NCBI GenBank assembly: GCA_025558095.1
Contig: JAIVFI010000002.1
Span: 868,001-932,000, forward strand
Length of the DNA: 64,000 bases
Reading direction: 5' to 3'
DNA from: Hyaloraphidium curvatum SAG 235-1
Lineage: Eukaryota; Fungi; Monoblepharomycota
Every line of letters starts with the position of its first letter. Within the stretch, counting starts at the first letter, position 1. The translations under genes were made by a program, and so were the position numbers. This document shows positions 1 to 64,000 of this stretch, in pieces. The notes beneath the pieces were generated by a model, which worked only from the letters and a program-made list of their open reading frames with translations, searched no databases and had not been told where the DNA came from.

Positions 1-230
1 GTCCGGGCGGGCAGCGGGCGCAGCTACCGAGAGAAGGTCCGCCGAAAATTGCGGCTCGTCCGTCTCATTTGCCCCGCCTTGAGCTTCAGAAACGGGACTT
101 TGCGGGCTCGGAAGGTGGGACATTTTCGTTCAAACTCCGCTCGCGATCGGCCACGGACGAATCTTGAGAAAAGAGCTGTACAGAAAAAGCTTTCGGGTAT
201 CATCATCGCCATGCCAAAGCAATCTCCGCA

Positions 231-2277
231 TTACGCAGCAACAGACGCGGGAGTCTGCGGTACCTTCGCAGACGGTTCGGCAGCCGCGGCTGCTGCCGCA
301 GGCGGGCCCGCCCGCGGCGGAGCCGCGCCTCCCTCGCGGGCAATCGTCCGCACCGGTTTCGCTACCCGGTGTACCGGCCGATGGAGGATCTTGCGGAGCT
401 CCTGCTGAATCATGTGGCGCCCCTCGGTCGAGCTGATGGCCGGCAGCGTCCGCGTCAGCTCCAGCAGGTCGCAATCCGGCACAGCCGCCGGAGCCTGATC
501 GCCCACGCGGAGCACAAAGAACTGGGGGTGCAGCCGCTTCATGAGCAGGCTCGCGTCCGGGATCGAGACGGGGTACTCCATCGCCGGCGGATCCCCAGGC
601 TTCCGGATGAAGCCGATCATGTCCATCGACGCCAGCCGCTCGGCCATGTCGTACTCGCTGATGCTCGACCAGATGTTGTGCTCGTGTGGATCGACGCCCT
701 CCTCGCCCAGGCTGCCCGAAATTGGGCCCACGAAGCCAAAGAAGGGGTTTCGGCGCCAGCTGTCGTCGACAAAGATGTCCTCTCCGTCGCGCCGGATCCG
801 GAACCGCTTCGGCTTCGGGAGCTCCTCGAAGTGGCCGTCGTAGTCGGGATCGATGGTCCAGTAGCTACCCTTGCCCGTCCCATCGTCGCGAGGGACCTTC
901 TTGAACGCCTTGTTCAGGCTCAGCTGATGGCGCACAGAGTTCTGGACGGCAACGTCAGATACACTCACCGACGAGAAAGGGCACGGCAACTGACCTGCCA
1001 CTTGAGGCCCGCGTAATGGTAGTAGGGGTACCTGTCCTTGATGGCGTCGTAGATCCCTGCGAGGGTGAGCCTCTTGTTCGGGGCCAAGATGATGGCCTCG
1101 CCGATCAGGTTGGCGTAAGAATACTCCGGTTTCGGGTACGGGATGCTGGCGGGATCCATGATGATCTCGTCATCGTTCCGTTTGCGCTTCAGGCCGTCGA
1201 ACTTGGGTTTGGAAACCATGGGCTTCGGCAGCTTCGGCTTCGGGATCTCCGAGACAACAGCAAGCTCTTCGTCCGCGACAGCGGCGGCCGGCTTCTTGGC
1301 TTTGGCGAGCTCGCCCTTGGGCTTTGCCTTGGGCTTCGACGGCTCCTTCAGCTTGACGGCCTTTGCGCTCTCCGACTTGCCAATCTTTGGCCCTTCCGGT
1401 TTCGCCTTGGCTTTGGCAGCCTCGACCCTCGCCTTAGCAGCGTCGCTCTTGGCTTTGGCCTCGGCCTTTGCTGCCTTTGCCGCATCGGCCCTCGCCCTCG
1501 CGGCCTCCGCCTTGGCGGACTTGCCCTTGGGCTGCTTCGCCTTGGGCTCCGCTTTCTTGGCGGGCTTCTTCTTCCTCTTCTTCCGCTCGGGCTCGTCGTC
1601 ATCGGGCTCGTCAATGTCCATGGCAAAGTCGTCCTCCGGGAGCTCGTCAAACTCCTCGGGCTCCAAGCCGAGATCCAGATCGGCCTCCGCCTCGTCCGCA
1701 GCATCTTGGCCCGCGTCTGGAGCGGTTGGCAGTCCGAACTCAAAGGTGACGCCTCCGATTTCGAGCTGGTCTCTGCGGGACGGTGACGCTTGAGCGGCCC
1801 GTGTCCCCCTCGACCGGGTCCAGCACTTACCCCGATTCCAAAAGCACGGGCTCGGGACTCGGCTTGTAAAGCTCGCCGGCATGCCGAACGCCGTTCCTTC
1901 CGAGGACGAGCAGCTCCCTGACACGGAAGGCTCTGTGAGCGGGAGCCTTCGACGCAACTCCGACAGGCTTCCAACCATTTCCTCGTCCGGAAATTGAACT
2001 GAATCTTCGCGTGCTTCCTCGACACGTTCTTCCTCCCCGAACCAAGGTCTACATCGACCGCGTCCGCCGGGTCCGCCGGGGCGGCACCCTCGGGGGACCG
2101 CCCAATGGTGATCGCCAGCGTCTGCACATAGAACACCCAGTCGGCCCCTTGCAGCTTCGCGTAGGCCTGAACGGGCGCAACAGGGATCTCGGTGGTGCTC
2201 CTGTTTAGCTCCACATTGAAGGGCTTGGCGAAGTCCGAGGAGTGGGCCGCGCCCTCGGCCGCCGAGTCCAGCAGCAT
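231..2277 (-). CDS. FHA + forkhead (winged-helix) transcription factor, Fkh1/Fhl1/FOXK-like; multi-exon
   Basis: N-terminal [25 protein letters not shown]...[12 protein letters not shown] (FHA). [14 protein letters not shown]...[17 protein letters not shown]...WQ spliced to [28 protein letters not shown] (forkhead). Confidence 0.9.
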
Positions 2278-2459
2278 GGCGGTGCCCGACCGTCCTACAG
2301 CGAGCACATAGATCCCGGTAAAGCTCTGCAGGCCGTTCGGCTGTCTACGCCGTCCGCACGGGGCCTCACGCGGAGAGTCTTTCGGAGCCGCTGCGGTGAT
2401 CAATCGCGGTCAACTTCCCTGTTGCGTCCCCCTCCCCCATCCCCACACGCGAGACGGCC

Positions 2460-5073
2460 ATGGGCGCAGTGCGCGCTCTATGTGCGCTTGCGCTGCTCGC
2501 TGGCGTGTTCGCCGCACGCTCGGATGCGTTCTACGTCACGCCGGGCTTCCTGAGCCCGACGGCGTTCCACGACAATGACACCGTGCCCCTAATGGTGAAC
2601 AAGCTCACGTGGGTGGTCCGCAGCACTTGCCTGCCGCCAGCTGGCAAACGGTTTTCTCGGGACGGCGGCGCAGCTCGGACAAGACCATGCTCACGTACGC
2701 GTACGCGGATGCTGCAATCTTCTGCGCGCCCGCGGGCGGGTTCAAACGGCAGCTGCTGAACTTGGTGCGTCGAGGCGCGGCAGCTTATGCTCTGTGGGAT
2801 TCATTTGGCTTCCTGTCAGGGGGAGGTGTTGCGGGGAGACCGCATTGCCAACTCTGACTACCAGGTTCGTCGGATTGCCGCAGGGACCAGTGACCGAGCT
2901 CACGCTGGAATATCCGCAGCTGCGAATGAATGCCGACGAATCTTGTCGCGTGCTTTGCACGAAGCCGCTTTCGAAGTCGGACGCGGAGTTTGCGTGGTGG
3001 CTCATTAAGGAGGACTACCGCCTCGAGTGGTGGGGTCGACACTTGGCCGTTCCTTCGCGGGCATTGAGCTTTGCTGTCCAGGCTCATCGACAACTTGCCC
3101 TCGGCGACGGCGTACACGGCCCAGCAGGGCACCAAAAAGAAGCAGTACGAACCGGGATTCAAGTTGGGCACCTGGAAGGTTGGGACAGTGCCGCAACGGC
3201 GCCTTCTATGGCACCTAACCTTTCGACTGGGGGCCTCAGGATGAGAAGGCATACATCCACAACCACGTGAACCTGAAACTTTACTACGCGGCGAAGGGGC
3301 CGGGGGCAACCGCGGAAAAGTACATCGTCGGTTTCGAGGTCTATCCCAAGAGGCGGGTGGACTGCTGCATCACCGTGAACGGGTTGGCTGACTGTCACTT
3401 CAACAGTGTCGCCATTGCGGACGGAAACTGTCCCGCAAAGGTCAACGACCCGAACCTGCCGATGCAGCAGGTGACCAAGGACCCCGCGTCCATCACGTAC
3501 ACGTACTCTGTGTACTGGCTCGAGGAGAAGGAGGTTAACTGGGGCAACCGGTAGGAGGGCACCGCCGTGCGTGCCGGCAAAGATCCTAATCCGTGCCACC
3601 TAGGTGGGACCTTTACCTCATGAGCTCCGACCCTCAAATCCACTGGTACTCGATAATCAACTCGATGATCATCCTCCTTTTCTTGACGGCGATGGTGGCC
3701 ATCATCATGCTGCGGACGCTGAACAAGGACATTGCCATGTACAACGAGGAGGATCTCAAGGTTTGGCTCGCGGCTGAGGTCGTTTGCTCGTTCAACGGCC
3801 TGATGCGCTTTCTTTACTTCTCAGGAGGAACAGGAGGACACCACGGGCTGGAAGCTCGTCCACGGCGACGTCTTCCGTCCGCCGAGGCTGGGCGGCCTGC
3901 TTTCCATCGTCGTTGGCTCCGGAGTGCAGTTTGCTCTCATGATTCTCGTCACCGGATGTGGGCGCTTTTGCCTTCGCTGGCTTAGATGGCCTACTGACTA
4001 GCCGTCTTCGCAGTCTTTGCCGTTTTTGGCATTCTCAACCCGTCCTACCGCGGTGGCCTCATCTCCTTCGCGCTCTTCCTCTTCGTGTTCATGGGCGCGT
4101 TTGCCGGCTACTTCAGCTCGCGACTCTACAAGGCGTTCAAGGGAACGGCTTGGAAACGCAACGCCGTCCTCACGGCGACCGTCGTGCCGGGCAGTCTGTT
4201 TGCCATCATGTTCCTCCTCAACTTCTTCGTCTGGGCCCAAGAGGCTTCCAACGCCATTCCCTTGGGCACAATGGTCGTGATGTGTGAGTGGGCCGATGCC
4301 GGTGTTCGTGGATGTCAATCTCACGGCCCGCAGTCCTCATGTGGCTCGGCATCTCGCTGCCCCTCGTCTACGCGGGAGCATATTACGGGCAAAAGAAGCA
4401 GGTCATCGAGCACCCCGTGCGGACGAACCAGATTCCGCGCCAGATTCCCGAGCAGGTTTGGTACCTGCAACCCGGGCCGGCAATTTTGATTAGCGGCTTG
4501 ATGCCGTTTGTGAGTTGTTGCAATGCTCTTGAGCAGGAGCTCGACTGACCTCATTGGAACATCCAGGCCGTCGCTTTTATCGAGCTTTTCTTCCTGCTCA
4601 AGTCGGCCTGGTCCGACCAGTACTACTACCTGTTTGGTTTCCTGGGTCTGGTCGCGTCGATACTCGTCATCACCGTGATCGAGATCGACATTGTCATCAT
4701 CTACTTCACGCTGTGCGCCGAGAACTACCACTGGTGGTGGCGCTCATTCATGATCGGCGGTGCCTCCGCGGTCTACATCTTCCTCTGTGGGTGTTTTGCC
4801 CGGTCTTCTGTACGCAACTGACCTGCTCCGGCCTCAGACGCGCTCTTCTACTACGTGACGCGTCTGGAGATCAGCGACCCGGTCTCGGGCATGGTCTACT
4901 TTGTTCAAGCCCTCGTGGGCTGCCTCATCTACTTCGTGTCGCTGGCGACGATAGGGTTCCTCGCCACGTACCTGTTCCTCATCAAGATCTACGGATCGAT
5001 CAGTTCGTGTCCGCAACTTTTCAACGCCCGTCTTCTGCTGACCCTCGCCTCCGTCTCCGCAGAGATCGACTGA
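2460..5073 (+). CDS. Transmembrane 9 superfamily (EMP70/TM9SF) protein; multi-exon
   Basis: Signal peptide; [44 protein letters not shown]; spliced C-terminus IYGSIKID*. Confidence 0.93.
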
Positions 5074-5200
5074 GCTCGACCCTGGTGGACTGTAGATCGA
5101 TACTCTCGGCACATGGATACCCAGAAGATTGCGGCAAAGGGCAAATAAAGCCGTCACGTACATATGCATCTCAACGAGCACGTCCCCTGCGAGCAAACGC

Positions 5201-5946
5201 CTAGAGCTTCGAGTCCTTGATGTACCAGACCATCTCGACCTCCTGACGTGCGGCAGCCGCAGTGAGCAAGAGCCAGATGCAAGCCGCGCCCGAACGAACC
5301 TTCTTCTCAAACTCCAACTTGCTGTAGAAGGCCACGTTGTGCTCGCCGCAGTCGAGGATGACTTTGTAGCAGCCCATCGTTTTGGCAATCGATTTCAGTC
5401 CCTCGATGATGTAGCGCCCCATGTTCTTCCCGCGGTACCCCGGGTGGCTAACAATGTCCTCGATGTGCCCCACGAGCCCGGCCTCGTGAATGAATTTGCG
5501 TTCGACGAAAACGGTGCCAGCCGCCGCGATCCGGTTCTTTTTGAGATCCTCAATCACGATGGTGAAGTACTCGTGGTTGTGTTTCTTGAAGTAGGCATAG
5601 CGGTCTGAGCGTCGTTGGCGTGTCAGAACCCCATTTCGGCCACGGCAAGCCAAAGATGGGCTACCGACCGAGGAACTTATCCTTCGTGAACTCGCCCACC
5701 GTCGTCAGGTGCGAAAGTGCTTCGAGGAAGCCTGACGGAGATTGCGGCACAACACCGCACGAGCACCGCCCCGCGGTAAGCCTATCGAGCGGGAGGGCAC
5801 GGCATAACAGAAAGCCGACCTTTCTCATAGTCCGTTGCATGCAGCGGCCGGATCTCAAAGTCCTGGCCCAGGGCAGACCGTACCGCCGGAGAAATCAGCG
5901 ACCGGTCAAAGTAATCGGCCTGCGTCGAGGCAGAAACCGTCCCCAT
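5201..5946 (-). CDS. GNA1: Glucosamine-6-phosphate N-acetyltransferase; multi-exon
   Basis: IRPLHATDYEKG, GFLEALSHLTTVG, VERKFIHEAGLVGHIEDIV...YRGKNMG, GCYKVILDC..HNVAFYSK. Confidence 0.93.
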
Positions 5947-6428
5947 GGCCGATGCAGGATGGAAGAAGCAGATTCCAAACCAGAGCTCAGCTGCCCTGGC
6001 TTTGGCGCGCCGGAGTTTCGAAGACCCTGTTGTGCCGAATTTTCGTATGCTCGTTCTAAAGGCCCAGCCAACTCTAACGAGTTTTCTTTTCGCGGGATTC
6101 CCACCGCCGTTCCTGTCCCGGCCGCCCATCGCCGGTGAGTTGGACGCGAAGAATGCGCCAGCCTGTGCCGCACCCGGGGAGGACGCGGGATCTGCTGTGT
6201 GGGGCGGGCGAGGAGGCCTCGCGAGAGATTTCTTTACCCGGCAACACCATCATCGCCCGGAGCCGGGCCACGCGCCCCACGCATGCCGATGCATATCTCT
6301 TGAACTCTCTCCTGGACCATTGGCGGGATCCGCGGACGATTGGGCGCGGCGTTGGGGCGGTTCGCACGGTTTCTGGCGGGAAGCTGACTTCCGAGGCAAA
6401 ACGATCCAGGGACCTTTAAGCTAGCACC

Positions 6429-8074
6429 ATGGCGGCCACTGGTGGTGCAGCTCCGGCCATCGAGAGCACCGAGGTATGGTTTCCTCGTCCCAGCGCGCTT
6501 CCGAGCTTGGTGCCAACCCGCGCTCCCTCGCAGGTCGGATGGCTCTTTGTCCAAGAGTACTACACCTTCTTGAACAAGAGCCCGCACAAACTGCACCAGT
6601 TCTACAACCAGAAGTCGTACCTCATCCATGGCCATGAGGGTGAGACGGTCAAGCTCTGCCACGGGACCCAGGTTCGTTCTTCGGCACCCCTTCGAAGGCT
6701 CCAGGTTCTGACGCGGCTCGACGGTGCAGGAGATCCAGAACCGCATCGCCGAGCTGGACTTCAACGACTGCAAGGTCCTTGTCTCGAACGTCGACAGCCA
6801 GACGTCCCTCAACGGAGGCATCATCGTCCAAGTACTGGGGGAGATGTCCAACAAGGGCGGGCCGCACCACAAGTTCGCGCAGACCTTCTTCCTGGCCCAG
6901 CAGCCTCACGGCTACTACGTGCTGAACGACATCTTTCGGTTCCTGAAGGAGGAGGTCGACAACGATGCCGACGCCTACGACGATCTGTCCGCGGACCAGG
7001 GGCCCGTCATCCAGGAGCAGTTCGTCAACGACTACCAGCAGAAGGTCGAAAGCCAAGGCCACCGCCACGTCGAGCATGCTGCGGCGCCCCAGCCCGAAGT
7101 CGCCCCCGCGGCTGCGGCCGCCGCCGCCGCCGTCGAGATCGCTACCGAGCAGGCCCCCGCTCCTGCCACCAGCAAGCCCCGTGGATCTCCCGACCGCGCT
7201 CCCGGGCCGGCTGCCAAACCCGCTGCCCCTGCTGCGGAGGAGAAGCCCGAGCCGGCTGCCGAGCAGGCCGCCCCGGAGCCTGCCACGGAGAACCACGTGA
7301 ACCACGTGCCCGCCGAGGTGGCTGCCGCGGCCGGTGCCAAGGCCGAGGCTTCCGCCGCCAAGAGCGATGCCTCCAAGACCCCCAAGTCCTGGGCGGCGCT
7401 CGCGAGCGCTACTCCCAAGGTTCCGCCGACGGCCCAGTCGCCCAAGAAGCCCGAGCCGCAGGCCCCCGCCCCGGCGAAAGCCGAAGCTCCGGCCAAGCCG
7501 CAGGCGACTCAGACCGCGCCGCGTCGCGAGCCCCCCAAGCAGAGTACGTTGCGATAAGTGCGACAAGGAAGTGCGGGCTCGATTAACCTCCCGTTCGGTT
7601 CGCAGCCGACGATGCGTTCTCCATCTTCGTCCGCAATGTCCGCGAAGGCATTACCATCGAAATGCTGAAGGAGGTGTTCGGCGTTGTCGGCACTGTGAAA
7701 AGCGTGGAGATCAGGAAGGTGGGGATGCAACGGGTTCGTGCGCACCGGAGACCGTTGCTCATGCGCCGGTCGTTTGCCAGCAAAACGCATTCGTCGAGTT
7801 CGCGACCAAGGAGATGGCCCAGATTGCCATCAAGCAGCACAAGTTCCAGTCGCCGACGCAGGAAGGCTGGCTCTACGTCGAGGAGAAGAAGCGGAACCCG
7901 GGCCCACCTGCTCCCCGCACCGGAGCTCCCCGTGGCGGACGCGGAGGGCGCGGTGGTGCTCCTGCCAACATGGGCGACAGGAAGCCTCCGGCGAACGGCA
8001 ATGGCAAGCCTGCCCCATCAGGCCCGGCACCCGAGGCGTCTGGCGCGGCGGCCCTGGCTCCCGCGGAGAAGTGA
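6429..8074 (+). CDS. NTF2 + RRM + RGG protein (G3BP/Bre5/Nxt3 family); multi-exon
   Basis: VGWLFVQEYYTFLNKSP..LHQFY, KFAQTFFLAQQPHGYYVLNDIFRFL (NTF2); SIFVRNV and AFVEF (RRM); YVEEKK; RGG tail. Confidence 0.9.
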
Positions 8075-8351
8075 TTTGCTGAAACGGACTCGAAATTGCC
8101 GCGCATTGCTGCAATGCGATCGTGGGGCGGATGCATGATGGGTGGGCGTGCGATGTAGCGGATGGGGATGGGGCGGTGCACCCGTGCAGGGCTCGAGGCG
8201 CGAAAAACTAGACAGCTATTTGAGTTGATTGGCGATATCAAACGCGCGATCAGTGTACATCTGGCAATGAGACGGGCCTTGCGTGCGAGGGGACATTTTG
8301 TGCCGCGCTACAGCGTCTCCGCCGCCACGAAACTACCAGCACTCCACAACG

Positions 8352-9293
8352 ATGCTCCGGTCCACAGCGCTCGTGGCCCGCGTGGTCGCCAAGGTAAATC
8401 TTTGGACAGGAACACCATCGGATGGCGGCATTTGCGGTGCTACGGGGCGGGATGGGCGCGGGGATGGCGATGGCGCCGGCGTGGCGGCGGTCGCGGCTGC
8501 CCGCCCCAGCGGACGCCCCTGCGCCCGCCGTGGGCCGCGCCGTGGGTTATTTGTGGCGGCAGATTGGGAGCGGTGGCGGGATGCGGCCGGCGCGGACAGG
8601 ATGTTGAGACGGTGCCTTTCCTCGCAGAGCGCGGCGGTGCGCACCGCGCTCCCCGCGGCCGCCGTGTGCCCGCGCATGTTCGCGACCGCTGCGCCGAAGG
8701 CTCAGAGGGGTGGAGGTGAGACCGGATCCGCGCGGACGGCCGGCGGCGGCGCTGACCACTTTTCGTCCTCCCAGACGATGTGATCCAGAAGCTCTACCTC
8801 GATGCCCTTCGTTCGTACACTCCCGCAGCGGAGACGGAGAAGCCCGACCTGCCCGACAAGGTCTCGAAGCCCGCGGTGCCGGCTGCCGTGGGTTGCTTCG
8901 TTGTCTGGTTGAGCGCACCCCCTTGACGTTCGTGCACCTGCGTCTGAATCGTTCAGCCTGCGCTGGAACTCTCGCCTGCGGAGCCCATCGAAGAGGGCGG
9001 CGAGATTGTGCTCGTCAGGGCGGAGGACTTCCCCGCCTACGTCGACCCGATTGAGAACCCCGAGGACTGGGACCCCGTGCGTGTTTCGCGTCCGGTGCAC
9101 ATTCCAGCCGCTCATTCGCATGGGTTCTTCTCGTTGTTATGCAGTGGTGGGACTACAGCATCGACTCGGAGGTGTTCCCGGTGAGAAGGGCATGGTAGCG
9201 AGTTTCGCTAGCGGGAGAGCTGACCTTGTCGCACGACAGCACAACCTCAACCGGCAGCCCAAGCCGCCGACGGAACTACACGAGGCGCACTAG
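8352..9293 (+). CDS. ATP14: Mitochondrial ATP synthase subunit h; multi-exon
   Basis: Arg/Ala-rich presequence MLRSTALVARVVAK..., then DVIQKLYLDALRSYTP resembling the fungal subunit h motif DLVQDLYLRELKAY; acidic C-terminus. Confidence 0.7.
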
Positions 9294-9571
9294 AGGGGAG
9301 GTTGACGAGACTCGGTGTAGCGGATCCATAAATCGATACGCTGCTCGCTCTAGCTCCGTCGTACCGGGATACATCTAGGTCCGCCTGCAACCATCTCGAA
9401 AACTCCTGCCTTAAAGCCGTCGTAAGTATCGTTTGAGTCGAGCATGGCGGGGTGCAGGGGAATGGCACAGGTGCGATGCATCAAAGGCCCGCCGCCACCC
9501 CTGAGTGGCGGGAAACTTTCGCACCCCAACTTCCGTAGCGCCGCCGCCTGCAGCGGCGCAGTGCGTGTGCC

Positions 9572-11661
9572 ATGGCGCGGCCGCCGCAGGCCATGCCGCC
9601 GGGGCCGCCGCTCGGGTCGGGCGAGCTCACGGCGCTGACGTCTGTGGGCAACCAGCACTCGCTCGCCGCCCTCGACCCCGCGGCCGGCCGCCGCCCGCTG
9701 CTGGACGTCGAGCTGCCGCCGACGACCGGCATCTACTCGGCGTCGGGCTTCGACCTGATGGCCGTGCTCGCGCGCGTCGTCACGAGGCCCAACCCGAAGA
9801 TCGACCTAGGTCCGGTCGACTTCTCGTGCGCCTTCGTCGTGTCGGACGTGAAGAAGCCGGACAACCCCGTGGTGTACTGCTCGACGGTACGGCTGCTCTC
9901 CCTGCACAGCTTGCGCTTCTGCGCTCATGCCGCTTCAACCCCCCGCCCCCGTCGTCCTCACGAACCAGAACTTCACCAAGCTCACGGGGTACACTCTGCC
10001 CGAGATTCTCGGCCGCAACTGCCGCTTCCTGCAGGCGCCGAACGGCGACGTCAAAGCCGGGGAGGTCCGCAAGTACACGGACAACGCCATCATCTACGAG
10101 CTGAAGCAGAAGCTGGACAACTTTGAGGAGTGCCAGTTCATCCTCATCAACTACAAGAAGAGCGGCGAACCCTTCATCAACCTCGTCACATGCATTCCGG
10201 TGGTGAGCTTCGGCATTCGCGGTTCCCGGTTGGCGAGGCGTAGCTGAGCTGTCGCGCAGCAATGGGGGGAGAAACCAAACGATTACGCCTTCATGGTCGG
10301 CTTCCAAATTGTAAGTGGACCAATTGTGGCTTCCACGTTCTGGCACTGAAGCACTTTGCCCAGGATTTGGTGGACCAGCCGCAAAACATCCTGGCTCGCC
10401 TACGCGACGGAACCTACACGGTCAACTGTTTGTATCTGTCGTACTCGGCGGTGGCGCTTTCTCATTCTGGCGCCGTCCAGATCAAGCATTGTGGAAACGC
10501 GACGACGACCAGAGCAGCAGCGCTGACGGACCCCTCTCCATTACCAACGAGGTCGAAGACCTCCTTTCCCCGTCCAACTCCCAGTTTTCTCCTACTCCCT
10601 CCTTTGAATCCTTCACCTCCTCCCTGAACGATACCGGACTGATCGGCAAGAATGGCAGCGGCAAAGATGTCGACGGGGAGCTGGCCTTTTACCGCGCCAT
10701 CGTCGAGCACGGCAAGGACTTTGTCCACATTCTGTCGCTCCGGGGCCGGTTCCTCTACGTCAGCAGACGGGCTTCCGCCAAGCTGCTCGAGTTCAGCGAG
10801 GAGGAGCTTGTGGGAAGAGGCCTGTCGGAGTTCTGCCATCCCGCGGATTTGCTGGTGGTGATGCGCGACCTGCGGAGCGCAGTGCCCGGCGATTCCATCC
10901 AGCTCCTGTACCGGTTTAAGCGGAAACGGAGCGGCTACATCTGGCTGGAGGCGCGAGGTAGTTGCGACATTAGCCTTGCGCACTGTTTTAGCTGATCGCT
11001 CTTCCCAGGGCACGTGTACGAGGGAGAGTCCAAGCGCACAAAGTGCTTCGTGCTCTCGGGCCGGGAGAAGCTCGTCGGCTCGGCCAACACGAAGGACATC
11101 AGCCACAACCTGGACGTGCGGGATCCGCGCGTGGACTTTTGGGCGAAATTGAGTCTCAACGGGCTCTTCCTCTTCGCCACCCCGAGCTGCGTCAGCATCC
11201 TGGGGACGGATGCCAACAGCGTCGTCGGGGCTTCTTTCCTGGACTTTGTCCCGAAAGAGTACCGGGAAGCCATCCGGCAGACCCTGCTCGATTACGGGCA
11301 ACCGGCCCCGCCCAACAAGGCGACACGGTCGGGGACGATACAGCTCACGCTGAGCACGCCCCACGGGCACCTGCCGGTGTCGATGTGGGTGTACCGGACT
11401 CCGCCAGGCGTGGCCAACGGCATGAAGCCGGTCGGGCCGCCGTTTGTGCTGGTCCAGGTCATGTCTGGGCACGTGGGGCCCGGGGACGAGTTGCCCAACG
11501 GCTTCGCCAACGGCGTCGCGAAGGACGTCTACGGGATTATGGACCCCACGCGCGCTTCCAGCTTCCCCTACGAGAGGGAGAAGCTGCGCGCGCTGAACAA
11601 GAAGCTGCAGGACGAGCTCGCCTCGGTTGCACCGAGCCGGAAACGGGCGAACCCTGCATAG
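9572..11661 (+). CDS. wc-1: White collar-1-like blue-light photoreceptor (LOV-PAS-PAS), no GATA zinc finger; multi-exon
   Basis: GIYSASGFDLMAVLARVVTRPNPKIDLGPVDFSCAFVV, ILGRNCRFLQ (photoactive Cys), INYKKSGEPFINLVT. PAS-B: HILSLRGRFLYVS..FCHPADL..RFKRKRSGYIWLEARG. PAS-C: FWAKLSLNGLFLF. Confidence 0.93.
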
Positions 11662-11722
11662 CGTGCTGTACAGCCTTTTTTTGTCTGCGCAAGAGAAAGA
11701 ACAACCTCTGTCTACATCACAA

Positions 11723-14503
11723 CTAATCGCTCATGTCCTCCGCCTCGTTCTGGAGGCGCTCGATCTGGTCCTTGATGACCGAAGACTTGCCGTTGCTGCC
11801 GCGGGTATCGGACTTGGTGAAGGCAAGCAGGGCGTTGCGGTTGTCGCCGAGCGCCCGGTAGACCTTGCCCATGAGGAAGTAGACGTTGGGCTCCTGCGTG
11901 TAGCCTGACAGGCTCTTGAGCTCCGCCAGGGCCTCCCTGTGCCGGCCGAGCGCCGAGAGCACCTCGGCCTTGGCGAACCGGAACAGCGGGTTCTTTGGCG
12001 ACATCTCCAGGGCCTCTTCGTACTTGAGCAGCGCCTCGTCCTTGCGGTCCGTATTTTGGAGGACCTGAGGTGCGGATTTGAGCCGGGACCAATGGATGCG
12101 GGGCACCGATTCGTACCATGCCGATGTAGTAGGTGAGGATGGGGCTGGCCTTGTTGATCTGCAGCGCGCTTTCGAAGTGGAACTTTGCCATCTGCAGCTT
12201 CTCCTGCCGGTAGAACAGGTAGCCGAGCCCGTACCTTCCGGCAAGTCAGGCGATCGCCAACCCATAAACCATGAAGGCCACCAACCAGGCGTTGTAGTGC
12301 CGCTCGTCGACGCGCAGCGCGCTGCGGAAGCAGCTCTGCGCCTTGTCAAGGTCCTCGTTGGCGATGTACTCGTGCCCGGCGAGCGTGTACGCGTAGGCAA
12401 AGTGCGGGTCGAGCTGGATCGCGCGCTGGAAGCACTTGAGGGCGAGGTCGTGCTCCTGCTTGAGGGAGAAGGAGTTGCCGACGGCGCACCTGGACGACGG
12501 GTTGGCGGGGTGCAGGCGCTTCGGGCGGCGGCGGATCCCACCATGCCTGCGGCCTCTTCTTGTCCAGCTCCACGAGGTCGTGCGCCAGGTAGCTCAGCTC
12601 CACCTCCTTGTGCATGTGCCATAGCGCGACGGAAAACACCTCCATGTCCTCCATCCTGTAGGGTTCCAGCTCCCTGGCCTGCAGGAAGAGCTGCTCGCAC
12701 CGGCGGTACTCGGCCATCTCGAACTGCGCCTTGGCGGCCTGGCAGAGCACCCAGCCCGTGTTGTACTGCTCGGGCTGCGCCGAGGCGAAGCATTCGAAGG
12801 CCTCGCGGCAGCGGAACTGGCAGAGGTGCGCGTAGCCGACGGCGAGGGGACGCAGCATGGCAAAGAGGGCCTCGACGGCGTGGGCGACCTCGGTCCAATC
12901 GATGCCGTCGGCGACGTCGCTGGCCGAGGTGCCCGTCACGGGCTGCAAGAACAATCGGTAAGGGTGCTAGTCAACTTCGGGCCCCGAAAGTGTGCCCACC
13001 GATGCGTCATCCATCTTGATGTCGACATCGGCATCCTTCGAAGGCGCACCCGCGCCCTTGGCCGTCCGCTTCCTGTCCTTGGAGCCCGCCGCGGCCGCCG
13101 GGGCTTCCGCCGCCGCGGGAGGCTTCCCCGCACCCCCGACGGCCCTGGCCGACCTGCGCGTCTGCACGCTCGAGAGGGAGGAAGCGGGCGCGGCCTCTGC
13201 GGCGGTCCTGGTCTGATGCCGGGCGTGAGCGCTGCCCGCGTGCGCCCTCCTGTGCGCAACTTCCCACCTTCCTGGTCTGCGGCGCCGTCTTTGCCGGCTC
13301 GGCGGCGCCCGCGACCCGCTTCGTCTTGGGCGCCGGGGCGGGCTTGGGCGCCGGCGGGGGCTCCAGCTGCGCGGGGGCATTGCTCGCAGGAGGCGCCTCG
13401 GCCGGATCAGGGGGAGTCGATCTCGACCGGGGGCCCGGCAGCGACGAGGAGGAGGAGGCGGCGGAGGTTGCCGGTCCGGCGGCACGCCCGAGCTCCTGGC
13501 CGTTGTGCGGACGCAGGCCGTAGGTGAATGCCGGTCGCCTGGCGGGCAACACGTTGGTGCGACCGGCTGCACAAGAGAGCATCGCAACTCACGGTCGAGA
13601 CTGCGGCGGCGCAGGGGCCTCCAGCATCCCGGACATGTTCTCCCGGCCGGAAACGGAGGGAGGCCGGTCGGGGGCGGTGGTGTGGGAGGACGCGGCGCGA
13701 GGTTGAGAGGAGGAGGAGAAGATGGAGGCCGGGACGAGGCCAGGGATGCCGCGCAGGAAGCGGACCGCCTTGGCGACGTCAAAGATCGAGTCGACGTCGA
13801 CGTCGACGCCTGGCAAACGGGTTTGTTAGGTGAACGCGTCGGAAGCGGGGAGAGGACCGACCCATGTGGCACAGGGATTGGAAGGCGCACCACAGGAACG
13901 GGTTCTCGTCCAGGGCCTGGAAAAAGTACTCCTTGGCCTGTTCCGTCCGGTTCGCGTCCCTAGAAAGAGCAAGAGGTCGGCGTCATTCGGAGTGAGCTGC
14001 CCCGCAGCCTCGGGGTCCCCACTTGCAAATGAATCCGTTCGTGCAGAGCACGGCCGACCGCTCCAGCTCGACCCTGAACGCCGGTTCGACTGCGGCACAG
14101 GCGCACGGGAGCTGAATTAAATACCCCGCACGGTATAGCGGCCCGCCAGCGGCCCACCGATGTTGAACCCGGAGTCCGTGCCGTCGCCGTCCGCCAGCAG
14201 CTCCTGCATGTGGATCTCCGCCTCCTGCAGCCTGCCCAGCGCGCGGCACGCCAGCGCCAGCAGGTAGCGCGACTCCTTGTGGGCCGAGGCGCGCAGCAGC
14301 GCCAGCACCTGCGCGTGCCTGCCCCTGCGCAGGTGCGCAGCGGCCAGCAGGCAGCGCGCGCCGTCGTCGCCGGCCAGCGCGCACAGCCGCTCGGCGAGGA
14401 ACGCGGCGTTGTCCGGCAGCGCGGCGTCGAGCGAGAAGCGCGCCAGCGCGGCGAGCAGCCCGCGGGCCCCCGCGTCGGCCGTCCCGCCCGTGCGCGCCGC
14501 CAT
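11723..14503 (-). CDS. CDC27: Anaphase-promoting complex TPR subunit Cdc27/Apc3/Nuc2; multi-exon
   Basis: NAAFLAERL N-terminus; QYNTGWVLCQ, LEPYRMEDMEVFSVALWH, CAVGNSFSLKQEHD, FAYAYTLAGHEY, RHYNAW TPR motifs. Confidence 0.92.
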
Positions 14504-14670
14504 TCTCCAAGCCGCGGGGCGCGCCTCCGCCGTTGTCGCGGCGATCTCAGGCGCGCCGGCTCGCCATCGGCCGCAAAGGGCGGCTGACCGGAGCTGTCGT
14601 GGTTGCCGGACGCGGCTCGGCAACTCCGATCACTCGTCAACAACGCCCCCGATCTCGCGTGACCGCGGGA

Positions 14671-15944
14671 ATGGAGGACCCGCTGCAGCCGCGGGCACGG
14701 ACCTGGGCGGCGGTCGGCGCGTTGCTGCTGCTCGCCGCCTCGATGTCTGCCGTCCCGCGCGACGGGTGGCTGCCCGTGCCGCTCGATCTCCCACAAAGGC
14801 CGCGCCCGCAGATTGCCTCACTTCCCACGCACCCGTCGTGGCGGGACCTGCTCCGCCCGCCGGAGGGCCGCCTCGATCCCGCCCTGCCCCTCGCGGAACG
14901 TGGGCCCTTTTTCGCCATCCAGACGGGTTCCATGCCGTGGTTGGGCAAGGGAATCGGCCATGCGCACTGGGAGATCTTTGAGTGCCTCTCCCTGGCCGCC
15001 TTCTACGCCCCCGTGCGCGAGTTCATCCCTGGGAGGCCGCTTTTTGTCGTACCACCGCTCGTCAGCTGCGGCCACGGCGTGGGGACTCGTTGCGGGGATG
15101 TTTACGGCTTGCACGATGTTCTGGTGGGAACCGAGGTCAACGTCACGCACCAGTCGGTCGAGGTCGCCGTCAAGGCCGGCTTGCTGCGCTCGGTCGATCT
15201 CCCCGGCCCGTTCCACAACGCCACCCTGTTCCGCGCCGCTCTCGAGGAGCTCGCCGCTAAACATGCCGGCCAGGACAACGGCCGCTCGCTCGTCGTGAGA
15301 GGCGTCGAGCTCGGCCCAACGTCGACGTGCACCAGCGGCCTTCCGAATGGGACCCGCAACCTGTGGCCAAGGGGGCTGCGCGGGCCGGCCTACGAGTTTT
15401 ACCGACTGGCACGCCGCCGTCCTCGTGATCTCTAGTGCCACTTTGACTCGCCCGACCGGCTGCACATTGCGGTCCACGTGAGGAGGACCGACTTTCGAGA
15501 CTACGGCCTTGCCGTCCGACGGCTTGGTTCAACGAGGCTCTGGAGCACGTTCTGCGATGGGCCTTTGCGATTCCGCAGGACGTGGGTCGGGAAAAGGACC
15601 TCGCTTCCGCGGATGTCGTCCGGCGGGCCCAGGTGGTCGTTTTCACCGACGGAGCTCTCAAGGACGTCGGGGGCATCGACGCCGGCTTCCCCGCGGGGCT
15701 CGTGCGAATCTTTGCCTCGGACCACCCGCCGCGGCCCACCAACCTCTCTGCTGCCGAGCTGTTCCTGTGGAACCGGACGGCCGACGCCCCGTCGGTGCTG
15801 CACAACCTCGCCTCGGCCGACATCCTCTATAGGCAGGCGCGGACAATTCCGCCAACCGTTCATCCCTCGCCGGGGGGCGAACGGGAGCCCGGCGGGCGCC
15901 GGCTGGAGCACGGGACATCCGAACGGATGCATTTGGCGCAATAA
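14671..15944 (+). pseudogene. Disrupted fucosyltransferase-like (HxRRxD) type II membrane glycosyltransferase
   Basis: N-terminal hydrophobic anchor. In-frame TAG at 15433-15435 just before CHFDSPDRLHIAVHVRRTDF. Frameshift near 15510 into WFNEALEHV..VVVFTDG..VLHNLASADIL, matching motif order in the intact paralogs. Confidence 0.7.
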
Positions 15945-16273
15945 ATGCCGCGGGGAAATGCACTGGTAGTGGGGGGCCGGGGTAGGGGGGCGGGGACAAC
16001 CGGTCGGCGGGCGGCGGAGGGCACGCGAGGGTCCGCCGCGGCCTCCGAAACCTGCGGAAATATCGTGCGCAGCCGTCGGAACGGCCGGCGGGGTCGTACG
16101 GTGCGCTGCCTGCGCGCGATGGGCGGCGGGAGCCGGCGGGTCCGATGCTCGCTGGATGCCGGCCTGCTTCCAACGCGGCGGCGCCCTCTTCCGGCATTTT
16201 CCCGCGCGGGTGCCGGACTTCCGCGGGCATCCGCGCCGCCGGACGGCGAGGGTGGTAAAATGGACCCTATGGA

Positions 16274-16318
16274 CAGCTGAGGACACGGTAGTAGGCTCGA
16301 TTTCTCACACCATTCATT
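16274..16318. repeat. Conserved non-coding element, copy 1
   Basis: cagctgaggacacggtagtaggctcgatttctcacaccattcatt; 43/45 identical to 21109-21153; weaker similarity (atc[c/t]gcgccgccggacgg) ~45 nt upstream. Confidence 0.9.
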
Positions 16319-16415
16319 GTCGGGTGAGGTTGTCTCGCCCGTGGCTGAAGGTTGGGTGAGTTGTCCCGCCCGGGGGTGAAGGTCGGGGGACTTCCCGCCC
16401 ACCATTAATATGCGG

Positions 16416-16680
16416 GTGGACGACCCACTGCAGCCGTGCACAGGGACCTGGGTGCTGGTCGTCGCGTTCCTGCTGCCGCCGCATCGCCGTCCGCCGTGCC
16501 CCGCGACGAGTGGCGGCCCGTGCCGCTGGAGCCTGCGAGGCGGCCGCGCCCGCACAAACCCCCGCGGCTGCCGCCCCCGCTGCAAGGATATCTACGGGAT
16601 GCACGACGTGCTGGTCGGCGCCGAGGTCAACGTGACGCAGGAGACGGTCGAAGCAGCCGTCAAAGGCCGGCGTGCTGCGC
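16416..16680 (+). pseudogene. Internally deleted relic copy of the 5' part of the 14671 glycosyltransferase gene
   Basis: VDDPLQP..TW vs MEDPLQP..TW; CKDIYGMHDVLVGAEVNVTQETVEAAVK vs CGDVYGLHDVLVGTEVNVTHQSVEVAVK; the intervening sequence is deleted. Confidence 0.8.
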
Positions 16681-16858
16681 CATGCCGTCGCTCCACGGTC
16701 AAGTCCCGGCCTCTGGAGGAAACAAACGGAGCGACAAGCGCGGAGAGCACCAATACTAGCAGGACGACAGAAGCTCGCCACCAGGTCATGTGCTTGACTC
16801 GCCGTCGATACAGGTGTGATATCGCGCAGCCGTCATCTTCCAAGTGCGGCGTCCTCCA

Positions 16859-19800
16859 TCACATCAACGCCGCACCGCCCAGGTGCTCCCCAGCGCTGCA
16901 CAACCTCCCGATCGTCCAGTCCAGGTGCTCTCCAAGGGCTGTCGCGTTGACCGCAAAGTCCACCTCTGTCAGCCTGAGTGCGTCGTGCCGATCGCGGCAC
17001 AACAGCACCGGCACCGGGTTGGACTCGAACGGCGCCCACCTGCACCGCCGCGCAACCTCTTCCGCGGCCGCGGGATTCGCCGGCGCATGGCCTGTCGAGA
17101 CCGCGTACACGGCGCCAAGGCGCTCCGCACCACGCTTCCAGAGATCCTCGCGCAAAGCGATTCCGATCTCCAAGATCCCGACAAGGGTTTTGGAAGGCGC
17201 CAGGACAAAGCCGGTAAGATGGCTACCCGTAGGGGTCACCAGCACGTCGAAGGAGGCAAACACGCGGATGTGGTCGGCGGTAGAGAGTGAGACGTTGGCA
17301 GTGACCTCGATCACGGGCAGGGACGTGCGAGCGGCAGCCGCAGCGAGGAGTGCGGGCAGGTTGGATACGTTGCGGGCGTTCCGGCTGGCGGTGCGGCGCC
17401 ACACTGCAATGCGGAGGGAGCGGGAGCGGCACCGCTCGGCGAGCGCGCGGGCTTGGGCCTTTTGGTCGGGGAGGAGGGTGCCGGCGAGCTCAGGTTCTGT
17501 CCGTGCCAGGGCCTCGCGGAACCAGGCATCGTCGCTCGGGTCCAGCATGCCGCCCCAGATATGAGTGAGGAGGAACAGCTCGTCGAAACACGAGATGCCG
17601 CGGGGAACCTGGATCGCCCTGTCCACCGGCACGCTCAGCAGGTCGTTGGACTGCCAGTTCTGGAAGGCAATCTCGGTCAGCCGCCTTCCGAGCCTCCACT
17701 CGGGCCAGCGAGAGTAAGCGGGGCACCAGTTGAAGGCGAGCCGGTCGAAAGGTTGCAGCGGGGGGTTGGGCGGGCGCCTACCCAGCGCGACAGCGGCCGC
17801 CCCGCCAAACATGAGGTGCGCCAGGTTGGGCGTGTCCGGGTAACCGCAATGCGGCAGAAGTGTGCGGCCCCGGTGCCACGTCCGGTTGGCGGTGGCGGCA
17901 ACCACGTCGCGGGCTGCGGGTTCGACCACGAGCGCGGCTGCGAGGTTTTCCAAGGCTTCCGGCCCCACGTCGGCGTCGGCAAAGAAGGCGCCGCCCTTTG
18001 GCATCGCATGCCACCCGTCCGGCACGGCAAAGCACGCGCGGCGAAACCGCAGCAGCCGCGTGTTCCGTATCGGCATTGGCGGCAGCCGAAGTGTGAGGTC
18101 CGAGAACGGAGCATTGTCAGGCTCAGGCTCCGGTGCGGGGACCCCCGAGAGCGCCGCCGGCGGCACGTGCTCCTGCCGGAACGGTGCCTGCCCTCCCGCC
18201 TTTGTCCGCCGGCCTTTTTCGCACAGCCGGCGCAGAGCAAGCTCGATGTCCTTCTTGGCCCGGGCCAAATCCACCTCCACTTTGCCCTCACTCAGCTTGT
18301 GCCGCTCCGCATCCGGCAAGGGGCACTCGATGACCTGGGGTTCCCCAGGCCACACCTCTTTCCACGTGCACTTGGCATCGATCGCTGCCGCAACCCCAGC
18401 GTCCACGGTGCGGTGGCCGGTCGAAACGACGTACACGGATCCCCAAGCATCGGCTTCCTCCTTCCAGAACCTGTCCCGGAGCACGGAACCGAGCTCCACC
18501 CACGCCTTGAGGGGCTTCCCGGGGACCGCCGCGACGGCAGCAAAGTGCGATCCGGGCGGCATCACGAGCACGTCGTACGATGCATGCACGCGAACATGCT
18601 CTGCCGTGCTCGTTTCCGGACTGGTCGATACGATCGCAACCTTTGCCGATGTGAAGCTGCCCAGGAGGTTGGTGAGGCCTTCGACGTTGACGTAGGATCG
18701 GGCGTTCCATTCCGCTTCCGGTCGGGCAAACACCGCGATCCTCAAGCTGTGCGTCGAGCAGCGGTGCAAAAGGCTGTCCAGTAGCTGCATTTCGGAAGGC
18801 AAAAGGTCGCTGCTCGCCTCCGGTACCCTCCTAGCCAGCTCGGTCCGCAGCACTTTGTCGTCTCGTAGGTCCAGAACGAGGCCCCTGAGTTTGGAGGCCA
18901 CCCAGAGCTCCTCGTAGCACGCCGCCTTGGGTTGGAAAGCGGCACGCGAGACATCGTCGGCGAGCATGCCCGACGCCGTCCACGGCGTGAAACTGCTCTC
19001 GATCAGGTGCCTACCGAATTCCCACCCCTTGAACCCGGGGTGGTACGTGCTGCCGTGCCAGGGGCACCAGCTGAACGAAACGTTTCGGAAAACAGGTCTG
19101 GGGCCTGCACTCTCAGGCCAGCGTTCCGAGAGCGAGATTGCGAAAGCCATTCCGAACATGAGATGTGCGAGTTGCGGTGTGGAGGGCCTTACGGGTCGCA
19201 ATCAGCATCACCCAATGTGGACGCGCAGCGAAGAAGCTCACCACTCGCAAACGGGCAGGAACGTTGCACCCGGCACCCAGGTCGGCCGCGTCCCGTTCTC
19301 ACGCCGGCCCCAAGACACCGTGATGTGCTGCACACCTCGCGCAGCGACCATCCTTTCTTCGATCGTTGCCATAGTGGCATTGAACCACAGGTCCGTCGGG
19401 TACGGATGGCCAGGATCACGTGAAGCAAGACACACATTGCGGACGACAGTCAGGCGCCCCAGCCGAGCAGGTGGAGGTTGGAGCAATGCGTCTGCCAACA
19501 GGATATTCCGGATTTCGTGGCGCGCCGAGGCTCCCGATTGCTGTGAGGCGGGTTCTGTTAAATGCTCGAACCTCCAGGTGAGCGCGGAAAGGTGCCGCTG
19601 GACATGTTCCGTCAGGCGGGCCACGTCTTCCTCTTCGTTGCCGCTGGCAACAAAAAAGTCGGGCCTGTTCCTGTCGTAAGGTTGGGTGTGCTGGGGCAGG
19701 ATCACGAGCCCGCGCCCGGGGTCGTGGAGCATGGCAGCCAGCTGAGAAAAGCCCGAGATTGACTGCACCAACACGTCCGCACGGACCAGGGCCTTGAACG

Positions 19801-20776
19801 CATCCAGAGCCTGCGGCCCATCGCCGCTCACATTGACGACATGCCGGGCACGGATGGCATCGAAATCTGACAGGTTCAGTGCCACCACCTTTTCCGGCGG
19901 CACTGCGTCCATGTAGACGGTGATGAATGGCTTCGGAAGCCGGAGTGTTTCCAACGCGGCAGAAAGCGCGTTGCACGCGCCGACGTAGAACGAGTTGGGA
20001 ACGACCCTGCCTGCATGCGGGCCAGGACGCCCAAAAATGTCCCCGCGCCTAATGTGCACCGCGACCTGCAGCTCGCGCGGATCGCATTCGCCGTCCGAGC
20101 ACGGACGCCGCAAAGTCCAAGGCAGCACTTCCGACATTCTGGGCAGCGCATCCGTCGCACGGCCCATGAGCCCTATCGCCTCGGTCAGCCCGAGCAGCAC
20201 CTTCTCCCGGCCCCGAGCTCGCGCCTCCGTGCAGGCTTTGCGGGCAAGGTGAAGGAGCTCGGCACTATTAGGGTGAGTTCTTTCCGGAGGAGGGCGATAG
20301 CATCCGTCCTCGGCCTCGGCCCCCCCGAGGCAAGAGGTATTGTACGACGGCAGCTCAAACAGCGCATTCCATTCCCGTCGAAGCTTCGAGCTGGGCACGT
20401 GGTCGTACCACGGTGCTTCGCGATGTCGGTACCCGCAACCGCTGTTCTTGCAAAACATGAAGAGCTGAACCGATCGCCGGTTGCGGGCTCCGGGTCCGTC
20501 CAAGTAAGTCGGAGCAATTTCGAGCGTTACATTGCAAAACCTCGAAACGTTGTAGCTGGTGGTCGGCGGAGCGCCAGGAATCCGCGTTGCTTCGGGGACC
20601 CTCGTCGACCGAGCCACTGGAGACGCGTCCGACGTGGCAGGAAGGGGCGATTTCACTCGATACGCGTCGAAATGAACCATTGTCCTCTCCTCAGGCGCTC
20701 GGAATAGCGACCAGGCCGCCACCAGCAGTATCGCGGCGGCCCCGAACAAAGGGAGCATCAGCGGATGCCTTGGCAT
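16859..20776 (-). CDS. ~1290-aa tri-domain glycosyltransferase: TM anchor + HIRRGD fucosyltransferase-like domain + two tandem GT61(DUF563)-like domains; one 54-nt intron (19188-19241)
   Basis: ORFs 19238..20776 and 16859..19201 join in frame via GTGAGC...GCTGAT...TAAG intron (CEW|PSTPQLAHLMFG). Motifs: VAVHIRRGD, ADVLVQSISGFS; repeated R..RNVSNL..LL and HIRVFASFDVLVTPTGSHL / HVRVHASYDVLVMPPGSHF. Confidence 0.75.
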
Positions 20777-21108
20777 CCCTCGTCCGATGGTGCCACAGCC
20801 CGACGCACACTAGCATGTGCGCGTCCATAGCCGGTAGCAATGTTTTCCAAACCTCGGGTGGCGCAGGGCGCGGCACGGAGAGTTGGGCATTGTCACGCGC
20901 GCCAGAGGGCCCTCCGCGCGTGCTCCGCGCGCGCAGGCTACTTGACTGCTTCGGCACACTTGCGCGCTTAACAGGCACCGCATCATACATAATCTAATAG
21001 AGAAGTTTATTGGTATCGTTTCGTAGGAAAGAAGTGGGATGCCTCAGCGTGAATGGGCGGATGATCTGCGCCGCCGGACGGGGACGGTTGGTGGATCGAC
21101 GTTGCGGG

Positions 21109-21153
21109 CAGCTGAGGACACGGTAGTGGGCTCCATTTCTCACACCATTCATT
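21109..21153. repeat. Conserved non-coding element, copy 2
   Basis: cagctgaggacacggtagtgggctccatttctcacaccattcatt; 43/45 identical to 16274-16318. Confidence 0.9.
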
Positions 21154-21265
21154 ATCTGATGTCGGTCGGCCAAGTCGAGGTGCTATCGGCCGTTGACGAC
21201 AGTTCAGGACGTTGACGCGGCAGTCTCCGCGACGCGCTCTTCCACGTGCTCGGCTCCGATGGCCG

Positions 21266-22495
21266 ATGGGCCTCTTCGGATCCCGCCGGAGGCTAATCCT
21301 GCTCGGGTTGGCAGCCGCCGCGCTCGTCCTGCTCGCACGCGGGGCCACCGTCGCGGACTCTTCGAACGCGTCAGTTCAACGCGCCAACGACCCCGGAGCT
21401 TTCTCCGCGCCCGCAATCGAAAGTCTTGAACAGAAGCAGATGGCTTCGGTCGCGAATCGCGCCGGCGCATCTTCAGGCCTGAACCTGTCAGAGGCGTGCA
21501 ACGTGACCCTCGCTGTGCATCCCCAGTTCAAGGACGGTGTCGGCGCCCGGAACCGCAGGCGATTGCACCTCTTTATCCTCTCCTTTATCGCCAACTGCGG
21601 CTTCCTAAATCCCCACTACGCCTGGTACGATCATGCGAGGACTGCAGAGGAGGTGGCGGCATGGAATGCTCTCTTTGCGCTGCTCCCGAGCCGGAACACG
21701 GCCTGCACGGGAGCCTCGCAGGCCGAGGACGGCTGCTTTCGGGCAAACCACACCGGATGGGGCGATTTCGGGATGCTCCGGCGCGCGGCGGACTCGGCCT
21801 GCCGCGCAGCATCGCTAGCAGGGACGGACCGCGTGCTCCTCTCGGTATCGGAGCCGGCGATCGTTTTTGACGGCACGAAGTTGCTCGGCATGGCGCCGCC
21901 GATGCAGCCGTTCTTGCCGTGGATCGGCGAACCGCCCTGCCACGGGCAACCCGCGTCCGAGTGCGAGCCCGCCCGGATCCACGTGGCGGTGCACGTTCGG
22001 CGCGGAGATATTCTGGGGAACCCCAGGTTCAAAGGTGTCGCGCTGCCCAACTCGTACTACGTCGCCGTGTGCAACGCGATCGAGTGGGCCCTGGCGGAAA
22101 ACGGCTTGCCCGCCCCGCGGATCCGCATCTTTATGGATAGCGTCCCCGACTCGCTGGCACTGCTGCTCAACCTTTCGGACTTTGACGCCGTGCACGCCCC
22201 GCACACGCTCGAGGTCCGGGGCCAGGAGCACGCGCTGGAGGCGTTCAGGGCGCTCGTCCGCGCGGACATCCTCGTCACTTCGAATTCGGGCTTTTCGACG
22301 GTGCCGGCCATGCTGCACGACCAGGGCCGCGGCATTGTCATTATGCCCTTCAACCCGCCCGCGCCTCGACCGGACTTCTTCCTCGCTTTCGGGAACGAAA
22401 CCCGCGACGCTCCGAGGCTGAAGTACCATTTTGCAAGGTACAGGGCAGCGCTGGAGTGGCGTGCGAGCAGGAAAGGCGTCCCGGGGAGAACATGA
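21266..22495 (+). CDS. Type II membrane fucosyltransferase-like glycosyltransferase, paralog of domain 1 of the 16859-20776 gene; intronless
   Basis: MGLFGSRRRLILLGLAAAALVLL anchor; CNVTL...DGVGARNRR, HVAVHVRRGD, PNSYYVAVCNA, ALEAFRALVRADILVTSNSGFS. Confidence 0.8.
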   Translation: MGLFGSRRRLILLGLAAAALVLLARGATVADSSNASVQRANDPGAFSAPAIESLEQKQMASVANRAGASSGLNLSEACNVTLAVHPQFKDGVGARNRRRLHLFILSFIANCGFLNPHYAWYDHARTAEEVAAWNALFALLPSRNTACTGASQAEDGCFRANHTGWGDFGMLRRAADSACRAASLAGTDRVLLSVSEPAIVFDGTKLLGMAPPMQPFLPWIGEPPCHGQPASECEPARIHVAVHVRRGDILGNPRFKGVALPNSYYVAVCNAIEWALAENGLPAPRIRIFMDSVPDSLALLLNLSDFDAVHAPHTLEVRGQEHALEAFRALVRADILVTSNSGFSTVPAMLHDQGRGIVIMPFNPPAPRPDFFLAFGNETRDAPRLKYHFARYRAALEWRASRKGVPGRT

Positions 22496-23055
22496 CCCGA
22501 TCCCTCTCGCAAGCTGCGATTCGACGAAGCTGTGGTGTGCCCGCGGTCCCGGCATGCCGCCCGCCCTCCCACCCCTCAGCCGTGTTGCCGCCGCCGTCCC
22601 GCTTCATGTCCGCCATTTTGCTGTCCGCCGCCGTCGACCGTGGCTGCGCGGGAGGGGCGCCGAGGGGTGCAGCGCGTGAGGGAGGTCCGACGGGGAGCGG
22701 CGCCGGGTTGCCCCCACCGCGCCCCGTCCCGCCGCCGCGCCGCGCCGCCGCCGCACAGGAACACGCGCGCCGTCACCGCGGTGGTGACCGCCGCCTCCGG
22801 AACCCGCCCAGGTGGACGGGGAGCCCGGTTTGGGCGAGGGGGTGTTGGGCGCGCGCTCCACCCAAAATCTGGCAGGGATCTCACTACCCAGCATGCATTT
22901 CCCAGCGGGTTTTATTGCATGAAAAGCATGCTTCTGCATCTCAACGTCCGAATCCCGCGCGCCGCCGGCGGGCGTCCACGGGGGAAAGAACTGGGCGCGA
23001 AAAGTTATTGTAGCCTGCTGCCCTCTTGGTCGGGGCTCCGCCCCTCGCCCAGACC

Positions 23056-23205
23056 GCTCGCTACGCTCGCGGGGGCCCTCCGCGGCAAAAGCTTGCAGGC
23101 AGGTAGCGGCGGGAGACGTGCGTGCCTGCGGCGGCCGGGTACGTGCCCGCTAACGCGGGGCTCGCTGGCGCTCGCGGGGAAGCTTGCACGCAGGTAGCGG
23201 CGGGG
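23056..23205. repeat. Two tandem degenerate copies of a GC-rich 'gctcgc..gctcgc' repeat
   Basis: 23143-23179 is 36/37 identical to 27635-27671; 23057-23113 resembles 27652-27710. Confidence 0.85.
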
Positions 23206-23313
23206 GGAGCGACCTCCTGAGCCCAGCACCCAACCTGGAATCAGAGACCAATTCGCCGCGCGACCTGGAATCAGTGAACCAGACTCGGTGGTAGCAGGTT
23301 CTCGGGAGCGATT

Positions 23314-24717
23314 TCATTCGAGATATCCGTCAATCCACGATGATCTCCATGATCGCCGCGGCCGCTTCGTCCCATTGTTCTCCTCAGGGTATGCCAGCGT
23401 AACCTTCACCGCCGTCCCGTCCTTCACCTGCCACTCCCCGTCCCACCATCCTCTCATTTCGATCGCCGACATCGTGAAACTGGACCTGGGGTCGCCGATA
23501 AAGTACGTCCCGTGGGACAGAATGATCTTGTCCAAAAAGGCGTGCGCAGACCACTGCGGCGGCCCCGGAAAGTAGGGGACGAGGAAGGGATGGAAAGGAT
23601 CCGGCGAAACGGGTAGAGGGGGATCCGCAGGAGGGATGTGAAAGGGGGTTTCCGTCGCCGCAGAGTCGTTCCGAACGACGGAAGCAGGGTCGCCGTCGTC
23701 CACATCCAAGATGCGCAGCTTCGCGACACGACGGCTTGCAGCTTCAACCGGGCGAAAGAACCGGCACCGCGAAATGCCGGCGACAATCTGCCGGAGCTCG
23801 TCATCATCCCCGTTCGTCGCGACGAAAACGGTCCAGTTGTCCGCCTTCCAGCTCCGCCGCAGGCTCTGCACGTCTTCGATGATCTTGTCCAGCCGTGGAA
23901 GGGGTTTGAAGTCGCCGCGACGGATGTGGAGCGCGATCCAGGGCTCCCCGTTCGGTGCGAGCAGCCCGCGAATGAACCGCCTCGCCGTCTCGAGGTAGCG
24001 TGGATAAGGATACCAAGGACACGGCTTCGTACGCCACGGCGGTGTGGGAGCGCCAACAAGAAAGCTGCTGCCGATCACGAGCACCCGCTTTGACGCATAC
24101 GGTTCCTGGGCCAGTTGCTCGCCCATTTCGCCGCCGTTCCCCGCGTACTTACCGCGCGAAAGGAACATGTAGCCGCCATCGCCGCAGTTGCTGTCGACGA
24201 TGCACTTTGTCAGATTTGCGTAGGTCCAGTTGCGCAGCTGGCCAAAGTCAATGTCGTGGAACTTTTCCCCAACTGGACGGTCCCGGACGTGCACGACATG
24301 GTCCGTGGTCCTGTTGAAAATCGGCTCCACGTCGTCGTACTCTGCGATCCGCAGGCCGCACTTTTCCATGTGCGACGTGTCGAAGAAGCTCGAGCAAGGT
24401 GCAAAGATGCGCCAGGTCATCTGCCAATGCGGGAGCACAAGGGTGCGGTTCAGGCGATTCGCGAGGTACAGCAGCAGGGGCGCGGCGTAGTAGCCGTTGC
24501 TGAAGTAGCCGTAGGCCCCCGAAGTGACGACGAACTTCTCGTCGGGGCCGAACGTTCGCCTCGAAGCGGGTCGCGCGCGAGGCATACTGGCCGCTGCCGG
24601 CCTGCTCGCCTCCAAAGCATTGCGATCCGGGCCGAGAAGAAGCAGACCGGCGGCCAGAAACGCTAAGACCAAGGCGGCCGCCGCCGCCAGATGCGGCAAC
24701 CGGACGGTCGCGGCCAT
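23314..24717 (-). CDS. O-fucosyltransferase-family (GT65/GT68-like) type II membrane protein; intronless
   Basis: TM anchor; GYFSN...LANRLNRTLVLP, WIALHIRRGDF, VFVATN, LDKIILSHGTYFIGDPRSSFT = fucosyltransferase motifs I-III. Alternative ATG at 24756. Confidence 0.82.
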   Translation of the reverse strand: MAATVRLPHLAAAAALVLAFLAAGLLLLGPDRNALEASRPAAASMPRARPASRRTFGPDEKFVVTSGAYGYFSNGYYAAPLLLYLANRLNRTLVLPHWQMTWRIFAPCSSFFDTSHMEKCGLRIAEYDDVEPIFNRTTDHVVHVRDRPVGEKFHDIDFGQLRNWTYANLTKCIVDSNCGDGGYMFLSRGKYAGNGGEMGEQLAQEPYASKRVLVIGSSFLVGAPTPPWRTKPCPWYPYPRYLETARRFIRGLLAPNGEPWIALHIRRGDFKPLPRLDKIIEDVQSLRRSWKADNWTVFVATNGDDDELRQIVAGISRCRFFRPVEAASRRVAKLRILDVDDGDPASVVRNDSAATETPFHIPPADPPLPVSPDPFHPFLVPYFPGPPQWSAHAFLDKIILSHGTYFIGDPRSSFTMSAIEMRGWWDGEWQVKDGTAVKVTLAYPEENNGTKRPRRSWRSSWIDGYLE

Positions 24718-24966
24718 GGGACTGTCTCGGATTTCACGCCGCCGGTCCTCCCACATGGATTATGCCGACCTCGGTGCAGGTCCCGATTTAGACGAGGACT
24801 CTCCAATGCTGGCTGAGCCTCTCGGGCGGCTCGCGATGAGCATAACTTGGCTCTGCGACTCTGGCGGCGGTAGCGGGGCGTGAGTGAACGATTGAACTTG
24901 TATTGACGACCGGACCCGCCACCAACAGCGCCCTGGAATCCGGAGCGGTCGCGCTTACGGGGAAGG

Positions 24967-27390
24967 CTACACGGCGACCCGGCGTGGGCGAAACTTCTCT
25001 ACGAACAGCCCCCTGCCCGCCCTCTTCCACGCCTCCTCCCACCCGCCCCTGAGCGAGCCGGCGGCCCGATCCACAGCGTCCTTCTCCCGCCAGTACCTCG
25101 GGCCCCCAACCGCGGGCCCCCGCGACTCGGCGTACCCGATCCCCAGGCCATCCCTGCCCCGCGACTCGAGGAGGTACGAGCAGGGAGGGAACGCGAGCGC
25201 GGTGCCGTTCATGTGCCGCACCGCGAGCAGCGATATCGTCTCGGGATTGCAGCCCCGTTCTTTGGGGCACCTCCAGAGCAGTCCGATCGCAGAGGCGGGG
25301 TCTGAGTTGGAGAAGAGCGAGGAAACGCCGAGGAGCGCAGGGGCGAGGCGGCGCGGAAAGGCGGTGTGGCGGTCGTTGATGCCCCCCCAGTGCTCCGCAT
25401 CGGGGACAAAGACCGCGTCGCGGTCGACCTCGGCCATCAGACCCAGCGGGGGGTGGGGTGCAATCCAGAGCATGTCCGGTCTGGTTCTGACTACGGTTTG
25501 GTAGCGCTGTCCGGCGCTGCGTTCCCGGTCCAGGATCGCGCGCCAGCACTCCCTATAGTTGAAGTAGTTGCCGAGCATCGAGGCCACCGTCTGGTTCTCG
25601 AGCAGCGGGAGCACCGCATCGGCGGCTGGGAATGTGGCGTGCAGCGCGTTCCGGTCGCGGCCCGAGGCGTCGATGCGCATCCACTCCAGGCCGGGGAGGT
25701 CCGCAACCAGGCGAGCGACCTGCTTTCTGTACACTGCATCGGCGACAACGATGTACGCAAACACGTCCACGCGCCACTGCGCGTCGTCGGTGGGCCAGGG
25801 AGCCTTCAGGCCGCCTAGCAAGTTGGACACGATCGATGAAAAGGTGTCGTTGAAGCTGCGAGCTCCGCCGACAATGCACACGGCTGCCGTGTAGGGTTGA
25901 ATAGGTAGGTCGGCATTGGGATCCTCGAAGGGCCCTGGAGCGGTGGGAGATGCGACTGCGGAAGTACGGGCGCTGGGAAGCGTGGCGCCCGTGTGTGCTG
26001 CCTGCCGCGCCAAATGCATGGCGATGCCAACCGTGCTCTCCAGCTCGTGGTAATAAGAAGCCAGGTGCGCGTGGCAGAATGCCAGTGCTTTTCTCCTCTT
26101 CTTCTTGTGTTCTCCGGCCGCATACAGGGCGCGCAGGGTCGGTATGACCTCCTTGAGGTCCTCTGCCTCCCTGAAGCGCACGCCGTAGGATTCAAATGGC
26201 GCGATCTGCTCAAACGGAGGTACCAGTTGGTCCTGAATGAGGACCGGCACGGCCCCGCTGCAAATGACCTCGACGTAGCGGAGGCTGTACTGCAGATCGC
26301 CGGAAAGGATCAGGGAGAAAACCGAAGACGACAGCAGCTCAAGGTAGTTGAACCTCTTCGCTTCCTGTTCGTTGGCGCTGTCCACGAGTACAATTCCCTC
26401 TGTTTGGTTTGTCGGCAGCAGCTCTTTGATGCGCTTCCTCGCCTTGCCCTTCCGGAAGCTCGCCATGAACGTCAAGAACCAGCGGTAGCCGTCCGGGTCT
26501 TTGAAAGCGGCAGGGCGCTTGACGGGCTCGGCGGGCAAGCCTGCTTTAGCAGTCTCCGCAAAGGGCGGCAGCACTCCGGTCCACGCGTAACCGAACTCGG
26601 GCCTGTATCTGTAGCCCTCAGGCCGGGGCGGGACCAAAGCCGGAGGCATGGATATGTGCCGTGAGGGATCGAAAAAGCTCTTCTTGACCTCCTTATCCGC
26701 CAGAATAAACCTCGGATCCTCCCAAGGTAGCTTTTCGTGCTTGGCGGTCCAGTCGGTCCAGTTGTTTCTCCACCAGAACACGTGTTCCCATTCGTAAGTG
26801 CTCATTAGGAACGCTTTCGTGTGAGCGGGCATCTCTGCGAGTAGCTCCAATGACCTCTCGAGCGTCTCGAATAGGCAGTAATGTCCCGGCACGGCGTAGT
26901 TACGCTCCTTCCCTCCGTATTCAGGAAAGTGGACGTTCCGGGCCAGGAAGGGCGGGAGCATGGCCAAGACTGCCTCGGAAGGATACTCTGTCCTCTGTGG
27001 GTGGTTCGCAAAGAACACGTACGCCACGGATCCGTCGAGATTGAACGCGCACTCCCGGAGCTCTGGCCAGCGAGAGAGCGCTTGCTCCATCGAGAGGAGG
27101 AAGAACTTGGGGCCGCTCCCGCCCGAGCTCCGCTGCTGGAGCAGAGCGAGAGGAGATTGTTCGGAAGAACTGGGACGGATGGGATCCGGAGCACATCGCG
27201 CCGACGCTTCCGCAAGTTCCGGTGGGGGATCCGGTTGGGCAAACGCGTCCCGTTCGTCGCTCCGCCGTCCCTCCGCAGCAAAGTCCGGGCGTCCAAGGGA
27301 AGCAAGGGTACCGAATAGCGCCGAGAGCACCAGTATCAGCAGGAGGCCATGAAGTCGCCACCCGGACATGTCGGCTACAAGGAGAAACAT
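24967..27390 (-). CDS. Exostosin (GT47) domain fused to a second putative glycosyltransferase domain; intronless
   Basis: TM anchor LHGLLLILVLSALFGTL; YLELLSSSVFSLILSGD..SLRYVEVICSGAVPVLIQDQLVPPF (GT47). C-terminal AVCIVGGARSF...YQTVVRTRPD...GGINDR domain. Start codon uncertain (27390 or 27369). Confidence 0.8.
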   Translation of the reverse strand: MFLLVADMSGWRLHGLLLILVLSALFGTLASLGRPDFAAEGRRSDERDAFAQPDPPPELAEASARCAPDPIRPSSSEQSPLALLQQRSSGGSGPKFFLLSMEQALSRWPELRECAFNLDGSVAYVFFANHPQRTEYPSEAVLAMLPPFLARNVHFPEYGGKERNYAVPGHYCLFETLERSLELLAEMPAHTKAFLMSTYEWEHVFWWRNNWTDWTAKHEKLPWEDPRFILADKEVKKSFFDPSRHISMPPALVPPRPEGYRYRPEFGYAWTGVLPPFAETAKAGLPAEPVKRPAAFKDPDGYRWFLTFMASFRKGKARKRIKELLPTNQTEGIVLVDSANEQEAKRFNYLELLSSSVFSLILSGDLQYSLRYVEVICSGAVPVLIQDQLVPPFEQIAPFESYGVRFREAEDLKEVIPTLRALYAAGEHKKKRRKALAFCHAHLASYYHELESTVGIAMHLARQAAHTGATLPSARTSAVASPTAPGPFEDPNADLPIQPYTAAVCIVGGARSFNDTFSSIVSNLLGGLKAPWPTDDAQWRVDVFAYIVVADAVYRKQVARLVADLPGLEWMRIDASGRDRNALHATFPAADAVLPLLENQTVASMLGNYFNYRECWRAILDRERSAGQRYQTVVRTRPDMLWIAPHPPLGLMAEVDRDAVFVPDAEHWGGINDRHTAFPRRLAPALLGVSSLFSNSDPASAIGLLWRCPKERGCNPETISLLAVRHMNGTALAFPPCSYLLESRGRDGLGIGYAESRGPAVGGPRYWREKDAVDRAAGSLRGGWEEAWKRAGRGLFVEKFRPRRVAV

Positions 27391-27623
27391 GCGAAAGGCA
27401 TCCCCCACGGACGAGACGATCGGGCAGGGACCTGGCGAGGGACCGCACGTGCAATGCGATGGAATCGATGCCGCAGCAGGATTCAACGAAACATTCCATC
27501 GAAGCGTTCCATCGAAGCGGTCCGAGCTCAATGCCACGTGTACGAGCACGCCCATATCGCCGCCGCCCAGTGCGAAGAAGCCACGATTCTCCCGCAGCCA
27601 CCATCTCCGATCTCCGCCGCCCA

Positions 27624-27710
27624 CTAGAGCCCCTGTGCCCGCTGACGCGGGGCTCGCTGGCGCTCGCGGGGCCGCTCCGCGGCAAAGCTACATGGGAGGC
27701 AGCGGCGGGG
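27624..27710 (-). mobile_element. Possible Helitron-type 3' terminus / non-autonomous remnant
   Basis: Minus strand reads cccgc-gtca-gcggg (hairpin) + 10 nt + CTAG followed by T; body repeated at 23056-23205. Confidence 0.45.
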
Positions 27711-27744
27711 ACGCGGATCAGACTTCCGCAGCGCAATTTTAAGT

Positions 27745-27838
27745 CAGTGTCCGTTCGCGCACCAATGTAGAGTCACAGCGGTGCCAGCTAGCAGTGTCCG
27801 TTCGCGCACCAATGTAGAGTCACAGCCGTGCCAGCTAG
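27745..27838. repeat. 47-bp tandem duplication (2 copies, 1 mismatch)
   Basis: cagtgtccgttcgcgcaccaatgtagagtcacagc[g/c]gtgccagctag at 27745 and 27792. Confidence 0.95.
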
Positions 27839-27846
27839 CATGCCCG

Positions 27847-29186
27847 CTATGAGAGACTCCACGACAGAGTTTGCCCGGCCAGGAACGGCACGAGTGATGC
27901 TTCCTTCCCCTCGTCGTCGACGTACTTCAGCTCGTCCGGGACCACGAACGGCTGGCGCACCAGCCGGATGGTTTCCCGCTTCTGCCCCGAGCCAAATCCG
28001 TAAAATCGGCGGCCGTGGTGGCACGCAAAGTCTTCGAGGCGGTCGAACGCGCCTATGCGGTCCAGGATGTCGGCGAGGTACTGCATCGTGAACGCAGAAG
28101 TGAATACGCCCGCGTTGGACACAGCCGCCTCTTTCTGGCTTTTCGGATGCGGTGCCGAGTCGGTCCCCAGGAAGAAGCGGGGGTGACCTGGGGATGGTGC
28201 GGGAAACCGTTAATAGACGCCCTGCATTCGATGCCACCACATCCCTCTTAAGTCCCGCTACCAAGAGCTCAGATACCGTTGTAGTCATTATTTCAAGATT
28301 CTCGTCACGGGCAGTGCCGAAGAAGTTGCTGTCGATCATCGCTCCCAAGCCACCCATCCACCCATACTACTCACCCGAGCGGACGGTTTCCTGCAGCGCC
28401 TTCCTGTCCTCGGGCAGCTTGGCCACGGGTTTGCAGAAGTTATGCCGATTTGCCGCCCAGTCGTCTATGACGAGGTGGAGGTGGTGCACCGTGATGGTGC
28501 ACCCCACAGTGTCGCCCAAAGACTTGACGGTATCGACAGCGGCCTTGCTCGTGGCGTGCTCGAGAACAATTTTGAGCTTCGGGAAGTCCTTGTGGAGCTG
28601 CACAAGGTGCCCGAGGAACTTCTCCTCGGCGTTCAGAATGGTAATGCCCTGCCGGCACCCGTCAGCCTCTGACTGGTGGGCGGCGCACACCCTGCTCACG
28701 TTGTCGTGGTCGCTGGGAACCTCGCCGTGCAGATTCAGGACCATGCCGTGCTCCTCCATCGCCCGGAAAACGTCGTAGTACGCCGTGTAGCTTTCGATCC
28801 CGCTCTCCGAGTTGGTCGTCACCCCTCTCGGATACGACTTGACGCCCCTGACGCCGGCTTGGGCGGCGGCGGCAATCTCCTGCGGCGTCAGCTCCGGTCC
28901 GAGGTAGAGCGTCATGAGAAAGTCGACGCCGGGCGCGAGGGCCTCCAGCTCCGCCTTGTAGGCCAGCGCCGCCTTTGCGCTCGCCACCGGCGGCTTCAAG
29001 TTCGGCTGCAAGCGGCCTGCTTCATCAGCGGCGCCTCCAGAGCCGGATTCCGCGCCGGCGCACCATCACGTAGGCAAGGTTAGCGCCACCCTGCCGGACC
29101 ATCGGCGTGACGTGGCGCATCATGGCCCCTTGCCGGAGGTGCGTGTGAAAGTCATCCGCAAACGGCACGACGAGCTCGTCCGGCAT
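27847..29186 (-). CDS. URA4: Dihydroorotase (homodimeric type); multi-exon
   Basis: DDFHTHLRQG, GVKSYPRGVTTNSESG, VLNLHGE, IVLEHAT, FCKPVAK, FFLGTDSAPH, AGVFT. Confidence 0.95.
28265..28344 (-). ncRNA. Intronic box C/D snoRNA, snR79-like (18S rRNA 2'-O-methylation guide)
   Basis: Lies in the 187-nt URA4 intron (28188-28374). Terminal stem GAGC/GCTC, C-like box ATGATCG, D box CTGA preceded by GACTACAACGGTAT, antisense to conserved 18S AUACCGU(C/U)GUAGUC. Confidence 0.8.
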
Positions 29187-29334
29187 TGTGGCCTTGGAAG
29201 GCGGCGACGCTTTGGGCGAACCTTTGATGACTTCCCTCAGACTTTATTCGTACTGCTTTTGAGAGCGCGACGGTCACAAACGCGCCTAGCCCGCGCGCCT
29301 CTGTTCTTGGGGAGCGGGCAGCCCAGGTGCAACG

Positions 29335-31426
29335 ATGCGGCTCTTGGTGGCGCTCCTTGCGGCCCTGGCGGCGGCGGGGATGCTTGGACGCGTGGCGGAC
29401 GCGCAGGAGGCGTGGCTAGACACGCTCGCTGTTCAGCCGCTGGTCCCCTTCCCCTGCGTGATGCTCCTGAACGCGTCCGGGACCATTGGTTGCCAGACTT
29501 TCGGAGCTGCAGGCACGCTGTACGGGATTGCGAGCCAGGGGGAGCTGGACGCGTTCGCAAAAGGTTCCGGAGGCGGCTTCGTGCCAGTCATCCCCTTTGC
29601 CCTCTTGTCCAAGTGAGCGCTGGCCGGTGGAGGCTCTACTGACCGACGAATGATCGACGTCATTGCCAGGGGCAACCTCAACACCCTTGCCCAATCGGGG
29701 AGGATCGCCGGCGTGGTGGTCGTCCCCGGAGACGCGCCGCAGCGGTTCAGCCCCGACGTGGAGTGCCCCAACTGCCGCTACACCCAGTACGGCAACACCT
29801 CGTGGGGCAGGTATCCTTGGAACCCCGAGGGGACGGGCCTGGCGTTCGAGACCTTCGATTACCCCATCTTTGCCGCGTGGCCGTACTCGGCCGCGGCCAA
29901 CCGCAGCCTCGCGGCGCTGCAGCAGGCCGTGGTCGAGAACGCCAAGCGCGGCTATTCGTCGTATCCGCTTTACCAGGTGGATTTCGACGCGCTGATGTAC
30001 GCGGCCGGCAACTCGGCCCTATGCTTGTCGCGACGTGGGTTGCCGGTCTCGCATATCGCCGAACGTGCTTGTGCCAACGCGTTTGCCCCCAGAATTCTGC
30101 GATCCCGTGGGCGGATACTCGGTCTGGGCCAGCACGACGGCCCAGATTCTGCCCCAGAGGTCCATCATCGTCGTCTCGGCGACGCTCGACGCCTCGGCCT
30201 TTTTCCACGACCTCGCAATGGGGATCAGCACGCACATCTCGGGCATGGTCGCCGCGATGGCCGTCGCCGACGCCATCTCCAGGTCGCCGACGCCGCCGTC
30301 CTCGTTCAACAAGACGATCCTCTACACCTTCTTCAACGCGGAGCAGTGGGGCCACGCCGGGTCGCAGAGGTTCGTCCAGGACATCACCTCGTTCGTCTGC
30401 TACGCGACGACGGGCACCAAGTGCCCGATATCGACGGCGCAGTGCAAATCGCCATGCATCGCGAACCTCGATTTCCAGAACATCTCGATGAACGCCGTGG
30501 AGGCGTTCGTGGAGCTGAACCAGCTCGCCATGCTCCGGGACCAGGTCTTTCTCTACACGGACCGCGAGGACATCGCCAACATCGAGCTCCTCGACCGCTT
30601 CTACACGGCGGGGGCGGACCAGCCCGTCAAGCCCACCAACGGGCTCTCCGTCGGCAGGCTGCCGCCGTCGACGGCCATCGCCTTTGTGGCCAACAGGAGT
30701 ACGCTCCCGACCGCGGTCCTCGCCGACTTCAACGGCGACTTTTCCACGACCTACTACAACTCTGAGTTCGACAACCTGGCAACCACGCCCGTGGCTGTCG
30801 AGGCACTGTGCTCGGTCGTGACAACCACGTCGCGGACCGTGTGGCGGATGGCGATGGGCCTGCCCAAGGACGCGCCCGTGCCGCCCGAGGTCGCGGCCAA
30901 CTGCACCCTCGTGGCCGAGCTCCTGGACTGCTTCGGCCGCAACTTCTCGTGCCCCCTCGTGCGGCGCTACCTGCCCGACATCAACGCGCAGTACGTCTCG
31001 TCGTACCCCTCCGTCTTCAACTTTGGCAGCCCGACGGCGATCCCGTTCGTCGTGAACCAGTTCATGAAGCAGCAGGTGGCCACGGCGCTCGGCGCGGCGT
31101 GTAACCGCACCTCGGACTGCACCGCCGCCAACCTGACGGGCTACGAGTGCGTCGCGCGGACCTGCACGCGGTCGTTGGTCAGGTACCACCAGGCCTTTGG
31201 CACCGGCCTGGCCTTCGACTCTGACAGCGGCCTGTTCGTGGTCACCAACGGGTCGCTGGGCACGTGGACCGAGAGCCGGTGGACGCAGACCGCCCTGCGA
31301 GTGTTCCTGGGCACCTCGACGGGGTTCCAGGTCGGCGAGCTGGTGGCGGGGATCGGCGTCGCGGGGTTCAGCGCGGCGGCGTGCATCATGGGGTCGCGGT
31401 ACCTCTCGTCCAAGCTCGTCGTGTAG
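29335..31426 (+). CDS. NCSTN: Nicastrin (gamma-secretase subunit); multi-exon
   Basis: Signal peptide; GTIGCQ, FSPDVECPN, WNPEGTGLAFETFDYPIF, CDPVGGYSVW, ATLDASAFF, FVELNQL, LPPST, YYNSEFD, WTESRW; single C-terminal TM. Confidence 0.9.
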
Positions 31427-31480
31427 CGGTCTATCTACATGGTATTGTCATCCGCGGAATATCGTCCCCGCCGTGCGGCG

Positions 31481-32686
31481 TCACGCCTCGCGGAGCGAGT
31501 TGTAGTGCGCCCCGAGCGCCAGCGCGTGCCGGTGGTACGACACCCTCAGCGGCTTGCCCGCAAAGTCCTCGCCCACGCGGAGCACGGGCGCGTGCTGTTG
31601 GTACACGTGGATCGGGCGGGCCAGGGCGCGGGAGAGGGCCTGGATCTCGAGGTCGCCGCCCCAGACGGGCTTGCGGACCAGGTCGTCGCAGTACTGCCGG
31701 AGTCCGTCTGCGGGGAGGGGCGTTGGGGGGCGGCGAGCATGCAGCCACAGAGGAAACCCACCGTCGTCGAGCATGTCCCCGTTGGCGTCGGTCATGAAGG
31801 GCACAAAGTCGTCCGCGTGGTCCAGCATGAACTGCGCCGCCGTCTTGCGCAGCGCCTTGTAGTCGTCCGACGAGCCCAGCTGGTCGATGATGGCGTTGTA
31901 CAGGCTGTCAAAACAGTGAGCGGGGCCGGTCAACCGTGGGCGAGAGGCGACATACCAGTGCCCGTCCGCAGGAATCTAAACACCAAGGCAATGGGGGAGG
32001 ATGGGAAGCGTTAGGAAGGGGCAAGATCGGCACCGCCGTGCCGGCCAGCGACGGACCTCCTTGACGACGAGCCCCTCGGCCGCGACCAGCTTCCGCATCG
32101 CCTCCTCCTCGGCCCGCTTCAGGTCCGGCAGGTTCTTTGCCTCCTCCGCGGCCTGCCTCCGGGCCTCTTCCATTTCGGCGAGCCTCTTTTCCTGCCGAAC
32201 GGGGAAGGAAACGCGTCACGCGCCCGGCTGAGGGAAACGGGGGACGGCGGTCCTTGGCCGACCCACCTTCCGCTCCTTCTGCCTATTCCGCTTCTTCTTT
32301 CCCTCGCCGGCCGCCTGCGGCCCGTAACCCTCCCCTTCTCCGCCCGATCCCGCGCCGTCGTCCAGCTTCAGGGCGTCCAATTCCCCAGCGGGAGCGCCTC
32401 CGTCCCGATCGCCCCCCGGCCCGGCCGCGGGTTCCGCGCGCGTCCGCGCCTCCAGCTCCTCCCTCTCCGCGGCGTGCCTCTTCTTCAATGCCTCCTCCAT
32501 CTCGGCGATGCGGTCCGGCAGCTCCTTCTTGCGCTTCTTGTCCGACGCGGCCGCCTTTTTGAGGGCGGTGATCTGGTTCTGCAGCTCGCGGGCCTCCTTC
32601 CGGTGGCGGGCTGCCAGGTCGTCCAGCGACTCTGTGGCATCTGCAGGGCCTGCAGAGCTGCTGCCGTTTGCCTCCGCGTCCTCCAT
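31481..32686 (-). CDS. OTU2: OTU-domain deubiquitinase (Otu2/OTUD6B); multi-exon
   Basis: RHRKEARELQNQITALKK; IPADGHC; WGGDLEIQALS; SYHRHALALGAHYNSL. Confidence 0.92.
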
Positions 32687-32785
32687 CGCGGGAACGAGCT
32701 CCAGTATTGTTGACACGCGTCCCCGCAATTCCCTTGCAGCGGACACCGCGTTCTCCGCGTGCCACCTCTCGGGCGTCCGCGCAGC

Positions 32786-35700
32786 ATGCAGCCGAATCAA
32801 GCGCGCCCGCCGGGCGTGCCCCCCGCGGGAATGCCGCCGCCCGGCGCGCCGCGGCCGCCCGGTGCGTTCGGTGCCCGCGCGCCGCGCCCGACTGACGCGT
32901 CTCCGGCAGGCGCACCCGCCGGCACCCCCCCGCCCGGCTACGCCCCGCGCCCGCCGACGCCCGGCGCGCCCGCACCGCGCCCGCCCGCGCCGCGCCCCGC
33001 GGGGGTGCCGCCGGCGGGGATGGCGCCCGGCGCGGCAGCAGGGCCGGGTGCACCCCGCCCGCGTCCGCCCAGCCAGCCTCCAGTGGCGGGCCAGCCGGGG
33101 GCGCCGAGGCCGGGCGTGCCGTACCCGCAGCAGGCACAGCCGCAGCAGGCCCCCGCGCAGCAGCTCCCCCCGCAACCCCCGATGCCCGCACCGTACGGTC
33201 AGCCCCAGTACCAGCAGCCGACCCAGCTCCCCGGCCAGCCCCCGCAAGGCAGCCCGTACCAGCCGTACCAGCAGCTGCCCGCGGACGGCGCGGCCTACGC
33301 CATGGCACAGAACGCTTCGCCTGTGTCGCCGGCGACCCCGCCCGCAGCTGGCGCCCCGCACGCCTCGAAATCCAGGCGCGCCTACGCGCCCGCCGCCTAC
33401 GGCGCCCAGTCGGCGGACCCGTATGCGCAGCCCGGCGGGGCACCGTACGGCGCGCAGCCCGGGTACGGCGGGGTGCCGCAGCCGGGCCCCGCGCCGGGCA
33501 TGGTGCCCGGGATGGTGCCTCCCGTGTCGGCCCCTGGCGTGCCAAACGGATCCGGGTACCCGCAGATGCCCGTGCCGGGGGCGCAGCTGCAGCAACAGCC
33601 CCAAGCGCCGCAGTTCTTCACGCCCGGGGACGCAGGCGCCGGCCCGGCGATCCCGGGCGCGCAGCCGCAGATGGGCCAGCAGTTTGGCGGTGCGGGTCCC
33701 CAGTTTGGCGCCCCCGCGCCGCAGTTTGGCGGGGCCCCGGCGTACGGCGGGGCCGCGCCGGGTCAGCCCATGCAGCCCCAGGCCGGCGTGAACCAGATCA
33801 CGCAGGGCATGGCAAACATGTCGATGGCGGTGGGCATCCGAGGCCACTGCTTTGATTTCCTCTCGTTCTCATCGGTTTCCTGCCTCGCAGCCGCGGAGCG
33901 TACCGGCCGTCTCGCTCTTCAACATGCCGCCTTTCCCGCAGGAGCTCGACGGCCCGCCGGCACAATCCTGGATCTCCATTTCCGTGGGTGCCGTTTTGAT
34001 TCGCCGCCGAAAACCGCCTCATCTCACCCCCTTTGCCGCCAGTCTTCCGTCTCGAACTCCGAAACAGCCAACCCCTCCGGCTCCTACAAGTGCTGCACCA
34101 TCAACGCCGTCCCCTCGACCCAGGCCGTCCTCACCAAGTCCAAGCTCCCCTTCGGCCTCATCATCGCGCCCTACCGCAAGCTCCTCGAGGGCGAGGACCC
34201 CGTGCCGGTCATCAACCCCGAGATGATCGTGCGGTGCCGGCGCTGCCGGACCTACATCAACCCGTGGATCCAGTTCGTGGAGCAGGGGACCAGGTGGAGG
34301 TGCAACCTGTGCTACCTGACCAACGAGGTGCCCGGGTTCTTTGACTGGGACGCCGAGACGAGGCAGCATACGGACCGGATGAAGCGGCCCGAGCTGACAA
34401 ACTCGGTCGTCGAGTTTGTCGCGCCCGCCGAGTACATGGTGGGTTACTTTGCCCGGCGCCCGCCTCGCCTGCTGACGGGACCGCGTCCAGGTCCGACCGC
34501 CGCAGCCGTGCGTCTTCTTCTTCATCATCGACGTCTCGTTCGCGGCCGTGCAGTCGGGCGCCGTCGCCGTCGCCGCGCGCACCATCCTCGACTCCCTCGA
34601 TTCCCTCCCCAACTCGGACAACCGGACCAAGATCGGCTTCATGACCGTCGACAGCACCCTGCACTTTTACAACCTCGCCGTGGGTGGTCTTGGTCCTTGC
34701 AGCGCCTTGGGAAGCTGACGTCGTTCCCAGGCCAACGCGTCGGAGCCGCAGATGCTCGTCCTCCCCGACCTGGAGGAGGTCTTCCTGCCGCAGCCGGACG
34801 ACCTGCTCGTGAACCTGACCGAGTCGAGAAAGACGGTCGAGGCGCTGCTGTCCAAGCTGGGGGACATGTTCCGGTCGACGCACAACGCGCAGAACGCGCT
34901 GGGGACGGCGCTGCAGGCGGCGTACAAGCTGCTGGTGGGTGTCAGCAACCCCATTTCCTTTGCACGCTCTGACGGCCCTGGCAGCTTCCGATCGGCGGCA
35001 AAATCGTGGTCCTCAATTCGACGCTGCCCAACGTGGGCCAGGGCATCCTCAAGCCGCGCGAAGACCCGAAGCTGTACGGCACCTCGAAGGAGTCGCAGCT
35101 GCTGCAGCCCGCCATTCCCTTCTACAAGACGCACGCCGTGGACTGCTCGCGTGCCCAGATCAGCATCGACATGTGGCTCTTTGGCGGGACCTACGAGGAC
35201 GTGGCGACGCTGAGCACGTGCTCCAAGTTCACGGGCGGCGCGTGCTTCTTCTACCCGGCATTCAACGCCGCGCGGACCGAGGACGCGATCAAGTTCGCGA
35301 CCGAATTCTCCCACTTCCTCTCCAAACCGCTGGGGCTCGAGGCGGTGCTCAGGGTCCGCGCCTCCAAGGGCATCCGCATGACGGCCTTCCACGGCAACTT
35401 CTTCCTCCGCTCCACCGACCTCCTCGCCCTCCCCAACGTGAACCCGGACGCCGCCTACGCCGTCGAGTGCGAGATCGAGGAGGCGATCCAGTCCCCCGTG
35501 GTGTGCTTCCAGACCGCGGTGCTGCACACGAGCAGCAACGGCGAGCGCCGCATCCGCGTCATCACCACGGCGCTGCCCGTGACGACCAACCCCATGGACC
35601 TGTTCGCGTCGGCCGACGTCAAGGCCATCGCGGGGCTGCTGGCCAAGAAGGCCGTGGACAGGGCGCTGACTGCCAGGTTGGAGGACGCGAGGGACGCGCT

Positions 35701-36568
35701 GACCAACAAGTGCATCGACATTTTGGGGGCGTACAAGTCGACCTTTGGCAGCAACCAGGGCGGGCAGCTGGTGGTCAGCGAGAACCTGAAGCTGCTGCCC
35801 CTGGTGACGCTCGGGACCATCAAGAACGTGGGTTACCGCGGGCGTGGTGCCGAACCGTCCAACTGACCTCTTTCCAGATCGCGTTCCGGGCCGGCGCCTC
35901 GGTCCCCAGCGACGTCCGCTCGCAGATGCTCGGCCTGCTTTACATGCTCCCCGTCGAGATGTGCATCGCGTCGATCGTGCCCAAGTTCTACGCGCTGCAC
36001 ACGCTGCCGCCGGAGGTGGGCAGCCATGCGGCAGGCACCCCGCCCGAAAAGCTCGCTGACTTGTATTTCAGGCTGGACAACCGGACCCCGCAACGGGTTT
36101 CATCGTCATGCCGCCGCTCCTCAACTGCAGCAGCGAACGGATCGAGCGCCACGGGGCCTACCTGCTGGAGAACGGGTATGAGATCTTTCTGTGGCTTTCG
36201 CGGGGCACGTCGCCGGAGCTGGTGGCGGCGCTCTTTGACAAGCCTTACGACGCCATGGCCACTGGCAAGGTTGGTCGTCCCGCGCATCTCGCGCCTGTCC
36301 ATTCTGACCCCGCTCGCTCCACCAGATCACCTTGCCGGTGCTCCAGAATTCGTACAACCAGCAGGTCAACAACATCGTCGCCAAGATCCGCCGGACGCGG
36401 CTGACGATGGCTACGTCGTTCCCGACGCTGTACCTCGTCAAGGAGGATGGGGACCCGGCGATGAGGATGTGGTTCCTCTCGCACATGATGGAGGACCGGA
36501 CGGACGGGGCGATGTCGTACCCGCAGTTCCTCGGCCACCTGCGGGAGGCGGTGGCAAAAGTGAACTAG
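32786..36568 (+). CDS. SEC24: COPII coat cargo adaptor Sec24; multi-exon
   Basis: Pro/Gln-rich N-terminus; [13 protein letters not shown]...WRCNLCY; [18 protein letters not shown]; [24 protein letters not shown]; MMEDR..MSYPQFL. Confidence 0.96.
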
Positions 36569-36683
36569 AGGGCGGTAGCGATTGAGGCTGTATTGCTCGG
36601 AGGAAGGGTAGATCGCTTCGCCTCTGTCCCTCGGGGGACGGGCGAGGAGAGTCTGTCTCAACAATCAGTGCACATGCGCTTGG

Positions 36684-38074
36684 ATGGACGACGACGACGA
36701 CGACTTTGAGGCCAACGATGGCTCGGAGAAGTGCGTCCGCGGAGCTCTGCATCCATCGCACGCGGTGACGTGCGGCGCGTCGCGTCCAGGTACACCAAGG
36801 AGCGGAAGATTGGGGAGGGCCAGTACGCGGTCATTTACAAAGGTCCGGCCGGCCGCGGAGCCTCCGGGCGGCCCGTGACCCCTGTGCCGCGGTCGCAGGG
36901 ACGGAGAAGAAGACGGGACGGGTCGTCGCGATCAAGAAGATAAGGATCGGACAGTTCAAGGATGGGCTGGACCTGTCTGCGGTGCGCGAGGTCAAGGCGC
37001 TGAAGGAGCTGCGGCACCCGAACGTCATCGAGGTGCCTCTCGCGTGATGGTTTGGCGTCCCTTTTCTCATTGGACGGCCGGCCGGCAGCTCGTGGACGTG
37101 TTTGCGCAGAAGCAGAACCTGAACCTCGTCCTCGAGTTCCTGGACTGCGATTTGGAGATGATCATCAAGAACAAGAGCGTCCTTTTCCACCCGGCGGACA
37201 TCAAGAGCTGGCTCATAATGATGCTGCGGGGCCTGGAGCACTGCCACAGGAACTACATCCTCCACAGGGTGTGTAGGATCTCGGCCGGCAATCTCCTTGT
37301 TTCTGACTGGCTCCGCAGGATCTGAAGCCGAACAACTTGCTCATCGCAAAAGATGGCCAGCTGAAGCTTGCCGATTTCGGTCTCGCGCGCGAGTTTGGCG
37401 ACTTCGTGGACATTGCCCGTCGCCCGATGACGGCGCAGGTTGTGACGATGTTTGTGCTTTGCCTTCCTTCCCGGCTCTTGCCCTTACCGCCCCTGTTTTA
37501 CAGCTGGTACCGTGCTCCGGAGCTCCTCTTTGGCGCGAAGCAGTACAGCTACGGGGTCGACATGTGGGCGGTCGGGTGCATCTTTGCGGAGCTGATGCTG
37601 CGGACGCCGTACCTGCCCGGCGAGGGGCAGATCAGCCAACTCACGACCATCTTCCGGGCACTCGGGACTCCGACGGAGCGGGATTGGCCGGGGATGAACC
37701 AGCTGCCCGACTTCCAGAAGTACAAACACTACCCGAGGCCGCACTTGCCGGACCTCTTCACCTCGGCGACGCCGGACGCAATCAACCTGCTCGAGTCGAT
37801 GCTGGTGTACAATCCGCACAAGCGGATCACGGCTTCGGAAGCCCTCGCACATGCGCATTTCAGGCTGGATCCGCAGCCCACGCATCCGCGTTATCTGCCA
37901 CGGATGTCGGATGAGAACAGGCACGAGGACCTCGATCATCCGGGCGGGTTCCAGCCGGACGCCGCAACGGACGGTGCGGGTGCTGGGGGCGACGGCGCGA
38001 AGCGCAAGAGGCTTGAGGAGGCGACTGTAGATGAGGGGACGCGGAAGATCGCGAAGAGACTCTTCGTCGCGTAA
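36684..38074 (+). CDS. CDK7: TFIIH kinase CDK7/Kin28; multi-exon
   Basis: IGEGQYAVIY, VAIKKIRIGQFKDGLDLSAVREVK, HRDLKPNNLL, DFGLAR..MTAQVVT, WYRAPELLFGA. Confidence 0.93.
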
Positions 38075-38528
38075 TCTAGATCGCGCAATCTAGGTTGCTT
38101 TAGCGTGGAGCGCTTAGTGGTATACCTTGGACACGCGGTGATGCGTTGCCCGCCGCTGCCGCCGCCCGGCACCGCCACCTACTCGAAAACCGAGGCCCCT
38201 TGCAAAGGAGCCAAGGCCATCGTTAGCTGGTCCGCTAAGGACGTGCTTGTGGCTACGGCGAGGCCCTCTGGCAGCGGAGCATCGGCCTTTTTCGTTGCTC
38301 GAGGCGCACCTTTATCTCGGCAGATCTCGAGAGGGGAAAGAACAAACTGCAGCGAACCAAGGATTATCTTGTGCTTTGCGGGACTAGGGCGACACTTTCG
38401 CACGTTTCTCACTTGGCGCTCATCGTCGGGTTGCGGCGCGGACAGCGGGTTCTTACCGCACGTGACCCGTTCGGACGGGTTGGTCTCTCGTCGATAGTCT
38501 CCGTCGCGGCACGGACACCTCGAGAAAG

Positions 38529-40839
38529 ATGAACTTTGACGATTTCGCGGAGCCGACGAATGGGAACGGCGTGAATGGGGGCGACGCGGGGTGGAGGTCG
38601 GTGCCCAGCGGTCGCGGCCGAGATCGTGGCGGGCGGCGGGGCAACCCAGACCGCGGGCGAAACTCCAAGAAGGATGACAGAGGTCTGTTCATCACTGCGA
38701 TTTACGTGTCCTTCGTCTCACATCGCACGTACCGCGGATGGGCGACATGTGGGGGATCTTGATCTTCAGGACCGTCTTTGCAGCACGTTCCGTGCAAATT
38801 CTTCATGCAGGGTCGCTGTACTGCCGGCAACAGCTGTCCCTTTTCTCATGAGCACCCGGAGAACACCGCGGTGTGCAAATGTGGGCTCATTGTCGATGCG
38901 AGACCATCAATGGTACTGATCCCCCTTTCGCCAGACTTCCTTGCCGGCACCTGCAAATATGGGAGCGGCTGCGCTCTAGCACATATCGCACCAAACGGCA
39001 CCCTTCTAAAGACCAAGGCCACTCGGAACATCCGAAACGCCAACATCCGCGAACGTGCCGAGAGGGAGCGGGAGCAGCTGGACCAACAAGATCTCCAGGA
39101 GCTCGTGTTCAACGGCTCTGATCCCATGGGTCTCGGACCGAGCAGGCGCTCCGGCTCCATGGCTGCCTCGCCGCCGCTCGATCAGCCCTTTGGATCCCCT
39201 GCTGGTTTCCCGGGCCGGCACGGCGGCGTTGCGCGATCCGATCCCATGGATTTGCGGCAGCCCCGCCGTGGCCTTGGAGCCGGAGTTTTCAACGAAGACG
39301 ATCACGGTGGCTCGCCAGCGAGTCTGCTTCCGTCATCCCTGAGCGAGCTCTTGACCCCCATGGAGCAAATGCAGCTCAGCCGCTCACAGGAAGACAGTTA
39401 CCTCCGCAGCCGCGGTGCCTTTTTGGGCCAAGATAATCCGGTTTCGCTACTCCAATCTTCTAATGGGCCGCGCAGACTTGCTGGGTACCCGGCCCGCTTG
39501 TCGCAGAGTTACGCGCCGGGGAGGATAGTCGACGAGCAGCTCCGGCTTTACGGCAGGTCCATCCCCGAGGACATCGTTTCTTCGCCTTCTACGCGCCTCC
39601 CATACTCCCCATCGGACATGCCTGGAGCTTACCTGAAGCCGGAGCTTGTGCGCGTTGCAAGGGAAGGATCCGACGGCCCGTTGTTCGGCGGCCAGGGACC
39701 CGTTCGATCCGAACTTCCCACGCGTTCGCTTCTCTCGAGTGCGTTTGAAGGCTCGCACGGCTTGGACGAGGATTCCGGGAGGCCGTTCCAGGCACCAAAA
39801 TCCTCGGGCTTGAGCAGCACGACTTCGCCGTCGCCGACCGGACGGGGACGCGTTTCACCCGGAGAGCCTAACGGGTCGTTCATGCCGGCCGTGGAGGAAA
39901 TCGACGTGTTCAGGATGGATTCCTTGGATCCGGATCTTGATACGGAGGAGCAAATCAGGCAGACACTGCCTCCGATTTTGGCGAGCCCGACGCGGGACGC
40001 GAACAAGCCGCCCCCGCCAGTTCTTTCCTTTTCTGCCGCGGCTCGAAAAGCGCTCGGGGGCGCTACACCGGCGGAGCAGCATCAGTCGCCGGCAATGGCC
40101 GAAGCCGCCAAAGGCACTCGGAGCGTTGCCGTCGACCCACGGAAGAACACTCCTCTCTGCCCCTTTGCGGTTGCCGGAACGTGCAAAATGGGCGATCGCT
40201 GTCGTTACATCCACGGCATCGTCTGCCCGTCGTGCCACCGGGCCGTGCTCCACCCAGCAGACTCCGCTGCGGAGCACCAGGCCCACATCTTCGAGTGCGA
40301 GAAGACGGTGGGAGCAAACGAGGACGCAAAGGCAAAGCTGGAGGCCAGCAAGTCTCTCGAATGTGGGATCTGCTTCACTGAAGTGATGTCGCGCAAGGAT
40401 CCTCGATTCGGCCTGCTGCGCTGCGAGCACGCTTTCTGCATCGAGGTATGCATGACGTGACAGCACGAAAGTTGCTCCGCCTCTGACAAGTCTCCTGCAG
40501 TGCATACGCGGCTGGCGCAGCACTCATGCGCAGGACGAGCGGCTTTCCTGCCCCTCGTGCCGCGTGCCCACGCCCTTCATTACGCCCTCCACCATCTGGC
40601 TCACCGGGCCCGAGAAGGAGGCTGCGATCGAGAAGTACAAGCAGGCGCTCGGCCGGATCGAGTGCAAATGGTGGAACTATGGGCGCGGGACCTGCCCGTT
40701 CGGGACGTCGTGTTTCTACGCGCACACGGATCGCGCTGGCAACGTGGTGAAGATGGAGTTGAGGAGCGCACAAACGTCAGAGGGGACCGGCGTCGTTCTG
40801 AACGCGCCAAAACTGTCCGACTTCCTTTTTCCTGAGTAG
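38529..40839 (+). CDS. Makorin-like CCCH zinc finger + RING E3 ligase; multi-exon
   Basis: CKFFMQGRCTAGNSCPFSH, CPFAVAGTCKMGDRCRYIHG, CGICFTEV..RFGLLRCEHAFCIEC, CKWWNYGRGTCPFGTSCFYAH. Confidence 0.9.
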
Positions 40840-40902
40840 TTGGAGTGCAAAAGCAGCATTGTCGACGGAAAAGGTACATTGTAGACATAGAATGGATGTC
40901 CT

Positions 40903-42740
40903 TCACGCCTTTGGCCGCTTGAACCGATCCAACGGGCTCCACGGGACCTCGCCCTGCTGCTCGCGTTCCCGCTTGCGCTGCTCCTTTTCCCGCTCCAGCT
41001 TCTCCTTCAGCGCCTCACGTTTGGCGTCGACGACATTCTGCTGCTTCCGGAGGTATCTTCGCTGTGCCGACGACCTTCCGCGCTTCTTGAACTTCAGTTC
41101 GGGGCTTTTGGGGGTGCCGTTGGCCTCGTCTTCAACCTCCTTGATCTCCTTGACGGCTTCCGTCGAAGACGAAGCGACAGTGCCGATGAAGTCGGGGTTC
41201 AGAGTGATCATCTCGGGTTGGATCTTGTCCAACAGCTGCTTGACCTCCTTTTCCCTGCGCTGCTTCTTCGTCTGGAACGGGTTTGCTTCCAAGCTGTCGT
41301 AGTTGGGCTCTCCGGATCCCGGGACCACCACGCTGGAGATGCCGCCGGAATGGCCCAGCGCGAGAACGTCCTCGAAGGGGCAAAACTCAATGTCCACGAT
41401 CTGCTTCCCCGGTTCCAAGTGCGACATGTAGGGTGCCTTCTGCTTTTCGCGGAAAGCGTCCTTCCACACGGCAACGTGCGGCCCGTAGGAAACGGCCAAG
41501 AGTCCGCGCTGACTGATGGACAGCGCCGTGGCCGGTGTCGGGGAAAAGTACTCGTGCACGGGCTTGTAGGTCCGAACGTCCCACACCTTTAGCTGGCCGT
41601 CCAAACCGGCAGTTGCCATGTAGTTACCGCCGTTGTCGACGGCAATGGCATGCACCGGGCCCCTATGGCAGAGCATCTTGACGAGCGGTTCACTCATGTT
41701 GGGGGACCACATGGTGACCGTGCCGTTGGCGTGGCCGAGGTTGATGATGGCGTTGTGCGGATTTTGTGCCATCGTTTCGCAGCGTCCCAAGCGCGTCCGA
41801 AGCTCGGCGACAAACTGTCCCGTGGACGTGTCCTGATACCTGAGCCAACCGGCGTTGCCCTACCAAATCAAACGTCAGCCACTTCTTCACGCCGACGTAG
41901 CACTATTTGAAACGCACCACAGTCGCCAGCAGAAAGTGGTAAGGAAGGAACTCGAGCCGGTTCACGTCGATGTGCTTTCGAAGGCAGTGCAACTCGAGCC
42001 CGGTGGAGTCGTAGATGTACGTGTACTTCTTCTGCGCCACCGCGAACATGGTCTCGTTGTGGAGCCATTTCACGTCCCGCACCGTCTCGTTGAGGTGCAG
42101 TTCCGTCCCCAGCGTTCCCGTCCGCCAATCGAAGGTGCCCACGTGGCCTTTGCGGCCGCCGATGAGCATCCAGCGTCCGTTCCGGGTATAGTCCAGTCGA
42201 TACGGTCCAAGGTGGTCCAGTTGGAGGGTGAAGATCTGCCGGGAACGTTGGCCGAACGAGTCTCGGCAGCGCGAGGCGTCTAACCTTGTTGCTCGTCTCT
42301 AAATCCACGTTGGCCGCGATGTCCGCCTGCGTGACCTTATAGGTCCTTTCCATCGGTCCTTCGGCCTCCAGGAAACCGGGTTCGTCGGCCAGCAGCAGCT
42401 CCGACTGCGCGGCACGGTAGGCAGCATCGTTGGCCTTTTCCCTCGTCCGCTTCAGCTTCCTCCCCAGCTTCTTGTCGTGAGTCTGCCCGACCGCGGCCCG
42501 TCAGCTACTCCGCAGGAGGGTGAAAGCGCATTCACTGACCGTGAGCTTGTCGTCGGGGCCCCGCCGGAACTCTTGCGCCTTGGCCCGGTGCGGATTCGGC
42601 GGGAACACTTCGCCCTCGTTGAACTGGGCCACGTATTTGAGGACCTCGCTCCGCTCCTTTCGCGGCACGTCCTCCGCAACGGGTCCATCTTCCCGGGCTT
42701 TGCCCTTGCCCTTGGGCCGCGGCGGGCCCACGTCGTCCAT
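40903..42740 (-). CDS. UTP7: U3 snoRNP WD40 protein Utp7/WDR46; multi-exon
   Basis: [66 protein letters not shown] (BING4CT). Confidence 0.95.
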
Positions 42741-42834
42741 CAGCGTCGTTGTGTTTACCCCGCGTGCATGACGTGACTGTGATGATCGAGTGACAGCTCG
42801 CAGAACGCTACTCCAATCTCGACAGTCGAGCGAG

Positions 42835-43472
42835 ATGGCAGAAGGAAGGGGATCGAACTACAAATATCGCCAGAATCTCACGTTCTCGGCCAACGTGCCG
42901 AAGTTTCTGCAGGCACGCACCCCCCTGGCCGTTCCAGGCGCTGTTCCTCACCGACGCGTCTGCAGGGCTACCTCGGTCCAAAGCCTGGCGCGGACACCGA
43001 CGACGACGATCCGGACCGGCCACAGGTCTCGAAACAGCCCGAAGTGGAAGACCGTCCAGACGACGAGACGGAGAAGCCGTTGGTTGAGGTGGACCCGAGC
43101 AACTTCACGGAGGAGGAGCTCCAGGCGTTCCTGAAGGAGAACCCGGACGCGATCGTGGGCGAGGCGAAGAAGAGGAAGGATCCTTCGCAGATAAAGAACC
43201 CGCTGAAGAGGAAGATGGCCGAGGCGCAGGCCCGGAACGCCGAGAAGAAGCTCGCGAAGGAGGGCGAGAAGGACTCCAAAGCTGCTGCGGACGGCGAAGG
43301 CGACGGGGCCGGGGATTCGTCCGCGAAGGAATTGCCGCCGGTGGAGAGCAAAAGCGCCTCAACAATCGGACCGACGGCGAAAAAGGCGAAAGCCAAGCCC
43401 GCAGGGGCGTCCTCAGCGGCCGGAGTCAGAAACAAAGGGCTCCTGTCATTCGACGAAGAAGGTGAAGGCTAG
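42835..43472 (+). CDS. Small charged conserved protein (DUF4604/KIAA1143-like)
   Basis: N-terminal NLTF..VPKFLQ and C-terminal NKGLLSFDEE; probable GC-AG intron after ...FLQ. Confidence 0.65.
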
Positions 43473-43530
43473 CTACAGAAACACACCGTGCACGAGCTAC
43501 AGAGAATGATGCTCGGGCCTGCGCACTGAA

Positions 43531-45682
43531 TCACCGGCCGGGCACGCCGAACCTCCTCTCGAGCTCCCCGTGCCTCATCGACACGCGCTCAATCTGCGCA
43601 GACAGCTTGGCGACCTCAGCTTCGAGCGCCCGGATCCGCTCCTCGCTTGCGGCGCCTTCGGCCCGCTCGCGCCGGCGGCTGGCGCGACCGAGGGTCTCGA
43701 CGGCGTTGCTGACGGAACGGCGGAGGGAGTCGAAGGGACGGGAGGACGGGGCGGGGATCTGCGCCGAGACGGTGCTGCCGCGGTGGGCGGCGGTCGGGGA
43801 CGGCGGCGAGGGCGGGTCAGAAGCGTCTGCGGCGGGTCGGAAGCAGTCAGCACAGCCGGTCTATGGCTGCGACAACAAGGATGCCCACCTCTTGTTCGAC
43901 TGCGCTTGACGGGCGCCGTCCTGCTTCGCCGCACTCCCGCTGGCCCGGGCGATATCCGTCCGTCGAAAACGTCGCTTGCAGCATTGTCGGCAGGCCACAC
44001 CGGAGCCGCCTCGTCCCCTTGCGACGAAGGCGTCGGCGGCGCGACCGGGACCGTCACGGGCGAATCGTTATCGCCCTGCCCGTCCACCGTGAGCGTAAGG
44101 TTGACGGGAGGCAGGGAGCCCGCAGTCGGCGAACGCCAGGGCACGGCGGCAGTCCTGCTGCTGCCGTCCGAGCCGGGCGAGAGGAGGTAGGGAGGGAACA
44201 GCTGCAAAGAGTCCTGTCCGGTGCTGGCAAATGAGAAGGAGCGGCGACCCGAGTACGTCGGGGACGAGTCGTCGCCCCGGCGGAACGAGTCGAGCGACAT
44301 GCGGTCCGCGGCAGCGTCGTCGTGTCCGGCTGGGTGGCCGCGATCCCATTCCACGGGCGATGCCGGGCTGTCCCCGGCGATCATGAGGAACGGGCGGGAC
44401 CGCGGCGCCGTCAGCCTGCCCCAGCGCGGGTACGATTCCAGCATGAACTCGACCACCTCGGCGGCGGCCTCGAGCTCGTTCAGCCCGGCGCCGGCGAGGT
44501 CCCCCGACGAGCTGCCCGGTCCGCCCTCGCGGCCGCTGCCCTGGCGGAGGACGGTCGGCGCCAGCACCCGCGCGAGGTTCGAGGTCGTCATCTGCGTCCG
44601 GTCCGCGTTGCGGGCAATGTCGACCAGGAGCTCGAAAAGGAACTCGACGACCACCAGGTGCGCGGGAGACAGGAGGCACACGAGGCACTGCACGTAGTTT
44701 GCCCGCACGGCGTCGTCCGGGGAGACGTCCAGGGTTTGCAGGAAGTAAGGGAAGAGCTCGTTGGTAAAGAGGGGTTCGGGGACGTCGCGGAGGTACTTTT
44801 TGAGGATGGTGGCCACGTCGTGCACAGTGTAGCCGTCCCAGGACGTGTGCAGGCCGTAGGTCGGCGGCGTGTCGAATTCGGGGTACTTTGTCGCAATCCG
44901 GCGCTGTCGATAAGCAAGATTTAGCGACAGCTGGGCCACGCACATCGAGGCTCGAACGGTACCTCCGACCCGCTTATCCGGAAGATGCCCTCGGTTCGCA
45001 ACCCGGCCTCGCGGATGAAGCGGCAGCACTCGTAGACGATGATGGGCACCCTGAAGTCCGGGCTGACCGAGTTGCCGAGCGTCACCGACGCGTAGGCGAC
45101 CGACTTCTGGATCGGGGCGCCCGTGACGGTGTCTGCGGCCTTTTTCCGGACCAGGGTCGACCACCAGCGCTTCACGTCGCCGTCGCGGTCCCCGGGCGCC
45201 CGGATCGAGCGGCGGGCTGCCCTGGGCCCCGCGTTTGCCAGCAGCCAGTTGAGGCGCGCGACGGCGTGCGCCTGCAGCAGCGCCAGCTCCTGCGGCACCA
45301 GCAGGCCGTAGCACTTTGCCGCGGCGTCCGGGGGCACGGGCGGCGGCGGGTCGGGGCCCGAGGCCCGCCGCGTGCCGCGCAGCTGCCACCTCTGCTCGTC
45401 CTTGCGCGCGCCGCGCCTGCTGAGCGTGCCCGTGCCCTCGGCGTCGGCGTCGGTTGTCGGCGTCAGCGTGCCGTCATCGGTCGCGGACCCTGCAGACGCG
45501 AGCGACCACGCCGACGCGTGCGAACCCGCCGAGACGTCCAGCAGCGGCGGCGCCGGCGGGGGCGCGCACGCGGGGCCGCCGGGGGCCGCAGCGGGGGACG
45601 CCGCCGCGCCCGACCCCGCCGACCCGCCGAAGACCGACTTCAGCTTGTCGCGCCAGCTGCGCTTCCGCGTCAGCAGCGACAT
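43531..45682 (-). CDS. RhoGAP domain protein; multi-exon
   Basis: VPIIVYECCRFIREAGLRTEGIFRISGS, TVHDVATILKKYLRDVPEPLF, QMTTSNLARVLAPTVL; C-terminal coiled coil. Confidence 0.88.
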
Positions 45683-46173
45683 GGCGCACCATTCGCGGCC
45701 CCGGGAAATCGGGAGGGGCGGAGGACTGAAGGGTCAGAGCTGCCGCCGCTGTGCAAGCTGCATGCGGTCGCCCTCGCCGCTTGCATCGTCCCCCCGCCAC
45801 GTCATTCTGTGGCAACAAATCTACCGCCGGGACAAGAGTAGACGCTTCTGCAGCGTCGTTGAGGAAACCGCTCCGACGTTGGGCCAGCGCCATGCACCGT
45901 CCTGCGAAGTTGGCGATCGGACTTTGCCTGGCGGGGTGCTCCCCCCCGAATCCCGCGATCGGACGCCAGTAGCTTCTAGCTAAGATACTCGGAAGCGCAG
46001 GGAAATTGATTCCAGGCGTTCGCTTCCGCTCTTCGCGTGTGGGTGCTTGTCGGTGATCTGCCTTACTGCTCCCACGGCCTTCCCTCCTCTCTGTTTCGAA
46101 TTTGGGCTTCCCCAAGAGAGAGCCCAAAGGGGCACGCGCCCGGGAGCTCCGTCCCGCGCATTTACTCTCCGCA

Positions 46174-49100
46174 ATGCTCGCGGCGGACGAGGACGAATTT
46201 GTGGACGCGGCCGCTTCGCCCGCGTCTGCGGCCTCTGCGCCGCGGCGCGCTTCCGCCCGTGCGCGCCCCTCCGCCGCCGCAATGTCGCCGCTGCCGAGCG
46301 CGCCCGCAGCGCCGCACGCCGCGGTCGTCGGCGCCGGCGGCGCGGACGCGGCTGATCCCGGCCCCGCGGAGCCCGCGCTCGACGCCGCGGATCCGGAACC
46401 CGAACCCACGGACTTGGCGGTCAAACAGGAGCCCGTCGAAACGCCCTCGAAATCCTCCCGTCCCTCGAAACGGTACTCCACGCCGGGCGGCATGGTTTCA
46501 TTCGCCGCGGAGGCCGCGCCGACGCCGGCAAAGGAGGAGCCCGAGGGCCCCGTCCAGCGGCTGATCATGACCAAGATGGTCCTCGTCAACTTCAAATCCT
46601 ACGCCGGCCGCATCGAGGTCGGCCCCTTCCACCAGGTTCGTTGCGTCGGGCGGACCGCGGCGGGAAAACCCGTGACCGTTCCCGCGCCCGCCAGTCCTTC
46701 ACTTCCATCGTCGGCCCCAACGGGTCCGGCAAATCCAACGTCATCGACGCCCTCCTCTTCGTCTTTGGCTGGGCCGCCAAGAAGCTGCGCCACAGCAAGG
46801 TCGAGCACCTGATCCACAACTCGGCCAAGCACCCCAACCTGCCCTCGTGCTCGGTCGAGGTATACTTCGAGGAGATCGTCGAGCGGCCCGGGCTCCCCTC
46901 CGAAAGAGTACCGGGGTCGGAGCTGGTCGTCAGCAGGACGGGGACGAGGAGCGGCGGGAGCCAGTACCACATCAACGGGCGGTCGCGGACGAGGGAGGAG
47001 GTCCGCGACGCCATGAAGGCCAAGGGGGTGGACTTGGACCACAACCGGTTCCTCATCCTCCAGGTTCGCATCGCCCGCCGTTTTCCGCGGGCGTTGTACT
47101 GACTGCCGCCGGGCAGGGCGAGGTCGAGTCGATCGCGCTCATGCCTCCGAAGGGCAAGAATGAGAACGAGGAAGGCCTGCTCGAGTACCTCGAGGACATC
47201 ATCGGCACCAACGTCTACAAGGAGACGATCGAGACAAAGGTCAAGGAGCTCGAGGAGCTCAACGAGGAGCGCCAGGAACGGCTGAACCGCGTGCGCATCG
47301 TCGAGAAGGAGCGCAACGCGCTTGAGGGGCGAAAGAACGAGGCCGAGGCGTTCCTGCGGACCGAAAACGACCTGACCAAGCACAGAAACAAGCTCTGGCA
47401 GCACCAGGCCTCGCGGGCGAGGAAGGCTGCCGAGAGCCTGGGCAAGGAGGTGGCGGCGCTGGAGGAGACGCTGGCGGCGGAGCGGGAAAAGCACCGCGGC
47501 CTGCAAGAGACGGTCGCCGAGGCTGAGAAGAAGTTCGAAGTCATGAAGCGCGAGTACGAGACGCTCGGCAAGAAGGCGATCGAGGCGCAGGAAGAGATGG
47601 CCAAAGCGGAGAAGGAGGACATCCGCCTCTCGGAGAACCTGAAGCACCTCAAGACCAAAGCCAAGAAGCTGGAAAAGGCCCTGGAGAAGGACAAGCACTC
47701 GATCGTCGAGCTGGAGACCACCATCCAGAACTGCGAGGACGACATGGCCAAGGGGGCGCGGGAGCTGGAGCAGCTGACGGCGGCCAAGGCGAAGGAGGAG
47801 AAGGCGCTCGAAGAGATCCGCGAGAGCCTCAAGGGTGCGGTACCGTGTTGCGCTCCTCCAGAACGCGAAGCCGATCGTTCCATCCGCCACGTCAGGCAAG
47901 ACCGAGGTCTTCCAGCAGCAGATCGAGAAGAAGCAACGCGAGCTGGCGCCGTGGCTGGAGAAAATTGGTGCGGCCCAGGGACGGCTCGACGTCTGCCGCT
48001 CCGAGCACGAGATCCTGGAGGGGCGTACCAGTGCGGTGCACAAGGCCAAGGAGCAGGCCAAGGCGGACGATGCTCAGGTCGCGGCGACCCTCAAGGAGAA
48101 GGAGGCGGAGCTCAAGGACCTGCACAAAAAGAAGACCAAGCTGTCCGGCAAGACCGATGAGTACCGCCGAAACCTGGAGGTGCGCGCTCAGGGGACGGTT
48201 GAGATCGCTTGCCTGACGGGTCGCCCCCCCCATTCCAGGAGGCACAGGCGCAGGAGAACGCTCTCAAGGAGCGGGTGCTCAAGGCGCGCCAGAAGTGCGA
48301 GGAAGCCAGGTTCTCCATGCAGGCTGCGACGTCCCGCAGCCAGGTCATCTCGATCCTCATGAAGGAGCGTGACTCCGGCAGGCTCAAGGGCATCTTTGTG
48401 AGTTGAGTCCTCGTACGTGTCTCTGCACCCAACGTAATCCAATCCACACAGGGCCGCTTGGGGGATCTCGGCACCATTGAGGACAAGTACGACGTCGCGA
48501 TTTCCAGCGCAGTTCCCCAGCTTGACCAGATCGTGGTCGCCGACGTCGAGACGGCGCAGAAGTGCATCGAGGTCCTCAAGCAAAAGAACGGCGGCCGTGC
48601 GACGTTCATCACCTTGGACAAGCTGGCGCAAAAGGACATGTCGCCGGTCGACACGCCCGAGGGGGTCTCGAGGCTTTTCGATCTCATCAAGCCCAAGGAC
48701 GCCAAGTTCCTTCCTGCCTTTTTCTTCGTCATCGAGAACACTCTCGTTGCCAGCAACATGGAGCAGGCGAACCGGATCGCCTACGGCAAGCAGCGCTGGC
48801 GAGTCGTCACGCTGGACGGCCAGCTGATCGACAAGGCCGGCACCATGACGGGCGGCGGGTCCAAGCCGTCTCGGGGGCTCATGAGCTCCAAGCCGGTTTC
48901 GGATGGCGCTTCGCAGACCGAGGTCGCGTCTCTCGAGTCGGCCTGGCAGGAGGAGGAGGACAAGCTCAAGCAGCTGCAGGGCATCATGGCCGAGATCCAG
49001 GGCCAGATCGACAAGATCGACAAGGAGCTGCCCGCGATCGGCATGGCCCTCTCCAAGATCGCAATGGAGATCAAGTCGCTGCATCAGCAGAAGGCAGACA

Positions 49101-50753
49101 TCGCTCAGAAGCTGGTTGATCTCGAGTACGTGTCCTGCACTTCGTCTTGAACGCTGCAGTTGCGCTGACATCATGAGCAGGCAGCAGACGCCTGACGAGG
49201 CCGACATCCAGCGGATGAAGGAGCTGTCGAAGCAGATGGCCGGCCACGAGCAGGAGATCGCGACCCTGAAGAAGTCTTCATCCAAAATCGAGGACGGGAT
49301 CAAAGAGCTGCAGGAAAAGATCATGGAAGTCGGCGGCGTCCGGCTTCGTTCGCAGCAGGCCAAGGTCGACGGCATGAACTCGCAGATCGACGCGCTCAAT
49401 GACCAGGCGACCAAGCTCAAGGTCTCGCAAGCGGCGGCCGAGAAGAACATCCAGAAGGCGCGGAAGGCGGTCGAGAAGTCGGAGCAAGAGCTGGAGGAAA
49501 CCAACACCAAGCGCACCGAGATCGAGACGGAGAAGGAGCAGAAGACGCAGATTGCGATCGCTGTCAAGGCGCGGTGCGAGGAGGCGCAGAAGGTGGTTTG
49601 CACATCCGTGCGACGGCTCGATCCCGTACTGAGTATTCTTTACGTAGCTCATGGACGTGAAGAAGGCGCAGCTGGACGAGATCAAGGTCGAGGTGGATGA
49701 AGCAGACAACGCGATCAAGAAGCTTCGGAAGATGGAGGTCTGTCGGTTCGATGCTTCCTTCGTACAACTGCTCACGATTCTTCTGCTGCAGGTCGAAATG
49801 ACCGCTCAGATGGAGGAGAAGAAGCGGGAGCAGACTTCGAACGACAAGGCGGTCGCGCATTGGCAGAGGCAGCTCAAGGAACTGACGCTGCAGAAGCTCG
49901 GTCTATCGGAGGAGGAGGACCAGGAGGAACTCCCCACCTTTGCAGACGAGGATTTGGAGGACCTGGATGTTGCGGCCATGGAGTCGGAAATGGCTGACAT
50001 GGAGGCCACGCTGGAATCCGCGCAGCCCAACCTCGGCGTCTTGGCGGAGTACAAGCAACGCCAGGAAGAGTACGAGGCGCGGGTGACGGAGCTTGTCCAA
50101 GCCACTCTGGCCAGGGACGCCGTGAAGGAGGTCTACGACGGCCTGCGCAAGCGGCGGCTCGAAGAGTTCATGAAGGGCTTCACGGCCATTTCTCTCAAGC
50201 TCAAGGAGATGTACCAGGTCCGTCTGCATTCCCGATCGCCTGGTTTTCTGCTGACGTCGCCCGCAGATGATCACCTTGGGCGGGAACACGGAACTCGAGC
50301 TGGTCGATAGCTTGGATCCCTTCTCCGAAGGCGTGATTTTCAGCGTCATGCCGCCGAAGAAGAGCTGGAAGAACATCCAAAACCTGTCGGGTGGGGAGAA
50401 GACCCTCAGCTCCCTGGCGCTCGTCTTTGCGCTGCACCATTTCAAGCCCACGCCGCTCTACGTGATGGACGAGATCGACGCCGCCCTCGACTTCCGCAAC
50501 GTCTCCATCGTTGCCAACTACATCAAGGAGCGGACGAAGAACGCGCAGTTTGTCATCATCAGCCTGCGGAACAACATGTTCGAGCTCGCGGATCGGCTTG
50601 TGGGCATCTACAAGACGGACTCTTGCACAAAGGTACGAGAGCATGCGATTCCACAGTCTAGCTGTGCGCTGACGCATCTATTGGCAGACCGTCGCCATCA
50701 ATCCATTTGCGGAGAATCTCCTTCGGCCTCTCAACGATGTGGCCGTCCAATGA
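46174..50753 (+). CDS. SMC4: Condensin subunit Smc4; multi-exon
   Basis: NFKSYAG...GPFH, IVGPNGSGKSNVIDALLFVFG, HNRFLILQGEVESIALMPPK, hinge GRLGDLG, LSGGEKTLSSLAL..PTPLYVMDEIDAALD. Confidence 0.97.
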
Positions 50754-50778
50754 TCAATGTAGTTCTCAATTATTGCAC

Positions 50779-52178
50779 TCATTCATCGTCGTCATCGAAC
50801 TTGATGCTGTTGCTCTCAAAGTCAATGCTGCCCCCGCGGTATGACCCCCTGGGCAAGAACGATCAGCTCCGTCGTCCATGAGTTCTAGAGCTGGTCTCAC
50901 CTCTTCTTCTTGGTCTTTTCCTGTCGAAATCCTTTGCCGCGTGTGACGATCAAGTCCAAGTGGGCCTTGTAGCCGAAATCGTTTGTCTTGTGCTGGTGTT
51001 GATCACGTCAATTCCAACGCCGCCGTCCGGGATGCATACGGGACACTTGCCTTCTTCGCCGCCAGGAAGGAATTGTCCTTGAGCCGCTCGTCCACAAACT
51101 CCACAGTGGTCGGATCGACCCTCTGGAACGGGGTACCCTTCTTCGAGGATGCATTGCCGTTCGCGCTGCCCGAATTCGACGCCTGCTTCGTGCCCGCAGG
51201 TGTAACCTTTCCGGCGTCCTCGTCCTTCTTGTGTTTCTTGGCGGGCGGGGGGGCCTTCTTGGCCTTCTTCTCGGATTCCGACTCGCTCGACGAATCCGAG
51301 CTCGAGTCAGAACTCGATGACTCTGAAGAAGAGCTGGACGACGAAGAGCGCTGCCTCTTCGCGCCACCGGTAGCCACCCCGTTGCCCGCTTTTGATGCCG
51401 AAGCACCGTTTGCCGGTTTCGCAGCGGGCCTTTCGTCCTCCGACGAATCGCTATCGCTCGTGTCGCTCGAAGAGCTGGAGCTACTGTCGTCTTGAGGAGC
51501 AGCCGCTGCCCCCGCTTTCTTCACCGATGCCTTCGCCTCTGCAGCGGCCTTCGTGACCGCCGGCGCCTCATCTTCAGAAGATTCGCTATCGCTCGACGAG
51601 TCGCTCTCGCTCGAGGAACTGGAGCTGCTGTCCGCCGCCGCCGCGGCAACGGCTTTAGGCTTCGGTGCGACCGCCTTTTTCGGCTTAGGCGCCGGCGCCT
51701 CATCTTCCGAAGACTCGCTGTCACTAGACGAGCTCGAGGAGCTCGAGCTGGCGCTGGACGCCTCGGCCTGCGCGGCCTTTGGCTTCGTCGCACTGGTGGC
51801 CTTGGTGGCCCCATAGTCATAGGGAATAGCGTTCATGGTCTTTGCGACCGGTGCGGCTTTTTTCGGTGCCAGCTTCTCATCCTCAGACGAGCTCGAGCTG
51901 CCGTCCGAGTCCGAGCTGTCGGAATCGTCGGTAGCCTGGCTCTTGGCCAGGATCGGCTCCACAGCGGCTAGGAAGTCCCCAGTGGCCACTTGAAGCTGCT
52001 GAGGTTTCTCCTGAAATCAAGGTGTTGGCGAGGATGAAAGAGAGATTGCAGCAGAACTAACCAGTTTGGCTTCCGCGAGCAAGGACGCCGCGGTCTTTGG
52101 AAGACCACCCTCGCCGGCCAGGTAACCATATATGAAGCTCAGAAGCTTCGCCTTCTCGGCGGACAGCTTCTTCCCCAT
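50779..52178 (-). CDS. SRP40: Nucleolar chaperone Srp40/Nopp140; multi-exon
   Basis: LisH-like N-terminus, alternating Ser/acidic and Lys/Ala blocks; SRP40_C: PFQRVD...DNSF...[30 protein letters not shown]. Confidence 0.92.
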
Positions 52179-52302
52179 CGTGGAAGCGCTGAAAATGGGA
52201 AAACGGGTTCGTTTGTGTTCTTGTTTGCAAGAGATTGTGCGCAACCGCGCGGGTCCTCGTTCAGTCGCGCCGCTGCTATATCGCTGGCTTCCTCCGGACG
52301 AA

Positions 52303-53505
<1,203 letters not shown>

Positions 53506-53634
53506 CGGCTATGTAGATATCCCATTGCCGAAAATACCCACGTGACATCGCCGGCCAACTGTTCGTGGCAGGTTGTGTCGTCGGCTTGACGGCCGGGTTA
53601 CCGGGCGCTGCGTTCACCTCGACCTCGGACCACG

Positions 53635-54291
53635 ATGTCGTCCCTTCGGAACCGGTTCAGCAGTGTCCGCATCCCGTGCGTTATCTTGCGCAGTGCCGCA
53701 CGAGCGGCGACGGGCCCTGACCGCTATTCTTCGTTCCCCACGGCGACACCCTGTGCCCGCCTCGCGATGCGCGACGCCCTCCCTCCCCGCCGCGAATCCC
53801 GCGATCCGCCCGCCCTCCGCGCTCCTCCTTGATGATGGCAGCGTGGACACATGGCTGCCGTTCGTGATGATTATCGGCATGTTTGCCGTGGCGCGGTACG
53901 GCCTCATGTTCACCCAGCGGTGGGAGAACGAGTGGAAGGTGGGAATCCGGCCGTGCGGCGGACAGTTGGCGGTCTAGTGGATCTTTGGAGCTCCCTCTGC
54001 TCAATTTGGAGCATCTGGACGGGGATTGGTGCAGGCGGGCCGCGTTGTGGACGGTTCCTAACATTCACCCATCGGCAGCCGAAACGGTGGCGGGTGGACG
54101 AGTGGGACCGGCAGATGATGATTCGGGATCAGCGATTGACCGGGAAGATTCGCGAGCAAGCCGTGAGTGCCTCATCTCTGCGGCCGGGGAGCTCGGGCCT
54201 AACGTCTTCGCTCTGCTAGGCGAATGCCGAGGCTCCCGTCGAGTTTGAGACCAACTCCAAGTGGAACCTCGAGCGGACGTCGCTGGCTTGA
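53635..54291 (+). CDS. Complex I subunit NDUFA1 (MWFE)-like; multi-exon
   Basis: TWLPFVMIIGMFAV..., PKRWRVDEWDRQMMIRDQRLTG, EAPVEFETNSKW match the fungal MWFE subunit pattern. Confidence 0.82.
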
Positions 54292-54527
54292 TTGAGTCAT
54301 TCCTGTTCACGCTGTAGACGGGACCGTGGGATGTGACCTAATATCAAGCACTTCTGCGGATCCGTGTCGTTCCGTGTCAGTCCCTCGGGGGAAGTAAGCT
54401 TGGTCTGTGCAGTGAAACGAACAGCCAAGGCTGGAATGTGCAGGAAACGAACAGTCTGAGTCCAGCTACCGCTAGTCTATCTTGACATCGCCAATCTACG
54501 AATACATCTAGAAATCAAGCATGAAAC

Positions 54528-56060
54528 TCATTCCTCGTCCGAGTCGAAAGTGACCTTTGTCGCCTTGACGCTCATGTCGACGTCCTTCGCGAACGCTCCG
54601 TAGTTGGGGTCCAGCTTCTTCTTCACCGTGCCGCCGAACGCACGGAGGCTGTCGGGCACGGCCTGGCCCGCGTCCCGGAGCACGTTCGCCAGCGCAGCGG
54701 CGAGGTGCTTCTCGGCCGACGTGAAGAAGGTGTAGCTGGTGCCGGTGGCACCGCCGCGCGCGGTGCGGCCGATGCGGTGCACGTAGTCCTCGATGGTGAG
54801 CGGAAACGTGACGTTGATGACCGCCTCGACGGCGGGGATGTCCAGGCCCCTCGCGGCGACATCGGTCGCGACGCAGATGGGCGACGAGCCGCTCTTGAAG
54901 TCGGCGAGCGCCTTGGTGCGCTGGTTCTGGGACAGGTCCCCGTGAATCCCCGTGACGGCGTAGCCGCGGCGGCGGATGGTCTCCTCGAGCCGTGCCGCCT
55001 CCTTCTTGTAGAGGGCGAACACGAGGACCTTGCTCTTGCCGGCCTTGCCGTGCACCTTGGCGAGCACCTCGAAGAGCCGCTTGTCCTTGTCGTGCTGCTC
55101 CATGACCTCGACGTGCTGCGTGATCTTTTCGTTGGCCTGCAGCTCCGCCGCGCCGATGGTCACCCGGATGGGCTCCTTGAGGAACTCGCTGGCCAGCTTG
55201 CGGATTGCGGGCGGCCACGTGGCCGAGAACATCGCCGTCTGGTGCGGGTTCTTGATCTTGCTGATGATGGTCCGGACGTCCTTCTCGAATCCCATGTCGA
55301 GCATGCGGTCCGCCTCGTCTAGGACGAGGAACGAGACGCTGTCGAGCCGGCATGCGCCCTCCTCCATCAGATCCAACAGCCTGCCCGGGGTCGCGACCGC
55401 GACGTGCACGCCCCGGCTGAGGGCCTGCTTCTGCTCGCCCTTGGACACGCCGCCGTAGATGCACACCGAGGTGACGCCCGAGGTCGCCTCGTGCTTGGCA
55501 AACGTCTCCTGGATCTGCATCGCGAGCTCTCGCGTGGGGGCAAGCACCAGGCCGGGGAAGAAGGGGGCCTTGGGGAGGTGCTTGAGCCCGCGGATGTGGT
55601 TGAACAGGGGAATGCCGAAGCCAAGCGTCTTGCCCGAGCCGGTGCGGGCGATGCCGATGACGTCCCGCCCACGCAGGAGGATCGGCCAGGTGCATGCCTG
55701 CACCGGGGTGGGGGCCGTGAAGGCGCTCAGCACCTCGATGAGGGCCGCAGGCAGGGCAAGGTCCGAGAACTTGAGCACGGGCTGGAACTCGGCGTCGCCG
55801 CCCTCCACCGAGATGGAGTTGGCGGCAAAGTACGAGTCGCGGTCCACCACCGCGCCCTCCGGGGCGGTCTTTTGCTTCTTGGCCTTATCTTTGCCGGCCT
55901 CGCCGTCTCTTTTGCGCTTGCTTTTTTCCTTGGCCGGTTCTGGGGCTTCGCCCGCATTGTCTTCGGCAGCGGCCCTCCGGGCGACCTTCTCAGCCCGCTT
56001 CTGCTCTTTCCGTGCCCGCTTCAAAGCTTTCCGCTCCTCCTCTTCGGGCGTGCGTGCCAT
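54528..56060 (-). CDS. DBP3: DEAD-box RNA helicase Dbp3; intronless
   Basis: PTPVQ, ARTGSGKT, PTRELA, DEAD, SAT, HRIGRTAR; C-terminal FGGTVKKKLDPNYGAFAKDVD typical of Dbp3. Confidence 0.95.
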   Translation of the reverse strand: MARTPEEEERKALKRARKEQKRAEKVARRAAAEDNAGEAPEPAKEKSKRKRDGEAGKDKAKKQKTAPEGAVVDRDSYFAANSISVEGGDAEFQPVLKFSDLALPAALIEVLSAFTAPTPVQACTWPILLRGRDVIGIARTGSGKTLGFGIPLFNHIRGLKHLPKAPFFPGLVLAPTRELAMQIQETFAKHEATSGVTSVCIYGGVSKGEQKQALSRGVHVAVATPGRLLDLMEEGACRLDSVSFLVLDEADRMLDMGFEKDVRTIISKIKNPHQTAMFSATWPPAIRKLASEFLKEPIRVTIGAAELQANEKITQHVEVMEQHDKDKRLFEVLAKVHGKAGKSKVLVFALYKKEAARLEETIRRRGYAVTGIHGDLSQNQRTKALADFKSGSSPICVATDVAARGLDIPAVEAVINVTFPLTIEDYVHRIGRTARGGATGTSYTFFTSAEKHLAAALANVLRDAGQAVPDSLRAFGGTVKKKLDPNYGAFAKDVDMSVKATKVTFDSDEE

Positions 56061-56140
56061 TTTCTTGGGCGTATTTGTGATGTTTGGAGCGGCGTCCTTG
56101 CACTCATCACCCTCCTCCAACCGCCCTCGAACGCGCCGCC

Positions 56141-58238
56141 ATGTCGGGCAAACGCGTCGCGGACAGCCAGCTGAGCCCGGACAACATCGACGACGACGGC
56201 GACGAGGCGCCTGCGGGCGGCTTCGCGCGCGCGTCCGCCGACGTGTTGGAGAAGCGCGTCATCAAGGCGCCGAAGAGCAGGCTCAAGGCGGCGGCTGCGG
56301 GCGACGGCGCAGTGAGTCAGCGTTGCGCATTGTACTGCCGCGTACGTCTTACGCCGCACAGCCGAGTCCGTTCGCGGGGCTCGCCGCGCCGCAGCCGGCC
56401 GCCTTCTCGTTCGGCGCCGCCGCAAAGGGCCCCGCGCAGCCGGCCGCGTTCGCCTTCGCCGCGCCGTCGGCCGGATTCGCGTTCGGCGGCGCGCCCTCCG
56501 CGCCGAAACCGGCCGAGCCCGCGGGCCCCACGCCGCCGGCGCCCTTCAAGTTCGAGCTGGGCAAAACAGCCGCTGACAAGCCGGGCTTCGGATTCACGCC
56601 GCTGGGCTCGGCATCCGCGCCCGAGGCGAAGCCTCCGGCATTCTCCTTCGGATCGGGCGCGACACAGGCCCCGGATGCTGCGAAACCTCCCGCGTTCAGC
56701 TTCGGATCGGCCGGGACCGCGGGCGCGGACTCGGCGCCCAAACCGCCGACGTTCACATTCGGAGCCGCCCCCAGCCCGGCCACCGATGCGTCTTCCAAGC
56801 CGCCCGGGATTGCGTTCGGAGCTTCGGCCACACCGGCATCGGATGGCGCCAGCAAGGCCCCCGCCTTCGGCTTCGGCACAGCCGCCACGCCGGCTTCGGA
56901 CTCGGCCGCCCCTGCGAAGCCTGCCGGTGGCTTCACCTTCACCCCGCCGACGAAAGCTGTCGAGGGCGCGTCGCCTGCACCGGGCGGTTTCGTGTTCGCC
57001 CCCGCCAAGGCGGACCCTCCTGCACCCGCGCCTGCGTCGTTTTCTTTTGGCGCCAAGAGCAGCGGCTCCGAATACCAAACCTCCTTGCCCGCACCACCTA
57101 GCTTTGGCTCCAAGCCCCTCTCTTTCGGCACCGGAGCCGGTGGCAGCGCGTCTGCCGCCAGTTCTTCCTCCAAACCTTCCGAGGCCGATATGGAATCGTG
57201 CCTCTCGGACCTGCTGGGCTTGAACAAGGCGTACGTCAAGTTTCTGCAGCAGGAGATGGATGGCGATGACTTTGGCGACCTGGGCGCGGCGGCGGAGCAG
57301 TACCGGGATTTCAGGAAGGGCATCGAGGCCAAGTACCCCGAGGTGATCAAGCTGATGAAAGGGGAGAGGACAGGAGCTGCGGAAAAGGACAGTGGAAAAC
57401 CCGCGGCGCCTGCGCCGACAGTGGTGCCGCCGCCTGCCTCGTCCGCCCCGGCACCCTTGTTCGGGGCGGCAAGCACGGAAGCGCCCAAGTTTGGCGCGCC
57501 GGCGTCCGAGGCGCCGAAAGCCCCGGCTTCGCTCTTCAGTTTCGGCGGCGCCGCACCCGCTGCCCCGTCGCTCCCCGCCCCGCAGCCCGGCGGCGCCCCC
57601 GCATTCTCCTTTGGCGCCGCCGCGCCGGCCTTCGGAGCAGCGGCCCCTGCCGCGCCTGCGCCCGGAGGTTTCAAGTTCGGGGCGCCGACGGGGGCCGCGC
57701 CCGCCTTTTCGTTCGGCGGTCTGCCGGCGGCGCCGTCGGCCCCTCTGTTCGGCGGCATGGCGGCGTCGCATGCCGAGGACGGCGAAGGGGACGAGGACGG
57801 GGACGACGGCGCGATGGAGGACGAGGAGCCGCAGACGGACCGCTCGAAGCTCATGACGGGCGCGGGAGAAGGTTCGTTGCTCCATTGATTGGTGCCGGCG
57901 GCCCGCTCACGACCCCTGCAGAGGACGAGGAGACAAAGTTCGAAGTCAAGGCCAACATCTTCACCAAGAAGGAAGGCTGGGACAAGATCGGGAACGGTCT
58001 GTTGAAGCTGAATGTGGACAAGGCGACCGGCGCGGCGCGCTTGCTCGCGCGGACGGACAACTCTACCGTCGTGCTGAACCAGGCGCTGCACAAGGACATC
58101 AACGCAAAGGCCCTGAAGGACAAATGGATCTCGTTCGTGGGGATTCTGGACGGGAAGCCTAATCTCTTCGCGGTCCAGGTCAAGGAAAAAAGCGACGCGG
58201 AGAAGCTTCTGGAGCTCATGGAGGAGTACAAGGCCTAA
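56141..58238 (+). CDS. Nucleoporin Nup2/Nup50 (FG repeats + Ran-binding domain); multi-exon
   Basis: MSGKRVADSQLSPDN...RASADVLEKRVIK (NUP50 N-domain), many AFSFG repeats, GAGEEDE..KANIF..WDKIGNGLLKLN..ARLLAR (RanBD). Confidence 0.9.
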
Positions 58239-58303
58239 GGCGGGGCCTTGCGCAGCTCGTGCACCGCGGTCGTGTTTTGTAGCGCTGAACAACAAGCTCA
58301 GAC

Positions 58304-59278
58304 CTAGGCCTGTTTCCTTGGCGGTCCGAGGTGCACCATCAGTTTCGTGGGGTTCACCCGGTTCCTGTGCATCTGGACGTGCTCGATCCCCTGCTCCTGC
58401 AGCGCGGCCGCGATGGCCTCCCACGTGTTCTGCGTTTCCACGTCCGGCGGAAGCTCCGGCTGCTTCTGGTTCCGCTTGACCGGCTTCCGTTCGACCGTGA
58501 ACAGGACCTGGTACCCCTTGGAGAAGAACTGTCGCGCTCGTTCGATCTTTGTCTGCGGGTCCTGTCAGGCATGTCACCAAACCACAGGCACGAAAGGAAT
58601 CACCATCAGATCGTGCCGCGCGATCGACGTGTATATCTCCAGCTCCTTGACCACGGTCGCCACCTTCTTCTGGACCTGCTTCGGTTGCGGGGCTGCCGGC
58701 TTCTTCTCCGGCTCGGGCCAAACCAGCCGCGCGACGGGCGGCTTCGCCCTCGCGGCAACAATAAGGAGGTCCGGCAATCCGAGCTCCGGGTCCGCTTTGG
58801 ACTCGCGTAGGGTCATGGCCTCGGCAGCCGTCATGTTGGCCAGGCGCTCCCCTTCCGTGCCGATGAGCATGATGACCAGATTCGGATCGATCTCCTCGTT
58901 CTTTTGTCCGGCTTCAAGCTCGGAACCGTCGTCCTCCGTCTTCGGCTGCCTTTTCGACGCCGCCGGTTTGGGCGGCGCGGGAGCGGCACGCGTTGCAGCA
59001 CCCTGCTGCGGAGTCCTGGGCCCGCTCTGGGGTTTTTGAGGTGGCGGCCGCGGCGCATTCGGCCGGCTGCCAGCGTTCCCGGGCTGCCCCGGCGGCCGGG
59101 GCGGGCCCCGCTGCGTGTTCGGCGGACGAAGCCCGCCCTGGTTCGCGGGGCCGCCAGAGGCAGGTTTGGGCGTCGCGAGACCGCGTGACGCGCTCAGGCA
59201 GACAATGCAAGTGCGATGCGCCGACACGGTGGTCCGAACCGCCCGTAATGCGGTCAGAACGAGGGGTGGAGGGACCAT
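58304..59278 (-). CDS. Mitochondrial translation initiation factor IF-3-like
   Basis: Presequence; KNEEID..VIMLIGTEGE, DLLIV..KPPVARL, KELEI...IARHDLM|TKIERARQFFSKGYQV. Confidence 0.75.
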
Positions 59279-59423
59279 GTTGTTGCGGCGTTCCCGCGTC
59301 ACCACCCCACTGCCCTCCATCCTATCGTCGGGATCGAACAGTATGCGACACAGGAATCTTTAGATGCTTGGTGAAAGTACAGAAAAGCACCGCACAAGCA
59401 TCCGGCTACATCATGCTGCCGCC

Positions 59424-62400
59424 TCAGCTCGCTTTGCTTCGTTTGCCCCGGAACTCGATGTCCATCAGGGCCGCCTCCTCCTCGGCCGTCAACGTGGCCG
59501 CGGATTCGCCGAGCTCTGCCTCGAGCTCAAACTCCCGATCGCTGGAAGTCCGTTTGGAGGGCGTGACGCGCCCGCTCAGGGGCGGCGGTTTCCGTTCCCG
59601 AGGCGGCGTCGTCAGGACCCCGCTCGGGTATCCCAGCGGCTTCACGCCGTTGGCAATGTCATCCTGCCCAAACGCCCGCTTCCGCGGCGATGGAGGTTCC
59701 TCTTCCTCGTCCTCCAGCGGATAGTCCACGAGGGGGCCTGGCGATGCCACCGTGGTCGCGAGAGAATTGCCCAGAGGCCCGATGCTGAGCGGCGCGCGCA
59801 CAAACTCGATGCTCTTGCGCGCCGTGAGCGGAGGCCGCCCCTTCCCATTTAGCAGGTGGTCCGTGTCCCCGTCTCCAAACGCATCCGTTGGTCTCGGCCT
59901 GGGGAGCAAGAGGGCCGGCGCCGCGTCGGGCTGGTTCTCCCCGTCCACGTTCTCCTCGTCCTCCTCGTTCTCAAAGTATGCTTCCTCGTCCTCGTCCATG
60001 AATCCAGTAGACCACCCCGAGCGGTCGGCACCCTTCCTCGCCCTTGCTGCCGGCCGAGCTCTACTGGGACGAGACGCAATCAGATTGCAGGTAGCGCAGG
60101 TCGTTACTGACGCGACTCACCCGTCTTCCTCATCCGCAGGGGCAACCCCGTTAACCTCGTGGTTTTGATCGTACCGCAACCCCAGCCGCTTCACGGTCTC
60201 GAGCGAGGATGCCTCCTCCAGAGTCTGCCGATACTGCGGCACGATGTTGTCAATGAGAGGCTTGATGTTCTCCTGGAGGTGCGGGTTCAGCCACTGCTCT
60301 GCGCCTGCAAAATCGCTAGATCCCACCTTGCCAATCAGCTCAAAAAGCTCGAGACACGCCGAGTTGATGAGGTTGTTTCGGTCCTTCACCGAAACAAAGA
60401 GCTCGACGACAGGTCCGAAGGCGTGGTTTTTGACCAGATGCCGGTTGTAGAAGTCGTCCTTCATGCCTACTTGGGTGCGGATGTATCGCAGTGCTGCGAG
60501 CCTAATATACTTCTCTTTCGCCTTGAGAAGTAACAGACTCTTTTCCGTCACGGTCGACCCCAGGATGAACTTTTTGGACGTGAAGCCGTGATTCTTGACC
60601 GCGAAACAGAGAAGCTCCAGGAGCAGGTTGCAGGTCGAAGCGATGCGCTCGTCCATGGGCAAAACACGCCCGCCGAACCGGTCCGCAACCAGCATCGAAG
60701 GCTCCAACGACGTGATCGGCTCCACAAGCTTGGCAGCACGGCGGTCGTAGAAGTCCTCGAGGAATGATTCCGAATCAGGATCATGTTTGGCATGGGAAAT
60801 CAGACCCTGTGGGAATAGTGTTAGACCCGACGCGCCGCAAACAATAACTGGAGCTTACCTCGGCCCCTTCGACCTGGTTTGTGTCGAGCATGACGCGAAT
60901 GATCTCCATCGCCTGGCCACGGATCCCGGCGTCCGGCTCCTCGTGCATCCTCGATATCAGCAGGTCCACCAAGGGCCGACCCGTCCCGTGCCGGACCTGG
61001 GCCATCGAATACGAGCGGACCATGCTCGAGTCGTGATCGAGGATGGAGGCGAGGATCGCAGCGATGGCGTTGCGGATCTGCCCATCCGAATGGTCCAGAG
61101 TGTTTTCGAACAAACCGAATAGGCCGTGTTGCGCCAAGGATCTGTTTTGGTGAATCAGCAGAAGCCGTCGGCTCAAGCGAATGAGACTCACTTGTAGAAA
61201 ACGTTGCGCGACATGACCTGCAATGTCTTTGCGATCCCGCACAGCTCGTTCAAGAACAGTATGACCTGCTTTCTCCGCTCCAAGGGCGCGTCGTCCGCCT
61301 TCAGGATGCCAAAAAGCTCGTCGAGGAAATCATCGCTCTTGGCGATGTGGTCCACGATCTCGACGTGGTTCATGAACGCCATGTGGGTCAGCGTTGCGTG
61401 GTTCGCGTCGTCAATCGTCCTGGCAAGCACGACGTCCTTCAAAAACTGGATGCGGAAGGTCTGATGGATCTTCCGCTCCACATCCTTGTCCCGGAAAGCA
61501 ACAACCAGCTTGTACTTGTTGTTGCTTTCGAGATGCCGCCGGTGGTCGAGCTGGATCCCCGGCAGCTCACGGTCGTACTCCAACGCGCCCACGACGCGCT
61601 GGATGACCTCGTCCCGAGTCACATACTCGTAGACGGTGCTGTCGTTCGTGTAGAGGATGCCGCGCACGACACCACCCAGGATTTCGAGACTATCGCGGTC
61701 CTCGAGATCCTCCAAGTCCTCGAAAAGCTGGAGCAGCTTGTCGAGGTATCGTTCCCGCAACACAAAGGCCGCCAGCTGGTCGCGAGCAAACATCGAGCCG
61801 CTCCGCCGAATGGGGCCCACCACGGCCTCGATATCGGGAAGCGACGCCGACGAAGGTTCGGGGAGGGAAATCGACTTCATGGGAACGGCAGCCTCCTCCT
61901 CTTCGTTCGCCACGGCCGGCAGATTGTCGATGTCTGCAGGGTTATGGGTGAGACCTCCGCAAAGCTTTATGAAGCGGCTCCCTGTCACAGACCTCCCGCA
62001 GCTGCTCGCAGCCTGTTCTGGACCTCCATGAGCTGGTCCCACATCCAATCACATCCCGCAGCTTCCTGGAAGCTCAGCGCGAGGTCCGTCCCATTGGCAT
62101 CAGTCCAGACAATCAGCGTGCCTTCGAAAACGAACGAGTCCATCGAGTACGTTATGGTTAGAAGTGTCATGACGCCACGACGCTGATGAAGAAGTTACCT
62201 TGCTGGCGCTGGTAGTTGTCCTCCTTCCGAACCCTGCAGTTCAGAACCATGGCATCGGTGTCCTCAGACTTGACGACGATGTGATTGGACTCTTGCTTCT
62301 GCGGTGCCGGCGAGGAAAGCGCCTGCTCAGGCGTCTGCCAGGCGCTGGGCGACCAGTCTCCGCGAACCTCGAAGTAGAAGAGGGCCACGTGGCCCACTCC

Positions 62401-62487
62401 TTGCTCCTGCCAGTTCCCGTCCGAAGACAGCTCATAGACCTTGACTCTCCTCTCCGGCGTCCTTTGCAGAAACCCGTTGGACGGCAT
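59424..62487 (-). CDS. PSY2: PP4 regulatory subunit 3 (Psy2/SMEK); multi-exon
   Basis: RRVKVYEL...WQEQGVG, YQRQQ|GTLIVWTD..DLALSFQEAAGC, VVGALEYD, KIHQTFRIQFLKDVVLAR, RNNLINSACLELF. Confidence 0.94.
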
Positions 62488-62899
62488 TGCGCGTGCCAGT
62501 CCGAGGTGCGCCTCCGACACTCAGAGGCGAGGGGAAGGAACAGAACACCGGGCGTCGGTCCTCAACATGGAACACTAGCGCTGTGCGGCTCCGCGCGTGC
62601 CGATGACGGGCCCACGGGCGTGCGAAGCGCCTGCCCTTGACGGGCTGAAAAGGCCCAGGACGGCCCAGGCCGCCGCGCGGGCGCCTTCAGGCCCCACCAC
62701 CAGGCGGCTGTGACCCCTTTAGCCGCTAGAGCCGCACGGATTGGGCGCTAGCGGGCTGGGTTGCGGGGCACGACGAGGTTTTCGGGATGGCGCGAATCGG
62801 CCCGCACGGCGGGAGGGGATCGAATGGGCCCAATCCCTCAGCCCTTCACGATTGGAGGGCGGCAGCGACGTGGCACGTCGTACTTCGAGAGATCGCCTA

Positions 62900-64000
62900 A
62901 TGATGGGGTGCCTGATGCGCGCCGTGTTGGCCGCCGCGTTCGTGATCGGCTTGGCGCAGGCAGCTGCCGGACAGAGTGCCAAGAAGGTCCTTCTCCGGGA
63001 CGTCGAAACGCTGACGCTCTACCGCGGCAAATGGACGACCGCCCGCCGAGGCAACCCCGTGAAGCAGATCTCTTGCATCAAAGGAGATGCTTGCGAACTG
63101 TTCGTTCCGGACGTGATCCAATGCAGGAACATGGGATGGGACGGCACCGACGTGACCTGGAAGTGCCACGCCGAGATGGACGAAGCGTTCAGATTCGGCG
63201 AAACGACGGTGTCGTGCGAGGGCTACTCGCGGCCGGACGACCCTTACATCCTGGGGGGCTCCTGCGGCGTCGAATACGCCCTCTACCTCACGCAGAAGGG
63301 AAAGGAGTGGAAGAATCGAAATGCCGGCGGGGGCACCTACGGCGGTCGCGCAGGCGATCAGAAACCGCGGGACTTCTACAACGAGGACGAAGTGGTGGAA
63401 GGTTGGTTGACCATCGGGAGATTCTTGCTCTATTGAGTGACGTCCGCTTTGACAGAGCCCGAGAAGACCTCTTTCCTGGGCAACTTGATCTTCTATGCGA
63501 TGGCAGCTTTCTTCCTCTACACCATACTCGGTGCCTTTTGCTTTCCGCCGCGTGGTCCGCAGGGGGCCGGCGCGGGGAGAGGAGGGTCGGGCGGGGGCGG
63601 TGGACCTGGTCCGGGTGGCGGCTGGGGTCCGGGTGGAGGAGGCGGTTACCCCGGGGGCGGTGGCCCGGGCGGAGCGAACCCTCCGCCTCCTGGTGGGTGC
63701 ATTCCCTGGTGAAGTTGCGCACCGATTTACGGGTCTTTCGCCTCAGGCAAAGGCGACGACCCGCCTCCTTACACCGCGTACCCCTCATCCTCGAGCTATT
63801 CACCAACATCTGCTGCTTCGTCTTCATCGTCTGGCCTGGGGACCGCTGGAACCTTCTTGGCCGGAGCCGCTGCAGGGGGACTCCTAAGCTCGATGTTTGG
63901 CCGGAACCGGGAGCCGCAGCAGCAACAGAGGCAGTCCTCTCGGACGATGTTTGGACACCGGAGCACGTCTCCCTCGGCCCCGCCAGCATCGTCGTTCGGA
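62900..64000 (+). CDS. SARAF/TMEM66 (DUF1183) homolog, runs off window end
   Basis: Signal peptide; KVLLRDVETLTLYRGKWTTARR..PVKQISC, DVIQCRNMGWDGTDVTWKC, VSCEGYSRPDDPYILGGSCGVEY; TM; Gly/Pro-rich tail. Confidence 0.92.

Follow-up and report, generated by a model that had tools for sequence, protein, structure and literature searches.

What unites the genes along 13 kb of DNA of the freshwater fungus Hyaloraphidium curvatum, a stretch that consists exclusively of glycosyltransferase (GT) loci? A sequence-only reading had proposed a pathway for a fucosylated glycan and had named a birth-and-death array of expanded families, possibly acquired from outside, as the alternative. The stretch was analysed within a window of 64,000 nucleotides (the whole piece of DNA under study), in which it lies between CDC27 and URA4. 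The reading preferred here, although it could go either way, is that of a lineage-specific island of five type II GT loci that grew by duplication and fusion and whose enzymes act serially on one acceptor class.

Borders, content and topology of the island

The left border is formed by CDC27/APC3, whose C-terminal TPR exon (11723..12898, minus strand) was identified by phmmer against human CDC27 residues 678-781 (E 2e-11) and by the Pfam TPR and ANAPC3 models; the gene extends on towards ~14.5 kb. On the right lies URA4, the central exon of which (28367..29011, minus strand) matched residues 41-249 of 372 of dihydroorotase by phmmer (E 6e-57). The GT-only content claimed for the interval was borne out.

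The island comprises four intact genes, two of them multi-enzyme fusions, one decayed gene (A) and a fragment (A'). The intact genes encode seven catalytic-type domains in total, arranged as GT11-like fucosyltransferase (FucT)-fold/GT61/GT61 in BC, GT11-like FucT-fold in D, O-FucT in E and GT47/DUF7796 in F. Exactly one N-terminal hydrophobic anchor was found in each island gene, as had been claimed, giving a Golgi-type (type II) topology. Anchors of their own have been lost from the fused domains but are retained in paralogs encoded as separate genes at other sites of the genome.

All four expected HxRRxD motifs are present, at 15475-15492 (HVRRTD, plus strand), 20039-20056 (HIRRGD, minus strand), 21992-22009 (HVRRGD, plus strand) and 23911-23928 (HIRRGD, minus strand), but gene A, the bearer of the first, is disrupted. 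The two GT61 domains, the GT47 domain and the RTRPD-type domain were also recovered. The gene list itself had to be revised: a single gene encodes the FucT-like domain together with both GT61 domains, and the truncated A' was added.

The individual genes and their domains

Gene A (14671..15944, plus strand) encodes an anchored protein with a FUT8/FUT2-type motif I (HVRRTD) and is apparently decayed. When searched by tblastn with an intact 533-aa paralog (L006:1231-2829, contig C8), it showed 48% identity across two frames with a stop codon opposite a Gly. The reading frame of A is interrupted by an in-frame TAG (15433-15435) and shifts near 15510-15520, the SSFS-type motif has been lost and the C-terminus is shortened. 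No Pfam model matches the gene A family. A relationship with the C/D profile was found (E 1.2e-7; pairwise E 4e-5), and the family's look-alikes in the Atlas are GT11, FUT8 and O-FucT clusters. A' (16410..16670, plus strand) was recognized from direct repeats, tblastn and six-frame reading as a copy of the 5' part of gene A that is truncated and frameshifted and has an internal deletion: the direct repeats D2 and D4 match at 78-83% and tblastn gave 52% identity over 33 aa.

Repeat comparison also revealed a 98-nt non-coding element with one copy upstream of A' (16229..16326, plus strand) and the other upstream of D (21064..21161, plus strand), within the 490-bp spacer that separates the divergent BC and D genes. 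The copies are 81% identical and are the only two in the whole 31.9-Mb genome. A dispersed 75-80-nt repeat, present in at least 41 copies genome-wide, occurs downstream of E (copies within 23064..23204) and once upstream of F (27635..27709).

BC is one gene (20776-16859, minus strand) of 1,287 aa in which a GT11-like FucT-fold domain, C, is joined to two GT61 domains. Its exon 1 (19242..20776, minus strand; delimited as an ORF) encodes the anchor (residues 6-24), the C domain with its HIRRGD motif, which aligns with D, and the first ~85 residues of GT61 domain a, residues 427-512 matching the GT61 paralog C20, so that C and GT61a are fused within a single exon. Exon 2 (16859..19187, minus strand), a single 780-aa open frame, encodes the remainder of GT61 domain a (~18158-19187) and GT61 domain b (16862-18130) and ends with the stop codon at 16859-16861. 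The GT..AG intron between them (19188..19241, minus strand), read from the sequence, is 54 nt long and contains an in-frame TGA. With the intron removed BC reads ...LPVCEW and, across the junction, PSTPQLAHLMFG, in agreement with the uninterrupted paralog L004 (...LPNCEWPSSPQVAHLMFG), and a script check found the joined frame open across 1,287 codons. GT61 domain b passes PF04577 (47.7 bits against a cut-off of 27, residues 596-674 of the exon 2 frame); domain a, at 15.7 bits, stays below that cut-off, yet is a clear paralog of domain b (36% identity, E 1e-51) and of other GT61 genes. The FucT-fold/GT61/GT61 combination was found in none of the relatives examined.

Gene D (21266..22495, plus strand) encodes an anchored GT11-like FucT-fold protein of 409 aa with the HVRRGD motif, and its exact protein sequence is present in NCBI. 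With 43-45% identity it is paralogous to the C domain, and the two form a tandem inverted pair. Its AF2 model (pLDDT 70.8) had AtFUT1, FUT8 and POFUT2 as top Foldseek matches, and VIA-align gave Z scores of 11.4 for FUT8, 11.2 for POFUT2 and 10.7 for POFUT1, with NodZ also among the best aligned. The C/D domain has the GT-B fold of the FucT superfamily, with motif I HxRRxD at the nucleotide-binding domain; H244, R246, R247 and G248 of this motif are invariant in the alignment that contains C and D. The structural neighbours of D in the Atlas are GT11 clusters.

As to family membership, GT11 (PF01531) scores of D (12.5 bits) and its paralog L003 (16.8 bits) lie below the cut-off of 23.9, C has no PF01531 hit, and an NCBIfam search with C/D returned nothing. 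Both C/D and A stay below every Pfam cut-off, and the likeness of C/D to GT11 is confined to fold and motif. C/D and A constitute a family that lacks annotation and has 2,175 profile hits, and C/D relatives elsewhere are recurrently fused with other GT domains. In a survey of fucose metabolism in fungi, GT11 homologs were reported to be absent (PMC10481521).

Gene E (23314..24756, minus strand) encodes an anchored protein of 480 aa of the O-FucT family. It passes PF10250 (35 bits against a cut-off of 31.5), the aligned part being the N-terminal stretch only, with motif I HIRRGD present, and its database record P0002 is annotated with the same domain. The sole relative outside the genome, P0003, is 37% identical and the C11 paralog 28-34% identical.

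Gene F (24967..27369, minus strand), for which an 800-aa model exists in NCBI, encodes a protein in which the anchor is followed by a GT47 domain (~26001-27120) and then by a DUF7796 domain (~24996-25989) with RTRPD at 25474-25488. It passes the GT47/exostosin model PF03016 (49.7 bits against 33.4, model positions 174-291 of 293) and the DUF7796 model PF25072 (37.2-40.8 bits against 27, only model positions 6-158 of 346). Each half has stand-alone paralogs elsewhere in the genome.

Clustering and the competing explanations

The clustering was evaluated by placing 50 loci of the island families randomly on 31.9 Mb in 200,000 trials. Three loci fell within a 13-kb span with P 0.009, four with P ~5e-5 and five in none of the trials. 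Physical clustering of different GT families exceeds chance. The island is not unique, since two further GT groups were confirmed on the same contig. On a 21-kb metagenome contig from another organism (L082), the trio of GT47, GT61 and C/D family known from the island recurs, C/D with two genes, alongside GT2 and an FkbM methyltransferase; all of these genes are anchored and intronless.

The island had also been described as intron-poor. Its sole intron is indeed the one in BC, but the contrast with the flanks is weaker than claimed because non-GT genes of the window have long single exons too, the entire DEAD-box helicase core lying in one 530-aa ORF. Paralogs of the island domains on other contigs are equally intronless, and low intron content is a genome-wide trait of these GT families, not a property of the island.

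The island genes probably work together on one secretory glycan. Cooperation of the GT families is suggested by the two gene fusions and by the independent metagenomic island with GT47, GT61 and C/D, and is further supported by the promoter region shared by BC and D in their spacer and by donor supply, a GDP-mannose 4,6-dehydratase being encoded in the genome. It is weakened because one member has decayed and another is a mere fragment. Also counting against a joint pathway, genes for nucleotide-sugar synthesis or transport are absent from the island, and no motif of at least 9 nt is common to at least three of the upstream regions. GT genes do not adjoin the best C/D relative (P0004), and the 8-kb contig with the nearest relative of E (L008, 37% identity) shows no neighbours of island type.

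The decay of A, the fragment A', the tandem inverted C/D pair and the dispersed repeats suit a duplication-prone neighbourhood in which GTs pile up, fuse and decay by birth and death; the genes would serve different glycans, and their adjacency would be functionally meaningless. With at least 21 GT61 and at least 10 GT47 loci in the genome, the families are large; GT61 domain b and a separate gene on contig C43 share 73-74% identity, which indicates a recent copy, and the lack of a common upstream motif points the same way. This explanation is nevertheless rather unlikely: the adjacent genes belong to five different families instead of one, the simulated chance of at least four loci in 13 kb is that given above, anchor-less in-frame fusions are workable only if their domains share a compartment, and the same trio of families is clustered on the unrelated contig L082. 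Birth and death are evidently operating in the island, and this part of the earlier proposal is partly right.

An origin of the island from outside, by horizontal transfer from an alga, a bacterium or a giant virus or by retroposition, would account for the missing introns and for families of plant, animal and virus type. The DUF7796 look-alikes in the Atlas are mostly unnamed haptophyte and Nucleocytoviricota (giant-virus) clusters, the C-terminal half of C/D shares 25-35% identity with many bacterial metagenome proteins and with two viral contigs, and the nearest Atlas shapes of D are phage and bacterial GT11-like proteins. Against this, in both GC and GC3 the island genes (0.70-0.82) stay within the span of the host genes around them (0.62-0.90), each domain has paralogs, likewise intronless, on other contigs, the island contains host dispersed repeats and a spliceosomal-type intron, and a viral scan gave no close relative. 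Such an origin is very improbable, recent horizontal or viral acquisition being unsupported, and any transfer would be ancient and concern the families rather than the island. Improbable too, if a little less so, is that F is an exostosin-like co-polymerase whose GT47 and C-terminal domains alternate two sugars into a repeating-disaccharide polymer decorated by the other island enzymes. F does resemble EXT in its domain order, a single anchored chain with GT47 ahead of a second catalytic-type domain, and a low-confidence model gives the first half of DUF7796 a beta-alpha-beta secondary structure, RTRPD directly following a strand. However, F has no match to GT64 (PF09258), GT64 genes being present elsewhere in the genome, the DUF7796 AF2 model is unreliable (pLDDT 43.5), PDB profile searches with this domain gave no meaningful hit and phmmer matched F only weakly to the GT47 domain of EXT2 (E 0.004).

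The island grew by local duplication, as shown by the C/D and A/A' pairs, and took up domains from families existing elsewhere as separate anchored genes, the domains' own anchors being lost upon fusion. In the preferred reading of serial action, the fused and adjacent enzymes would act one by one in the secretory pathway on a single acceptor class, and the predicted output is a branched hetero-oligosaccharide or a polysaccharide side chain. The intact FucT-superfamily domains C, D and E may use a GDP-deoxyhexose donor, e.g. GDP-fucose, and the GT61, GT47 and DUF7796 domains may add other sugars. Fucose is a plausible sugar for C, D and E; the FucT superfamily includes non-fucose transferases, and plant rhamnosyltransferases are among PF10250-type proteins. 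Of the fucosylated-glycan proposal, the GT-only island, the type II topology, the FucT fold of C/D and the non-random clustering stand, but nothing singles out fucose as the sugar.

Comparison with known systems

Bacterial O-antigen and capsule loci resemble the island in that varied intronless GT genes, GT11-like enzymes included, are adjacent. In contrast to them, the island is eukaryotic and nuclear, with monocistronic genes, their own signal anchors and one spliceosomal-type intron, and it contains no gene for a flippase, a polymerase or export. HxRRxD is common to A, C, D and E and the alpha-1,2/alpha-1,6/protein-O-fucosyltransferase superfamily (GT11, GT23, GT37, GT65, GT68), but A and C/D reach no Pfam cut-off.

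Plant and animal GT61 and GT47 enzymes include xylan arabinosyl/xylosyltransferases, N-glycan beta-1,2-xylosyltransferase and EOGT, and MUR3, IRX10 and ARAD. Pfam family membership and Golgi-type topology are shared with them, whereas the island sequences are very divergent, align to the Pfam models in part only and are fused to other domains. EXT1/EXT2, among the two-domain glycan polymerases, are GT47-GT64 bifunctional heparan sulfate polymerases; as in these, several catalytic domains occur in one type II protein in the island fusions and GT47 is on the N-terminal side in F, but the second domain of F is DUF7796 and BC carries three domains.

The five-gene cluster for galactosaminogalactan (GAG), an exopolysaccharide of Aspergillus, is likewise made of physically clustered fungal genes and builds one extracellular glycan (PMC8224951). 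It combines an epimerase and a synthase with hydrolases and a deacetylase under proven co-regulation (PMC8224951), whereas the island consists only of type II transferases of other families (GT11-like, GT61, O-FucT, GT47, DUF7796) without precursor or trimming enzymes. The GAG cluster shows that eukaryotic glycan pathways are capable of clustering.

Gene models of the glycosyltransferase island

The genome assembly that holds the window comprises 31.9 Mb in 55 contigs. Reading of all frames and comparison with paralogs from the same genome gave the glycosyltransferase (GT) island, lying at approximately 14.6-27.8 kb between CDC27 and the dihydroorotase gene (URA4), the order A, A' (both on the plus strand), BC (minus), D (plus), E and F (both minus). 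The GC content of the window was 0.58-0.74 with no step at the island, and a search of the window against Rfam gave no RNA family.

Gene A (14671-15944, plus strand) starts with an anchor and encodes the HVRRTD motif. In comparison with its intact paralog (533 aa, contig C8), it has three defects: an in-frame TAG at 15433-15435 opposite a Gly of the paralog, a frameshift (near 15515) between HVRRTDFR and AWFNEALEH, and the loss of the SSFS-type motif together with a shorter C-terminus. It was taken for a decaying gene, unless these defects are assembly errors. A' (16410-16670, plus strand) is a frameshifted, deleted copy of the 5' part of A.

BC (20776-16859, minus strand) is a single gene of 1,287 codons with a 54-nt intron, encoding a predicted GT11-like domain of the fucosyltransferase (FucT) fold, designated C, followed by GT61a and GT61b. 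The ORF of 512 codons at 20776-19241 comprises the anchor, the FucT-like domain and the beginning of a GT61 domain (~85 residues), and its TGA falls within the GT..AG intron (19188-19241). The text without the intron is that of the uninterrupted paralog on contig C20, and the frame after the intron is open across the two GT61 domains to 16859; the joined frame was tested for openness only and the homology searches were made with the separate exons. The NCBI proteins for D, a paralog of domain C (21266-22495, plus strand), and for F, the 800-aa GT47-DUF7796 protein (27369-24967, minus strand), are identical to our reading, and the O-FucT family gene E (24756-23314, minus strand) has exactly the sequence of the protein collection record P0002.

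The island noticed in the sequence-only reading was thus confirmed with corrections, as A is broken and BC is one gene. The domain tally of that reading (four HxRRxD, two GT61, one GT47 and one RTRPD-type) was found in full, with one of the four HxRRxD genes being the broken one. The assignment to an early-diverging fungus was also right: paralogs of two island domains are deposited at NCBI as Hyaloraphidium curvatum proteins (hypothetical protein DFJ74DRAFT_419234 and KAI9018999.1, respectively). H. curvatum is an early-diverging fungus formerly mistaken for an alga.

The island contains one intron in ~10.5 kb of coding sequence. The housekeeping genes are intron-split: one GDP-mannose dehydratase copy consists of four exon pieces in 1.3 kb, the dihydroorotase ORF spans residues 41-249 of 372 only, and the CDC27 ORF only the C-terminal TPRs. 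The scattered paralogs of the island genes also consist of one exon in every case, and long exons occur also in non-GT genes of the window (e.g. the whole DEAD-box helicase core), so intron poverty belongs to these families and not to the place, and the idea of an intron-poor island as a local trait was not borne out.

Domain assignment and the putative sugar donor

Pfam matches above the curated cut-offs were obtained for GT61b (47.7 bits), for E as O-FucT (35) and for the GT47 (49.7) and DUF7796 (37-41) domains of F. GT61a scored below the Pfam threshold, yet is a clear paralog. Neither Pfam nor NCBIfam gave an assignment for the C/D domain or for the A family. The AlphaFold model of D (pLDDT 70.8) was matched by Foldseek to Arabidopsis FUT1, FUT8 and POFUT2, and VIA-align gave Z values of 11.4 for FUT8, 11.2 and 10.8 for POFUT2, 10.7 for POFUT1, 9.0 for NodZ and 8.8 for AtFUT1; the closest shapes in the Atlas were unnamed phage proteins and GT11 clusters. 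The C/D family (C, D and their relatives) fails the GT11 HMM and is GT11-like by its modelled fold. The profile prepared from C, D and two relatives matched 2,175 proteins with E values of 1e-3 or lower, 33 of them with 1e-30 or lower, and its best matches were unannotated metagenome proteins without a Pfam domain. The A family is distantly related to C/D, with GT11, FUT8 and O-FucT clusters as its Atlas look-alikes.

The DUF7796 model (pLDDT 43.5, from a three-sequence alignment) was too poor for a fold search, and a profile search of the PDB with this domain was empty. Word-index homolog searches gave one or two matches each for D, E and DUF7796, and nothing was found in the literature on the GTs of Hyaloraphidium, on chytrid GT61 or on DUF7796.

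By motif and fold, A, C, D and E belong to the GDP-fucose-type superfamily. Since this superfamily also holds enzymes for other sugars, and PF10250 is carried by plant GT106 rhamnosyltransferases, fucose as the sugar added by the putative transferases is a reasonable guess and not a result. The genome has two GDP-mannose 4,6-dehydratase copies, at G000:C18:323759-325065 and G000:C24:228139-229243, in four and two exon pieces, respectively. The de novo GDP-fucose route is present in Chytridiomycota according to a survey (PMC10481521).

Fusions, clustering and turnover

Each island gene encodes a single N-terminal hydrophobic segment, and no anchor was found ahead of GT61a, GT61b or DUF7796. For every fused domain the genome also encodes separate paralogs at other places, each in one ORF: the identity was 73-74 % between GT61b and a gene on contig C43, 56-63 % between DUF7796 and genes on C39 and C25, 33-36 % between GT47 and genes on C43 and C27, and 34-42 % between GT61a and a gene on C20. 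The paralogs whose N-terminus was read (the C20 and C43 GT61 genes, one DUF7796, two GT47 and the E paralog) have kept their own anchor. With their anchors lost on fusion, the downstream domains would need the first domain to enter the secretory pathway, which argues that the fusions are real and that their domains share one compartment.

In a simulation with ~50 genomic loci of the six families placed at random, the chance of at least three loci in 13 kb was 0.009 and of at least four 5e-5, and at least five were met in none of 200,000 trials. When 150 loci were taken, to stand for any GT family, the chance was 0.005 for at least four and 9e-5 for at least five. The island is not the sole GT cluster in this genome. 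The same contig also carries, at G000:C2:229940-238927, a GT92/GT2-like ORF of 406 aa together with two GT64 ORFs, one of 909 aa with an unassigned N-terminal extension of 580 aa and one of 642 aa. Another group, at G000:C2:302072-333668, consists of three ORFs of 1,248-1,295 aa within 32 kb, in each of which a weak GT61 match occupies the centre and large parts towards both termini are unexplained; a Zn2Cys6 transcription factor is encoded between these ORFs.

The main rival explanation, that the locus is a duplication hotspot only, is a real possibility that we consider unlikely on balance. C and D form an inverted tandem pair with 43-45 % identity. A non-coding element of 98 nt is present in only two copies in the whole genome, at 16229-16326 and 21064-21161 (81 % identity, with a nearly identical core of 45 nt); they sit 100-180 nt upstream of the start codons of A' and D and may represent a promoter or a 5' UTR that has been duplicated. 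No motif of at least 9 nt was common to the upstream regions of three or more island genes. The E-F pair is flanked on both sides by a 75-80-nt repeat (23064-23204 and 27635-27709), and its mobility as a unit bracketed by direct repeats was considered and rejected, since this repeat is dispersed in at least 41 copies genome-wide (75-97 % identity) and its flanking copies are not specific to such mobility. A 47-nt unit in two tandem copies (98 % identity, 27745-27838) lies between F and the dihydroorotase gene. A functional, evolving set of Golgi transferases that would cooperate, two of them as assembly-line fusions, is the most likely reading of the island, and one that we hold with about even confidence.

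Relatives outside the genome and possible meaning of the island

At 0.70-0.82, the GC3 of the island genes falls among the values for host genes of the window (0.62-0.90). In viral scans C/D had only two matches, both distant and C-terminal, and DUF7796 had none. The metagenome scan with the alignment comprising C and D gave distant matches only, mostly bacterial-type and C-terminal, some of them from human-gut assemblies. As the GC3 is host-like and the viral matches remote, recent horizontal or viral acquisition is not supported by sequence composition and homology, and a viral origin was rejected as unsupported.

A 21-kb metagenome contig (L082; ENA ERZ4198739 NODE_2438, 1-21023; GC 0.59) contains only intronless, N-terminally anchored genes: GT47, FkbM methyltransferase, GT61, GT2, two C/D-family members (32-33 % identity to C) and four unknowns. 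On another contig a C/D member is paired with GT32. Metagenome C/D relatives are often fused to other domains (P0001, P0014, P0072, P0070, P0083, P0054), namely GT32, GT32 with FkbM methyltransferase, GT4, GT25 with GT11, and NTP_transf_5. The sole relative found for E (37 %) and the best C/D relative lie on short contigs without neighbouring GT genes.

Cooperating Golgi transferases are usually unreadable from a eukaryotic genome. If the islands are pathway units, they would show which members of plant- and animal-type families (GT47, GT61, FucT-fold) belong together, as a starting point for solving their specificities; they would also be a source of naturally occurring multi-domain enzymes for making glycans and a way into the chemistry of the H. 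curvatum wall or sheath. The C/D family itself is a large relative of GT11 with no annotation or Pfam model, in a kingdom for which the survey reported no GT11 homologs (PMC10481521). The broadest proposal, which we regard as rather improbable, is that H. curvatum and at least one uncultured eukaryote would organize Golgi glycan synthesis in operon-like islands mixing GT families, in which the anchor-less fusions FucT-fold-GT61-GT61 and GT47-DUF7796 would be assembly-line enzymes, each making a defined oligosaccharide, and which would include an undescribed fungal GT11-like fucosyltransferase family. If true, gene position would predict the enzymes making one glycan, and the islands would correspond, in a eukaryote, to the polysaccharide loci of bacteria; the galactosaminogalactan cluster is a known precedent of a fungal glycan gene cluster (PMC8224951).
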